Shown: one piece after another, positions 1-64,000 of the stretch
Position numbering within the stretch: the first letter of the stretch is position 1
Layout: every line of letters starts with the position of its first letter
DNA from: Botryllus schlosseri
Lineage: Eukaryota
Length of the DNA: 64,000 bases
NCBI GenBank assembly: GCA_051294905.1
Contig: CM119372.1
Location: 12,340,001 to 12,404,000 of the forward strand
Direction: 5' to 3'
The notes under the pieces: generated by a model
Seen by the model: only the letters and a program-made list of their open reading frames with translations
What the model was told of the DNA's origin: nothing
The model's database searches: none
Program-made: the position numbers and the translations under genes

Positions 1-3000
1 TCGATTTGAGGCAATGATGTCTAAACAGGAGTCCAGAGATCTAATCTTAAACGCTCGGAATTCTATAAAATTCTCGGATTACTCCGGGTTCTCTTCAAGC
101 TGAAAGTTTGCAACCGTAGGTGAGACTGTACCTGTCCGTCGCAATTTACTGGTTAACCCTATGACGTGCTACCACACTGACACTTTGCGCGAACAATTGG
201 ACATTGAACAATCTGTGATATTCTGTCGGGACAGCACTTGTTGTAATTGCTATGAAACGAAATCGCAGTATGGCCGAACTGTGATCGTTGTGTCATGAGT
301 TGCCTGAGAGTCGATATCGTGCGCGCATGAGATCGAATGGGCTCTCAAATTCTTTAGCTCTACCGCCACACTAAATCCAGTATAACATGTGACAGTCACA
401 TGCAAGTCTATTTATCCGAAGTGATTCCTATTCGCAGAGTATTTGCGTTACGCTTTGAAATAATTTCAGATCGGGTATAAAATGGGGTTGCTAACTCGAC
501 CTCCTATTCAAATAAGGTCACATTTTTCAAATCTAAATGCATACTCATAGAAAAATGGCCATCAATCGATCACTGGGCTAATTCGTAATGGCAAATCTCA
601 GCAAGTATTTATATTTTACTGGAGTACTCACGTAGGTTCTGTTTAGGTACAGAAATTAGTATACTCAGGTTTATTTATTAGACTGGTTTCATTTCGCATA
701 AGGTATAGTTTTGAAGGACTATCTCTTAAAAGAGCTCATTGAAAATTCATTTTAAAGCTTTGATAGCTGAAAGTTATTGGACTCGAGTAATGAAGTTCAG
801 GTCCGCGTAGGATAATAATCACGTGGGAAATAGCCGTAAATTGGTGTGATCGACTCAATATCTGAGTATCCATCCGTCGTATATGCAAGTAATTGAAGTG
901 AAGTTTCAACGTGTGGAAATCGCGCTGCTCGAAAATATCCGCAACATGCTATTCTCTTGCAGTTAACATGGAAAATTGTTCAAGCATCTACCCACTTTGA
1001 TCTAGAAATAGACATGCGATCAAAACATATTCTGATGTAGCTATTAGCGATGTAAGATTATACCTCAAGAATTGCATTGCGAGACAAACCGAAATTGCAT
1101 GGATTACTGGCAGACAATGCGCCGTACTAATCTACTGCCATCAAGGCCACGGTTGCGATTTGTGCAATGTTGTATTCACGCCTTCGGCATACTCGGCGTG
1201 CTTTGTCGCAGGGGAATGAGAAAGGCACTCTCTCGAATTCGAGAACGCATCCAGTGTAACCCGAACGTCCGTGCGTCACAATTTCTAAAAGAGAATACAA
1301 ATTGATTACTTTACGTCAAAGGAACGTATATTTGGACGTCGTCACGGCGGTTAGCCAACAAAAATACAGCTTCCTGCCGTTAAAAATATAGTAGCGGCGT
1401 AGTTGACCCATGTCAGCTTTAGACGCCCGCGGGCCGTAGATACTCGCTTGCAAGTAAACATTGGGTTATAGTGGGTTAAGGTACGTAGCGAAAAGCGTGC
1501 AATTATTTCTCTGTCTAAGTGAGGTGAATCCATAAATATCATTCCACAAAGGCGTGCACGGCGTCACAAAGAGAATCGAACGTGGAACTCGACTGATGTC
1601 TATGGGGGGTAATTGTGTGGGAACGGGCGATTTGGTGTCTAATATAGCGTACGTGATATTTTAAGATTCCCTATTATATAGTGTTTATTTTTGAGACAAA
1701 ATGCTGCGTTATGAAACCATAATTTCGCGCGATGCCGATGTTTAAAAGAATTCGGACGGTTCTCATGTTTTGCACATCGCGCAGTGCAAAGTCATGATAC
1801 CGTGTATTTTCAAATTCAAATTTAAAAGAACCAAACCCCGTTATTTGAGGAATACGTGGTTTAACCGTTTGTGCAACAGTTTTGCTGGTCATACTCAGCG
1901 CGGTATCTCGAGCTAGCTCTAGATATCCCTGGGAAATTGAGGATGCACATCTATAACCAGGGGCATAATATATATCCAGATACAGTCGTTTCAACACATC
2001 AACTTGGTATGTAACTCGTGCCGACACATGCCTATTATTTTTCTCTGCTTGCGCATATCTATATGCTTATTATGTTTTCGCATTTGGGGCACATACCACT
2101 GTCAACGCACTCTTTCATTTTTATTACTAATTGCTACAAAATACTTTCTTATGGTTGATTAATGGCATTCTCAGCTGAAGTAGCCCCTTGCTCTGAAACG
2201 GCAGTGGGAGTTGAAATGTGAACGTTGTGAATAAATTTGAATTAGCCTAGTTTATTACTGTAACTCATGCATCCACTCGGTACCGATTTAGAAGCCGATG
2301 CATTTATATATGCGCGGTTTATCAAAAAAGGCATAACACGTCATTGTAGACAGAACTGGTGCGAATGATCACGAAGTTACTCCATGTTCCCACCGACCGC
2401 GTATGACTCAAGCGCACTAGTGCTTCCGAAACGCAACAGCAACATTTATACGATCCCAAAAGCGGGACCTTTAGAAATATTCTAGAAGTGGCGGTGACGG
2501 CGGTAAATTCTCTTCGAAATTTTCGCAAATATCAAACAGTTCGTGTATGTGATCGAAACGATGTGCTGCACACTTTCGAACAAGCGAAAGGGATCCATGC
2601 GCCTTTGTAATCCTATCGCGGATTTTTCGTTTTGTGAACAGGATTTTTCGGTCTAATTTCCATCACTGCAACGCTAATGACGCTCTCCCCTTACGCAAGC
2701 ATCGCATTTGCCGAGTGACAACGTAAGCAACAGTGTGAATTACGTCCGTTCATTGTGGCTACATATAATCAATATTTTAACTTCAAGATTAGCAGACGAG
2801 CGTGTGCGGCTTTACGTTGCGACGCACGTCGTCACGTCTTGGACGGCGACGCATTGCCGCGACGCGCACTTTCAATCGGTAAAATTGATCCTCGTTAAAT
2901 ATAATAAAGTTTTCAGCCGCCGGTTTGAATAACTCTATATTTTCGATATATATCAATTGCATATGTCCGTTTGGGCAGCGTGACGCAATATCGGTCATTT

Positions 3001-6000
3001 TGCAGACGAAACTCCGGTTATAGAATAAAAGCGTCATTGGCTTTTTCGAATGTGAATAATTTAATACCAAGTGTGTGTCTTGGTTTTGCATTCCACGATC
3101 CCGAAAAAAAATCCAAAAGTAATCGACAATAACCAGTTGAAAACCAGGTGCGCCTGTTTTTGCGGCGAGGCACGGCTCCGTCTATTCACGGGCGATAACT
3201 CTCAACGCGATGGCAAATTAATTCACAGACAGCACGTCTGTTATTATTTGTTATCTCGTATACGGAGCCGACTTGCCTTTACGCGTTGTAGATATTCTCT
3301 CGCCTACAAAGAAGTACTTCGAGGCTAAATCCAGGAGATGAACCTTGAAATCATCCTCTGGATAATTTGACATTCCTACTAATTTTTCTGAACTTGGATT
3401 CGCGGGGCATAGTCAGTGACTGTATGGCCCCTGTGCAGAATTCAATCACCGAATTATGATGTCAAATATAAATTTCTAGTAGTGAACGTTAAACATATAA
3501 AACCCTACATAGTTACACAAATTTTAATAGCGTTATAGTTGTAGTAGTCAATCGGTTGTTTATGTTTCCAATGAATATTCAGAGTACACAATGGTCGATG
3601 CTGGAGCTGCAATCATGTATTTAGGATTTGACAGAATACTTCTCTTGCGGCTATTGCATATTTCGAATAAATATGTCACATGGTGCAAAGCCGTGAATGA
3701 TGAGATCAATGAATCGCCGGCATAAATAGCTATCACTGAAATCGAATGGCTTTGCCTATTCAGCTAAGAATCTGACAGTCCATTTATCAGCGGCAGTAAG
3801 CTGGATTGTGTTTGGTAAAAAATCCATCAATTAACCGCCGCGCTTCGAGTTATCTGCGGCTGAATTGGGATTGGCTTTTCACGATGCGAGAGTCCTCTAC
3901 TCCACTGTATTTTCTTGTCACGTGACGGAAAACGAAATTCAACCTTTTAGGTATACAGGAAGTAGAAATACGTTTAGAAAATGAAATCCTGTAAACACGA
4001 ACGAAAATTCTCTTTAATCATATATGCACTGTACATTACACAAGTAAATTCTATAAGGGGACCAATTTCAAATATACGATTTCATCTTTAAGCCTTAGTA
4101 AACTCGCGGATTGTGAGATGGAGTTGACAGTTTGGACTAAATATCTAGAACTAGATACTTATATACAATCGCATACAAATTGTATCACACGTTTGGAATT
4201 ACAGATTATTACGAAAGTAGAATTAGCAATTGGGAATTGAAACCGGGAGTATTAACCGCGATCGGCTTCATAACACTGGTTCTGAACCTGGGGTTTTCAC
4301 GCACCCCAGAGATTCGCTGGAGGTCAAGACACGAACCCGACTCATACAGCAGAAGTCAAAGTGATTTGCAGTAAATATCCATTATAATCCTTTTGTTTTG
4401 TCTGGAAATCGTGTTTTAATGTTTCTGTTCTTTTAACACTATCGTTGATACACAGATAATTTTGCGCACCCGCAGTGTTCTAACGTGATAGATCTCTGTT
4501 TTTGTGAATAGGCCAAAATTTGGGGTTCGTCGCCAGCTTGCAGTTTAGCGTTAGGATTCGCCTGATTAGTAAAGGTTAAAAAGCACTTGTATTATCAACG
4601 GGGCACGCAACGACAAATGCTTCGTGACTAAGTGCATTGTGCATGGTGTAATTCCGTTATTTTGTGTCCCCATTGGGCAGACCTGGGCAAAGTGCGGCCG
4701 CGGAGCTATTCTGAGCGGCCCGCGAAAAGTTACTTAGAATTAAAAATATAAAACCTACTTTTGAATGTTGATGTGTGGACTAAAACCACAGGCTCTATAA
4801 ACTGAACCGGAGATTCGTTTACTTTGCAGCCTGTTCAATAATATGTCGTATGCGTAATCCAGATTCAAAATAAAGCCAACGTAGCAAAAGGGTGCCGTGA
4901 CAATTAAAGTCACAAGTCACACTTTCCATTTAGTTTAGTTCAAACCTTCTTTGTTGCCATTGTCACATTACGCATTACACGGTCTTTGACCTTTTTTTAT
5001 TTTTATTCATAAAGTCAACCGACCACGATGTGGAAAAAATTTACCATTCTTTCAGGATTTTCCTCCGGTTTTGCAAGTCTGAAAATTTTGAAAAAGTGTC
5101 CTCTTTTCAGCTTTCCAAAATATGGTAACCCTAGTACAGTTTAATCTTCCATATCAAACGAAGTCACAAAACGTGCAGTAAGCTACCGGTATCCACTTTG
5201 TTTTATCAAACAGCGACAGTAAAAACCGAATTGACAACGGTGTGGGAGAGTCAATTCACCAAATACAAAACCGAACGACTCACTCTGCAATATCTAATGC
5301 GAAAAGTCGATTCGATATGCGTGCATAATAGCCTACATTCATACACATCACAATACCACTCATGATAACAATTCAAAATCGTTGCTGACACATTTGAATC
5401 ACAGCCTTTCAATCGCTAACAGATAGTTAGAAATCACAAGTTGCTTCAATATTCATTGTAATATGAAAAAAATATCCAACGGGCAAGCAAAAAAAGACAC
5501 TAAAGGACTGAATGTCTGCAAGTCTGTGTATGGTAAGCATTGATGGAGGTTACTTCTTGGCGACTGAGACTTTTTTCACTGTATAAGTGAGTATGTTCAA
5601 TCGTTCATTGATGAAACTATGTCCCTATTGTCCAACGGGACACAGTTCATCAGTCATTGTACCATTTGCTGACATTTTGATTAACAAGTTGAAAGTAAAT
5701 GGAATTATAGTTACACATTAGCCTAAATGCAGCATGGGTCGCGCGTGTCGCCTACATGAGAACAAAATGCACGGGCGGTGACAACGGGAAAATGCCTAGT
5801 CAACGAGCTACATCCCTAATTGCTGGATACCCGGGTTAATCAATCCACAGTATATCGTAAATCCAGATTTCAGCACTCAACTTTTTGGCCTCGACCCTAA
5901 GATTTTCATTCGCACAACATAGATCCCTTGGAAAGTAGACCGCGGGCTTCACGTACCTCAATTTAGGGATTTAGCGTTACAGAATTGTTTTGTCGCTTCA

Positions 6001-6152
6001 TGTCGACTCATTTCAATACTTGTTGAGATTTCTATCTAAAACTTTCATAAAAATCTATATTTGCAAAAAGCCTTATTTTTGGCATTTTTATGTTTGACAG
6101 TTTTGGCATTTCGTTCCCGAAATGCCAAAAATAACACGGCCTGCCCATAAAG

Positions 6153-7010
6153 CGGGGGCGGGCAACATACGGCCCGCCAAGGAATTTTGTCCGGCCCGCG
6201 GACAGTTTTCCCTCTTACATGATAATGTGGTCCGCGGCCCCAGTTTGCCGAGATTCCCCAATCCCCACTGCTTGCTTACTACGTCAAATTTTAGTGACTG
6301 TATGTTATTATACGTGTATGCGCAGCGTGCGAGAGTGGAGCTTACGCGTAAGTTCGTCGAAGCGAGAAGACTTGCATTATCGGCATTTACGATGTACTCA
6401 ACCCTAATGTCGTTTCTGGTAATCATGGTGTTTGTCGACTACAATGCTCATTTACACCAGGCTGATATTTCTTATTTTTGATTCCGTGGCACGGCACACT
6501 TCTAGGCTTTTCTAAGGCACCGCTTATGCCATCCAGGGGTCGCCAACTCAAAACGGGTCGTGGGCAACTTTTTAAATTTCGTAAAGGACGCGGGCCGCAT
6601 GAATTCAATATCGAGATTAATTAGGCCACACAGTTCAACAACGACGCTATATCGCCACGTACTCAACCATAATGAATTGATATCTTGGTAAATTTCGGGT
6701 ACCAGGCTTATCGAACGCCATGAAATGTTAACTAAGGATTGCATTGCGTGTGGATTGATCAGAGAGAAGCAGACTTGGCTGCGCCTGTATGACAATGCTA
6801 TTCTCAATCCACGTTGTCTTCGTCATTATCGGCGAGAAATGGCTTTGAAGTGACATTGCCGTCGTTAAAATACATCCATTAAATACGATTTATTCCTTGT
6901 ATATGTGGATAAATGGGCGAATAATGTATCGATTCAGCAATCCGGCCCGCCAAGTAGCTACCTAATTTTCCTATATCCGGCCCGCCAACTGGACAAGTTG
7001 CCCGCCCCTG
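6153..7010. mobile_element. Non-autonomous hAT MITE
   Basis: TIR CGGGGGCGGGCAAC / GTTGCCCGCCCCTG (13/14); perfect 8-bp TSD CCATAAAG at 6145-6152 and 7011-7018; subterminal GGCCCG motifs. Confidence 0.9.
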
Positions 7011-7256
7011 CCATAAAGGATGAACGACGAACGTGAACTGGCATGTCAAATAACAAAAGCCGAAAGTTGAAATTCAAAGGTTTGGAGCACTAGATATTTG
7101 TTTACTGGAGTCAGGGTTGAGCCCGTCCTTTCAGTTTGCGTCGAGCAGGTCGTCGTGTTTAAGGAGTACAACTTAAGTCGGTCTCATGACAAAAACACAA
7201 AGACACTCGGTCAAGAGAGGGCAAATTTCAGAAGAACTGCAAGCTTCGCTCTAGAA

Positions 7257-8424
7257 CAGTGGTTCCCAACGTGGGCGATATCGCCCCCCAGGGGGCGATT
7301 TGGCGGTCTAGGGGGGCGAAAATAACGAAAGGGGCGATAGGGGGGCGAAAACGGACGAAGGGGGCGATAGGGGGCGAAAACAACGAAGGGGGCGATAGGG
7401 GGGCGATGGCGCGTTAAAACGGCTTTATTGGACTCGGGACCCTAATTACCGCCCCCCAAACCCACCAATTGGGGGTGGGGGGCCCGAAACCGAAGGAAGC
7501 CCAAAATTATTTCGTGAATTAACATGAATGATGGAGTAATTTTAGAAATTCATGCGACTTTTTCAAAAAAATTTCGCGCAGGGGGCGATTTTATATTTTG
7601 ATGTATCTTCATGTTGGGGTCCCCATCACCCAACAAAAATACGCATGATTTATGGAAATGGGAGACTTCGGCGTCGACCATTACTGCGTTACGACGCACC
7701 AAGACATATGAAGTTAGAGTCCATGTAAAAGTGTGCCAGAACGATCAGCAGCGAGAAGACCTTGGCCAAAAAGGAATGCCCTTGTGCTGACCGAAAACTT
7801 CGATATATATACAAATATGTTTAATTGTTCATAGGCACCTCAATGGCTGGCGTCGAATGTTCCTGTCCTGGTGACCTTAACCCTACAGGACGAATGCCAT
7901 CCCGCGAGAAAAAAAATATTTGCCAGTAAAGAAATACCAATATGAAATCATGTGCGTCTTTCAGTTTGTTACGGTTTGACGATTTTCATATCTTCTGACA
8001 TAGCAGATATACGAGGTCACGAAATAGCATCATGTAAAGAAGTCAATATAACAATAATTCCGCCCGAAGATGTTCAATTATTATTTAGAGGTCCTGCCTT
8101 TTCCAACATACCACATCGACCATATTGACCGATTCAAACATGAATTCTATAAATTTGTCGCGCTTCGCGCGTTTAGGCGAAATATGGTGACACACCGAAC
8201 ATAGTACAGGAAATAGGGTATAGCTGATATGTAGCGACAAAAAGCCCACTGGCTGATGGGTGTCTAGCGTTTGGTTGTCACCCAATGGGGCCAAAGACCA
8301 ACGTTTTTTTCGGGGGGGGGGGGCTGGCGAAGTGCTGTTCTTCGGTTCCCAATATTTGGGGGGGCGATGATCGGTGTGGAGCTTCAAAAGGGGGCGATGA
8401 GTTGAAAAAGGTTGGGAACCACTG
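7257..8424. mobile_element. Non-autonomous hAT (Charlie/Buster-like) MITE
   Basis: Perfect 14-bp TIR CAGTGGTTCCCAAC / GTTGGGAACCACTG; perfect TSD CTCTAGAA (7249-7256, 8425-8432); GGGGGCGA subterminal repeats; interior ~7434-8350 is homologous to the 21354-23121 family. Confidence 0.93.
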
Positions 8425-8930
8425 CTCTAGAACAAGGCTATTTCACCAAACTGCGCACTGCTCGGAAGTCAGCGACCAAGACAATAAGCTTGGTAGCATC
8501 CCAAACACATATTAATGTCTTAACAGAAAAACGTGGATAGGGGTTGAGTGTTTAAAATGTATCATGCTGTTTAACATTGCTTCGAATTATGACGGCAAAT
8601 TAATATTACGATTTGTTATTAATTAACCGTCACTTTACTTTTTGATTACTTTATACATCAACATATCCACTGGGCCTCATTTATGAACAATGTAATTCAC
8701 TGCGTTCAATTTAGAAATAAAATGAATAGATGGGAGAATATAACAAATATTTTTGACTTGGTCCGCCAACGTATTTTCAGATTCTCATTTGGCCCGCGGA
8801 AAAAAATAATTACCCACCCCTGCTATTGGAGAACCAATACCTACCAACTCCTTCTCGCTCAGGATCGAATGAAGTCTTTAAATCTAGCATGTCGAGCGAT
8901 TCTCTCTATCTGACGAGAAATGAAACACAG

Positions 8931-9433
8931 TGTAGCCGCAACCCGCAGATCGCGCCACAGGGTGGATTGAAATATCTGGCTGCTTATATTCCCTTTCGGC
9001 ACAGAGAAAAAGACTCGCTTTGTTGGTGCGTGTTTTCTATTAAAAATGAAATACAATAAGCATTGGCAAGTATGTACTAAGCTATCAAATACAAAGCATC
9101 TTACTTGACAATGTGTCTTCCGGGTTTTTTAGTTTATTTTATTTATAGATTTACTTTGACTGTAACAAGATATCAAAACAGTGAGACAATGAATCAATTA
9201 ACCTAACTAGCCCTATTCTAGCAATGCAATAAACCTAACTATTCCTATTCTATTAACTGAACTAATGCCAAAACGATCCTACCACTAACGCACGTGTACT
9301 AAACGGTGAATTACACCACGATACGTCAGACCTAGTTACCGCTGTGAGGTAACAATGACACTGAGTCCACTTCCTTGTTCGGCGGGAGTGTGAAGGAGCC
9401 ACAGCGACACCTTAGGGCCGTACGGCGGCTACA
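8931..9433 (-). repeat. 3' LTR of the BEL/Pao element
   Basis: 503-bp direct repeat of 13234-13736; no mismatch found by eye. Confidence 0.96.
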
Positions 9434-9681
9434 TCCTGGCCCCTTGGAAATTCAAAATTTGTTCCGAATTTGGAGATTTCCACACACACACTCTCACGCA
9501 GTCAGCAGGTGCTACCAAACGAAATGGTAATTATTTAACGAAATCAAAACTCAAGTTATTCTCTCTTATGTAAGAGGGCAAGCTTAGAAATACAACGGGT
9601 GTATTTTGAAAGTTTAGTCCACAGTGGCTGGTCTAGGAGCAACTGTGGATTGTTTGACAAAAAGACAAATTTAGAAGTGTA

Positions 9682-12600
9682 TCAGCAGAAAGGCCTCTCA
9701 AGGCGATGTCTGCAGGGATTCAACTTGGACGGTACATTCCACCATCGATACAGGTTGGACCCAGCTTTGATTTGGTTGAAAACGAATGTCTTGAAGGCGT
9801 TGCAGAAATTTGCAAGATACCACATTGCAGTTATACACATCCACCAGAGAAAGGAGAGGCTGATTGTAAATATCGGTTCTTTTGGAAAGTATTTGTCATT
9901 GTTGACCGTACAGTTTGAGTTCATTTCAGAGTAAGGGAAATCTTTCTTCCGTTGGAGACGAAACAGATCCTTGTCTTCTTCACAAGCCTTCGCTTGGTGA
10001 ATCACAGCTCGAACATCTCCTTGGATGCCGACGATATGTTTGTGGACACTGGATGAGACTTCAACCAGATCCTTTGTCAAATCTGGCCCCTGTAACAGAC
10101 CATCATTAAGTGAGATGTCATTATACAGTTCCATTGATTTTTCTGCAGATTCAAGAGACAGTTTATCATTCTGTGACAGTTCTTGTTTCTCGTTCTTCTT
10201 CGAGTCGACAAAATCCCGACACAGCTGATATAAGGATTTCGGCAAATTCGTTGCAGGCTTTGAGAAAAATACCTTTTTTGTTCCGACTTCCGCTTTGGCC
10301 GGGCAGTTTATCATCCAGCCTGCAAACGTTCTTGTTGCATAATAGTCATTTGGACCATGAATTACCTCCAGGGGCTTGTGAAGCCTTCTGTTTTCTTTTC
10401 CAATTAATAGTCCAACTTCGGATGCTAGTTTTGGGATACACAGGTCTTGGAATTCCGGAAATTGGTTGACATCTTCTTGTCTGGGAATGTCGACGTCCTC
10501 GACACCAATCCAGTCAGTTGATACTAATGGTGTAAGCGGAGCATATTCTGTGCCATAGAAGTCGGACAACTCAAGATTATCGAATATGTTACCTTTGTAA
10601 CCGGATAATCCTGCCAGAGTGCGAAGATCAAATTCTGTTTGACCACCTTGGAGGCAAAGTTCCTTTGCAAGATTTTCACTGATGAATGAAAGGTGACTTC
10701 CATTGTCGAAGAAAGCGTGTGTAGCAATATAGCAGTTTGTTCCTCGAATTCTGACGCGGACGGGTGCCACGTTAAGTAACACATTTTCTTCAGGTAATTT
10801 GGCGAATGCATTGAATTTCACAGGTCCTTGAGCCTTTGGAGCGTTTTCTTGGGCGACAGTTGAAGCCGCAGAATTTTGGACAACGGGTTCGCTCGCATTG
10901 TCAGAAGAGACTGGATTCACATGCAGGAGTGTTGTATGTTTTCCATCACAATGTTGATACTTGCATGGCTTTTCTCTAGTACAGTTGTCGGACCAGTGTC
11001 CGGGTTGCAAGCACGAGAAGCATAGCTTGTTATTTTTCACAAAATCTCTTCTGCCAGTAACGTCCATATCACGGAACACCTGGCACTGATTGAGGAAGTG
11101 TTTTTTCTTACATTTTATGCACGATGACCCACAGTCATCCTTGGTGCCTTTATTACCGGCACAAACAGAAGTTGCAAAGTTTGATTTTGTTTGCCTTACA
11201 ACAACTGGCTTATTGTTTGTACTTTGTTCACGGGGAGGGACATTTGACGCTTCACGTACCTTTTTACGCACGTAAGCCGACAGGTCACTCATTTTCACTT
11301 CGCACTGCAGTTCATGGAGGATATGGTCCATGACGCTAAGCCAGCCTGACCTCCATTGTGAGGGCATTCTGAGTGCGATTTTATCGATCGTCTCCAGCGA
11401 GACGGATTGGTAGTTAATACCTTTGAGAGTATTTACACAGGATATAAGATCGGCGGAAAGAATCGCCAAGCCATCTTGATCATGCAACTTTACTTGAGGA
11501 CCAGAGGATATTAAGTTTAAACAAGAAGGTCCGATTCTGAACTTTTGGCCATACATCTCTTGTAGCAGGTTCAGTGCTTTTCGGTAGCAGTCGTTTGCAT
11601 CAAGGTGTAAGCAGCTCTTGACGAGAGTATTTGCTGGTCCCTTGGTGTAACGCATCAAGTACACCAGTTTTTGTTTCTGATTTATAATTTTGTTTCCAAT
11701 TGTTATTTCAAAAATGTCCATGAAACTATTGAAGTCACTTGGATTACCAGAAAAGATTGGGGGTTCTAAGGGTGGCAAAAGGTTTGGTTGAGTTACTGGC
11801 GGGGCTATAGAATGCACAACGTTGGCAGACGAACATGAGTCATTGTTTGTGGAAGCCAAAATGGAACTAGGCACTACTTCTGGGCCAGATGGGCTTCTCA
11901 AATCTAAAATTGGTTTGTGATTCAAGGTAATGAATGGAGAAGTTGTAGCCACCATATTTGTTAGATTTGACATAATGGGATTATTTGACGAGACCGAATT
12001 AGGAGGTTGGCAATAGACGTTGGTGCCAGATAACACAGTATTAGGACTACTTACACTCGTACTGCTGACGTTCCTTGCACTCACACTATTGGCATTCATA
12101 GCACCCACACTGCGAATTGGTAAGGAACAATATGAACTTCCAAGGGGTGAGAAAATAGCCGACGTACCTGTTTCTGAGAGATTTGGAGTCATCGAAGGTT
12201 CTCGAAGTTGCTGCGGTTCTGGTTTTACCACTGGTGCCAGTGGAACGTTGGCGTTCTCGGATACTGTGACGGAGTTCGAGCTTGATATTGGTTGATGCAC
12301 AATTTGGGTGCTTTTAGAGCCGTTATATAGTCCCCGTTCAATCATAATTTCCTCGAATTGAGCTTCTGATTGTAGCTTTTCTCGCTCAGTTCTATCGTCA
12401 ATTTCTTGTAGGTTATTCTTCAGTCTTTGATTCAAAGACCTTCTGCCTTCGAGAGCCTTCAATCTATGCATTTCGAGTTTTCGTCGTAAACCCATTTGAC
12501 GCTTCCGATCTTCCTCTTCTCTACGTCTTAATTCCAATTGACGACTCTTTTCTTCTTCTTGACGTCTCATTTCTTCTTCTTGACGCCTCTTTTCTTCTTC

Positions 12601-13170
12601 CTCTTGACGTCTCTTTTCTTCTTCTTCTTGAAGTCGTAATTCCTGGAAAATCTGTTCCTCTTCAGATCTTATCTGATCTTCGAAGGCGTCATTTTCTTGT
12701 TGAAAGCGATGCTGGACGTGTTTTTTGTCCATTTCAGCCTTTTTGTCGCGGTGAACATCCCTCGAGTGTTGTAAACTGAGTATTTGAGAGTTACTCATAT
12801 AGCTTGATCCTGTTGCAGTGCTCGAGACAGACGATCGTGATTTCAGTGATTTGGCAAATACCGGTAGGGTTTTTGGCTTGTTTGAGCAGTGGCTCGATGA
12901 CAAGGACGGCCTACCTTTGGTCGGCAGGCTCCTTAGAGTCATAGAATGTGACCTCAGTAACTTTGATTTGTGAATAGTCGACACAGCTGACTTTGACTTT
13001 TTGTTTTCTCTTTGTTTGTCAGTGTTCGACATTCTTTGGATTTGTTCGAGGCCAAAAGAACCACTGCTTGTGCCGGCCTGGGCATTGTTTGATTTATCAT
13101 TACGTACCGGTACCGTAGTTTGCTCTTCAGTCTCCACTAGCAGCAAGTTTGAATTAGCTTCTTCAGCCAT
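9682..13170 (-). CDS. BEL/Pao Gag-aspartic protease polyprotein with truncated Pol relic tail (1162 aa)
   Basis: Basic/Ser-rich N-terminus, E/R coiled coil, Pao capsid-like motif PLEPPIFSGNPSDFNSFMDIFE (DUF1759-like), triple Cys-His knuckles (CIKCKKKHFLNQC; CFSCLQPGHWSDNC; CKYQHCDGKHTTLLH), protease motif AFFDNGSHLSFIS, then short RT/RNase H remnants. Confidence 0.93.
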   Translation of the reverse strand: MAEEANSNLLLVETEEQTTVPVRNDKSNNAQAGTSSGSFGLEQIQRMSNTDKQRENKKSKSAVSTIHKSKLLRSHSMTLRSLPTKGRPSLSSSHCSNKPKTLPVFAKSLKSRSSVSSTATGSSYMSNSQILSLQHSRDVHRDKKAEMDKKHVQHRFQQENDAFEDQIRSEEEQIFQELRLQEEEEKRRQEEEEKRRQEEEMRRQEEEKSRQLELRRREEEDRKRQMGLRRKLEMHRLKALEGRRSLNQRLKNNLQEIDDRTEREKLQSEAQFEEIMIERGLYNGSKSTQIVHQPISSSNSVTVSENANVPLAPVVKPEPQQLREPSMTPNLSETGTSAIFSPLGSSYCSLPIRSVGAMNANSVSARNVSSTSVSSPNTVLSGTNVYCQPPNSVSSNNPIMSNLTNMVATTSPFITLNHKPILDLRSPSGPEVVPSSILASTNNDSCSSANVVHSIAPPVTQPNLLPPLEPPIFSGNPSDFNSFMDIFEITIGNKIINQKQKLVYLMRYTKGPANTLVKSCLHLDANDCYRKALNLLQEMYGQKFRIGPSCLNLISSGPQVKLHDQDGLAILSADLISCVNTLKGINYQSVSLETIDKIALRMPSQWRSGWLSVMDHILHELQCEVKMSDLSAYVRKKVREASNVPPREQSTNNKPVVVRQTKSNFATSVCAGNKGTKDDCGSSCIKCKKKHFLNQCQVFRDMDVTGRRDFVKNNKLCFSCLQPGHWSDNCTREKPCKYQHCDGKHTTLLHVNPVSSDNASEPVVQNSAASTVAQENAPKAQGPVKFNAFAKLPEENVLLNVAPVRVRIRGTNCYIATHAFFDNGSHLSFISENLAKELCLQGGQTEFDLRTLAGLSGYKGNIFDNLELSDFYGTEYAPLTPLVSTDWIGVEDVDIPRQEDVNQFPEFQDLCIPKLASEVGLLIGKENRRLHKPLEVIHGPNDYYATRTFAGWMINCPAKAEVGTKKVFFSKPATNLPKSLYQLCRDFVDSKKNEKQELSQNDKLSLESAEKSMELYNDISLNDGLLQGPDLTKDLVEVSSSVHKHIVGIQGDVRAVIHQAKACEEDKDLFRLQRKKDFPYSEMNSNCTVNNDKYFPKEPIFTISLSFLWWMCITAMWYLANFCNAFKTFVFNQIKAGSNLYRWWNVPSKLNPCRHRLERPFC

Positions 13171-13233
13171 TTTGGTTTTCTTTGTTGATGAAGGTGTTCC
13201 AACGAACAGATTTGAATATTGTCAAAAAACTAA

Positions 13234-13736
13234 TGTAGCCGCAACCCGCAGATCGCGCCACAGGGTGGATTGAAATATCTGGCTGCTTATATTCCCTTTC
13301 GGCACAGAGAAAAAGACTCGCTTTGTTGGTGCGTGTTTTCTATTAAAAATGAAATACAATAAGCATTGGCAAGTATGTACTAAGCTATCAAATACAAAGC
13401 ATCTTACTTGACAATGTGTCTTCCGGGTTTTTTAGTTTATTTTATTTATAGATTTACTTTGACTGTAACAAGATATCAAAACAGTGAGACAATGAATCAA
13501 TTAACCTAACTAGCCCTATTCTAGCAATGCAATAAACCTAACTATTCCTATTCTATTAACTGAACTAATGCCAAAACGATCCTACCACTAACGCACGTGT
13601 ACTAAACGGTGAATTACACCACGATACGTCAGACCTAGTTACCGCTGTGAGGTAACAATGACACTGAGTCCACTTCCTTGTTCGGCGGGAGTGTGAAGGA
13701 GCCACAGCGACACCTTAGGGCCGTACGGCGGCTACA
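13234..13736 (-). repeat. 5' LTR of the BEL/Pao element
   Basis: 503-bp direct repeat of 8931-9433; ORF ATG lies 63 nt downstream on the minus strand. Confidence 0.96.
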
Positions 13737-16700
13737 CACAGTATGAAACGTCATTACGGCCACGAACAAACACTTAAGCAAGACTATATGCTGCAATATG
13801 TTTCGTTACAGTTTTGGTAGGCTACATTTCCCCATGCTATTTATTGTGGAGCAATGAATACCAATTTGACCCTCCAAACAAGCTTGTTCTTCTAGTTAAA
13901 TTTAAATCCACCAAATGGTAATATAATTGTATCAATGTATCAAGCAATTTCCTTTTTGTTACTCAATCAACCGATAGCTCTATATACGTAGACCATGGAT
14001 ACGGATACTAACTCGTGACTATTTTTTTAATTAACGAAATGTAGCGATATCATTTTCGCGTTGATTTCCCTGAATGATCGACTTGGTAGAAATCTGAGTT
14101 GTGTGCATAGTATACCAGACCCGCCACATACCGACTGCCACATTTACAGAAATATAAATTTAGACGTCCCTCAGCATTCGATAACACACTTCGGATCTTG
14201 TGGAAAAACGTAACTCATTGAAACGGAGAATATTTGGATATTGTATGGGTAGTATCATTTCGACTTTCCAATTTCGATAGCGAAGTGATACGTTCCACCG
14301 TTGCAACACCAATGGTTTATAAGTTTGAGTCTGACGCAGATCGACTCCTGATTCCCTAAGTATTGGAAGTTTATGTAGGCTAAGGCTCCTACTCACCATC
14401 CGATACGCGTTAGCGGTTTCTTACGAAAGCCTAGAACGAAAGTTGGTCTTGCTATGACTCAACTGCTCGGAATTCATACATAAAATTAATTTTATCCGCA
14501 TGGTGTAAAACGACCAAGTTGTCGGCACCATGAATATTGAACAACAAAAATACCACGAATATACTTCTAAACATTAAATAATATTTTTTCGACCATCCTC
14601 GGGTTACCATTACATAGCAAAGTTAATTAATCGATTTATTGTAATAATTATGTAAAATATCTGCGTAGTATATGTACTTTACTACATATAGCGTGCAGTA
14701 TGAATTATCGCTTATGCTGTTCCCGCTGGCGTGACCCGAGTCAATAATAAGACAGTGATTAGGTCAAGACAACGACATTTCGCATTCCTGGATACAGTCC
14801 AACTCCCAATTCTTAAATCCTAATTAGCATGTCTGATTAGGTGCTGTGAACATAAATAGATTCGTTCCATACAAGGAGCGAGAAAGTTGACAGCAGCAAA
14901 TTAATGACCGGCGACAACTCAATGTGACGTAGCCTAGTGACGGATGGTTTACTATACCTTATGAATGTAGTCGTCATGATATTCGGCGTAATGCAGTAAC
15001 GAACTGCGCTGTCGTCCAAAAGCATGTATATGTAGCAGAATCGTGCCGTATTTACAAAGCCTTGCCGGTCTTGCGAATGCTGGGGGCTAGATTCGCCACG
15101 TAGTCGTCAACAGCTCAACATCGCCTCATGCGACTACCTAAATTAGCATAGCAACTGTAAGTGGCAGGTCACAGAGCTCGACTCAGCAGTATGAAGCCTT
15201 GCGTGATACTACGACTAGTCAAGTTTATAGTAATATGGGGGCATTCGAATAAATATATATATGAGAGAAATGGAGATCCTCTCACTAAAAACGTTTTATA
15301 GGCTTGCTGTTTTAGACTACATTGTCAGCGACTCCCCGTGTCTTTTTGGAGGAAACAAATTTCATATTAACTTTTCAAATAACAGTTATAATGACCATGA
15401 CAGAATTTGCCACGCCCGTGTATTGGTAGGCGGTAACGGGTCACCGACCTTAAAATGTTCAAATATGGAAATCTGTTAATTAATGCATATCTATTCCGTA
15501 TAAGATTACTAACAAATTAATTGTACCGAGGTAAATGACAGCTCGCCATATCGCTGTCACGGAAGCCGCAATGAACTGCGGCAGGTCATGCGAACAAGCA
15601 ATCATGAGACTTATTATATTTGTAAATATCGAGCAACCGGCGCATTTGCCCATCATTGTTATTATTACTCGATTCTTCAGGCCGATTTTTAAGCCTAATA
15701 AATGTCAATTTAGTGTTAACTTAATGAGGCTACATTAACGTAAGATTATGCGAGCATACAATACACTTGCTTGCATGGTCATTGGTCACTATAAATCGAT
15801 TGAGTTTCGTGTCGATGAACGTTACCATTGCATCATCGAAAGTAGGATTGAAATGATTTCAAACGTCAAAATATTCGTGCCGTTTGCACGATTAATGATA
15901 AATCATTTTTAGTGAATTAGGACCAGAATCTATCAGGTATCAACTGTATATCCTAGTTGACTGAAACATTCTCTACCATAGTGCCGATTTCGGGCAACGG
16001 GCGTAAATGTGTTTATCTATCGACTGACAAAAGGCATTCAAATCTGCTGTGATATATGATACAACATTTGCGGTTTCACAAATTAACAATCAATCAAATA
16101 TGAAGGACAAATCGGAAACAAGCGATCGGGAATTCTTCTTTGAATTCATCAAACCAATTTATGTGGATTGTTTATAAGCGCTGTTCCACGTGATAATTAT
16201 TTGTAGTCTCCTGAGCATTTCCAGTTGTTTAAGAAGTTTCAGGAGGCGAGGGGCGCTCCTAGAAAATAGGTACCATGTCCATCAAATCGCTGATAAATGT
16301 AATTCCCATGATATCTGATTTAATTGGTCATGCAGGTCGAAAAGCATTGACATTCAGAATTCTTGATGAAGATGTTCATTTAGATATCAGAAATTGTAGA
16401 AATATTGCATGCATAGTTTCTCACTGGTAACACTCTTTAAAATAGCATATAGCAATAGACCCGTACGGGTGCTATATTTTTCAGTCCTTGCCATTCCTTG
16501 ATAAACACTGAAGGACTATTTCAAAGTTACATCATGTTATCATCACCCACGCCTATATGAGTGAGATGCATGTGACACCCGGAACGGGTGACTGGCATGA
16601 AAATTCGGTGTTCTGTCAAGTACAACCCCGGCGATGTCAATATACTGGATGACTCATATGTGTAGCAAATGTGTTGTGAATTCCGCAAAGAGCACTGGGC

Positions 16701-17634
16701 CAACGCTTATTCGAGCTCTCCCTGCGTTGATATCGGTCCGATTTGCGCATCGGTAGCCTACGTGTAAAACAAGTTGGCTTATCGAATATAGAGTGTAGTA
16801 TCAGAGGAAACGCATCATATCTATCCATAATCATTCGACGGAAGAGACGGACATCTCTGGGGCAACGCTAAATTATGTCATCTAATCAACGGACATGCGC
16901 GTCACTGTGGATTCCGTTGTCGCAGAAAGGAATTTCTCATGTTTTCAGGCTTCAAGAATGCTGGAGAATACCAAGGAACGCATAAGCGGATGTTATTTAT
17001 GACTTTGACGAATCGGACATGGCAATTCACAGTAGAACAGGATGTCAAATTGGTCAATATATGACAGCTGTAGTATGTCTCGCCTTTCCTGTGATTGTGG
17101 AAGGGATTTTAGGGATTACGTGATATCAAGTTTTCACGATGCTCACCACTCAACTGCCGAGAGGCTCGGATTGAAATTGTATATGACAGTCGATTGCGTG
17201 CACCGATTGGTGAAGTAGTTCCGGTTTGTGGATGATTCTGAAATCCGTTTCCTATGACTACTGCGCTCGTACTGTGAAAAGATACACCTCTCGATTCATC
17301 TATTTGCTGGACATAGACAACGATGATATCTCATTCAGTTTACGTGCCTAGGAGAAAATGGATTTCATCTGTGAGATAAATAAAATCTTTCAAAAACATT
17401 TGATTTTGAGTTACGAGATCAAATTGGCATAATTACACGCAAATTGCTTTAACAGCTTAAATCTTATGTCGCACAGATTGAATTCAAAGTAAGCTTGGTC
17501 CCGGACTGTAACAAACCATGGTATGAAATCCGAATCCTGACTCTCCTTATTGTATCGTTAAGCGTGCAGCCATACTCATGCTTTCATGATCTGATCATCT
17601 TCAGTGTTTCCCAAACCTTTTTTTACTTAACGGC

Positions 17635-17991
17635 TAGGGCCGGGCTCAATGATTCGAGTACTCGAATCTGAATCGAGCATTAATTTTAATGATTCGAGTC
17701 GAGCAGTAAAAGACGATTTTTTCGAGTACTGAAATTATACGCTGCTCGCCACTGAAAGTTAATGATCATCCGACAGCATTGTCACAAAGTGCAATGAAAT
17801 CGGTATAATCGAAAAAATACCGAAGTATCTCAGCCATTATATTCTTTGTGGCGGCATAAAGGGTACATATTTTAAATCTGACATATTACATTATGTTATG
17901 GCGTCATGATGAGTGATACTCGAATACTCGACTCGACTCGAAGCGAGATTTAGAATCGAATCACTCAGGTACTCGATTTTGCTCAGCCCTA
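17635..17991. mobile_element. hAT-like MITE (TAGGGC termini, ACTCGA subterminal repeats)
   Basis: TAGGGCCGGGC...GCTCAGCCCTA termini; same family as 53458-53883; inserted just inside another CAGTGTTTCCCAAAC end at 17602; TSD degenerate. Confidence 0.65.
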
Positions 17992-18346
17992 CTGAAGGCC
18001 GCTGGGCCGCAATCCAGGTATAGAACGCCCCCCCAAACTCCTTCTACCCCCGGCAACAATTATTTGGTTCATTGCACAGTCCCTGCATTGTCGCGTATAC
18101 TTTTTGTGCTGACCTAATTTATTGGTACGCTATGTCGCAGTCACATTTTCTACGAATCCTAGGACAGACACAATCAGTGAAAACAATCGTGCAAGGCAAT
18201 TTTTCTTCCAAAACATCGTACTTCGTTTTGGTGCGATATGCGCTTAAATCTTCATGTTCCTCGTTGTACAATGTACATGTGTTCGAATGTGTGCTCATAA
18301 CTTGCGATCAATAAGTGTCGCTAAATACTTGGTCTATTCATAGTGT

Positions 18347-19878
18347 TAGGGTTAGCATACGTCCTTCTTTAGGAGGCTTTGTCCTCCTTTTTCGGGTTTT
18401 TGAAAATGTCCTCCGAGGACGCCTAAATGTCCTTCTTGTTGGCAATTCGTCTCGTCCTTCTTTACATGCTTTAGAGCAGAGGTCTCAAACACGCGGCCCG
18501 CCAGAGCATTTTGTGCTGCCCGCGACGACATTTTAGATTTTTATTAATTTGACAATATATCAGTGTCACATATATCTTTTCAGGTTATAAAGTGAAAATT
18601 CCCTCTTAAATTGCTCCGAAAGCCTGAAAATATTCATCAAACTTCACTATCACATCAATTGCAAACGCTACCATCCAGTGGAAGATTCACTATTTCGCCA
18701 CATTTCCACATCATGATGACAAAACCTGACCCTTAGACGATTCGTGACTGATATTTGTGAGTTGGACTTGGACGCGACCTTTCTTAGAATTACTCACACT
18801 CGGGATAACTCGATGGCAAAATGAAAATGACTCGAGTGGACTCAGAGTGACTCGGATACCGTGAATTTGTTAGAACCATGAACGCAACAAACTAAACGCG
18901 TATCAGGGGAATAGTAATAGATGAGAAAGTCGCAGCTTGGTATTTCGCGAACTAAGCAAGTAGTTATGACAACCATTGGCAATCTGTTAGTTACATCTTT
19001 GGTCGCTAAACCATGTTATTAAGGCCATTTAAAGGTACCGAGTACCGTAGTGGTACGCGCCAACGACGTAACAAAAATGGGCCGTTCGGCGTTCCGACAT
19101 TTCAATCACTAGGACACATTCATTAATATATTTATGTTTTTTGTCTGCTCCTATTTGAAGATATTTGGCCGTGAGAAGAATAGCTTACTTTTCAGAAGCA
19201 TACCCAATTCCTGGATTGGAATTACAACGCTCAACTTAAAAAAAAATTGCTATCAGATCATAGTCTCTATAATCAATCTGTTAAATTCAAAATATTCATA
19301 GTAGCTGCAAAATTATAACCCGATAGCTTTTATGATGGCATCATACATTTGTCCGCCCATATGGTGTCTATATCTTATAATTAATATATATCAAGTACAA
19401 CAACAATTCTATTCAAATAGTTAAAAATGCGATAATTCTTTTCGTGCCAGGCCTGAATTGATACAAGAGTAAATCACATTTTGACGATGTGTGTTTACTG
19501 TCAGTCTGCTGGATCGGCTCACTTTCAATAGGAAAATTCACTCTCGCTAAATAAGGCCTACTTGGAAAGATATATAATACCCCTATAAATGCTGCGGCCC
19601 GCGGCGTTGTCAAAACTGGAAAACTGGCCCGCGAGCGCATTTGAGTTTGAGACCTCTGCTTTAGAGCAAATATAGAGGACAGATTGTAGTGAGAATGGGT
19701 ATAAATAGGAAATTCGTCGTTCGAACGAATGCGACGACCCTCTTTTTTTTGTTTTTTAGTCAACCGATCGCGAAGTGGAGAAAATTTACTATTTTTTCAA
19801 AATTTTTCTCCGGTATTCTAAGTTTGAAAATTTTGAAAAAGAGTCCTCCTTTCCCGATTCCAAAATATGGTAACCCTA
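18347..19878. mobile_element. hAT MITE (TAGGGTTACCATA termini)
   Basis: TIR TAGGGTTAGCATA / TATGGTAACCCTA (12/13); perfect TSD CATAGTGT (18339-18346, 19879-19886); a solitary right end of the same family lies at ~4990-5133. Confidence 0.9.
18477..19658. mobile_element. hAT (Charlie-like) MITE nested in 18347-19878
   Basis: Perfect 14-bp TIR CAGAGGTCTCAAAC / GTTTGAGACCTCTG; perfect TSD CTTTAGAG (18469-18476, 19659-19666). Confidence 0.93.
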
Positions 19879-20215
19879 CATAGTGTCCTAAATGGGGTGG
19901 ACACAGCCAGATTGAACGGTTCAGTGCATTTCGGATACGTCTCAATTTCCATTTGGCCAAAGGCAATTTTACGACCATTTTTGACTTGCTTGCCGAGCGC
20001 TAAATTTGATAAATGGGTATCAATGAAAAGCTGCTACTGTACTGATTACGAAAATTTAAATTTTATCTGCTCATGGCCCTGGAACCCCGAAAACCCAAAT
20101 CGAAACCCAAATACAGCCTCGAATTTTGAATTCTGATCGAGGTATACATTGTGACGCAATAACACAGTCTGGCTCCTGCTCTTGAGCTGCACTCTCGCAT
20201 ATATGATCAAAATAC

Positions 20216-20530
20216 GGTAGCCCCACATATGAGCATGCGACACAATGGAAAACGACAGTTGAGCATGGGTCACTTTAGCATGGTTCACTTCAGCATGTGA
20301 CTTTATAACCCCAAAACTAACCCTAACCCGAAACATAACCCTGAAATTAACCGATATATATAACCCAATCCCAAGCCTTACTCCAACCCAGCCCTTAACC
20401 CAACCCTAACCCACCGCTAACCCTTAATTTAACCCACATGCTCATGTGTCGCATGTTCATGTCCAATTGTCGCATGCCGCAGCGTTGCATGCTTTAATGA
20501 CGCATGCTCATTGCTCATATGTTCACGGGT
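20216..20530. mobile_element. Small foldback element with central (TAACCC)-like array and 9-bp flanking direct repeat (Mutator-like MITE inferred)
   Basis: TCAAAATAC flanks both sides (20207-20215, 20531-20539); inverted subterminal ACATATGAGCA / TGCTCATATGT and repeated AGCATG/CATGCT; central TAACCC units. Confidence 0.6.
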
Positions 20531-21353
20531 TCAAAATACAACTTAAACATTATAATTATCAATTTACGTATGAGAAAATCTACGGCTATTATTATTCCAT
20601 TTACAAAGCATAAACGGATTGATTGCTATTTCAAAGTCTTCATTATGCGCGGTGCATAATGCATACCAGATGTCCATTGTGAGCAAGTTACCGGCAACAA
20701 AGGCGAGCTGTTCCCAAATCTGGATCATGTACGTCACCAAGCGGTCATGATTGTGGCAAAATTTAATCAAGCAAAAGATAGGTACTTCAGGCATACGTAA
20801 CTGAAATATGTCTATTAATTGGGTGTCTACCTTTAAAATACGTTATTGGCCGAGACTGACGTGATACTTGAAAGCCCGGCAAAAAAGGCTCCTAAGTTGT
20901 CTGTACGGCTCATACTCATAAGAGACGACAATCCTCTGTACCAAAGCTACGAGTTCCTAGTTACATCGTGAAAGCCATGAAGACCAGCGTCCACTCTATT
21001 TGTTTTCCAGAAATCAATGATATCAGGAAATCACAAAATTCATGTAGGCCTATCAGCTCGATTGTGGTCAGTGTTCCACTGTGTGCCCTCGCTCTCGACC
21101 TATTGTAGGATTAGCGCGTGTAGGTCTATCAGTAGGAAAGGACGCAGTTTGTTTTTGTCCTTGATATTTTGCGGCATACACACCGACTCATGATATACAT
21201 ACACACGATCTGTGCATAAGAATACCATGAGTATAAATTGTTATTTTGTGTCAGAAAATTCAGTAGGATGAGAAGATGAACCCTCTCATGAACTTTGATT
21301 TCCAACATAGGCTACTTCCTGCGCATTTCAGTAAATAAAATATATAATACAGT

Positions 21354-23121
21354 CATGACCGTAACTGCCGCACCCCAAACCCCCCAATTGGGGGGGGGGG
21401 GCGAGCTCGAAGGGAGCCCAAAATTATTTCGAGAATTAGCATAAATTATAGAGTATTTTTCAAAAATTTATGCAACTTTCTCAAAAATTTCGAGTCGCGA
21501 TTTCGAGTTGCCAAGTTTCTTAATTATTTGGTACTCTTCCACAAGACAAAATACGCGAGATTGATCGAAATGGACATATCGGCGAGACATATAAGGTTTT
21601 AGGACATGTAACATGCGACTCCAACAAGTGTGTCAGAACGATCGGCAGCGAGAAAATCTGGGCCAAAAAGGACTGTTCTTACGCTGACCGCAAACTTCGT
21701 GATATATCATCATCATCATCGTCATTGGTTTATTAGCAATTTTATCAGTTCAATACACCACAAAAAATGCGATACAATGAAAAGACAGGAAGATGTCGAA
21801 GCGACAAGGAGTAGTCTATGGAATCTGACACCCACCTTGGCCTCGAGGCGATGTAAAGAGGAGGCATGCACACTGAATGAAAGTAAAGAAGATAGTATAG
21901 AAAAAGAAAGCGACAAGAAATAGGGCGGCATGTCATGGGAAGTGAGATCGATAGGTCAGTCGTGGTCCGGTAATCTTGAGGATGGACTGTATTTATTTAG
22001 TAGTAATTGCTTGTATTTCGACTTGAATGTGGACATGCTCGTCGACTGTCGGATGGCCGGCGGGATACTGTTCCACACATCAGGTCCGGCATATTTGAAA
22101 GAGCGATGATCTTTTCGGTCGATCATATGATATTTGGACGACGTGGACGCACGTGTGTTGTACTTGTGCGCTTTTGATTCCGAGGTAAAGAAGTCATTGA
22201 AATATTCAGGGCAACGACCGCAGTGGAGCTGATACCTAAACTTGGCGATTTCTAGTCTCCGCATATCTTCTATGTTTAGGACGCAAAATACATATAGATG
22301 TAGCCTAATTGTCCATAGGCGCCTAAATGACTGGCGCCGAATGTTCCTGTCTTGGCAATCTGAACCTCAGAAGACAAATACCATTACGCAGCGAAAAATT
22401 ATATGCCAATGAAGAAATACCAATTTGAAATCGTGTGCGTCGTTAGTTTAGTACGGTTGGGCGATTCTGTAATTTTTGATATAACAGACAGGAGATCACG
22501 AAATGACATCATTCAGCTGTACCGGCAAATTTGATAAAGTGAGCAGAGAGGACAAGAAATTGATAGCAATATATGCAATTCCCGATATTATTGACCGATT
22601 TTATCATTAATTATCGAAAATTTTCGCACCTCGCGCTGGCTCACTAAACGGTGGCACTTATATTTCGTGACAAAAGCGAACAACGTGATGGGGGGGTCGG
22701 TTTATCACCCTAATGGGAGCCCAAGATCCAAGTTTTATTGGGGGGCCTGGCTAAGTGCTGTTTCGTTCCTGCGAACAGGTATACGCCCGAAGATGTTTAA
22801 TTATTATTGAGGGGTCCTACCTTTTCAAACACACCTCACCCAGCTCTACCGGTAAATCTGATTACGTGGGCAGAGAGAGGATAAACAGTGATAACAATAT
22901 ATATCCAATTCCCGATCATATTGACCGATTCAATCATGAATTTTTTCACGCGTCTAGACTATACTAGCTCACCCACTAAACGGACGCTTAACACAGATGA
23001 TAAGTAGAGGTAAACATCGTATAGCCAAGGGGGGTCTGAAGTTCGGGTTATCACCCTATGGGGGGCCCAAGACCATCGTTTTTTTTTGGGGGGGGGCTGA
23101 CGAAGTGCTGTTACGGCCCTG
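21354..23121. mobile_element. hAT (Tip100-like) non-autonomous element interrupted by a LINE fragment
   Basis: TIR CATGACCGTAAC / GTTACGGCCCTG (10/12); perfect TSD AATACAGT (21346-21353, 23122-23129); related segments at ~7434-8350, ~26352, ~27060-27240 and ~63300-63750. Confidence 0.85.
21706..22285 (-). mobile_element. 5'-truncated LINE (CR1/L2-group-like) ORF2 C-terminus, 3' UTR and (TGA)n tail
   Basis: ORF 21956-22264 ends ...HKYNTR...SFKYAGPDVWNSIPPAIRQSTSMSTFKSKYKQLLL, typical of CR1/L2/Crack-group ORF2 ends; followed on the minus strand by AATAAA and (GAT)n. Confidence 0.85.
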
Positions 23122-23931
23122 AATACAGTTTACATAGAATTCGAGAATAGTTATTCCGAACTTTACTGTGATGAATATCAATCACGTTTTAATGTGCATT
23201 TGCAAGATTTAGTATAAGAGCGGGTTTATGGGCCCCAGCCGCTAATCTGTCATCTGCGTTCTTTGTGATTAAACACAAACCATGCGTTGCGAACAAATCG
23301 CCAACGTCACATAGAAATCGACTACCACCGACTTCGAGGTTTCTGACAAGATTTCCATTCAAGCAATTCAAGGATATTTGATTCCATCGCAAAGTGTACC
23401 GAACCAATATCACGAAAATGCAACAACTCACTACCGCAATGTCTCCTACTTCCGATTTACCATCTACCATCCATTCCGGACCCTAACTATGAATCCCACA
23501 TGAAGTTGGCTTACCTACCCATAGCCAGAGTATATCCGAACGAAAGACAACTTGACCATAGCTCACTGCAATGTTCCTGCCAAAAATTGACTCGACGATG
23601 CGGATGCCTACAGAAGATATATTTTCCAAGTAAAATTTCTTTTCGCAATGCCAACTTCATCAATACCAAACTACAGCAATAAAATACACGTCTATGCTAT
23701 AAGATTTTAAACTTGTCAGGAATATTCGCTAATGAACTGCGCGCGAAGCGAACACTACGGCGATCATACTTATAAGCACAAAGAGAAATGATTGTGAACA
23801 TCGTTGCATCCTGGCCTATGTAAAAGTGCGACAAAACGCGACGTAATCTCTGATGAATACTGAAGAGTACCAATATGCGTTCTAGTGAGAAAAAAAAAGA
23901 AAAATACCCTAAACGCATTAGTGAAAACAAG

Positions 23932-26900
23932 TTACAGTCCCCCGCCGCTTCTTTGCACGGAAACGTCAGCCCTGTCGAATTTTTTCAGTTCGCCCTGTCT
24001 CATTACAGTGGCCAGTCTGTTCCCGGTGACTCTGCCTTCACGCATGCTGCTCATAAGCTGTCAAAGACGTCACAATGGTAAGCAATTTCGGAAAATGACA
24101 GTGCAGATCTAGCATATTCTAAAATTTCGGGCAAAATTATTCATTACGAGGTTTATCCAAGTTCATAAATTCTGAATCTATTGATTCTGACCTTGATATC
24201 TCTGATCAGGAGTAGCGTACAGGATATTTCACAAATGTAGCCATCTGTTCTCAATTACATATCTCGAGTACAGCAATTACCGTGATTTATAGATGGTAGA
24301 TTAATATCCGTCGCATATACTATGCATGGTACAGTAAGTAAGTGGTATTACCCTGGAAAGTTTTCTCTACTTACGCAAAATGGCAGTAGACTGCATACAG
24401 TTGTACTTCTACAGATCATTAAGTCAAATTGAAACTTCTAGCATTTTAGAATAGAATTCGTGTGAAATCACCAGAGGTGGTCAGTAACGAAGTACTCAAG
24501 TAGTTTTCCTCTACTTCTGGTATTTACTCAAGTAGATCTTTCTTTCTATACTTCTACTTCGTAATATTTTGTGAACTACTTACTTACTTTTCGCTATTTT
24601 CAGTTTGTCAAGTAGAAGTAGTTTAATCCCCCAATAAGAAAGATAGCCTTAGGAATTTCGGGGCTGTATTCAAGTAGTACCAACATTTAATTTTCATAAA
24701 AGTCATGTAATACCCAGAATTTTTGTTGCGCTTTGAGTACAGTAGATATGAAGTGACAATTTTTTTAACGACAGTATCGCTGAATATAATTTAGATACCG
24801 GGTTGCGTGGTTCCGTTCACACATTGTCGCCTAAATAAAATATTTCATCGCAGTAGGTATGGCCTCCCATAACGTTTGAAACTACCGTTTCGTAATCCAG
24901 CAATTCTATTATACCTAGTAGCCCATGACGTGTCCTAATCTACAAAAGTGGATTTGACTTTTTTACCGTTAGACCTGTTTTAGCCTACCACCGTTGAAAC
25001 TATCTGGACAAAAAACATGAAATATATATTCCGCTTTTTAGAAGTAGTATTTGTATTTTTCTTTCAAATACGAGTAGTATACGTTAAGTTCTAATTATAG
25101 TTTCAGTTCTTCTGTCTGGTGAACATACATGTGGAAGTATAAAAGCAAGTATAGTGATTCCTTATATTTTCCGAAAATAGAGCTATACACTATATGGCAT
25201 TTTTGCGATCTGCCATGTTTTTAATTAGCGTATACTAATCTTGCAAAGTGTTAAAGCCGTATTTGACACAACTTCTCTGTATTGCTCTTCGATTGAACTA
25301 GGGGCCTTATAATATGGAGGAGAGCGCCATGCCGTGATATTCTCTAAAATGGGGTTTTCGAGTAAACAAAGGATAAGCATCGCATTTCCCTAACAATACT
25401 ATCATTTACATCCCATGATGTGGACGACTGCTTATTCTGTCAAAAATTGACAGCTCCTGGGATGCATCAATATGAATCAAGCTCTCTACACCTTCAGAAT
25501 AGCTGCATTTGCCGCTTTTGACAGTCCATGCGAACGAATTACGATCGTTTTCACAACTACTTACTTACTTGAGTAGATTTAAAGTCAGTCAATTCTATTT
25601 CTACTTCAAGTAGCTCCAAGTTGCGTATGAAAGAAGTACTTCTATTCGTACTGGAGTAGATTTTTTCGTCACTACTTCTACTTGAGTAGCTTTCTTGACT
25701 ACTTTGACCACCTCTGGAAATCACATATATTGCCAATGTGTGATATTCAGCAAATGCAGTTACTGAACGTTACAACATCAGCACCGGTGGTAACAACATC
25801 AGCACCTCGCTTGTCTCAACTGTTGCACACAGTTCTCGCGCTCACAAGACGAAAATATTTGCGAACCTGTAGAAATTCATCCAGTTCCACCTGGCCGTTC
25901 TTATTCAAGTCCACTTCGTTCAACATGTCTGTCAAGTCTTCCTCTTTGATCAAGCCGTTCTCGAATTCCTAAAAGCCAAACAAATGATTTGCTTGTAACA
26001 CACTCGTGTCATATCAGACATGGGGTGATTACTTTATGATTGTAATCGATTGCGATTACGATTACTTATGAATGACGCGATTACGATTACGATTACGATT
26101 ACAGCAATATCAGGAAGTAGTCGATTACGATGACGATTACATTGGAAAAGTAATCACGATTACTCACGATTACATTTATTTTGCATCTTAGAAGCTATAT
26201 TGGAAGACAATATATGGATTGCACTGAAGAGGCCTAATGAGATAACAAACTCCCTTTAAAAGAGATCCGGCATTTGCTTGTTGCGTCATAATGTACCCAT
26301 TGCCCATTTTAAAGGGGTCAATTTATCGCGCCCAATGATTTGCATTCTTGCCAGGGCCACAATTACCGCACCCCAAATTTCCCAATATGGTGGCCCAATA
26401 CTCAAAAAGTATTTCGTAAACTAACATAAGTTATAGAGTATTTTGAGAGATCTAATTAACTTGAAAATCCTCTCTAGATCAGTGATTCCCAACCGCGGCT
26501 CTGAGAACCCCATGCGGCTCCGAGCTAGCCTACTTGCGGCTCCCATTGACGGTGGAAAATTCAACAAAAATATCATAAAATCAATTTAGAACAAACAAAA
26601 AAACTGATTTTCAAAAATTACACTTGCTTGGCTTGGAATCTGGAGTTTATAATTAAGGGTCGAGAGCAATTCCTTTGCTGTCGAGTAGCGATTCTCTACT
26701 CAGCAACGATTTCGTTACTCAACTCACGTCAAAAAGTATGCTCACACTCAAATGCGTTTGGATCGTCACTCAAATTTAAGTCTGCTCATCATCAGACTTG
26801 ATTAAGTGCAGGTGGTGTTGCAACACGTTTTACAAAGCTATCTGACCATCAAACCGATGGATTATTTGACTTGATTGTTAAGTTCAACGGCCGCATTGAC

Positions 26901-29900
26901 GGAATGAATGCTTTTTTCCCCATGATGAAAATATTTTCAAGTCCTATTGTAGTTAATGTGGCCACTGACTCTGTTAATTTACAGCTTGAGTTGCTAGACA
27001 TGCAGTCAGATATAAAGACATGACCATTTGTTTGTGCGTCTCACGAAAGTTTTTCTTCTAGTCTGCTACGCTTGAGCCACTACAATATCGTTTGATTATA
27101 TAACAAACCGGAGGTCACGAATTAACAACATACACTAAAGTAATTATAACAAGATACCGGAGGTTAGAATTATGAATTACGTGCCCCAGCTTTACAGGTA
27201 TAGGTAATTCTGTGGCGAGATAGCGCAGTAGTATAATCCACGGCTGCAACGCCATTGGGTTGCGGGTTCGAGTCCGACCGAGGTCGACTTCAGAAATCCT
27301 TTCTAAGTGTTGGAGGTTTATCTAGGCTCCTCCTCGCCGCCTCTTCCGCGTAAGCGGTGTCTTACAATAAGCCTAGAAGTGGGCCGTGCTACAAGTCGGC
27401 AGATACGGAATCAAAAATGAAGAAAATCGGCCTGGTGTAACTGACCGTTGTAGTCGACAAACACCAAGATTACCTCAAACAAACAAACGGTACAGGTGAA
27501 TCTGACCATCGGGGGCTGAGAGAGGATTAAAAATCAATAGTAATATAATGCAATTAGTGACGAAATTAAGTCTTCAACTTTCGATTACCAACCTATGGTG
27601 GACGAACTGCTGTTTTGGTCTTAATTCCAGCTACAGCCCATGTTAACATGATATATAGGCCCATGGCCATGGCCACGCCAATGTTAAGTAAAGTTGGCAC
27701 CCGTTTCAAGTAGAGTCATATGAGAATAAGATGAAGCGAACATAAAATTCTGCCTTCAACTTAATACAGATATTGTACTGCAAGCTGCCGTTACGAGAAA
27801 CGGCAAAAACGGCTCGGTTTTGATATATATATATCACCAGCTGTTGATTTTTACTGCTTCGTTGTGGAAATCGCAATGTTTTATTTGACGAGTACAAAAT
27901 TTCAAATCTTGATGTACGTACGTAGCCTACTTGATAGGCCTACTGCTCGCCAAGCAGCTACGGTTAAATTGCGTTTAACTGAGCATAAGCATAACCAAAC
28001 ATCAACCATAAGTTACTATTTTAAAGTAGGCAGAGCGGAGATAAATTATCCCGCTGCGAGGTAGTGGCGTGTGGAACGTGTTGATAACCTGATATATAGC
28101 ACGACAGGTGTTCTTACAATGACACTAATGTGCGACGTATGTACATGTGTTCAATTGTACATCGAATATCTATTTACTGTGGATACTTCTTACGCAATGA
28201 CGCGCAAAGCTAATAGGCTGCTTCTGACGTAATAATGAGCTGTGGCGTTTGAAAATCAGACGTGTGTGCTGTCACGAGCCTGGTATAACATCTTTTCCTT
28301 GTTCACGAATGTTCAGTTTATGTCACAGTCCTTCCAAAATAAAAAGTAATCGTTCTTTCACAGAGAAATCGATTAAATATGAGAAGTAGTCGATTACGAT
28401 TACGATTACTTCGGGATTTTTTCGAATGTAATCGATTGCGATTACGATTACTTGAAAATGCTGTAATCGTCGTAATCGATTACGATTACTAATCGCGATT
28501 ACCCCATGTCTGTGTCATATATGGAAAAAAATTGACTGTTCGACAAGTACCTATTGCAAAAAAGGTAGCAAAATTGTTGTATTGAAAAAAAAGGACACTA
28601 GACATTCAATCTGACTATAGGTCAGTAACGAAGCACGTCTACTTTTTCAGAGTGCTCAAGCTCAAGTAGTTATGTTTTAAGACTAACTGGCAACTAGGTT
28701 AAAGAGTCCCTGTATATTGGTTACTCACTCAAGTCCTTTTCACAACTTCATTTTCCTCTTCTACTTGTAATTGAGCAGAAATTATGACGCTAGTTCTACT
28801 TCTACTTTGAAAGCTAACGCTGGCTAACTTCACAGTAAAATAATGTCAACGAGTGCAGCCTTACCGAATCCAGCACGGTCTTCAAGTCTTGCCGCGTCAC
28901 GAATCCCTTTCTGCCTTTGTCAAACAGATTAAATCTTCTTTTGTACCTTTCCATGTCGACGGCGTTGAGATTTACGTTCGAGGCGTCCTCGGCAGACTCC
29001 CTGGCCTGAGAAATGTAATCAAAACACGACTGAAGCCACCCATACCGACAAGCAAGATGCAAAGAGGAGCTTTTCGAGCACTTGTTAGACAGATTACATC
29101 GGTGTGGTCTGCATGAAGCCTTCCATGCGCGCAAGTGAAATATTTTAGGTATATGTTTTCAAGGGTCCATCGAATTCGATTTTCCAGCATGAGATGATAG
29201 ATATGCACAGCCAGTACAAGATGTCACGAGGAAAAGGACAGAGCGATAACAAAAAACACATCAAAACATTCGAGAACAAGGGAATGAGCAACAAAATATA
29301 ACCAGATTCCTTTCCGGCAAGAGCCCATCAGGATTGATACACAATGCACATATCGCCGGAAAAACATCAGCAATTACTATCGCTTCTGAATTTAAGTTGA
29401 GGCAATAGCCACGAGTCAGATTCCAGACTAGACTCGATGTCTTATTTACCAAAAAATGGAAACATATCCGCACTCTGCGGTTGGAAACTGTAACTGGTTC
29501 TATTTCCAACGTAAATTTCATCAATGCCAACATGGTTAACACGGAGCTGCAAGAAGATTCAGCCGTGTGTTAAATTTCACCGTATTCCTAAAACACCAGC
29601 AAGGCGATGATGATTCAAGAATAGATATAGCATGAACGAAATGATAGATCGTACCAATACAACTCCAGCGAAAAGCCAAGTTAGAAGTAGAGACTGCTTC
29701 TCAAAGCCAAACGTGACTTGCTTGAGTATAATTATATTTGTTGACGTAGGTGATTGATGGGACCAAACCTGGTGATAATGTGGCTGAATACTGAATTGCA
29801 TGAATTTTACATCATTACACAATCGATATTGCACATATGAACCAGATTAAAACAGGGTCTTTCATATCTCAATCACAATAGTTCGACCGGGCCAAATGAT

Positions 29901-32900
29901 AATTTCCGTATTTCGAATTCCAAACGCTTGAGTGCAGATGTAGAAGTATGAAGACAGCGGGGCCACAGAAAGTACTCAAATAAAAAAAACAGGACACTGC
30001 ATGATAACCGAAACCGATAGCTCGAAGGCACGCTGTGCAAAAAAAAAGAATAATAGCGGTAGGATGAAGTGGGTGGAAATTAGACTTTTTTAACAACCAA
30101 GCAGATGTCACCAAATTAGTTTTTCCAGTGATTCGGCAAAGGAAGGCATGAGGTTTTAGGAGTGCAAAAGCAACAGGCAATACACCGAGCAATCTCGTCA
30201 ACCTTTCTTTCTATATACCGAGTAGCGTCCTCTGAAAGAAGTTTAGCGTAAGCCTGCAACAAAAACACCGACGTCACTTCACTATCTGGCTATCGTGCGA
30301 GTCGCAATCCAGGCCTGTTCCGGTCCTACGAGCACCACCCGTCTCGCAACCGCAGAAGGAATCCTTCCAAGCGTTGGAGTAAGCTGGTCTCTGCCAATCA
30401 GCAAGCTCACACAAAAACACGCATCTTACAAACGATCGAATAACATCGGTAGAGGTCACAGCTCGCAAACAAGTCTGTTGTCTCGACGAGTAGTAATTAA
30501 TTCAAGAGTATTATTCTGCTTGTACTTCGGACGGATGGGTAGAATCGTAACAAGCAGAATAAGGTCGTTTTAGGTACCAAAATGGCCAATGGAGGATTGT
30601 ATCGTGGGCAATCATTTTTCCTAAGGGGCTAAATGAGAAGCAGAAATATCGAGGCGGGCCGAGCCAAAAGCTTATACGGTACTATATTCTGCAGCGCATT
30701 AATTTTATATCCAAATTAAAAACAGCGAATGACATTGTTTACACAGGTAATATGAAAGTGAGAGTTATTTACAAAGTGAAATCAAAATCACATCCCACGT
30801 AATTCGTAATGCAATACTGGCAACAAAACAAGGTTTGAACTATAGCTACTGTACAAAAACAGCATATTTTGCAATACTGGTTACATCTTGAATCTGGATT
30901 ACACACCGTACGTAAGTTTTACTTTAAAAAATACAAGCAACCTTTCGCAGGGCCGGTCAGACTCGGATCCCGGACCTTAAAATGCCCAGGTCTGCTCTCG
31001 ACAAAGGTTCAAGACCAATCTTAGAGACAAGCGGGTTTCCAAGTCCGACCTACAGAAAGCAACAACAGCCAAAATACAACGGCACACACCTTTTTCCCCA
31101 TTTCGTGATAAATGAAATGCATCGCTGCTTTGTGCTCCTCCTGCGCCCGCTGGTTTGACCAATTCAATTCTTTCTTCATTATTCTAACGATCGCGGGCAA
31201 AGCTTCTTCCGCGGCCTGCGTGTTCAGGAACGCGAGACGCGTCCGCCTGGCGAGTACGTCCACAGCGGTGCAAGCGTATTCTTTCATGGCATAGCTGATC
31301 TAAAGAAAAAAATAACGCCTAATGAAAAATCAGGACTCCGCAGCAAAGATAAGGGGATTTTATATTTTCAAAAGGATATTCATTATTATTTTGATGATGT
31401 CATGTCTAAATCCAGTAATGACCGAAATTTGTTCAAAAGTGGTTTAAAAATTATCCAAATCTGGCCAAAATCTCCAAATTCATAATTAATTTGGTACCAC
31501 ATATCATGTCTAAATCCATGTTCAAATCAGGTAGCCTAATAACTGAAATTAGCTGAACAGTGGCATGCAGATTGAGATTGATTAAAAATTCCATGTTCAA
31601 GTCCGAATTACAGCTTCGAAATGATCATGATTCCATGTCGGATCCAAATCCGGCCAAAATCGTTCACGGAGATTAAAACGAGAAACTCACTTCGGCTTCA
31701 ATGTACGGAAAATCCTCGACCAGACGCTTCCCGACGATGGGCCAACGGCGTCCCGTCACCATTGCCATCCTGGCGATATTCACGGCCCGGGTCCCGTACG
31801 TGTTGGACAGATGCTTGGCCACGTCCGTTTCGAGGCCTTTCACGACAAGGAATCACAATTTGGGATAGAAAGACGAAATAACCGGCCGGTAGCAAGAGTA
31901 TTTCGATGTTTTCTGAGTACTCCAATAGGTTTTGTGTACTTGCGCTGCTTGCTCGAGCGGTTATGGTTTTAGAATATTTCTACTTCTGCTCAACAGTAGT
32001 TTTTTAGACTAAACTACTCACGTTTTGAACAGTAGATAGTAGATTGGGGATAAATTTGACCACCTCTGGAATTAACGGTACCTTGCTTCCAGAGGTCGTC
32101 AGTAACGAAGCACTTCTACTTTTTGAAGTACTTGAAGTAGATTTTTCCTACTCACACTACTTTTTAAGTAGTTATGATTTTAGACTACTTCTACTTGATA
32201 GTTTTCACTTTTGTAGGCAAAAATAAGCGTAGAATACCTACTTACTTACTTGTAAACCACCACTCCCACTTCTACTTGAGTAGAAATTCCAGCATTACAT
32301 CTACTTGAGTAGCTACGGTGACTACTTTGACCATCTCTGCTTGCTTCCGAAAACTTACGAAGTACTACTACTTTTTTGGAGTAGCCTATTCAAGTAGGTA
32401 TTGCATACCTGCGCCACTTGCTCAAGTGGTTATGATTTTCGAATACTTGACAGTCACATTACTTGTACTTCTACTCGAGCACGGACGACGACTGCATTGA
32501 CCGACTCTGCCTCTTACCGTAGTCCTGGGCCAGTTTGATGTAGGAGTTTGGTGTCCAGCCGTGTCCGCCGTCCAACACCATCCCGTCCGTTCTGCTGCCT
32601 TTCGGCGCCTTGAGCTGACAGTGCTTCACGGCGGCCTCCATCGCGTCTTGCGCCATGGATCGGTAAGTGGTCCATTTCCCGCCTGATCATGCAATCAATA
32701 CGGTTAATATTTGATCTCACATCAATTGATCCCGGTGAATCAGTGATTGCTTCTTTGAATATGTAGTATTGCAAGAAATACACTCAACTAAATTCATTTT
32801 CCAACGACACGCTGAGCGAACACATAGGGCCCTTCATCATATTCAAACTAAGAGCTGGCCATTATCTCTTCAGTAGAAATATCGGGATTGGCCTGTTGAA

Positions 32901-35900
32901 ATGAGAGGGGTCTTCAGTATTGAGTGATTTATGAAGACCGTGAGAGTTCACTTCTTGGTGAAAAGGCTGAAAATTAGTGGATTTGTGAACTGCAAGTACG
33001 CCTGCTGGGCTCAAAGTACTAGTTTATTACTCAGTCCGGGGATATACTTCTCAAAATACTGTACACTAATTCTAAGTTTCAGTTGAAATACAACAAAAAT
33101 TGCTATATAGGTTATATCTGTACCAGCTCAAAACTTTGACGTTGGCCAGGCTTTCATTCAGACACGACCCCACAGCGCATGGCCCTAGGTGTCGGCCACA
33201 CTGCAAAGAGTCAAAGCCAGAAACACGGAGATTGTAATACTGGATCAGGATTAAACTCACAAATCCAAATAAAATAGGAGCATGCGTTGAACCAAAGCGC
33301 ACCTGCAATAGTGATCAAGTTGCTTGGGCTTACATCGACGACGTGATTCCTGGATATGGATTGAGTGTTCGTAGAATTTGGATCGGTCACCAACGGTCTT
33401 ATGCCGCTCCATGCCGCCAGTACATCGCCCCTCCGAACTGAAATCGGTATATTTTCATAGACTCAAACAAAATGTATATCAACTCCTACTTCAACTCTTA
33501 AAACTTGGAGCACCACAACTCCCACATCGACTAAATTTTATAGCTTGCATTGTTGTAGAGTGGATGAGAGACATCGCTGTCAACCTATTATATATTGTGC
33601 ATTTCCATACGTTGCTGTTATACCATTACATATACGTATTTTATTTCTATAACGATCCTAAGACAGTAATTGAAGAGACTCTTGAAGGTACAGAACTTCA
33701 ATACACAATTGAATATTATATTCATATTGAAATAAACATGAATAGTTTCGACTGACACTCATCAGGGGTAATCCACAGCAACTAGTAAAGAAATGAAAGA
33801 ACTTTGTATATCAGCAGACGTATAGCCATCACAGGCATGAAAATTCGAAAAATCGAGGTTTAAGCTCAATGTACATTACATAACTGTTGACATTCAAGTT
33901 TAAAAAGTATATACAAAGTATACTATTGAAACTCTAATGCGTTTTTGGTATAATTTGATACTGCCAACATACCTCTGACGTCGGGACTCAGGTAGTTCTT
34001 GATTTCGGACAGTATGAATTTGATGTCGGTCTCGGTAGGTTCCGGACTGTGCGTTATTTCGGTCGGGCTGTCAGTGGTGCCGGCGATGGTCAGTCCCTCC
34101 CAGGGCAGGAAGAAGATGACGCGCCCGTCGGAAGTGGACGGGTCCAAAAGTCCCATCGTGTCAGGGCTGAAGTACATGGTAGAGGTCAAAAGTCGCAAAA
34201 GAGTACACAAACCGACGGTGTTCAAAGTAGTCAGCGTCACTCCTCAGGTAGAAGTAGAAGTAATGCCATTAATTTTTTCTCAATTACAAGTAGAAATAGC
34301 AACTACTTTGAGTAGGAGTGGAAATTGAAGGTCTGAAAAGTGCTCGAGTAACTAGTTTCAAAGAGTACATTTGGCCGATGGATCGCATACTTTTCGCAGG
34401 TGGGTAGGGCCAGTTACATCACCAATAGTACAATTTCTGAAAATTGATTCAGATACCGCGATACAGGGGGAATCTTTAGCAGAGTTGTCCCGACAATTTC
34501 ACTCATAAAAGTCGAGGAAGTGTATCCCAAAACTACTTTCTACAAAATTCAATGTGTAAAAAGTAAGAAGCATTGCCTATAAAACTGTGGAGTTGAAGTA
34601 GCCTACCACCCAAGTAGTTCAAGCAGGCAAAACCTATACATTTAGGTACATTTCACTCATGAAGCAATGCAAACTCATCCGAAAACGACTTTCCACTTTT
34701 TAAAACTTGAATTGAAAAAGTAGGTTTTCCTAACAAACTGCTCAAGTTGAACCGCTTGAGTAAGTATTGCAAGTAGTCGAAAGGTACTTGATTGCTCCAA
34801 AACAGTAGGAGTACTTCTTTACTGATCATCTCTGCTCACCTGTAATAATCCGGCAATATGACATGGACTCCCGCGCTGGGCTGACAGATTTTCGGCCTCT
34901 CGCCGTCGTCCATGCTGCGGATTGAATCGGTGAACGGGCCGGTAGAGTTGACAACACATTTCGCGTAGACATCAAACACGTTGCCGTTGGTGTTGTCTTT
35001 CACCTTTGCACCACAACAAACTTCCTTCCCGGTTTCGTCTTTCTTCTTCAAGAGCTCCACTACTTCGACGTGGTTGCACATTGCCGCGCCCTGTCTCGCG
35101 GCAGTCAGGGCGAGGGCGATGTTCATGCGGGAATCGTTTTGTTGCCCTGGCAAAATATCAATTCCAACTGAGGAGCTGCGGCAACACAGTCTTGGGGTAG
35201 ATGTGTGGGTCTTTACCCCCTAATTTGGAGGCTGAAGTAGTTTGCTTCCTCACATCACGTTTTTGAGATAATATATGCGTCCATTCAAACAGAAGTGGTC
35301 GAAGTACTTCTACTTTTTGTGCGTACTCAAGAAGGCTTCGTCTGCCTGCTCTGCTTGCTCAAGTATCAAGTTTTTTCAACTACTCCAGCTTCTACTTCAA
35401 TAGTTTGTATGCAAAATTACCCAGGCTACTTTTGGTCTTGAAAAGTAGAAAGTCGTTGTTCGATGAGTATGCATGACTTTTACGGGTGAAATTGAAGAAC
35501 CGCGTGAAATTACCCCTTTCTCATCGTGACACAATGTATTTTGGAAGATTTTACTTATTTGTCTGTGCCATTATCTGCTTTGTGTTAATTAGTTAATCAT
35601 CTAGAGACTTGTAAATTGGAGGCCTCACGATTAACTTCTAAAATTGTAAGATCCCACGGCATTACTTCTACTTGAGTAGCAACACTGACTGCTTTGACCG
35701 CCAATGGTTGCAATTGCAATGAGTAACGGCAATCGTCAAGAAGCTCTACTGGATCAACACCAGCTCACATATTGAGATTGCCGATTGAGTTCAGCACAAA
35801 CGGGCTTTGCCTGTGCCCAGTGGGCCAAGGCTACATGGGGCCTCTTCATAACCTGCATATTTTTCGACAATTACGTAAGCTACTTCTCATTGGGTGTGCA

Positions 35901-38900
35901 TGCCTATTTTAACATATTCACAAAGTCGTTTTGAGCTTCCTTCCTCTCTTTTTGCTGTGTTGCAATATTGTGGTGAAATCTGATGAGATTTTTAATGAAC
36001 TGAACAGCTGCACTCGGCGGATGCCTCATGTTGTGTACGTTTGAACCCTTGACCGAGTACAAACCAATATCTTCACTAATCCGTCGTTAATAGAGCGGAA
36101 CAACTCATTTTAATTTATATGATGCAGATTACGTTAATCGCTGTGGAAAGTAGTGACAGATTAAAGTGACTGGCTGTTTTTTTTTGAAATGCTAAGCTTT
36201 CCGCGACACGCTGTTGTTCAATCGAATGCCAGACTGATAGTTGCTGATGAAAAAGCACCGCCATTTCATCCAGGACACGGTCCATAACACATTCTTCATT
36301 CGCCAGGCACACAGGCCAGTGTCGGCCAGAAACATTCAAAGTCTCCATCCAATCACCCAATGCCTACAGACATTGGCAGTGGACAATAGCAAACTGGTTT
36401 TATACATGCTGTAAGTTCGCGACAGATTTCGGAAATTGTTTTAGTGATACACTAACCATAATAAAGTACTCTTTGTAAATTAGCAAAAATTTCAAACTAA
36501 CTTCTGCATTTTCACGACATTTATACCTATATCATTCCACAAATCGGTATGAAGACAAGGCAGAAGGGCGAATAAAATTGCATACAACATTCATAACGGC
36601 ACATTTCGAACCATTTAGAAAAAAATGCACCAAAGACACAACAGCATAAGGGGATAGGTATGTCAGTCATGTTATTAAATTACGGTATATATTTTTGCTG
36701 ACGAAGTCGAAAGCTGTTGGCTGTTACCGACTACTAATACAATTGATACCTTCTGGCTTCTTGGACTGAAGGTTATATTATATTTAACTTTGGCAAACAT
36801 TTTCGAAGAAGTTTACAAACTATACACTTACTACTTCTACAGGAGAACTAATTGGGTATTCATCATAAGACCAACAATACAACAAATATACCTTACTGAT
36901 ATGAATATGTTAGTTTCAGAAACCGGAATACTCAGCACCAAGTGAGGTCTCCAAATTATTAATTAATGGGCTATTGTCGTTCATAACTATGGAGCTTTGT
37001 CGTCAAACTCATTAATTATGCATGTCAAGTGACCTTGCCAAAACCAAGAGAAAAAGCTTACCATCGTAATAAACAATAGATGCTTTCAATTTGTCTTTCT
37101 TAAGCATGGGAAACCTTTCAAGAGTTTTCTCTCTTCCTAAAAGGTAACTCGATCGGAGGCATTGACGTCCAGCGACAAAGTCATACATCTTGATGCCGGC
37201 CCAATAATACGGCACCAAATACCATCTGTAATGGACAAGTCGTTATATCTTTTCAACACAGATACTTTTTATTTTGGTCTTCGGTTATAATCTTGAATCT
37301 ATTCGATCTTAACTGAGTCTAGTGGCACTACACCACTACTATATATTTTTCAATATCAGGTAATTGCCACATACTCGAAGGAAATCGATACAAAATAGGA
37401 GAGTGAGGGTCCACGGTCAATGACTTTCAAGCTGAAGTATTTAGCACTATTGTGAAAAATGGACACTGCAGTCAAACAAGCCTACTCACTCATAAACTGG
37501 AAGCATGATAGGCAGGGGCGCAGACAGATGCGGGGCAATCTCAAGCAAATTGGCTCTTTCGTGCAGAGCTTCTTTCACCAAATGGTATTGTTCGCGGTCC
37601 AGTCTCATGATAGCTTTTTGCAAGTATCTAAGAAAAGCACGCACAGAATTAACATACCATGACAATCGAAGCATAAATATTTGGATTTGGAGCAGACTAC
37701 CTAACTAGACCAAGGCAAAATAGCCAATCTAATAAATTGTTTTGCAGCCAGTATGGCATTCCACAGGAATAAACATATTACAAATCATGCAATCTACATT
37801 GAGGTTGACATGGTGAAAGTCGAATGAAAATAACCGTAACCATCAATAATTTTCTAAAGCACTGAAATACGGGACCACTGATGATATTTCCAATATGTTG
37901 GTTGCAACCTAAGAAACTACTGGTCTGTAGTTGAAACTCTATTGCCTCGTGCAATTTGAGTAAAGTAGAGGCTAACACTTAGCCGGATGCAGTAGGCCTA
38001 ATATTACATAGCTAAATACATATAGTGATATAGACATATACCTTGAAGAAATGTGGCCTACATGGGGTATCAGCAAAATCAGTAATAAATGCAAGAAGTC
38101 TACAGGCTACGGCTACCAGTGGTTATTGGAAGTTCCATATTCTGTTAAGCCTCTTCCGTGTTGTGGATAGAATTTACAGTCATCCTCAATTCATTCACAT
38201 TGATATTCGAGACCACATGAATTGGATATGGCTAGAGGTCATCAGTTCAATCTACATAAGCCTAACAACCTCAACAGACTTCACAGAGGCTTGCACTACG
38301 TTCATGAAAACGTGTGATAATCGCTCACGCCACACTTAATTATGGTACAGTACATTATCACACATGTCATACTGATAAATGACACCAGCCGTTCATCAAG
38401 ATACTGCAAATGATGTGCAGTCAGAATTTGATACAACTAAACGATAAGGTGTAAGATATATATAATGTAGTATCAGATGATTTTATTGTCTCCGTAAAAC
38501 ATTATTTGGGCAATTTAAACATTGGTTATGGAGTAAATCTTCTACAAATTCAAAATCTGATCCAGTATCAATTGTCAAACTTTAACATCGCCAGGTAAGC
38601 GTGAATCGATTATGGTCAAATTTCAAATTTATATCCAACACATTTAAGATTGAGTTGATATAAATACAAAATAGCAATTACAGCCTACTGTAGCATACCT
38701 CACACCACCATGTATAAGCTTTGTGCTGCGGCTACTTGTTCCAGAGCTGAAATCATGCTTTTCAACCAGTGCAGTGGACAGACCTTAAATAAGATTGTGA
38801 TACATCAAACACATTGCGGCATCATGCAATACGACCCAATTACCTCTCGACACGGAATCCAATGCAACGCCACAACCAGTTGCTCCGCCGCCGATGACCA

Positions 38901-40098
38901 ACACATCAAATTCAGTGGTGCATTGCAGTGCTTTGATTTGTGCTTCACGTGATGGCAATGGGTTATTGACCCAGTCGGGCAATGCTACATCCCGGGCTTG
39001 AAAAACCTGGAGTTTACATGAATTTATTTTATAAAATTCGCTGTAAACATGAATCATTGACCAACTCTATCACAACAAGTGAAAATGAAATGTATTTAGA
39101 CATGTACACGGGTAGCCTACATTGCCATTTGCCACAAGACTACACGAGCTATGTGCTATAGTAGCCTACTATAATGAAAATATTATTCATTTTTTGAATT
39201 CATTGTCCAGGCAGCCGATATGCAATCACCAACACATTAAGTGGGTCTCAGGATAAAAAAAAGTATTTTGTGATCGATGTGAGAGTATAATCAACAAGGA
39301 ATGACCAAGGTGAGACATGAAAGATGGATCACAATCTAATCCAATGTATTATATATAGCTCCGAGTCTATAATTCCTGGGTAGGTAGTCACAACGGAAAC
39401 CAAAATGTTTGTCCACTTGAGCTAGTTTTTGTTTTTCTACAGGCAAACAATATTGACGGAATTAGGTTGGTTCAATGTTATGTTATATGCTATCCAATAT
39501 ACTTCTAAGCGAAGATTTCAATATGTAGGCCTACTTATGTCTCCCAAGAAGATATATTGTAATTGTATGCTCGTGTAATCTTTAGATATATCATAGTATA
39601 GGAGTTATGAGTATTATCATACCATTGAAAAAATATAGCCCCAGTTTCTTTTTGTTTCGAGACATATGTCTAAACCAAAGCAGAGCCGGGTGATTCCAAT
39701 CTAGCTAGCGTTCAATCCAGTACAGCTTTATTGAATGTACGCTAAACACTCCATATTAAGAATCAATCATACCTCATCAATTTAAATAATTCATAATGTC
39801 AAAATATTTGCATAAAAATCAAAAGTTGAACGGAATAAAAGAACTGAGCTAAGTCTATCAAACAAACACAAATTTCGATTTATAGATAGTACTAAAAATG
39901 GAAGAACATGGCATGCAAGCTGAAAGACAAATATATTTATAGATACAAACATGGGCATGAGATGAAAAATGAAGCAACTACTCTATTTATAATAAAAATA
40001 CTTACTTCGCTCGATTTCAGGTTCTTATATCCATAAAGGCCTACAACTGTAGCTCCCGCAGCAACAGCGGTTCCCCAAACCTTCCGTTGCCTCCACAT
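23932..40098 (-). CDS. GPD2: Mitochondrial FAD-dependent glycerol-3-phosphate dehydrogenase (14 coding exons, ~722 aa)
   Basis: Exons (minus): 40006-40098, 38844-39006, 38699-38783, 37490-37627, 37062-37225, 34840-35146, 33973-34166, 33303-33437, 32518-32682, 31691-31836, 31090-31299, 28865-29005, 25867-25968, 23932-24057; all GT-AG with consistent phases. Motifs [41 protein letters not shown]-hand [14 protein letters not shown]-terminus RSGGGL*. Confidence 0.96.
24472..25716. mobile_element. hAT (Ac/Tol2-like) non-autonomous element in the last GPD2 intron
   Basis: 12-bp TIR CAGAGGTGGTCA / TGACCACCTCTG; perfect TSD GAAATCAC (24464-24471, 25717-25724); AAGTAG/CTACTT subterminal repeats; inverted homolog at ~60340-61685. 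Confidence 0.92.
26015..28512. mobile_element. hAT element with GATTAC subterminal arrays, containing nested Charlie-like relic and a SINE
   Basis: 12-bp TIR CAGACATGGGGT / ACCCCATGTCTG; perfect TSD TGTCATAT (26007-26014, 28513-28520); internal CAGTGATTCCCAAC end at ~26480 and transposase relic [11 protein letters not shown] at ~26980-27012. Confidence 0.9.
27212..27488 (+). mobile_element. tRNA-derived SINE, family A
   Basis: tRNA-like head with A box (TAGCGCAGTAG) and B box (GGTTCGAGTCC), CTGCAAC loop (GCA, Cys-like), (AAAC)n tail, degenerate 15-bp TSD GGTATAGGTAATTCT / GGTACAGGTGAATCT; second copy at 62113-62448. Confidence 0.88.
32090..32339. mobile_element. 250-bp hAT MITE of the CAGAGGTGGTCA family
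   Basis: CAGAGGTCGTCA...TGACCATCTCTG; perfect TSD CTTGCTTC (32082-32089, 32340-32347). Confidence 0.9.
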
Positions 40099-41293
40099 AC
40101 TAGCAGTTTTGTGACAAGTTCAGCGTAGTCGCATAACACGCAACTCCGTATTTGTAGGCTGTTTTATATTTATTGACTGGAGCTGAAACGATATTTCGTG
40201 ATTGATCAAAGCGTAGTTACGAGCAAAAAAGTTTTGAACATAGTACAAGGATTAATATGATAGAGGGAACTATACCGTATCCACCCCTGTGAGCAAAGTG
40301 GCCACGAAGCCGACCATACGTAGAGCACGAAGCGAACGCTCAGCCAGTTTCAGTTCAACTTTGCAAATTAGAAGTATCCCGTTTCTGTTTTTGTAACACA
40401 GCTGGACCACAAATGTCACGCCTGCGCGACACCTACCGATGTATAAATATTTTAGGGAAGTAATCAGAGTTCCGGTTTTGTGCAATAGTCTAGCCCGACA
40501 AAGAGATTCGATGGGATTGTCTTGTGTTCTTTTCATTGGGGAACTCTTGAAAAGTTCTCAAAATGCATTTAACGCTTAATTACGATGCATTACGATCAGA
40601 TCATCATCGTAATTTTATTAAAATTTTCATCAAAACAAGGACAATAAATACAGTCCAGACCATAAAACGCTCTATTAATTGTTAGTGCGATTATTGAATG
40701 TCACATGCGAGATCCGACACTGCCATTTTCTGCTAGTGCGGAATGCTGAGTTATCGTCATCGATTTCCGCGTCCTTTTTGTCATCATCTGTGAGTTTTCT
40801 TTCAGTATGCAAAAGTCGCATGCCTCTATTCAACCCTATACTCTTATTTACATTTTTTCCTTCCTATCTTTTCATTTTATCGCAATCTTCAGGTGTTTCG
40901 AAATAGCGAAATTAATAATTAATAATTAATAATTATATATATATTAGGGTTAGGGTTAGGGCCGAGGTTGACGTTAAATTGAGAGGCCTTGGTCGCTTCG
41001 ACATCCTCCTATCCGTTCATTACATCGCATTGTGTTTTCTGCATCGCATTGTACATTGTGCGTCTTTAGTGGATTAAAATAATAGAAGCGCCTATTATGA
41101 GTATTTTGAACTGAACCTGTGGGAACTTCCGCTAGAACGCGCAATAGGTAGCGCCAATAATTCATACGGTTGAGTAATTTCCATCAATCAATCCATGTTT
41201 TTTTTTATGGAAATGTAAGTTGCATCAATGAATTAATGAACTAAATGTTTTTTGCATAACGTTGGGAATCTCACAGTTTTCTGCCTGCTACCG
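40099..41293. promoter_or_regulatory. Divergent GPD2/HIRA intergenic region (probable bidirectional promoter and 5' UTRs)
   Basis: Start codons 1.2 kb apart, head-to-head; probable ~62-nt HIRA 5'-UTR intron GTAAGT(41215)...CACAG(41276). Promoter function inferred from geometry only. Confidence 0.6.
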
Positions 41294-44200
41294 ATGAAGC
41301 TCCTGAAACCGAACTGGATCTCGCACGATGGTAAGGATACAAACCAAGCTGCGATATTAATATGTTTGGTCAAGACTTCTGTCTATTGTGATTTGATGGC
41401 ATTCATTTGTTGGCAGGAAATCCTATATTTTCTGTGGATCTTCACCCAGACGGTTCAAGATTTGCCACTGGAGGACAAGGTGATGGAGGTTGCAGTGGAA
41501 AGGTGGTTGTCTGGAACACGTTGCCAGTCACCAGCGCCAAGGCTGAACAAGATGAAAATGTCCCAAAGATGTTGTGCATGATGGAGAACCACTTGGGTAA
41601 GTGAATTTGCACGGTCTTTACGAAGCTGTGACCTGGTCGCATTAAATAATCGTAATTTAGTATCCTGTGCACCCACTACATGGTTGTAGACTGATCACTT
41701 TGATAATATAACGAAAAACTTCAAACTTTTATGGTATGCAACTCGTTAGGTTCGTTGATTAATGATTCGCGTCATTATTATCAAATTTGTCATGATTGAT
41801 ACAAGGAAATTAAATTCATGAAGTCATGCTATCGTATCATCAGCCTTCAGGATTACAGGACCACGACCTAACATCGACCTCCGCCACATGCCACCTCGTT
41901 TTGTCGCTTGCGTCTTATATTCTCTGCATTATTTTTCATTCAGTGTGCATGCCTCTTCTTAACTTTACCTAGGCTAAGGTGGGTGTCTGATCTTAGAGGC
42001 TACTACAAGTTGTTTCGACACCTTCCTATCTTTTCATTGTATCGCAGTCTTGTGATGTTTTTGAAACGATGAAAATATTAATAAACCTGATTCATTGACT
42101 TGACTCGGCGCATCAGAAATGTGCATTGACTCGTGACTCGGAGCAAAATTCACGAGTCAATTTCAAGTCATCAAATAATCGGTATCAATAGAAATCACTG
42201 CATCTTGCATATGTTCGGATTGTTCGCGAAACTCTCATGTAACCCGTGAGAGCGACCACTCATTCAATGATCGTGCGATTTATTGTGCCTCCATTGTTCT
42301 CTCACAATTGAATTGACCACAAACGAAGTGATTGTAGCTTATAGAGATTACGTTGTCGTAAAGTAGTCGTGAAGTAATTTAATAACAAAATATCTGGCGC
42401 TTCTTCGATATTCGCCCGGGATCGAAGCAGTGTTTCACATGACACCAGCAAGTGTTTCCTATGAATGCGATACAATTTTATAAACGTCCAAATAATTTTT
42501 TTTACTTAGGAGATACCGGATATTAGGGTTGGATGTGGGTTAGGGTCAAAGTTGGGATTAGGGTTTCCCAAGATTACGGCTGGGGGAGGGGGATATTAGG
42601 GTTAGAGGAGAGGGGGACATTAGGGTTAGAGGAGAGGGGGACGTTAGGGTTAGGGGAGAGGGTAATATTAGGGTTGGGGGAGGAGGATATTAGGGTTGGA
42701 TGTGGGTTAGGGTCAAAGTTGGGGTTAGGATTTCCCAAGATTACGGTTGGGGGAGGGGGATATTAGGGTTGGATGTGGGTTAGGGTCAAAGTTACCTCTC
42801 ATTCATAATATAGCCTACTCATTTTCCTCGCTTTCAACAGTTTCTGGTCGCTTTTAACAGTACCAGTACTAATGAATGAAATACCCTACCAATAGTGTGG
42901 TACCGTAACTTTATACTATTCTTCGAAATTATAATGAAATGGGGCCGTCAGGATCTGGGTCATATGTCTTGTTCCGAGTCATGCACAATGACTCGAGTAC
43001 AAGTCGAGTCATGCTGTAGTCCAAGGTGGGTGTCTGAATAAAAGACTACTCCCTGTCGTTTTGGCACCCTCCTCTATCTTTTCATTATATCGCAATCGTG
43101 TGGTGTATTGATTTGATAACAATATTAATAAATGATGATGATGATGATCTATACATAGATTGACTCAAGTCGAGTCATTTTCCGTATTTTGAGAAAATGA
43201 CTCGAGTCAATCAGAGTCACCGACAAATCGTGACTCGAGCCTGACTTGAGTCATTACAACCCTGTCTTTTACCCATCGATATATCCATACGAGACCACGC
43301 AAAACTCCAGGACCGTGTTTACTAATGTAATGCACCATTCCAATATGTAAATTTTCGAGTCCCTACTCGCGTCTACCGTTCATGCGCAATGTGCATATAT
43401 GTCAATAATATGAACTCCTGAAAATAGACTTGTAATACGTATGTTATGTCTTTAGCTTGTGTCAACTGTGTAAGGTGGTCGTGCAATGGACGGTATCTTG
43501 CTTCCGGCGGAGATGACAGAATTATCATGATATGGCAGTTCGCCGGTACGGTATTCATGTTAGCGCAAAGTTTTTCCCGTTTATATATACGATGTAATTT
43601 ATGTTATACAGGCTACGGAAAGACAACGACTTTCGGAATGTCAGACACCCTAGCAAGTGGTTTGGTTGGCGAGAGGTGGCGTGTGGTGAACACTCTGAAA
43701 AAGCACACCGGCGGTGAGAATATTTGCGTACGGTACTGTGTACTTGAATAAAATACAATATTCACTTTTTGAATTATAGATGTCCTTCATCTTGCCTGGT
43801 CTCCGAACGATGAATTTTTAGCGTCGTGCAGCATCGACAACACAATTGTGATATGGAACGCGTCGCGGTTCCCAGAAGTTACGTCGGTATTGCGCGGACA
43901 CACCAGCCTAGTGAAAGTACCGCAAATCCTGTGTGGGTTTTTCGTTATTTTCTTACGATATGCGTACTGTTTTGCAGGGAGTGACTTGGGACCCTGTCGG
44001 TACTTACGTTGCTTCGCAGTCCGATGATAAAAGTATTAAGGTCTGGAAAACTTTGGATTGGAAGCTGGAGGCTACCGTCACTGAGCCTTTCGAAGAGGTT
44101 TGTCGAGCCTAGTGTACTTTCTCGTGCGCGTTGAGAAGTGTTCCCCATGATCATCAATAACCAGTTTTTCCATAAATGAGTCGAAATTCGCGGTCTCTTA

Positions 44201-47200
44201 TGTGGCCATCGACTGTGTTCTCCAAAAGACTTGATGTCTGCTTGTTGGAAACGCACACATATCTAATTGGTTTAGGGTTGGGTATTGTAGGAGCATCCGT
44301 ATCCTTTACAGCCCTAACCCCAACCGTAAGCTATTGAAGCATAGATATATATATATGTCTGAGCAAGAAAGTACAGTTCTTTGTGCTGTTCACTGATATC
44401 ACCGGCAGCTGCCAATTATAAGCGTGCGCATATCGACATATATGAGTCGGATAAAAAATTTCCAGTGTGGGGCCACGACGCATGTGTTACGTCTCGACTG
44501 GTCGCCCGATGGGGGATACCTGGTATCTGCGCACGCCATGAATAATTCCGGGCCCACGGCGCAGATAATCGAAAGGTCCGGTTGGAAGGCTAACATGGAC
44601 TTTGTCGGACACAGGAAAGCGATTACGTGCACTCGGTAGGTGCATAACTTATATCTCAAATTTTAGTAATTGTGTGAGCGATTATTTGTTTCAGATTCAA
44701 CAATCGTATGTTTTATCGGCACAGTGCCAAGTCCGGCAGTAAAGCGAAGATGCCATACACATGCTGCGCTGTAGGTAGTCGGGACCGGTCCCTTTCTGTG
44801 TGGCTTACTTCACTGCGCAGACCTCTAGTTGTCGTTAATGATCTGTTCGACGATTCTGTCATGGATATTTCGTGGTAAGTCATTACTCAAGCAGACCTGA
44901 TAAGTGAAAATAGGAGAGTGTATTATTTCATAGCGATATTTATTTTCCAAATTGGCAAATAAGCCCGATATATCTATTATATATATGACGATAGAGAGAA
45001 AAAAATAGTTTGAATGAAGAGATATATTCACAGTGTAGTTGACCTGTGTGTCAGGTTTTTGATCAATCAATTAGGCATTAGGCATCAAGCTGTCATCGTC
45101 CCCCCCCCCCCCCCCCCCCCGTGTAACGCGATTACCATTCCAGGTCGTATCTGGGACAAAGTCTCCTTTGCTGTTCCTGGGACGGCTCGGTTGCGTATTT
45201 AGAATTTAAACCGGAAGAAATCGGCGAGGCTCTGTCTCGAGAAGAAATGGTAAAAATTGACGCTTCTGGTGGCTGATCCGTTATCACTTCCCAGGAGGCC
45301 GATGTATGTTTTTTTCCAGAACGATCTCCACAAGAGAACGTACGGAAAGTCGATGTCTATCTTGTCCCAGCCCCGCGTCATCGAGAACCCCGCCATGCTG
45401 GCCATTCAGCAGAAGAATTCCGAGAAGAGCGAGACGGAGGACTCGAAACAGCCAGACGCCGAGGTGCGGACTCCGACCAAATATCCGGTGAGTCTTCGCG
45501 AGCGGTTGACAGGGAAACTTTAAATTTGAGTTGCTCGCTCTTTGTCAGACGAAGCAAATCGAAGTGCGGACACCCAGCGGAAAACGTCGTATCACGCCTA
45601 TCTTTGTGGCTGCGCAAGAAGAGTTGGGGTAAGATTTTGAAGAGATATGTTTGGTTTATTGCAAAACTAAATTCGGACGTGGAATGTCCGTGGGACTTTT
45701 GAGGCTCAAGGCCGGTACGTGATTTGGGTTTAAAATAGGAGATCTGCCGATTTGATATTCTGAATTTGAAAAATTATATATCCGAACCCAGATCCTAATA
45801 TGACTTGAATAAAATCATGAAAGAGAGAGAGAATCTTTACTTTTCAATTGTGCAAATCGAGAATATATATAGCAAAGTAGGCAATCAGGTAAACATGATA
45901 TACAGATAACAAGGCATAGATGGGAAGCTCAATATAATCGAGTCATCAAAGCCGAACCCCCCAAGCCAGGAGTATCTTAGTACACAAGTAGTTTCCTTGA
46001 AAACTTGTTCTTTTTGTTATCTAAAGTTTGAAATCCAGAGAAACGAATGACAGCATCATGGAAAACAATTGGAAATTAGGTGAATAAAAATAAGGTCTAT
46101 GGCAGGGGTCACCAACCTTTTTGAAACCAAGTGCTACTTTTACTGATCAATGTGACGGGCTACCAGATACTCCCACTGTTTACATGCCCATGTTTGGTTG
46201 AAATTCTTCACCTTGACATTCTGAGCGTAGGGCAGGGTTTCCGCCCTCACCTCGGTGCCTCTGAGTTCAGTGTCGTTGCCGTAGAGGCTCGGAGATATTA
46301 ACTAGATTCCCTTTTGGACTCCGTGAGCAAACCCTCTGATCAAAAACTGTGTCAGCTGTGACTTCAGTTCAACTGCTGTTCACACGAAACTCTCTTCCAC
46401 TGTGACCTTCAGATCTCTCATTTGAGTGTATAGTATTGCCACAATGGGTGACTTATCTGGTCGTTATGCGCTGACGGGCACCGTGTTGGTGACCCCTGGT
46501 GTTTGGTCATTATGAATCATGGATCCATATCTGATCAGGAAAAAAATCTTCGAATCCCATTCGTTGAACCTTTTCAGAAGCGTCCCGAGGCCGTTCGGCA
46601 CCGCCTTCGGCTCGTCCACGAATCTCTCGTCTAACTTGAGCAGATCACCCAGCAAACTGAGCCGACTGGCCGATAAAAATCCGGTAACCCACCGACTATA
46701 TGCGGTCTCGGTAATTCAGTAACGCAAAAACGCTTTCCAGCTCTCCGAATGCGAGGAGGTGTTCCCCGCGACGCCGAAAGACGGAACTCCGCAGAACTCG
46801 GAAAAGGCCAAAGTCGTTTGTAACGGCAGCGGCACCGAAGAAACGGGTACCTTGATGCCGAAAATTTCGCCGCTTTCGAAGACGAAGCAAAACGGAGGCA
46901 CGGCCGTGATCGGCGACGCCACGCTTCCGGAACAGGTATTGTCGGAATTCTTTCCTTGCGTTGCTCGATATTTTTCTGCCAGAGGTGGTCGAAGTAGTGG
47001 CTGTGGAGTCGGTTCACTTTGAATCCGACAAATACTCTCGAGTCCTAATCATGTTTTTCATATTTTATTATTAGTAGTACCTATTATTTGTGATTGAAAA
47101 AATTGTCCTCGCTAACTTTGTGAACTTCCCCTATGATGTTAGAAACTTAATTCCATCCACAACGGAAATGGCACTCTTTAGTATCGTTCAAGAACTTTCG

Positions 47201-50200
47201 GTTCCATTTTCTTCGACTCCACAGTAGAAGCACGTAAATTTCTACTACATTACCAATAGAACTAATGATCATCAAGAAGTGCCCTTGTCCAAACTGCTTC
47301 GAGTGGAAATGAAATAAGAGTGTCTCGAAAGTACCCAAGTTGGTAGATTGGGTCGGGGGTTTGCGTGCTTTTGGTGGCTATTTTCTAAATTGCAAGTTGC
47401 ATCTTCGCGACTAATGCTAAATGACCGATACAAATAGATGCAGTGTTCGACAATATATTTAGCAGTCAACGCGGACGGCTTTTTCACGAGGTTCTAATGA
47501 CGATTTCTCGTGTAAAAGTGATGCAAATTTATTCCAAAACTGCTTTCTAATTTTCAAACTATCCGACTTGTAAAAAGCTAGTGGTTTTACCTGAAAAACT
47601 GTTCAAATGGGAGGTAGTCTCAAAATAGAATCACTTGAGTAAGTGCTCAAGTAGACAGAGCCGACTTGAGTTATCTGAAATAGTGAAAGTGCTTCGTTAC
47701 CGATCGCCTCCTTGTCCGCACTCAGAAAAAGCACATCCTGGATTCGAGGATAGCCGAGAAAAGTCCCTCGTCCAGCTCAGACAAGTGAGTCCCAATCGGC
47801 GGATTTCATATCCGGTACCTGTAGCGATCGCCGATTTGCTTTTCAGATTGACAAAATTGCAAAAACCGTCCGCCAAGGCGAAGAGCTCGGAAAAGAAGCA
47901 GCACCAAGAGAAAAAGGCCCACTATGCGGCAGCAGAGGTTTCTTCGCCTAGCACTGCGTCTGCACAGCCCAGAAAACCCGGCAGGCCGCCTGGTACGTTT
48001 TGTGTTTGGGAGAGTACGCGAGATCTGTGACACGTGTCAGCAGCCTTGCAACCAAGTCACAAGACGATCTCACCTTTATAGTTTTTACTCGTGACAAGTC
48101 GGTTCATTTTCAATTCACCACGGAGTCAAGTCCAAGTCTGTGGGTGGAGGGCCGAGTCTGAGTCGTAGTGTTTTGACTCTAATCCGAGTCCAAGTCAATT
48201 GCGTTCACCGTTCCGTTTTGAGTTCAATTCGGTTCAACCCACATTTTTTAACTCTACTCGAGTGATATAAAATGGCTCACATTCATAATATCGTAATTTT
48301 CCTCAGTTCTAACAGTTTCTGGCCCTATTTTTCAAGTATCAGGACCGATTGACGAAATACAAATAATTTTCGTTACTTTACTATTCTTCTAACATACAAT
48401 GAAATGTCTGTCTTGGCCGTCCTAGTCTCTAGTCATGACTTGGTCTGAGTCTCGAGTCATTTAACGCGTTCGGGAAAATGACTCAAGTCGAGTCACCAAA
48501 AAATCGTGAATCGAGTCGTTACAACTCTGTGTGTCAGTGAGCAAAGGCAGATTGTTAAAAAGTAAAGTACCGAAGTGCGTAGGTGTTTTTTAGCCGATGT
48601 TGCTATTGCTATTTTTTCAATGTTCATGTGCGTCTTTCTGCCAGCTTTTGAAGCAACATTTCTATTTCTATTGTATCCAAAATCTCTATTTGCCGCCGTT
48701 TCGGGCACTGCTTCAGCTCCAACGATGACCGTATGTCATAATCCAGGAGAAGTCGTTACTGCTTAATTATAAGTAGAGGCAGCGATTTTCAACACAAGTC
48801 AAAACTACTTCCGAGTGGAAGTGGAAAATGGATGTTCGAAAAATACTCGAGTATTTAAAAAAAGTAGGTTTGGTCGAGGATCTGTGTGCTTCTTGTAAAT
48901 AATTGCTGACAACTCCGTTCAAAATTGGAAAATGCATCTTTGCGGCTAACGTAAATAGACTGATGGCACTGAATGTGGAACCAATCTTCGAAAATATATT
49001 CATTTAACTGTGATATGAGGGCTATTTCTCCCGGTTTCACTCATAAAAGCGGGGTTAACTTATCCCAAATCTGCTCTGTAAATTTAGAGTTTAAAAAAGA
49101 AGCTGTTTGCCTGAAAAGTTGAAATCGAAGTAGCCCACAAAGTCATAGCTACTAGAGTAAGCAGCTGATAATAGCAAAAACTAATTGAGTACTGTACTAC
49201 GAAAATGTTGAATTACTTTGTTACTGTTCGCCTCTGGTCTCTGGTATGTTTGGGTTCAAGTCCAGTATCTTGTCGTTCAGGTTTTGCAGCGAAACGAAAA
49301 ACCAACGAGACGGCCACGTCCGAATCGCCGAAACAACCCAAGCGTGTGCGCAAGGACAACGTCGTGACGCCCGGAGTTTCGCGTCATTCCACGCCCGTGC
49401 AGCAGGTGATGCGTAATTACGCGCGTACCCCATTAAGATTTTAACGCAAACTCTTCTTTTTGCAGTCGCTGCAGAGTAAGTTGAACGGGCATCCTCCGAC
49501 ACCGGTTCCCACTCATAAGTTGCCGCCTAGGAGAATACCCAAACTGCTATCCGCTCAGGTTTGCTGTTTGTATCGCTATCGCTTAGTTTCGTTTGACGTA
49601 GATTGTACAATAGAGCAGTTTAATAGAAAAAAAAACTTCATTTTTTCATCTGCAATGCGAATGAATTGTCAATTTGCCTAAAAAACATTCAGCAATTTGC
49701 CTAAAATACATTCAGCACGCCAAATTTGGCTCAATCCCAACTGGCATGAGTGAAGTTATTGCAAATTTCGTCACTTCGCCATGACCAAACATGTTCCAGG
49801 CATTCCTGCAGTGAGATTGATGCTTATTGTAGTAACTTCGGTTCTACTGGTTGGAATAACTGTTTTACTATGCCAGTGACATCTATGAAAATATTTTAAT
49901 AGTTCTATTGTGAGGCCAGGTCAAAATGTTATGCATTCTTCGCTTTAGTAGCTGATAGCTTTTCCTAAAATTGTCTGTATCGTATTGTGGGTGCATTTTA
50001 GGAATTTGTGCTTGCTTGAGACTCGGTTGTACCTAGCAATTTGTGAGCGTCATCACAGGTGATACTCAGTCAGCTTCAACGAAAAAGCACGCATGCTTAT
50101 TTCAATTGAATGTACGTTACCGTTTTGAAACTGACAAATTGCTCTTAACTGAACAGACTTCAGAAGAGGATCCAATCACTGTGAAGCTGCACAACGACCC

Positions 50201-53200
50201 CGCCGCACTGAATAGTCAAAGGAAATCCGCACCTATCCTGCACAGAGTCGTGGCCACGAGAGATCGAATCGTGTTGTGGGAGACGGTGATATCGTCGCCT
50301 GGCATAGCCATGGATTGTAACAAGTACGTGACACAGATAACGCAGAGCGGGGTATCAAACTTGGCAGTCGTGCCTTGAGCAGGTTGAATTATTTTGCCTG
50401 TGTGTTTGCGATATGTTTTTGGGTAGAAGTGATTCTGTTTTCACTTTTTTAATCTGTTGTGGGAAGTGGTTTTAGGGATAGATATCATAGATGTTATTTT
50501 TCCGGCTGAAATGTCACATCATTGATGGTGTGTTCCGGACACAATTTCTTTCTGTGTAGTCGCAAGGGTAGTCAGCGTCGGTACTCTGGTAGAAGTAAAA
50601 GTGGTGATGTCCTAGAAGTGTCATAATTACTGCTAATGGAAGTTGAAAATAGAGGTATGGAATGTACTCAAGTAGTTTGAAAAGTAAATCCGGTCGAGTG
50701 GCCGCATACTTTCAGCAGTTCATCGGAGGTGGCTACTTTTGAAATTCCAGGTTGTATCTTTGCGACTGACACCAAATAACTAATTGCATGACAAATGTGT
50801 GATTTTCCAAAATATATTCAGTTATTTCGAACTACGACACAGGCTATTTCGTCCGGTCATGATAATTTCACTCGAAAAAGTGATGCAAACATCACAAACT
50901 ACTTACCGCTTTAAAAAGTCCAAAGTGTAAAAAGTGAGTGAGTAATTCTGCCTCTAAAACAGTGGAAGTAGTCTAAAACCACTCGAGTGCGTAATGCAAG
51001 TAAGCAAAACCTATCTGAGTACTCGTAAGAAAATAGAAGTACTTCAATGCTAACCGCCTCGACTGGTGACGGAAATGAGCGTGGGTCGGCGTAGGCAGTC
51101 TGCATTCCAAGCGAGATACAACAGCGCCTCTTTTATCGATTGCAGAAACGTGACCTGCGTCGCATGCTACGACTCCACTGTGCAACTGTTTTCCTCGCGC
51201 TCCGGACGGCGCACCTTCTCGACAGTATGTCTGCGAGGCAAGCCTTACGAGGTCAAGTGCAAGGGTTGGAACGCGATGGTAGTCTGCACGAACGCGTCGG
51301 TCAATGTTTGGTGAGTTTTCCGAAGCGTGGTACCGTTGCTGATTCCATAGGTGGTTAAAATCAGGGCTTTGGAGCCGGAGCCCGGAGCCGGAGCCCCGGA
51401 GCCGTGCATTTTCACCGGAGCTGGAGCCGGAGCTCTATATAAATTTCAGCCGGAGCCGGAGCTGGAGCCCGTTATTCGAGTAGTAGCTCCGGCTCCGACC
51501 TATTTCATAAGATGATGCAACAACCACATCTGCTGATTTATCATAATTGAACAGCAGGCCGGAATTTTAATGCTGTGCACTGCAATGGCATAGAGTAAAG
51601 TGCGTTGTTGTGCAACTATGATGTTGTCGACAATTGACAAGTATTCAGAATGACGTCACAAGCTGGCACGACGGCACCTATATGTCTTCGTTGCTACATC
51701 GGATGGTACTGACGGCTGACAGACTCTAGATTGCTATAGATAACTAACCTATGGGTAGATTAGTAATCTATATAGACCAGGAATGGCCAACCTTTTCGGC
51801 TAAAGGGGCACATGCAATTGAAGAATGAGTGTGCGGTCCACTAGCCGCGCCAAGCGGATAAAATTTTCTAAGTTTATAACAAACTTGGTCAATAATATTA
51901 TTACTTGAGTATTGCTGGTCTACTGTATACCGCCCGCTAGGCTCAGTTTGCAAGGACACGACTATTCGGCGTCTGGTCACATCGATATCGAAGGTCTCCG
52001 TTAATATACGACGATAATGTTGTGCCTACATTTCACCGTTGACGATCTTTATGCGAGCGCAAACGCAAAAAGACTTTCTCGCGTAATTGCGAATACAGTT
52101 AGACTCAATCGGGTAAATCGGGCGTTTTTTTCATTGTCAGTAGGGGGTAGGCTATCAAGCAAGAAATCGTGTGACAGTTGAACACGCGAGGCGTGAAGAA
52201 AAATTTCGCTACTATTTTAGTTTATTGAAATGCACGACGATTTACTGAAAATGTGACTGGACCGTGGATCTGCCAATGCGTCGGAACTGATATTTTAGTC
52301 ATCAACATCCCAAGTGTCGCAGCCAGAATTGTAATTTTTGGTTGGCATTGTAAGTTCACAATCTGAGCAATTCATTTTCGATAATATAATAGGAAATTAC
52401 CTCGCGGGCCACGCAAAACCTCTCTCGGGCCACATTTGGCCACCCCTGATATAGCTAGGCCCATTCGATAATTTCAGAGCCGGAGCAGTGGTAATAATGC
52501 AGCTCCGGAGCTGGAGCCGGAGCTAATGTATGATAGAAGAGAGCTCCGGAGCCGGAGCAGTTTAAATTAACGGCTGCTCCGAAGCCCTGGTTAAAATAGC
52601 CACTGTTGGTACTTGAGTAAAAGTAACGTTGTATATTTTTGTTGAATTAGAAGTAGCGATTTCCAAGCAATTAAAAAGTAAGTATTCTAGCCATAGTTTT
52701 GCCTGAGGAACTTGATGCTGTTCAGGAAAAGTTGTCTAAAATCATAACCATGCGAGTAAGTAGCTCAAGTATGCAAAACCTACTTCAGTGCTCTGAAAAA
52801 GAAGTAATTTGTAAGTTTTCTGAATTGCGGTACAGTCGTTGATTCCAGAGCTGGTCAAAAGTAGTCTGTGTGCTGCTCAATTAGAAGTAGAAGTAGAAAT
52901 TTCCAAGATGTTTCAAACCTGCTTCAAGTGGAATTAGAAAATGATTGGCCTGAAGCGTACTTGATTAAGCAGCTTCAAAACGTAGATTTGGTCGAAGGGT
53001 TTCTAGTGTCCGTAAATATATATTCTAGTACAACTAGGAGTAGCACCAGGTGCATATTCTAGGCCTAGTTTTGCCTAAACGGAAAACTGTTTAGAAGCAT
53101 TAGCCTAAAATAATAACCACTTGTTGTGTAAGTAGCCCGAGGTGGACAAAATCTGCTTGAGCACTCCGTTACTGACTGCATCTGTTTGCCGTGATACAGG

Positions 53201-55237
53201 AATTTGATATCAATGACAAGTCTGATAAGCGATCGGTCTTTCGCACATTTGATGCCAAGCCAAGACGGATACGTAGAGCGTAGGAGGTCCCGGGAGGACG
53301 GCGGCGCCGAAGAACCGACCGCCGGCGACCCCAAAGACAAGCGTCAGTCGCCTCTCAGTCTCTGCGAGTTGACGGACTCGGGAAGTCCGTTGATCACCCT
53401 GGATAATCAGAAGTCCTACACGTTTTCGCTCAACCTGTTGGCATGGTGGGTGTGGATTAGGGCTGTGCACAGTGATTAGTACGGTATTAGAGTACTCAAA
53501 AACGATTTCTCAAGTAGCCTACTTTTTGAAAAATTATAGGCCCCTTTCTATTAGGAATCATGTTATTGGCGTGATTGTAGTTGTGATACTTGATTTCCAC
53601 AATGGCATCATTGAAACCTCTATATCACATCCTCCAAAATATCTAGCATAAAGATACTGACGTTAGTGGAAACGATGTTTCCGTAAAGTCGTTCTTAACC
53701 CACAGCGTTGTGACCAATAGAAATGAAATATGTATTGTCGGCAAAATACCGAATTATATCTAATGTGTTGTATGTAACTGAAATTATTTTCTTTTGTGGT
53801 CTCGTAAAAGATACTTATTTGTGTTGATATGACTTCATGACGAGAGATACTCTTGTAGGCCTACTTGATTTTGCTCAGTCCTAGTGTGAATGCCGCCTGT
53901 GCGCAGCCGGCAGCAAACACTGCGACAGTTTCTTGTGTTTAGGGTTCTTGTGAACAGCCCAGGCGAAATGATGGATCAGTCCTCGGGTTTCAAGTCGACC
54001 TTGACTGACAGTCCCCCGAAAGGTGTCCTCGACGCTTTACAGAAAAAGGCATCCGGGTGAGAACAAATGTCTTTTGCGTACATTTCCAGTCGTAACGAGT
54101 TCCTAACAATGATTTTTGCCGTTCTTTGCTTATTGACGTCGTATTTTCAGGTCTGTATCATCGTACTTTGGTATCACTTACTGGGTTTGGCATTGGTGTT
54201 ATCACAACAGAATTTCATTGTTAGATTCGTATTGGTATTGTAGGTGCCAAATTTTTGTAGAAAATTAAATTATCTTCAATGTAGTGTAAATAGTTTTATT
54301 TGATAATCCATACTGATGTAATCTAGTAATGTAATCGGCGGAATTGACCAAATAGTCAATGTTGGTACTTGGTAGCATTATTAGCAGCTATTTACAAGTC
54401 AGTAAAAAGTAATTTAGGTATAGTTTTGCTCTTTAACCTTGAGAGGTTAAGTAGAGGTGAAAGTAATCTAACATCACAACAACTTGAGTAATTGAGCAAA
54501 TAGGCGAAGCCTACTTGAGTACTCCATCAAAAATAGAAGTACTTCATTCCGGACTACCTCTAGAGGTACTCGAATACCCGACTGAAAGAATAGTACTTGA
54601 TTTGGAATCGAGTCGGCCAAGTACTCGATTTCGCCCGGCCCTAGTGAGCAGAGTTTGTCCTGTTTTGATGTGTTTGTAATGTCGTGCACAGGGTCGGTGC
54701 CACTGCGTTAAAGATGTTTCATTCAAATCCACCCACGCAGCGCTCCTCTGCTTTGGCGTTTCTAGAGGGAAAGATTGAGACTTGCATCGCTTTGAATTCG
54801 GTAGAAGAATACAAGTACTGGCTACTGACGTACGTAAGGTGAGGCGTCGAGTATGATTAAGCATGGTGAATCGCAGTAAACCGAAATTTTCAACAGGCAC
54901 TTAGTTAACGAGGGTATCGACCTGAGACTGAGAGAAGTTTGTGATGAGATGTTGGGTCCAACTTACGTGAAGTCGAAAGACATTGGACGCTTGAAAACAT
55001 CCTCCACCACAAACTGGAAGCCCTACGTTCTGGTAAAATGAAATCAACGTGACCGCGCAAGTTGGTGTTGTCTTATCACGTTGTTTTTGTGTTGTGCAGG
55101 GATTATTTAAACGAAGCCTCCTTCGCGATGAAGTTCTGCCTGTTATCGGATCCAACTTGAATTTTCAGCGTTTGTATACGGAGTATCAGGACCAGTTGGA
55201 CGTGTGTCTTGGACCAGGCAGTATCCTGTTGACATAA
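41294..55237 (+). CDS. HIRA: Histone H3.3 chaperone HIRA (24 coding exons, ~1068 aa)
   Basis: Exons: 41294-41330, 41417-41596, 43456-43545, 43612-43713, 43780-43916, 43978-44097, 44466-44635, 44695-44874, 45144-45249, 45320-45487, 45549-45628, 46578-46683, 46741-46935, 47726-47784, 47847-47992, 49281-49405, 49466-49558, 50157-50323, 51146-51310, 53200-53445, 53943-54056, 54692-54838, 54897-55032, 55100-55237; phases consistent. [13 protein letters not shown] start, WD40 repeats, B-domain [12 protein letters not shown]-terminal [21 protein letters not shown]. Middle low-complexity exons are less certain. Confidence 0.95.
42523..42795 (+). repeat. Degenerate TTAGGG-based G-rich minisatellite in HIRA intron 2
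   Basis: 24-nt units TTAGGGTTAGAGGAGAGGGGGACA and three copies of TTAGGGTTGGATGTGGGTTAGGGTCAAAGTT. Confidence 0.85.
46103..46498. mobile_element. hAT (Charlie-like) MITE in a HIRA intron
   Basis: TIR CAGGGGTCACCAAC / GTTGGTGACCCCTG; flanks GTCTATGG / GTGTTTGG (6/8). Confidence 0.85.
48041..48529. mobile_element. hAT MITE with GACTCGAGTC-type subterminal repeats
   Basis: CAGCCTTGCAAC...GTTACAACTCTG; TSD CGTGTCAG / TGTGTCAG (7/8); a related copy ends near 43264. Confidence 0.75.
51362..52589. mobile_element. hAT MITE with (GGAGCC)n subterminal arrays, containing a nested Charlie-like MITE (51778-52448)
   Basis: TIR CAGGGCTTTGGAGC / GCTCCGAAGCCCTG (13/14); perfect TSD GTTAAAAT (51354-51361, 52590-52597); nested CAGGAATGGCCAA...TTGGCCACCCCTG with ATATAGAC/ATATAGCT flanks. 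Confidence 0.92.
53458..53883. mobile_element. hAT MITE (TAGGGCTG termini)
   Basis: TAGGGCTGTGCA...TGCTCAGTCCTA; TSD GTGTGGAT / GTGTGAAT (7/8). Confidence 0.8.
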
Positions 55238-55859
55238 CATCGGTTTTTTATCTTCACACTTTTTTTATTACTTCATTATAATAGACACAATCATAACGTT
55301 ATGGCGTTGTATGTGTGGTGGCGCTCAAGGTATTCACAGAAGAATCAGTAGAGATGAGGTTATTTTTCAGTATGAACTTCAAGGTCGTACATAAATAGTT
55401 TACCAGGTCGAGTTGTCTGTGGGAGTTAGAGATGCAAATGTGTGTCGGGAGTGCAGTGGAATACAGATCTGTACCATTTCCACCGTGGTTGGAATCGGTG
55501 CATGAGTCGCTTATTTTTATGCAATACTGCGTTCCGACTCTCTGCCAAGTTCTTTCAGCCCACACCATCAAACTGTAGAGTAAATAACATCTGAAATTGT
55601 GAATTTCTACATTTTCCCACAACTTGTCTACAGAAGAAGCTGCACAGTGTGCAGTACACACTCCTATTTTTTCACATCTCTAAAATCGGACAATTGAGCA
55701 GGTGCCTTGAGATACCAACATAAGTGAAGGAACATGGTACACAGCGTTAGTTACGAGTAGCTACCAATGTTTGCCAGCTTATAACTACCAAAACTTCACA
55801 TATACTGGGAAAACGAATCGAAAGCACTTTCTTCCTCTCTTGACATCTCAAAAAAGGAT

Positions 55860-56230
55860 GGCACAGTGGACCAAATCTACTTGTCATGCTTTCCATCTAT
55901 GCCCAGTCCATAGTTGTCACATCTTCTTTTACATCTCAATGTCTTACACAGCGTTCCTCTCTTCCGTCTACATGGTATCTGTGTTCCAATCATCTTATGG
56001 CCAGAGTACCTATCACTCTTTACACGCCCATTGCCCATACCAGTCTGTCTACCTTCTCCATAACTTCTGTTCCGAGCGGTTGGACTTTGGCCGAGTCTCG
56101 GATATGTATTCCTTATCTGGTCCAATCTAGTTACTCCCAGCAAGAATCTTCTCATCGTTAGCCCAGCCAAACTAGTCCAGTCTCCTGCCTCATTACAAAA
56201 GCAGCGTCCTAAACCCATACAAGCGATACA
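55860..56230 (-). mobile_element. Decayed RTE-clade LINE ORF C-terminal relic
   Basis: Minus-strand translation contains MRRFLLGVTRLDQIRNTY and YSGHKMIGTQIPCRRKRG, matching RTE C-terminal motifs (GVTRxDRIRN, PGKRxRGRP); frameshifted. Confidence 0.7.
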
Positions 56231-56468
56231 CCCTAGCTGGCTCTACCATCGTCTTGTAAATTGACTACCACCGTCTAAAAGCACTGATGTCGCATGTATT
56301 GAAAAACCGCCATGAGCAAATCATAGAGGAATAGGCGAGGGGTAAAAAAACATCGGTCAACGTAAGAAAATCATGCTCGAAATTCCAACATATCGTAACT
56401 GGACGCAGCAGATGGGTAGCAAGCAGCAGCTGTTGACACACAGTCGAAAAATGAGTCAGATCTGGGGA

Positions 56469-59415
56469 TCAACTTTCCTCTTTCTTCTTACTTTCCAGAA
56501 TACCAAAGAGTTCGTCAGCGTTTTCGCTGGTTTTCACGCGGATAAGCATCGCAACCACCTATAAAGTTAAGATTATTTTTTAGAAAACATACGTCGTCGA
56601 GCATTATCATATCGCTTACTTCATCTTTCTGCTTCTCATTGATGGGGGGATTCGGAATGCACATGATCATGATATTGTTCTTGCCCTGTCGTTGAACAGG
56701 CATGGAAGACGTCAAGAGAATGTTGAGTAGAATTTGGCTGATGGCCGTGTCGGCCCGGACTAAAATCTGCGTCTTCGAACCGGACGGCTTCAGATATAAC
56801 TGTCCGATTCCGCGGTCGGCAAATGACTCTCCTTTCTTGTAGTAAAGCTTACACCTGTTCGAAGTTCAAAATAGAATTGTTGACTGTCGAAAAACAAGTA
56901 TAACGATGTTAAAAGCGCTACCTTATGGAATAAAAGGCATCGTCTTCGGCAACCACATTTGATTCAGGTTTCGGTGGTACATACTCTTCGTTGTCACCGG
57001 TAGCGGACTGTAAAATTTTTGATAATAAACTCATTAAAGAGCTGCAATCCGCTAGAAAAAAGATTCCAGAATATATCACGGTGAAATTCCGACAATTATT
57101 CAGTTGGCTACTGAAAAAGTCACAACGTTGGAGGCATATTTCAAATTTCAGGGCCTGCAGAGTCCAGACTTTCGTCAGAACGTACACTTGGTACACATGT
57201 TCCACCGCATTACACGTTACACTGCATGGTCCGCGACGGTTCGCAAAAAAATGTGTGGATAATGAAAGATTTGGTACGACAATAAAATTTGAACAGATTT
57301 ACATCAGATCGAGTGAACATTCTGCTCCCGACGCAGCCACGCAATATCCGTGTGATTTCTTGTAAACACACTCTCACCTGCTGACCGGGAGCATCTTGAC
57401 TTTTGTTAGCGACCATCGATGAACTGAATGTAAACCCAGAAAATCCAGCAGGTTTGGATAAACCACCCGATCCAAAACCTGTGAAAGGCGAACCGCTAGT
57501 CCCAGGATTGGTTTGAAATCCTGCAAAACTTGGCGTGATAGCTTGCACTTTGGGCACCTCCTTAGGAGGGACTGGTGATTCTGACTTTTTGTCCCCTGAT
57601 TGTTCTTGCGAGCCAAACCCGGAAAGAGTAAATTTTCGATTCTCAGAATCGCTACGCTGCGACAGAGTCTGACTCGAATCCGGGGATGCAGATTCTTGAG
57701 AATCAGAAGTTGTTTTTCCAGACGCTTGTCTGAATTAAGAAAGGACAAATACTGGAAGAAAACTACCGACAAATAGGTACCGAAACAATTCACGCTCATT
57801 TAGGAAATATATATCTATAATAAAATGGACTTGAAAACTTACGAGCCTTCAGCATCTGAGTGTCCATATTTGTCATCGATTTCAGCTAAATACTTTTTGT
57901 AATCGTTGAAGATTGGGCTCAGGTCACATAGCGGGTTCTTTTCCACGTGGCTCTGAAAGTATTGAATCACTCGACAATTCATTGAAATCCAGAACACTTG
58001 CAAAACACCTTGACCATGGTAATAATATCAAGACGACTAATCAGGTACTATACAGTATCTATGAATTCACATTTTATTACTGCAAGATAGAAAACTATGA
58101 TGAAATGATAAGGTGCGGCTATAACCTTAATCTTGAAATAATAGGTAATCAAAACCATACCTTTATCCAGTTACTGACACTTTTGTTCAATGAGCTTAAA
58201 TGGTTGTTGTATTTCGTCGCATTCTGAGATATCTCCATTTCAGCCTCACTCGATTTTGCAAGAGCTAAATAGAAATAATTATAAATTCAAATTTCATCAT
58301 TTACTGTTAGTACAAGTACATGAATGAACATCGAACAATCACATATCCATAATATATATGTGTGCCTGGAAGACAAAACCGTTTGACTTTTATCAAGCAA
58401 ACAAAATATTAATAAATTTCCCAAGATTTTTAACCTTTGTATATTTATAATATACAGTGGCTACCATCTAACAGCTTTGTTTACTTTGGCAAGACATATG
58501 CTATATCCATAAAAAAAAATAGCATCATACCACCTCATGAAACAGCCTGGCATATGGCATGAACATTTGTTCGCATGAATTACAAGGTCACATGAGATAT
58601 ATATTATCATCTCTAAATTATCACCATTACTCAATGACTGCTGACACATGACATAGAAAGTTTGTACCCTTGCCTAATTCTTGTTAGTAATCAAATTTCT
58701 TCGGCCATCTGCAACCATTCAGTAACAAAAATAAAATTAATACCAGTTTCAGACAAAAAGATTTCCTAGGACCGCAGTCTTGCATCTTGGCCTACACATA
58801 TGGAAGAAGAAAAACATGCGAGACAAAAGTTCCACAGAGTTGAGTAGTCCTATCCTGAGTATCACACAAGAGTAGGTTTCGGGAAAATGACATCCGGGAT
58901 GTTAATGTTTTTTTCCAATGTTTATATATGTGTCTTATATAGAGTTCACTATAGTTCATACCAGTGTCTTCAGTCCTTATTGAGCCATCGGCACCAGCAT
59001 TCTTTGAATTGGAGTTTGCTTCTAGCGCTTTAGTTACCGAAATATTGAACGTTGTAGATTCACTGTTCATAGTGAAGCCTTTAAATGAGTTGGATGCTGC
59101 GTTGTTATCAAATCCAACATTCGGTTTCAGCCCCGCAAAACCGGAAAATGTGGACATTCCACTCTGGTTGGATTAACAGGACGGAAACAAGTGTTCAATT
59201 CAAGTTAGCACGCCGTATAATCGGCCCAATGCAGCGGCGCCTACCTTATTCTCCCCAGTTGGTGGCATACGTCTCCTCGCTTTACGAATCACGCGGTTTT
59301 TGAGTGCATCTACGTTAGCTCTCTTGAATTCTCCGGTTCCCGCATTTTCATCTGAATCCTCCTCCTTATCCCAGTTTTGATCGGTTATATACTTGTCAGC
59401 TACTCGCTTTGCCAT
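56469..59415 (-). CDS. NUP50: Nucleoporin 50 (8 coding exons, ~449 aa)
   Basis: Exons (minus): 59245-59415, 58962-59163, 58161-58264, 57843-57952, 57378-57729, 56922-57007, 56620-56854, 56469-56558; phases consistent. N-terminal MAKRVADKYITDQNWD...RVIRKARRR importin-alpha binding motif, FxGF repeats, NPLCDLSPIFNDY, C-terminal RanBP1-type domain. Confidence 0.95.
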
Positions 59416-59672
59416 CTTGCGTTCAAAGGCGAATACCCACTAAGAAAAACCAACAATCGTCAGTCGCACATGCATAGTAATGTTACTTAAAAATCGAAAG
59501 CACCTGCAAAAACTTTTCACGTTGAGCTCAGCTAGCAATCAGCTGCAGAGCCCTGCGTCATTACGCAACGCACGAAGGAAGCGATAACCACACCGGTTTT
59601 CATACTCGGATTGAAAGTGATTATCCGGTACCTGATTTTCCATTCATTGTGTATGATTTCCAAATTTCAATT

Positions 59673-59841
59673 CGATTCATTGATTCATTGATTCATCCAT
59701 TCAATGATTCATTCATTCATTCAGTCATTCATTCATTCATTCATTCATTCATTCATTCATGCATTCATTCATTCATTCATTCATTCATTCATTCATTCAT
59801 TCATTCATTCATTCATTCATTCATTCATTCATTCATTCATT
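59673..59841. repeat. (CATT)n microsatellite upstream of NUP50
   Basis: Long near-perfect ATTC tandem array, degenerate at the left end. Confidence 0.95.
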
Positions 59842-60339
59842 CCAGGGATATATAGAGCTTGATATACATACATACATATAGAATATGTGCAAAAATGCAA
59901 ATAATATTTTTAAAAAATGAAAAAAAAATGTACAAAAAGTCAATATCACAATAGCAATTTACGCTGTGGCATAGATCATATATTGTTCGATATAGTTGCA
60001 TATTCAAATATGCATGGCGAACACGATTGCGTTGAGGCTTGGATTTTTAGAGATTCGCACCTCTTATATTTTTGCGTCCCTCCTTCACGCATAGCGCGAA
60101 ATTTTTTTTCAATTGACCCATATGGCCTTTTAGTAGGCCATGGTTGACCTAGCTTCGCACCCCCCTTCAGATGCTTTCACGCCCCCAGTTTGAGAACCAC
60201 TGATCTAACAGATTGGAATGTCACGAAATAGGACCATTCCAACATACAAGAAAGTAATTAATAACTGCTGAGCCGGTAAATTTTATCACGTGATGGGTTG
60301 AAGGAGGGCTAAAAATGAATAGTGAATTGAGGATACCGC

Positions 60340-61685
60340 ATATTCATCCGCATCATGGGATGAAGATGATAGCCTTGATATGGGAATGCGATACTAATCC
60401 TATGTTTACTCGAACACCCCGATTTAGAAAATATCATGGTATGGCGTCCTCCCCCATATTATAAGGCCCGTAGTTTGGTCGAAGAGCAACACGAAGAAAT
60501 GGTGTCGGATATGGTGTTAATACTTTGCGCGATTAGTATGGCGGATCGTGATTATACAGTGTAGCTTTATATTTATGCTTCAACATGTATGTTCTCTTGC
60601 GGGGGAGATAGTGTAGTGGTTACGATAAGCGCCCGGCACGCAAACGGACCGGGTTAGATTCCCGTCGGAGGTTTATCTGGGCTCCTCTTCCCCTGCCGTT
60701 TCCGTTCTTACGGCGACAAAAAGCCCAGACAAATACCCGACGAAAGAATGCACTCACTATGAATGGAAAGAACTAGTAGAAAGGGCAGCGGCTTCAAAGA
60801 GATCAACATCGAAAAAGAACTGTGACATCGGGCACTCTAGGCCGAGGGGGATGTTAGAGTAAAGGATCGCTACTGATGCGTGTCGTTCGACATCCTCCTA
60901 TCTGTTCATGACATCGCATTGTGTCTTATCGCATTGTACATTGTGTGTGACTTGTTCAGATCAAAAATATAACCCAACCATGTTATGTTCTCCAGACAAA
61001 AGAACTGAAACTAATTAGAACTCAAGGTATGATACTGAGAATTGAAAGAGGCTACTTGTAAAAAGCGGGAAATATATTTAATGCCCTTTGTCCAGAAAGT
61101 TTCAACAGTGATGTGCTAAAACCGATGTAAAGCTAAGAAAAGTCACAGTCCACTTTTCCAGATTAGGACACGCCATGGGCTGCTAAATTACGCTATGATA
61201 GATAAATGCTAGATTGCGAAATGGTGGTTTCAAACGCTATGATGAGTCATATTTACTGTGATATGAATATTTCATAACCATGGGCGACAATGCGGAATGA
61301 ACGGAACCACGCAACCCGCTACCATGGCCATGCCGCTACCTAAATTATATTCGCCGATAAGTTCGTAAAATCATATTAGTCTACTGTGCGCGAAGAGAGA
61401 CGAAAATTCTGGGCTATACTCAACTTTTATGAGAATTGAATGTTGATACTCCGTGGAAACAGCCCCGAAATTCCTCAGGCCATCTTTCTGATTGAAAGAT
61501 TAAACTACTTCTACTTGCCAAACTAAAAATATCGAAAAGCAAAAGTAAGTAGATCACAAAATATTACGAAGTAGAAGTAGTTGGGAAATTATGTCTACTT
61601 ATGTAAGCACCCAAGTAGATGAAAACTACTTGAGTACTTCAAAAAAGTAGAAGTACTTCGTTACTGACCAGTGACCACCTTTGGT
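60340..61685 (-). mobile_element. Inverted diverged copy of the 24472-25716 hAT element, split by a SINE
   Basis: Reverse-complement similarity to ~24472-25430 across ~1 kb; terminus GTTACTGACC...GACCACCTTTG near 61660-61684. Confidence 0.8.
60597..60978 (+). mobile_element. tRNA-derived SINE, family B, with LINE-like 3' tail
   Basis: GGGGGAGATAGTGTAGTGGT A box, GGTTAGATTCC B box; core shared with family A; tail similar to the 3' UTR of the 21706-22285 LINE; approximate TSD CATGTATGTTCTC / CATGTTATGTTCTC. Confidence 0.82.
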
Positions 61686-62112
61686 GTAAGGTCACTATAC
61701 AGAGACGACTAACTAGGGAAGGATCAATTCTCCACAGAGAACAGGGGATAATCGGTCAGCCTCTGCTGGAACTGACGATGAGGCTAGGCTGACTTTATAA
61801 AAAAAGGTCGACCTAATGGAAACCAGGGATATCTAGATCAGTGGTTCCCAAACTTTTTCCAATAATCGCCTGCTTCTCAAGCCTGACAGAAATTTTCACT
61901 CCCAATACTAACGGATCCAAAAAAGAGGAGAATTGACTAAAAATAAGGTCATTTTCAGAGTAGGTGCTCCGAAAACCGATCTTCTCGTCCATTTTCCGTT
62001 TAGCTAGGGCGATTTTTGTACCTATAATTTGAAAGATTCTGACCTAAAAAAATCACAATTTTGACATTTTTTAACCTTGAAAAAACTTAATTTTGACCAA
62101 ATTTTGACCTCA

Positions 62113-62448
62113 TGTTTGTTTGTTTGTTTTGTGGTATTCATGGTGTTTGTCGACTACCAGGCCGATATTCTTCATAATTTTCCGCAACTGCACCGTATAG
62201 CTAGCACGGCCCACCTCTAGGCATTTTGTAAGACACCGCTTACGCGGCTGAGGTGGCGAGGAGCCTAGGTGAACCTCCAACGCTTCGTAAGACACCGCTT
62301 ACGCGGATGAGGGGGCTAAGAGTAAGTAAAGGAGTAAGTAAACCTCCAACACCTAGGTATCGGAATTATGAAGTCGACCTCGGTCGGAATCGAACCCGCA
62401 CCCATTATTGTTGCAGCCGCGGATTATACCACTGCGCTATCTCGCCAC
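62113..62448 (-). mobile_element. tRNA-derived SINE, family A, with internally duplicated core
   Basis: Reverse complement begins GTGGCGAGATAGCGCAGTGG...GGTTCGATTCC and ends (AAAC)n; homologous to 27212-27488. Confidence 0.88.
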
Positions 62449-64000
62449 GCATGGAAATTAGGTGTTTCCCACATAATGTTAGAATTGTACTAGGCTACTT
62501 ATCTTCATTTCTGGTTGGAACTGTCTGTCCTTACGAAGTAGCTTGACCTGAAAAAAGTTTTATGACTTGAAAACTGACAAATGCTTACATGAAAAAACAA
62601 ACATTATTTTAACGGAATCTGGACCTATGCATTATGGTAGAAATAATTAAGATTTGTTGTAGCACAACAAAAGATACTTTCCTACATTCTCGGGTAGAAA
62701 GTGTTTGTCCTTACTAAGTAGCTTGCCAAGAATGGAGAAAGAACGTTCAACAGCAGCAGTTGTTGGCTACAAAAACTGAAGTTGTGCGCATACACTGCTG
62801 GTGACACACCGCGTTGTTTCATTCCTACAATGTTGTCTACATCAGTGGTTCTCAACCGCCGGTCCGCGACGACTTTCCAGCCGGTCAGCGAGGTATTTTG
62901 CAATTTTATAACAAAATTTCAGGATGCAATATGTTGAAGGCTTGTCCATTGATAAAATAAAACAAATATCAAATTTTAATCTCATTCATAATGTCGTGAA
63001 GTAACATTTTAGGTCTGGGAGCATTGGAGCATGTTCGATTTGACTTGAAGTTCCACCCGTGTCAGTTGACGAAATATGAGCAGCAATGACTTATACGAGC
63101 TGACTCACTAATCCGCGCAGTTGGCGCGATCATTCGTTTTCGATTCATTCCTTTTGTGGAGGGACGCTCCATCGCATAATGAAGTTCAGGCTAACATAGG
63201 AATCCGTAAAGTGTGCGATAAACTCGCCGGTGAGATAACCTTGACCGAAAAAGACTGCCCTTTATTGACCGATAAGTTCGAGAGATATATGTATAATTGT
63301 CCATAGGCCCCATAATTTAGTTTAGGCCCCTTTGGTTTAGTACGCTTGGGTGATTTCAATATCTAGTCACAATATAACAGACAGTAGGTGACGAAATATT
63401 GACATGTAATGAAGTAATTAGTCCAACAGGCCCACCCGAATATGTTTAATTATTATCTATTAAGTGCCCTAAATTTTCCTACACGACACCTCAATCAACT
63501 CTACCGGAAAATCTGATAATTCTGATAGTGTACAAATTTGCAGCAATATATATGCAATTAACAATTTTATTGACCGATTCAGTCATGAATTACCTATAGA
63601 AAACTATCAGCCTATACTCAGTAGATTGAATGCGTTTGCAAGTCCTGGCGAAAACAACCAACTGTGGGGTCTGGTGGCGATGCCCCCTAGCTAAAGGTTT
63701 GGTGTATCGCTTTGTTGGGCCCAAGACTACCGTTTTTGGGCAATTAGGCTGACGATCAGCCCTGATTTTGTGGATGGCCACTGGCCAGGTATAGCTGTAG
63801 TCAGGTGTTTTCGTGCGGCGCATTGCATTCATAGTAGGGATCGTATGAACTTGTGATAGGTTCAGGTTCGTGTGAACGCGAATCTTTTGGAAAAGTTCTG
63901 TGTGAACGCGATCGTGTACCTATGACGTTACGCGACGTCAAATTGCAAATTCCGACCTACCTAACATATTTCAGTGAAGTGATATATTAATGTACAGCGA

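Follow-up and report, generated by a model that had tools for sequence, protein, structure and literature searches.

A young BEL/Pao short form of Botryllus schlosseri that retains Gag and protease and has apparently spread with the enzymes of a full-length sister element

Analysis of a 64-kb stretch of the Botryllus schlosseri genome (the window) reveals an internally deleted LTR retrotransposon that keeps Gag and protease (PR) in one long open reading frame. The subfamily to which it belongs, referred to below as the short form, arose once, through three internal deletions, and has since given rise to at least 13 insertions in the genome. It has apparently spread by borrowing the enzymes of a full-length sister, C10L, with which it also swaps sequence. 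Probably, the copy in the window inserted very recently and belongs to a non-autonomous BEL/Pao subfamily of about 4.8 kb that is mobilised in trans by a helper of the C10L type, with template switching between the two forms; the ends shared by both forms point to trans-mobilisation, to co-packaging and to the identity of the helper. A preliminary description of the window had made the underlying observations, which are confirmed, and had proposed that the element replicates in trans in its deleted state, a proposal supported by the shared deletion junctions, the distinct target-site duplications, the presence of C10L and the divergence of the pol relics.

Organization and coding capacity of the window copy

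The element occupies positions 8931–13736 (4806 bp) on the minus strand and thus reads from right to left. Its two LTRs, the 5' one at 13234–13736 (read as 13736..13234) and the 3' one at 8931–9433, have TG..CA ends with a 9-nt terminal inverted repeat and are identical at 503 of 503 positions, the identity stopping exactly at both borders. The perfect target-site duplication CACAG is found on both flanks (8926–8930, plus strand, and 13737–13741). LTRs that end in TG..CA, here of 503 bp, and a short duplication, here of 5 bp, are as expected of BEL/Pao elements. The 5' untranslated region of 63 nt (13171–13233) is almost unvarying across 12 copies; no TGG-type primer binding site was seen adjoining the 5' LTR of the window copy, nor a canonical tRNA-type site at this place in the short or the long form. 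At the other end, a polypurine tract of 12 nt, 10 of them purines (9434–9445), adjoins the 3' LTR and is identical in all 12 aligned copies, long element included. It opens, in window coordinates, the 3' untranslated region (9434–9681), the last 75 nt of which are common to the long element. The mismatch-free LTRs, the duplication and the polypurine tract had all been noticed in the preliminary description.

A single open reading frame of 1162 codons (13170..9682, minus strand) is the only stop-free frame of at least 180 residues anywhere in the window. It had been described as unbroken and as encoding an intact Gag-protease; both statements hold, but the frame contains more than Gag and protease, its last 147 codons being in-frame relics of reverse transcriptase (RT) and RNase H. 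The N-terminal 470 residues of Gag (11761–13170; dN/dS 0.32) consist of Ser-rich stretches and of a coiled-coil-like Glu/Lys/Arg repeat whose length differs in frame between copies. They are followed by the capsid-like domain of BEL/Pao Gag (DUF1759, residues 473–594, positions 11389–11754), recognized by Pfam with 35.2 bits against a cut-off of 25.4 (E 1.5e-8), and by a nucleocapsid-like region (10921–11121) containing three zinc-binding motifs of the types CCHC, CCHC and CCHH (Cys/His residues 684/687/691/696, 717/720/725/730 and 736/741/745/750). The Pfam match of the latter region to zf-CCHC is weak; in the alignment with relatives, all 12 Cys and His residues are invariant in nine of nine sequences. 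Gag thus combines DUF1759 with Cys/His zinc motifs, as is characteristic of BEL/Pao elements.

Alignment, structure modelling and fold comparison concur in predicting a retropepsin, with an aspartic protease fold like that of family A2 and a D-S/T/N-G motif, at approximately residues 795–958 (10297–10788). The predicted catalytic Asp 822 lies in the sequence DNGS and is invariant in 24 of 24 sequences; the following position is N or T, both normal in this clade, and the VGLLIG motif is kept. The structure model of the domain (pLDDT 87.6) retrieved exclusively retroviral or Ddi1 proteases among its best 50 Foldseek matches. With VIA-align it superposes on Ddi1 of yeast with Z 9.8 and rmsd 3.4 over 116 aligned residues, and on the M-PMV protease with Z 8.6 and rmsd 2.7 over 101. 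The capsid-like domain, the three zinc knuckles and the DNGS site reported initially are therefore all borne out.

The remainder of the frame consists of two relics. The first (residues 1016–1077, 9940–10126) is a segment of the RT fingers, 60% identical to residues 1103–1164 of the long element; the second (residues 1078–1162, 9682–9939) covers the RNase H end plus the pre-integrase linker and is 49% identical to residues 1436–1519. The three deletions, with junctions at 10126/10127, at approximately 9909–9940 and, within the 3' untranslated region, at approximately 9621–9636, removed, respectively, the N-terminal part of RT, a segment that begins with the RT palm and takes in most of RNase H, and the integrase. 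Indeed, no match to RVT_1, rve or any other pol family was found by Pfam in the window frame at E values up to 1, and alignment to C10L shows that the FYVDD motif and the entire integrase are deleted, in agreement with the earlier finding of neither a YxDD core nor a DDE integrase. The Pol order PR-RT-RH-IN with the Pao-specific families PF05380 and PF18701 is present in C10L and missing from the window copy because these parts have been deleted; the latter is therefore a derivative of BEL/Pao rather than a complete member. It lacks RT, RNase H and integrase, yet retains LTRs and polypurine tract, as non-autonomous elements do.

The short-form family and its full-length sister

All 26 candidate loci in the assembly were scored against the 3.8-kb interior of the element. 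At nine further loci the interior aligns end to end, with 91–94% identity, and at a tenth the match covers positions 40–3800; the remaining short-form loci are two split or interrupted copies and one 3' fragment. All 11 aligned short copies, spread over seven contigs, agree in all three deletion junctions and in the stop codon, and six of them, window copy included, share both start and stop columns of the 1162-residue frame. Each of the nine simple complete elements, counting the long one, has its own perfect 5-bp duplication, and all nine differ (eight different duplications for the eight simple short copies); solo LTRs have their own duplication in the four cases examined. The search for the same junctions at different target sites, proposed as a check in the preliminary description, thus gave a positive result.

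Six short copies and the long element have LTR pairs free of mismatches; three others show 2, 5 or 6. Gene conversion is possible in principle as a source of identical LTRs, and unlikely across seven elements. Frames of 1031–1187 residues are retained in 8 of the 11 short copies, and the full ATG-to-stop frame is intact in six. Two young copies with identical LTRs (C11b and C14) carry N-terminal frameshifts and have frames of 1102 and 1031 residues; a complete Gag N-terminus may be needless in cis, or the changes may have arisen during the last round of copying. Transcription was sought in one raw RNA run, where the 75 matching reads, 71 of them partial and most in the LTR, give no firm evidence.

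The full-length sister, C10L (on contig C10), measures 7446 bp, has LTRs identical at 512 of 512 positions and contains one Gag-PR-RT-RH-IN frame of 2075 residues, with neither stop nor shift between gag and pol. It was placed in BEL/Pao by homologue lists and by its Pfam matches (DUF1759, RVT_1, Peptidase_A17, Integrase_H2C2, rve, DUF5641), and its FYVDD motif is intact. LTR ends, 5' untranslated region and polypurine tract are common to C10L and the short form, with near identity in the 5' untranslated region and in the 75 nt that precede the 3' LTR, and the Gag of the window copy is 87% identical in amino acids to that of the long form. The genome therefore holds an autonomous partner whose LTR ends and priming regions match those of the short form, such as is found with trans-mobilised elements; a Pol-competent element of this kind was among the things to be looked for according to the preliminary description. 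C10L is the only intact helper candidate in the assembly. Elsewhere in the genome, the only close independent match to its pol is a fragment on C11 that is truncated at the 5' end; there is also a segmental duplicate of C10L itself, and all further pol matches are at or below 80%.

Recombination, selection and alternative explanations

Over the LTR, gag and protease, the long element falls within the diversity of the short form (about 5% divergence). The short-long distance is 0.046 against a short-short distance of 0.052 at element positions 504–3400, and 0.028 against 0.035 in the LTR, whereas in the block 3611–4228 it reaches 0.261 against 0.067. As had been claimed, divergence from C10L is far greater in the pol relics (26%) than in the LTRs (2.8%). 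In windows of 200 columns, the long element shows 0–1 differences from different short copies in different windows. Moreover, 57% of the informative site pairs fail the four-gamete test, and incompatibility between neighbouring sites is lower than in all of 2000 permutations. As judged from the mosaic blocks in these alignments, the two forms have recombined with each other.

The analysis of dN/dS that had been suggested for gag and protease gave values of 0.17–0.20 over capsid, nucleocapsid and protease in four disjoint pairs of short copies (Fisher p 8e-10 to 3e-20). Segregating sites are distributed over the three codon positions as 34/16/80 in capsid-nucleocapsid (p 1e-11) and 28/21/54 in protease (p 1.5e-4), and as 20/20/23, with no codon-position bias, in relic 2 (p 0.87). 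At the level of codon substitutions, these data show purifying selection on gag and protease among short copies (dN/dS about 0.2) and none on the RNase H relic. Since gag and protease recombine with the long form, the selection could have acted in long elements, and the signal may be partly inherited from them.

We propose that the short-form LTR would drive a genomic RNA encoding the Gag-protease polyprotein, and that this RNA would enter particles also holding the Gag-Pol of a sister of the C10L type, whose RT, RNase H and integrase would copy it and insert the copy. The short RNA would be usable by these enzymes because LTR ends, 5' untranslated region and polypurine tract are common to both forms. 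With short and long RNAs co-packaged, template switching would become possible; it would keep LTR, gag and protease exchangeable, and the deletion-bearing 3' block would evolve separately in each form. The constraint on Gag and protease might arise because translation of its own frame aids the packaging of the short RNA, a cis effect resembling the one reported for the mouse IAP I-delta-1 element, or because these segments are re-imported from the helper.

Taken to its end, the second option would make the short form a trans-mobilised element whose own frame is irrelevant, Gag-protease being re-imported from full-length elements under selection. Mosaicism is pervasive in precisely the gag-protease region, and the two young copies with N-terminal frameshifts inserted all the same. 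On the other hand, at least 13 short loci stand against two independent long ones, so that a short RNA would mostly be co-packaged with others of its kind; six full frames, and eight of at least 1031 residues, persist among the 11 copies despite a mean divergence of 5% between them; and the RNase H relic is unconstrained within the very same copies. We therefore regard this explanation as unlikely.

A division of labour between the two forms appears more doubtful still. Gag and Pol of BEL/Pao elements lie in one frame, in C10L a single uninterrupted one, and would therefore be made 1:1; the short form would supply surplus Gag-protease, and the pair would be a two-part element rather than host and parasite. 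The restriction of constraint to Gag and protease in the short form fits this proposal, as does the exchange of the common LTR, gag and protease between the forms. Related full-length elements are, however, found in other animals, where the one candidate for a short partner, cluster P0005, was rejected as consisting of gene calls of mixed length. Furthermore, other single-ORF elements adjust their Gag:Pol ratio by splicing or degradation. The obligate version, in which the long form needs the Gag-protease excess and the short form the enzymes, is equally doubtful; if true, template switching would keep the common parts co-adapted, and the deletion block, 26% diverged, would record a long coexistence.

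A role of the Gag-protease frame in restricting the full-length element, whether as a dominant-negative product or after co-option by the host, is very improbable. Short copies do exceed long ones in number, and with 87% identity in Gag co-assembly is conceivable. Domesticated Gag restriction factors, of the Fv1 or Ty1 p22 type, are single host loci or non-mobile truncated Gags, whereas the frame studied here belongs to a multi-copy, LTR-flanked, transposing family with distinct duplications rather than to a single conserved host locus, and neither truncation nor an altered capsid sets its full-length Gag apart from that of the helper. Finally, a one-off deletion, assembly artefact or LTR collapse at the locus of the window copy has a negligible probability. 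Nothing was found in its favour; the locus-specific flank-to-LTR junction is bridged by no contig among those listed. It is refuted by the copies at many loci with distinct duplications and the same junctions (11 of 11 aligned copies, seven contigs). Moreover, contigs of an independent study of the same organism bridge junctions 2 and 3 with 0–1 differences, and junction 1 is bridged by a contig whose run carries the label of a second organism; the single copy with a near-identical parent that would have spoken for such an event is contradicted by the genome, as the preliminary description had expected.

Relation to known helper-dependent elements

No database protein more than 42% identical to the window frame was found, the nearest named proteins being from an ascidian (42%), a sea urchin (26%) and fishes (about 25%). 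Full-length BEL/Pao elements (Belpaoviridae) of marine deuterostomes have the same Gag layout, in which an N-terminus with Ser-rich and coiled-coil stretches is followed by DUF1759 and three zinc motifs, and their protease likewise carries D-N/T-G-S and VGLLIG; unlike them, the window element has no RT core, RNase H or integrase, and it is C10L that carries the full Pao-type pol.

In plants and among mouse IAPs, LTR elements that depend on helpers and retain a working gag are already well documented. The internally deleted IAP I-delta-1 has one long fused ORF and obtains Gag and Pol in trans from full-length relatives; it has more new insertions than the full-length form, and its fused protein is reported to be cis-acting (PMC6466679, in excerpt, citing Saito et al. 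2008). The window element is likewise internally deleted and keeps one long frame. The IAP, however, is a vertebrate endogenous retrovirus in which a 1.9-kb deletion takes part of gag and part of pol, whereas the present BEL/Pao element, known from its sequence, has three deletions and a complete Gag and protease. Plant TR-GAG elements are non-autonomous LTR retrotransposons of less than 4 kb, Copia- or Gypsy-related, that encode Gag as their sole ORF and are apparently still active (PMC4350172, in excerpt). The window element works like them and is not a member of this group as there outlined: it measures 4806 bp, retains protease and in-frame pol relics, and has its relatives among animals. 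In non-autonomous copies of Arabidopsis Athila, a plant Ty3/Gypsy element, intact ORFs persist under purifying selection, and new lineages arise when existing ones recombine (excerpt of PMC2410132); here, one short and one long form with common LTRs recombine, and a non-recombining deletion block dates their split. Within the portions of the literature searched, PMC3286476 included, no helper-dependent, gag-keeping BEL/Pao element of animals is described. Measured against these portions, what is new is an animal BEL/Pao example of the kind known from TR-GAG, Athila and IAP I-delta-1.

The family offers a clean natural case, with many very young copies and one intact helper, in which the constrained Gag-protease against the unconstrained RNase H relic provides an internal control for selection and the non-recombining block dates the separation of the two forms. 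For annotation, it is a warning that an open frame of 1162 residues between identical LTRs does not make an autonomous element. The family could serve to study why Gag is still translated from non-autonomous retroelements, and by what means the Gag:Pol ratio is set in elements with a single ORF.

Structure of the window element and of its open reading frame

Since its long open frame is on the minus strand, the window element is read from 13736 to 8931. It is delimited by two identical LTRs of 503 bp each (8931–9433 and 13234–13736) with TG...CA termini, whose identity ends exactly at both borders, and the pentamer CACAG is found on either side. A purine-rich tract adjoins the 3' LTR. The sole long open frame extends from 13170 to 9682 and encodes 1162 residues; no second stop-free frame of at least 180 residues occurs anywhere in the 64-kb window. 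It is preceded by a 5' UTR of 63 nt (13171–13233) that is nearly invariant across 12 copies. In neither the short nor the long form of the element was a TGG-type primer binding site seen after the 5' LTR, and no tRNA genes were found in the 64-kb window. On the left flank, a short repeat of very high copy number (8782–8822) reaches a summed contig depth of 2469, 544 and 25 in three runs, compared with 5–50 in the adjacent bin; the window element is inserted beside or inside another repeat. The flank-LTR junction at 8930/8931 is bridged by no contig among those listed.

Pfam searches with the window ORF identified the BEL/Pao Gag domain DUF1759 (residues 473–594, E 1.5e-8), together with a zinc knuckle of weak score; up to E 1, no families of reverse transcriptase (RT), RNase H or integrase were matched. 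In the alignment of the window ORF with eight relatives, the 12 Cys/His residues of the three zinc motifs are invariant, as are Asp 822 of the DNGS sequence and the VGLLIG motif. The Asp of the catalytic motif is conserved in 24/24 sequences and is followed by Asn or Thr as the norm in this clade, so that DNGS is not a defect. The model of residues 775–965 (pLDDT 87.6) retrieves only retropepsins among the top 50 Foldseek matches, and VIA-align aligns it over 116 residues with yeast Ddi1 (Z 9.8, rmsd 3.4) and over 101 residues with M-PMV protease (Z 8.6, rmsd 2.7). The ORF ends in 147 codons of in-frame pol relics, namely a remnant of the RT fingers (relic 1, residues 1016–1077) and one of the RNase H end (relic 2, residues 1074–1153), respectively 60% and 49% identical to the corresponding parts of the full-length sister described below. 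Thus the preliminary description, which listed LTRs without mismatch within a CACAG duplication, an unbroken 1162-codon ORF, a capsid-like domain with three zinc motifs, a DNGS protease site and a polypurine tract, and neither RT core nor integrase, stands on all these points, the relics at the end of the ORF being an addition. The Glu/Lys/Arg-rich repeat of the Gag N-terminus (approximately 12437–12637) differs in length among copies by in-frame steps of 18–66 nt.

Copies of the short form and a full-length sister

The assembly searched comprises 495 Mb in 219 contigs. With the LTR as query, 40 matches of 89–100% identity were scored among 89 candidates. The 3.8-kb interior gave 26 candidates, all scored: nine other loci match over positions 1–3800 with 91–94% identity, a tenth matches from 40 to 3800, three more short-form loci match piecemeal (one copy carrying a deletion, one that is interrupted and one 3' fragment), and a long element is matched by the first 3107 bases. 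Eight simple short copies of 4691–4887 bp, located on contigs C2, C3 (two), C4, C8, C11 (two) and C14, are each flanked by a perfect 5-bp duplication that differs from copy to copy, and their LTR pairs carry no mismatch in six cases, two in one and five in another. The short form also occurs on C8 with its 5' LTR truncated, and twice on C13, once with an interruption of about 9 kb and once reduced to a 3' fragment. On C10 it forms a tandem array (L038, G000:C10:562200-572100) organized as LTR-interior-LTR-interior-LTR within a single outer duplication (ATATG), with two LTRs of 527 bp, a third of 505 bp and an identical frameshift in both interiors. Solo LTRs have their own duplication in all four examined. 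The short form has therefore inserted repeatedly and recently.

Another C10 region, in which members of the family cluster (L040–L043, G000:C10:14619001-14659000), contains a short copy split, immediately ahead of its ATG, by 5.8 kb of foreign DNA, an intact long element and a tandem segmental duplication. This long element, C10L, is 7446 bp in length, with LTRs identical over 512/512 positions and its own duplication, and encodes in a single ORF 2075 residues that match DUF1759, RVT_1, Peptidase_A17, Integrase_H2C2, rve and DUF5641 in Pfam and include FYVDD. This sister with complete pol shares its ends with the short form. Three segments of C10L are missing from 11/11 aligned short copies: 291 nt of the N-terminal part of RT (deletion 1), about 828 nt that extend from the RT palm over most of RNase H (deletion 2) and about 1515 nt covering the integrase (deletion 3). 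In addition, their stop codon falls in one common alignment column in 11/11 copies, from which it follows that the short form originated once and then multiplied; the deletions are of single origin.

The segmental duplication adjoining C10L (10,025 bp, in tandem, 99.97–99.99% identical) copies the final 2.6 kb of the element, and may be genuine or may have arisen in assembly. It contains one of the two close matches to the C10L pol, a partial copy of 99.96% identity; the other is a 5'-truncated fragment on C11, and all remaining matches are at or below 80%. A parent with pol nearer to the short-form relics was sought in the assembly and none was found, relic matches outside the short copies all being at or below 80%. 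With regard to annotation, the PF05380 match of C10L, named "Pao retrotransposon peptidase" (L043:1615-7842, minus strand, residues 1312–1475), falls within the RT/RNase H region, downstream of RVT_1, whereas the domain of retropepsin fold lies upstream of RT (approximately residues 795–958 of the window ORF) and is matched by no Pfam family; the name of PF05380 is therefore misleading.

Parts of the stretch are present in 20 runs from 9 studies. The junctions of deletions 2 and 3 are spanned, with 0–1 differences, by contigs that an independent study obtained from the same organism. Run X13, which bears a second organism label, covers 30/30 bins at 90–99% identity and bridges the junction of deletion 1; one of its contigs, at 10126, continues from a short-like RT relic into nine letters equal to the undeleted long-form sequence. 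This thin evidence suggests that a second organism harbours the short form as well as an undeleted relative whose pol is short-like. No RNA-labelled run is among the listed holders of the stretch; 75 reads of the raw RNA run X24 were aligned, 71 of them matching in part only. Four X24 reads, which derive from a variant LTR, have an unaligned poly-T end at 9316. Polyadenylation of minus-strand transcripts about 118 nt into the LTR would be consistent with this, but four reads do not suffice to position a poly(A) site. The nearest database proteins are 35–42% identical, those with a named source being from an ascidian, sea urchin and fishes, from which an animal host follows. One of the database proteins, P0005 (1033 residues, ending before RT), was considered as a Gag-protease-only relative elsewhere and rejected: of its 29 cluster members, the 15 that were listed span 211–1361 residues, and such mixed lengths indicate fragmentary gene calls rather than a common architecture.

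Constraint on Gag and protease and mosaic history of the two forms

ORFs of 1031–1187 residues are kept in 8/11 short copies, the span from common ATG to common stop is intact in 6/11, and indels in the intact copies are mostly in-frame. Over 45 short-short pairs, dN/dS (Nei-Gojobori) is 0.32 for the Gag N-terminus, 0.18 from capsid to nucleocapsid, 0.23 for the protease, 0.40 for relic 1 and 0.52 for relic 2. Four disjoint short pairs give 0.17–0.20 from capsid through protease (Fisher p 8e-10 to 3e-20) and 0.47–0.59 for the relics (p 0.04 to 0.22). Segregating sites at codon positions 1/2/3 number 49/59/94 in the Gag N-terminus (p 3e-4), 34/16/80 from capsid to nucleocapsid (p 1e-11), 28/21/54 in the protease (p 1.5e-4), 5/6/15 in relic 1 (p 0.03) and 20/20/23 in relic 2 (p 0.87). 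Taken together, dN/dS and codon-position counts lead to the conclusion that Gag and protease are constrained at the protein level; the RNase H relic is unconstrained and acts as an internal control. Two young short copies carry N-terminal frameshifts: either the last copying round can proceed with an incomplete Gag N-terminus, or the frameshifts arose during that round.

Pairwise and sliding-window distances were used in place of a phylogenetic tree, since recombination makes a single tree meaningless. Mean short-long and short-short distances are 0.046 and 0.052 over the 5' UTR, gag and protease (element positions 504–3400), 0.028 and 0.035 in the LTR, and 0.017 for both in the 75 nt directly before the 3' LTR. 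In the deletion-bearing block (element positions 3611–4228) they are 0.261 (range 0.248–0.284) and 0.067. Synonymous sites, too, are more diverged between the forms in the relics (0.35–0.57) than in gag and protease (0.09–0.19), so that relaxed constraint alone is insufficient as an explanation. In 200-column alignment windows, the long element shows 0–1 differences to short copies, the partner changing from one alignment window to another, and the grouping of the short copies shifts as well. Moreover, 12,538 of 21,945 informative site pairs fail the four-gamete test, and incompatible pairs make up 22% of those within 100 nt, compared with 57% after permutation (0/2000 permutations as low). 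The short and long forms have thus recombined. The simplest reading is that their RNAs have long been co-packaged, with template switching wherever the two are collinear; the deletion-bearing block does not recombine and therefore records the age of the split between them. The window copy also has a private block (11840–12039) that differs from each of the 11 other copies at 29–39 positions per 200 columns and has a dN/dS of 0.33–0.42, which implies that some source lineages are absent from the assembly.

Several expectations of the preliminary description are answered by these comparisons. Its pol relics are indeed far more diverged than the LTRs, copies with the same deletion junctions at other sites and a Pol-competent element with common ends were looked for and found, and dN/dS on gag and protease, once computed, indicated purifying selection. 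The common deletions, the many insertions and the pol-complete sister support its proposal that the deleted form itself has been replicating in trans, as opposed to being a one-off deletion.

Proposed replication and relation to known elements

Transcription would be driven by the LTR and followed by translation of Gag-protease; the short RNA would be packaged with the Gag-Pol of the sister, whose enzymes would carry out its reverse transcription and integration. One possibility is that Gag-protease is kept through a cis advantage of translating its own Gag, by analogy with the mouse IAP I-delta-1 element, for which such an advantage has been reported (PMC6466679). Another is that gag and protease segments are imported from the helper, and a third that extra Gag truly contributes to the particles of a single-ORF element.

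The portions of the literature consulted describe several comparable systems: TR-GAG elements, plant non-autonomous LTR elements with a retained Gag ORF (PMC4350172), non-autonomous Athila lineages with purifying selection on their ORFs and inter-lineage recombination (PMC2410132), and co-evolving autonomous/non-autonomous pairs in wheat (PMC9744471, PMC11302176). Recombination at reverse transcription has been reviewed (PMC6894440), and a survey in mosquitoes covers non-coding non-autonomous LTR elements whose masters are not known (PMC3286476). As far as these portions go, IAP I-delta-1 is the nearest animal analogue of the short form (PMC6466679), while the window element differs from TR-GAG elements in size, content and host, and from a complete BEL/Pao element in missing the defining pol. 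No description of a Gag-protease-only BEL/Pao family was found in the portions consulted of the main texts of openly accessible journals. The short form is best classified as a non-autonomous subfamily derived from a BEL/Pao family, and its value lies in clean internal controls and in a gene flow between helper and dependant that can be measured.

Follow-up and report, generated by a model that had tools for sequence, protein, structure and literature searches.

A BEL/Pao element with a decayed pol region and a tail that may have been kept open against nonsense-mediated decay

On the minus strand of the 64-kb window, a term by which we mean the whole stretch of DNA that was analysed, positions 8931-13736 (-) are occupied by an LTR retrotransposon of the BEL/Pao group (4,806 bp), whose features are compiled in Table 1. 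The identity of its two LTRs together with the 5-bp target-site duplication indicates a recent insertion. The element combines TG...CA LTR ends and a short target duplication with a triple Cys-His box, an aspartic protease carrying the DxG and LIG motifs (DNG at residue 839, LIG downstream of it), and the order protease, reverse transcriptase (RT), RNase H, integrase; the last three of these features are named as hallmarks of BEL/Pao elements in the available text of PMC554778. The Pfam domain PF05380 is carried by 22 of the 23 protein matches, and the nearest named proteins, for instance XP_077974458.1 and XP_077970656.1, belong to an ascidian, Styela clava, with 42% identity. At an E value of 1e-4, no other Pao pieces were found in the window beyond the element itself. 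Eight nucleotides of the primer-binding-site position are perfectly complementary to 13408-13415 in the LTR of the element itself (-8.6 kcal/mol), a match that would fit self-priming but was equalled by 8.1% of shuffles. Within the Gag region, an imperfect tandem repeat of 21/24 nt (12511-12631) encodes a Glu/Arg-rich coiled stretch, and structured RNA windows lie at 12874-13053 and 12574-12753, too.

Table 1. Features of the BEL/Pao element, listed in its direction of transcription (positions are those of the window)
Feature	Position	Strand	Remarks
5' LTR	13234..13736	-	503 bp, TG...CA ends; 100% identical to 3' LTR
Primer-binding-site position	13215..13233	-	first letters not TGG
Single ORF (Gag, protease, Pol relics)	9682..13221	-	1179 codons between stops; first ATG 13170
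Gag DUF1759 domain	11389..11754	-	Pfam E 1.6e-8
Triple Cys-His box, three complete fingers	10921..11121	-	motif scan; residues 701, 734, 753
Aspartic protease retaining its DxG and LIG motifs	10300..10773	-	55% identical to P0002
Relic 1: linker and pre-RT stretch	10126..10299	-	followed by a gap of ~98 residues
Relic 2: RT start with first catalytic Asp, YVDD missing	9958..10125	-	56 decayed residues; followed by a gap of ~276 residues
~13 codons at second junction	9919..9957	-	not significantly placed, 32/60 and 4/60 shuffles scoring equally
Relic 3: latter half of RNase H without the WTDS motif	9715..9918	-	3-residue gap near 9774
RNase H relic continued in other frame	9669..9716	-	best of 127,912 positions
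Relic 4: last ~17 integrase residues	9618-9568	-	profile, position score
Open main-frame codons (41) after TGA	9556..9681	-	natural-position TAA 9558-9556
Polypurine-tract-like stretch adjoining 3' LTR	9434..9445	-	from sequence
3' LTR	8931..9433	-	503 bp; AATAAA at 9138
Target-site duplication CACAG, 5 bp	8926..8930	+	second copy 13737-13741

Elsewhere in the window, two inverted repeat copies that are ~90% alike and contain a tRNA-like B-box stretch lie at 27212-27391 and 62202-62448; we take them to be probably a SINE. An ATTC microsatellite of 43 copies occupies 59670-59842, and a Ser/Gly/Phe-rich frame of 174 codons at 57210-57734 (-) may, as we presume, be an exon from a gene that resembles those of FG-repeat nucleoporins.

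The part of the ORF that follows the protease had been described, in an earlier note made from the letters of the window, as Pol compressed into a colinear mosaic of micro-relics. All peptides quoted there lie at the positions given for them, in one minus-strand frame, and their canonical order was borne out by tblastn with 23 Pao relatives. With P0002, a Styela clava protein and the closest tested protein to the window in the protease, residues 1-388 align with 11379-10117, residues 484-539 with 10125-9958 (E 5e-9) and residues 832-899 with 9909-9715 (E 7e-10), each of them in the main frame, while residues 892-914 align with 9734-9669 in another frame. The pieces of RT (7e-13) and RNase H (3e-6) are recovered, too, by a profile built from 12 Pao proteins. 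The proposed likeness of the last stretch to an integrase end is modest yet above chance: profile positions 44-60 match 9618-9568 with an i-E of 0.031, a score equalled at only 4 of 127,948 six-frame positions in the window (p 0.006-0.008 in the allowed zone), and a 16-residue stretch of the C-terminus of P0071 is 75% identical to this relic. On these sequence comparisons, the Pol mosaic of four colinear relics is judged to be real. The Pfam models that had been suggested as a check (RVT, Peptidase_A17, rve, DUF5641) matched no piece of the tail, whereas full-length relatives match four such kinds of domain.

Measured against the closest full-length relatives, the gaps amount to 98, 276 and about 510 residues, so that ~885 Pol residues are gone in three blocks; these lengths are counted in residues against protein relatives, and that they are multiples of 3 is inferred from the maintained frame. 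The postulated loss of catalysis is confirmed by a motif scan, in which the element lacks YVDD, FSDAS, WTDS, DCFGP and SDNG, whereas full-length P0045 has them all. Since it has neither the YVDD of RT nor the DAS of RNase H nor the integrase triad, the element cannot be autonomous. The most hydrophobic stretch of its protein lies in the RNase H relic at 9817-9873 (-), with a value of 1.46 as compared to 0.04-0.78 in five intact relatives.

The ORF is closed by the TGA at 9684-9682, as stated in the earlier note, 42 codons short of its natural end at the TAA. This premature stop had been attributed to a short compensated frameshift, of which one half stood. The off-frame piece at 9716-9669 ranks at the top of its 127,912 positions (zone p 0.003), and the one-base break near 9715 is thus real. 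A second, compensating one-base change did not find support, as the RNase H terminal motif at 9660 reaches only a zone p of 0.6 and an i-E of 0.19; the return to the main frame could have come about through the last deletion itself. Since the stop comes after the break and before the main frame is regained, the compensated frameshift cannot be under selection today. The break is the sole one in the ORF tail, and it is found where the ORF ends on its 3' side.

In order to view the element in the light of its sister copies, four public sequencing runs (of 24 listed) were compared with positions 9400-11400; the sister data detailed below, which were chosen by support, comprise 40 of the 154 variants, 12 of the 19 gaps, 9 of the 34 loose ends and 16 of the 724 records. 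DNA run X2 yielded 702 contigs, with 236 at 99% identity or more, 252 at 95-99%, 182 at 90-95% and 32 under 90%. No bin of the 30 is left uncovered. Of the contigs, 214 fall below 95% likeness, and only 2 in 100 continue into sequence that does not resemble the window; contigs differing by 6-8% span the second junction. The element thus belongs to a multicopy family with the same deleted layout. Raw RNA reads matching it are few, with 14 of 12.9 million records in run X24 and 19 of 22.2 million in run X22.

Among the sister records listed, none reads through to 9556, a point on which the earlier note had proposed a check, and the early TGA is, as far as these records show, common to the family. 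In run X1, one contig extends over 10188-9400; it differs by 13 substitutions and 9 additional letters but has no one-base gap at either 9715 or 9659; the TGA is untouched by the 12 of its 13 substitutions that are listed. In run X2, a one-base difference at 9715 is seen at a depth of 35/530. Record 14 of run X2 is 92% alike over 10116-9959 and departs from the window past the first junction, which hints that less deleted relatives exist; this record, record 11 of the same run and a joint at 10126-10138 in run X1 depart from the window at or close to the junctions, which points to relatives whose deletions have different break points. A protein with the same fused layout was not found in the protein searches, which returned three distant short matches, and the protein of the window itself is absent from the protein cluster table. 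When the best 150 of 1,773 representatives were considered, P0070, a 62-residue protease piece that is 95% identical, was the sole close match. Screening of metagenome contigs for related loci gave 186 pattern matches and that of viral contigs gave one, with 0 confirmed in either case.

The sister variants allow protease and tail to be compared with regard to selection. Among the 40 of 154 variants listed, 13 fall into the protease (10300-10799), 12 being synonymous and one non-synonymous, whereas 14 fall into the tail (9559-10299), with 4 synonymous and 10 non-synonymous changes at a neutral synonymous share of ~0.24; the two ratios differ with a Fisher p of 0.0013, where the protease variants are pooled over contigs rather than tied one by one to pol-deleted copies. 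Set outside this test are 10 variants of the gag-protease linker (2:8, mostly one cluster in a single, possibly misaligned contig) and three past the last stop. The protease is under purifying selection, and the amino acids of the tail change neutrally. Wear of the relics over the long term is also apparent from the comparison with relatives: the RT and RNase H pieces of the window are 45% and 43% identical to P0002, whereas the intact P0056, in the same comparison, reaches 69% and 67% there and 49% in the protease, from which it follows that about a third of the relic residues have been replaced.

Nonetheless, the tail has stayed open. Between the first junction and the break, 136 codons pass without a stop, where 2.7 (2-3) would be expected neutrally at a distance of ~0.2. 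The chance of zero stops is 0.06 at this distance (range 0.04-0.2, the upper value applying at a divergence of 0.1), and inclusion of 1/9 for two in-frame junctions gives a joint neutral chance of 0.007 (roughly 0.004-0.02), an estimate that is post hoc in that the tail was chosen for being open and that rests on partial variant tables. The tail carries one-base gaps (12 of 19 listed) at a density of 4.0 per kb, with 3 in 745 nt, as compared to 4.5 per kb in gag-protease and 19 per kb in the UTR/LTR (3 in 155 nt), the tail having only weakly fewer than the UTR/LTR (p 0.07). None of the 14 listed tail variants creates a stop, where under one was expected. The selection on the tail that had been proposed earlier finds support with regard to the frame, which is stop-free over 136 codons and two junctions with gaps no denser than in gag-protease, and no support with regard to a structural role of the peptide, given the neutral ratio of 4:10; mRNA stability, the other role put forward in the note, is plausible. 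An open frame with neutral residues implies that it is the frame and not the peptide that looks selected.

An unselected tail would be another account: one master copy would have gathered in-frame deletions by chance without acquiring a stop, and the sisters would have inherited them, the openness being partly a matter of ascertainment. The neutrality of the tail residues and the early end of the ORF are compatible with this account, and at the low divergence of 0.1 the absence of stops is not improbable. However, the joint neutral probability is low even before small gaps are counted; in neutral DNA so decayed, several frame-breaking gaps are expected, whereas the ORF tail contains, besides the final break, only one small gap, of 3 residues. 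We consider chance an unlikely source of the open tail.

It is rather unlikely, too, that the tail is a historical linker. According to this scenario, RT and RNase H were lost first, an integrase useful in cis was kept in frame behind them, with the relic pieces evolving as an open linker free of constraint, and was deleted last, and the break near 9715 arose afterwards. The open-but-neutral state of the first two junctions is accounted for equally well in this way, and record 14 of run X2 attests to relatives that were deleted in a different way. Against it stands that an integrase-bearing intermediate was not seen, the best protein matches being full-length proteins or fragments, and that sisters up to ~10% apart share the short tail among the records listed; the lack of stop-creating variants in the tail counts here only weakly.

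A tail with a function of its own, either by providing a novel peptide that binds membranes or has a structural role or through read-through to 9556 aided by RNA structure behind the TGA, is improbable. The hydrophobic stretch in the RNase H relic is the highest 19-residue window of the whole protein, the main frame remains open past the stop, and RNA 9693-9574 has a predicted fold better than that of shuffles (z -3.3; z -2.6 for 9730-9540). An 8-bp stem is contained in 9574-9693 (-), with its 3' arm ending near the last deletion junction. However, the variant pattern is that of a neutral peptide, and membrane helices usually exceed a hydrophobicity of 1.46. Furthermore, z values under -2 are reached by 8 of 62 RNA windows of the element, this one included, while the tail as a whole folds like shuffles (z -0.05). 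Leaky stops typically have a C after the TGA, whereas a T is present here.

The explanation that we prefer, and to which we assign about an even chance of being right, is that of a BEL/Pao element with decayed pol which borrows its enzymes and the tail of which has been kept open against nonsense-mediated decay. As none of the active sites of RT, RNase H and integrase is left, these enzymes would be supplied in trans by a full-length relative, with the element contributing its own Gag and protease. In LTR elements, one RNA serves as both the message and the packaged genome. The single RNA of this element would likewise have had both roles, so that a copy in which a deletion or substitution had placed a stop early, followed by a trailer then up to 3.8 kb long, would have lost its RNA and would not have been propagated. 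The tail would constitute a translated spacer, probably removed by the element's own protease. With the shrinkage of the trailer, a break 126 nt ahead of the natural stop may have become tolerable, given a 3' UTR of about 540 instead of 420 nt. For comparison, a stop after the protease would leave ~3.8 kb in the presence of a complete pol and ~1,160 nt today, while 544 nt follow the actual stop and 418 nt would follow the natural one; a trailer of today's ~1,160 nt is possibly not long enough to have an effect. An early stop with a long 3' UTR behind it is known to make retroviral RNA a target of decay, according to the available text of PMC2925335. A constraint of this kind on the position of the stop predicts neutral residues, few stops, and tolerance near the 3' end only, which matches the pattern seen.

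As a more specific version of this explanation, Pol might have been shed stepwise with translation always ending near the 3' LTR, and the structured RNA behind the stop might now either shield it or permit read-through; we hold this version to be possible, on the doubtful side. If this version is true, pol-deleted BEL/Pao families would represent a natural record of nonsense-mediated decay shaping the evolution of retroelements. Should the open-but-neutral tail hold on full copies, it would offer a population-genetic test of RNA surveillance as a limit to retrotransposon shrinkage; should it fail there, the element would be an ordinary internally deleted one.

Among known systems, the autonomous BEL/Pao elements (Pao, BEL, Sinbad and those encoding the Styela clava proteins) resemble the element in their single ORF, the DUF1759 Gag, the Cys-His box, the protease and the domain order, and differ from it by possessing the three Pol blocks and the catalytic motifs that have been lost here. 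Regarding its way of life, the element is closer to TR-GAG elements, sugar-beet GAG/PROT families, wheat RLG_Quinta, Sabrina and pol-less Athila, which, as far as described in the available texts, keep Gag (with or without protease), have no working RT or integrase, and still multiply. It shares with TR-GAG elements an intact Gag and protease ORF without working RT or integrase, a family that multiplied after the loss, and purifying selection on the protease; in the strict sense, however, TR-GAG elements are plant elements of copia or gypsy descent, as are the other plant families that keep Gag or protease, whereas the present element is of BEL/Pao descent with animal relatives and resides in an animal that is probably an ascidian.

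For sugar beet, the accessible part of PMC13570524 reports 28 GAG/PROT families and 15 families that have partly decayed pieces of RT, RNase H or integrase, and scraps of pol as such are, thus, ordinary. Wheat Quinta keeps Gag together with a domain whose function is unknown (PMC11302176), and the ORFs of pol-less Athila are under purifying selection (PMC2410132); for both, RT and integrase supplied in trans in combination with an own Gag have been proposed, again as given in the available portions of these reports. Relic pieces joined in one open frame are not described for the plant families in these portions. Our literature search, which covered its sources in part, likewise returned no BEL/Pao element with an open relic tail, and supplementary family tables could hold similar cases.

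Rous sarcoma virus (RSV) provides the parallel with respect to RNA decay, in that a retroelement RNA with a stop far from its 3' end is a target of decay. There, the gag stop is shielded by a 155-nt element, according to what is available of PMC2925335, whereas for the present element protection through translation of the dead pol is proposed. Gag-keeping non-autonomous LTR elements have been described mainly in plants; the element reported here is a case from the BEL/Pao group and from an animal, and its protease shows signs of having been selected after the loss of pol.
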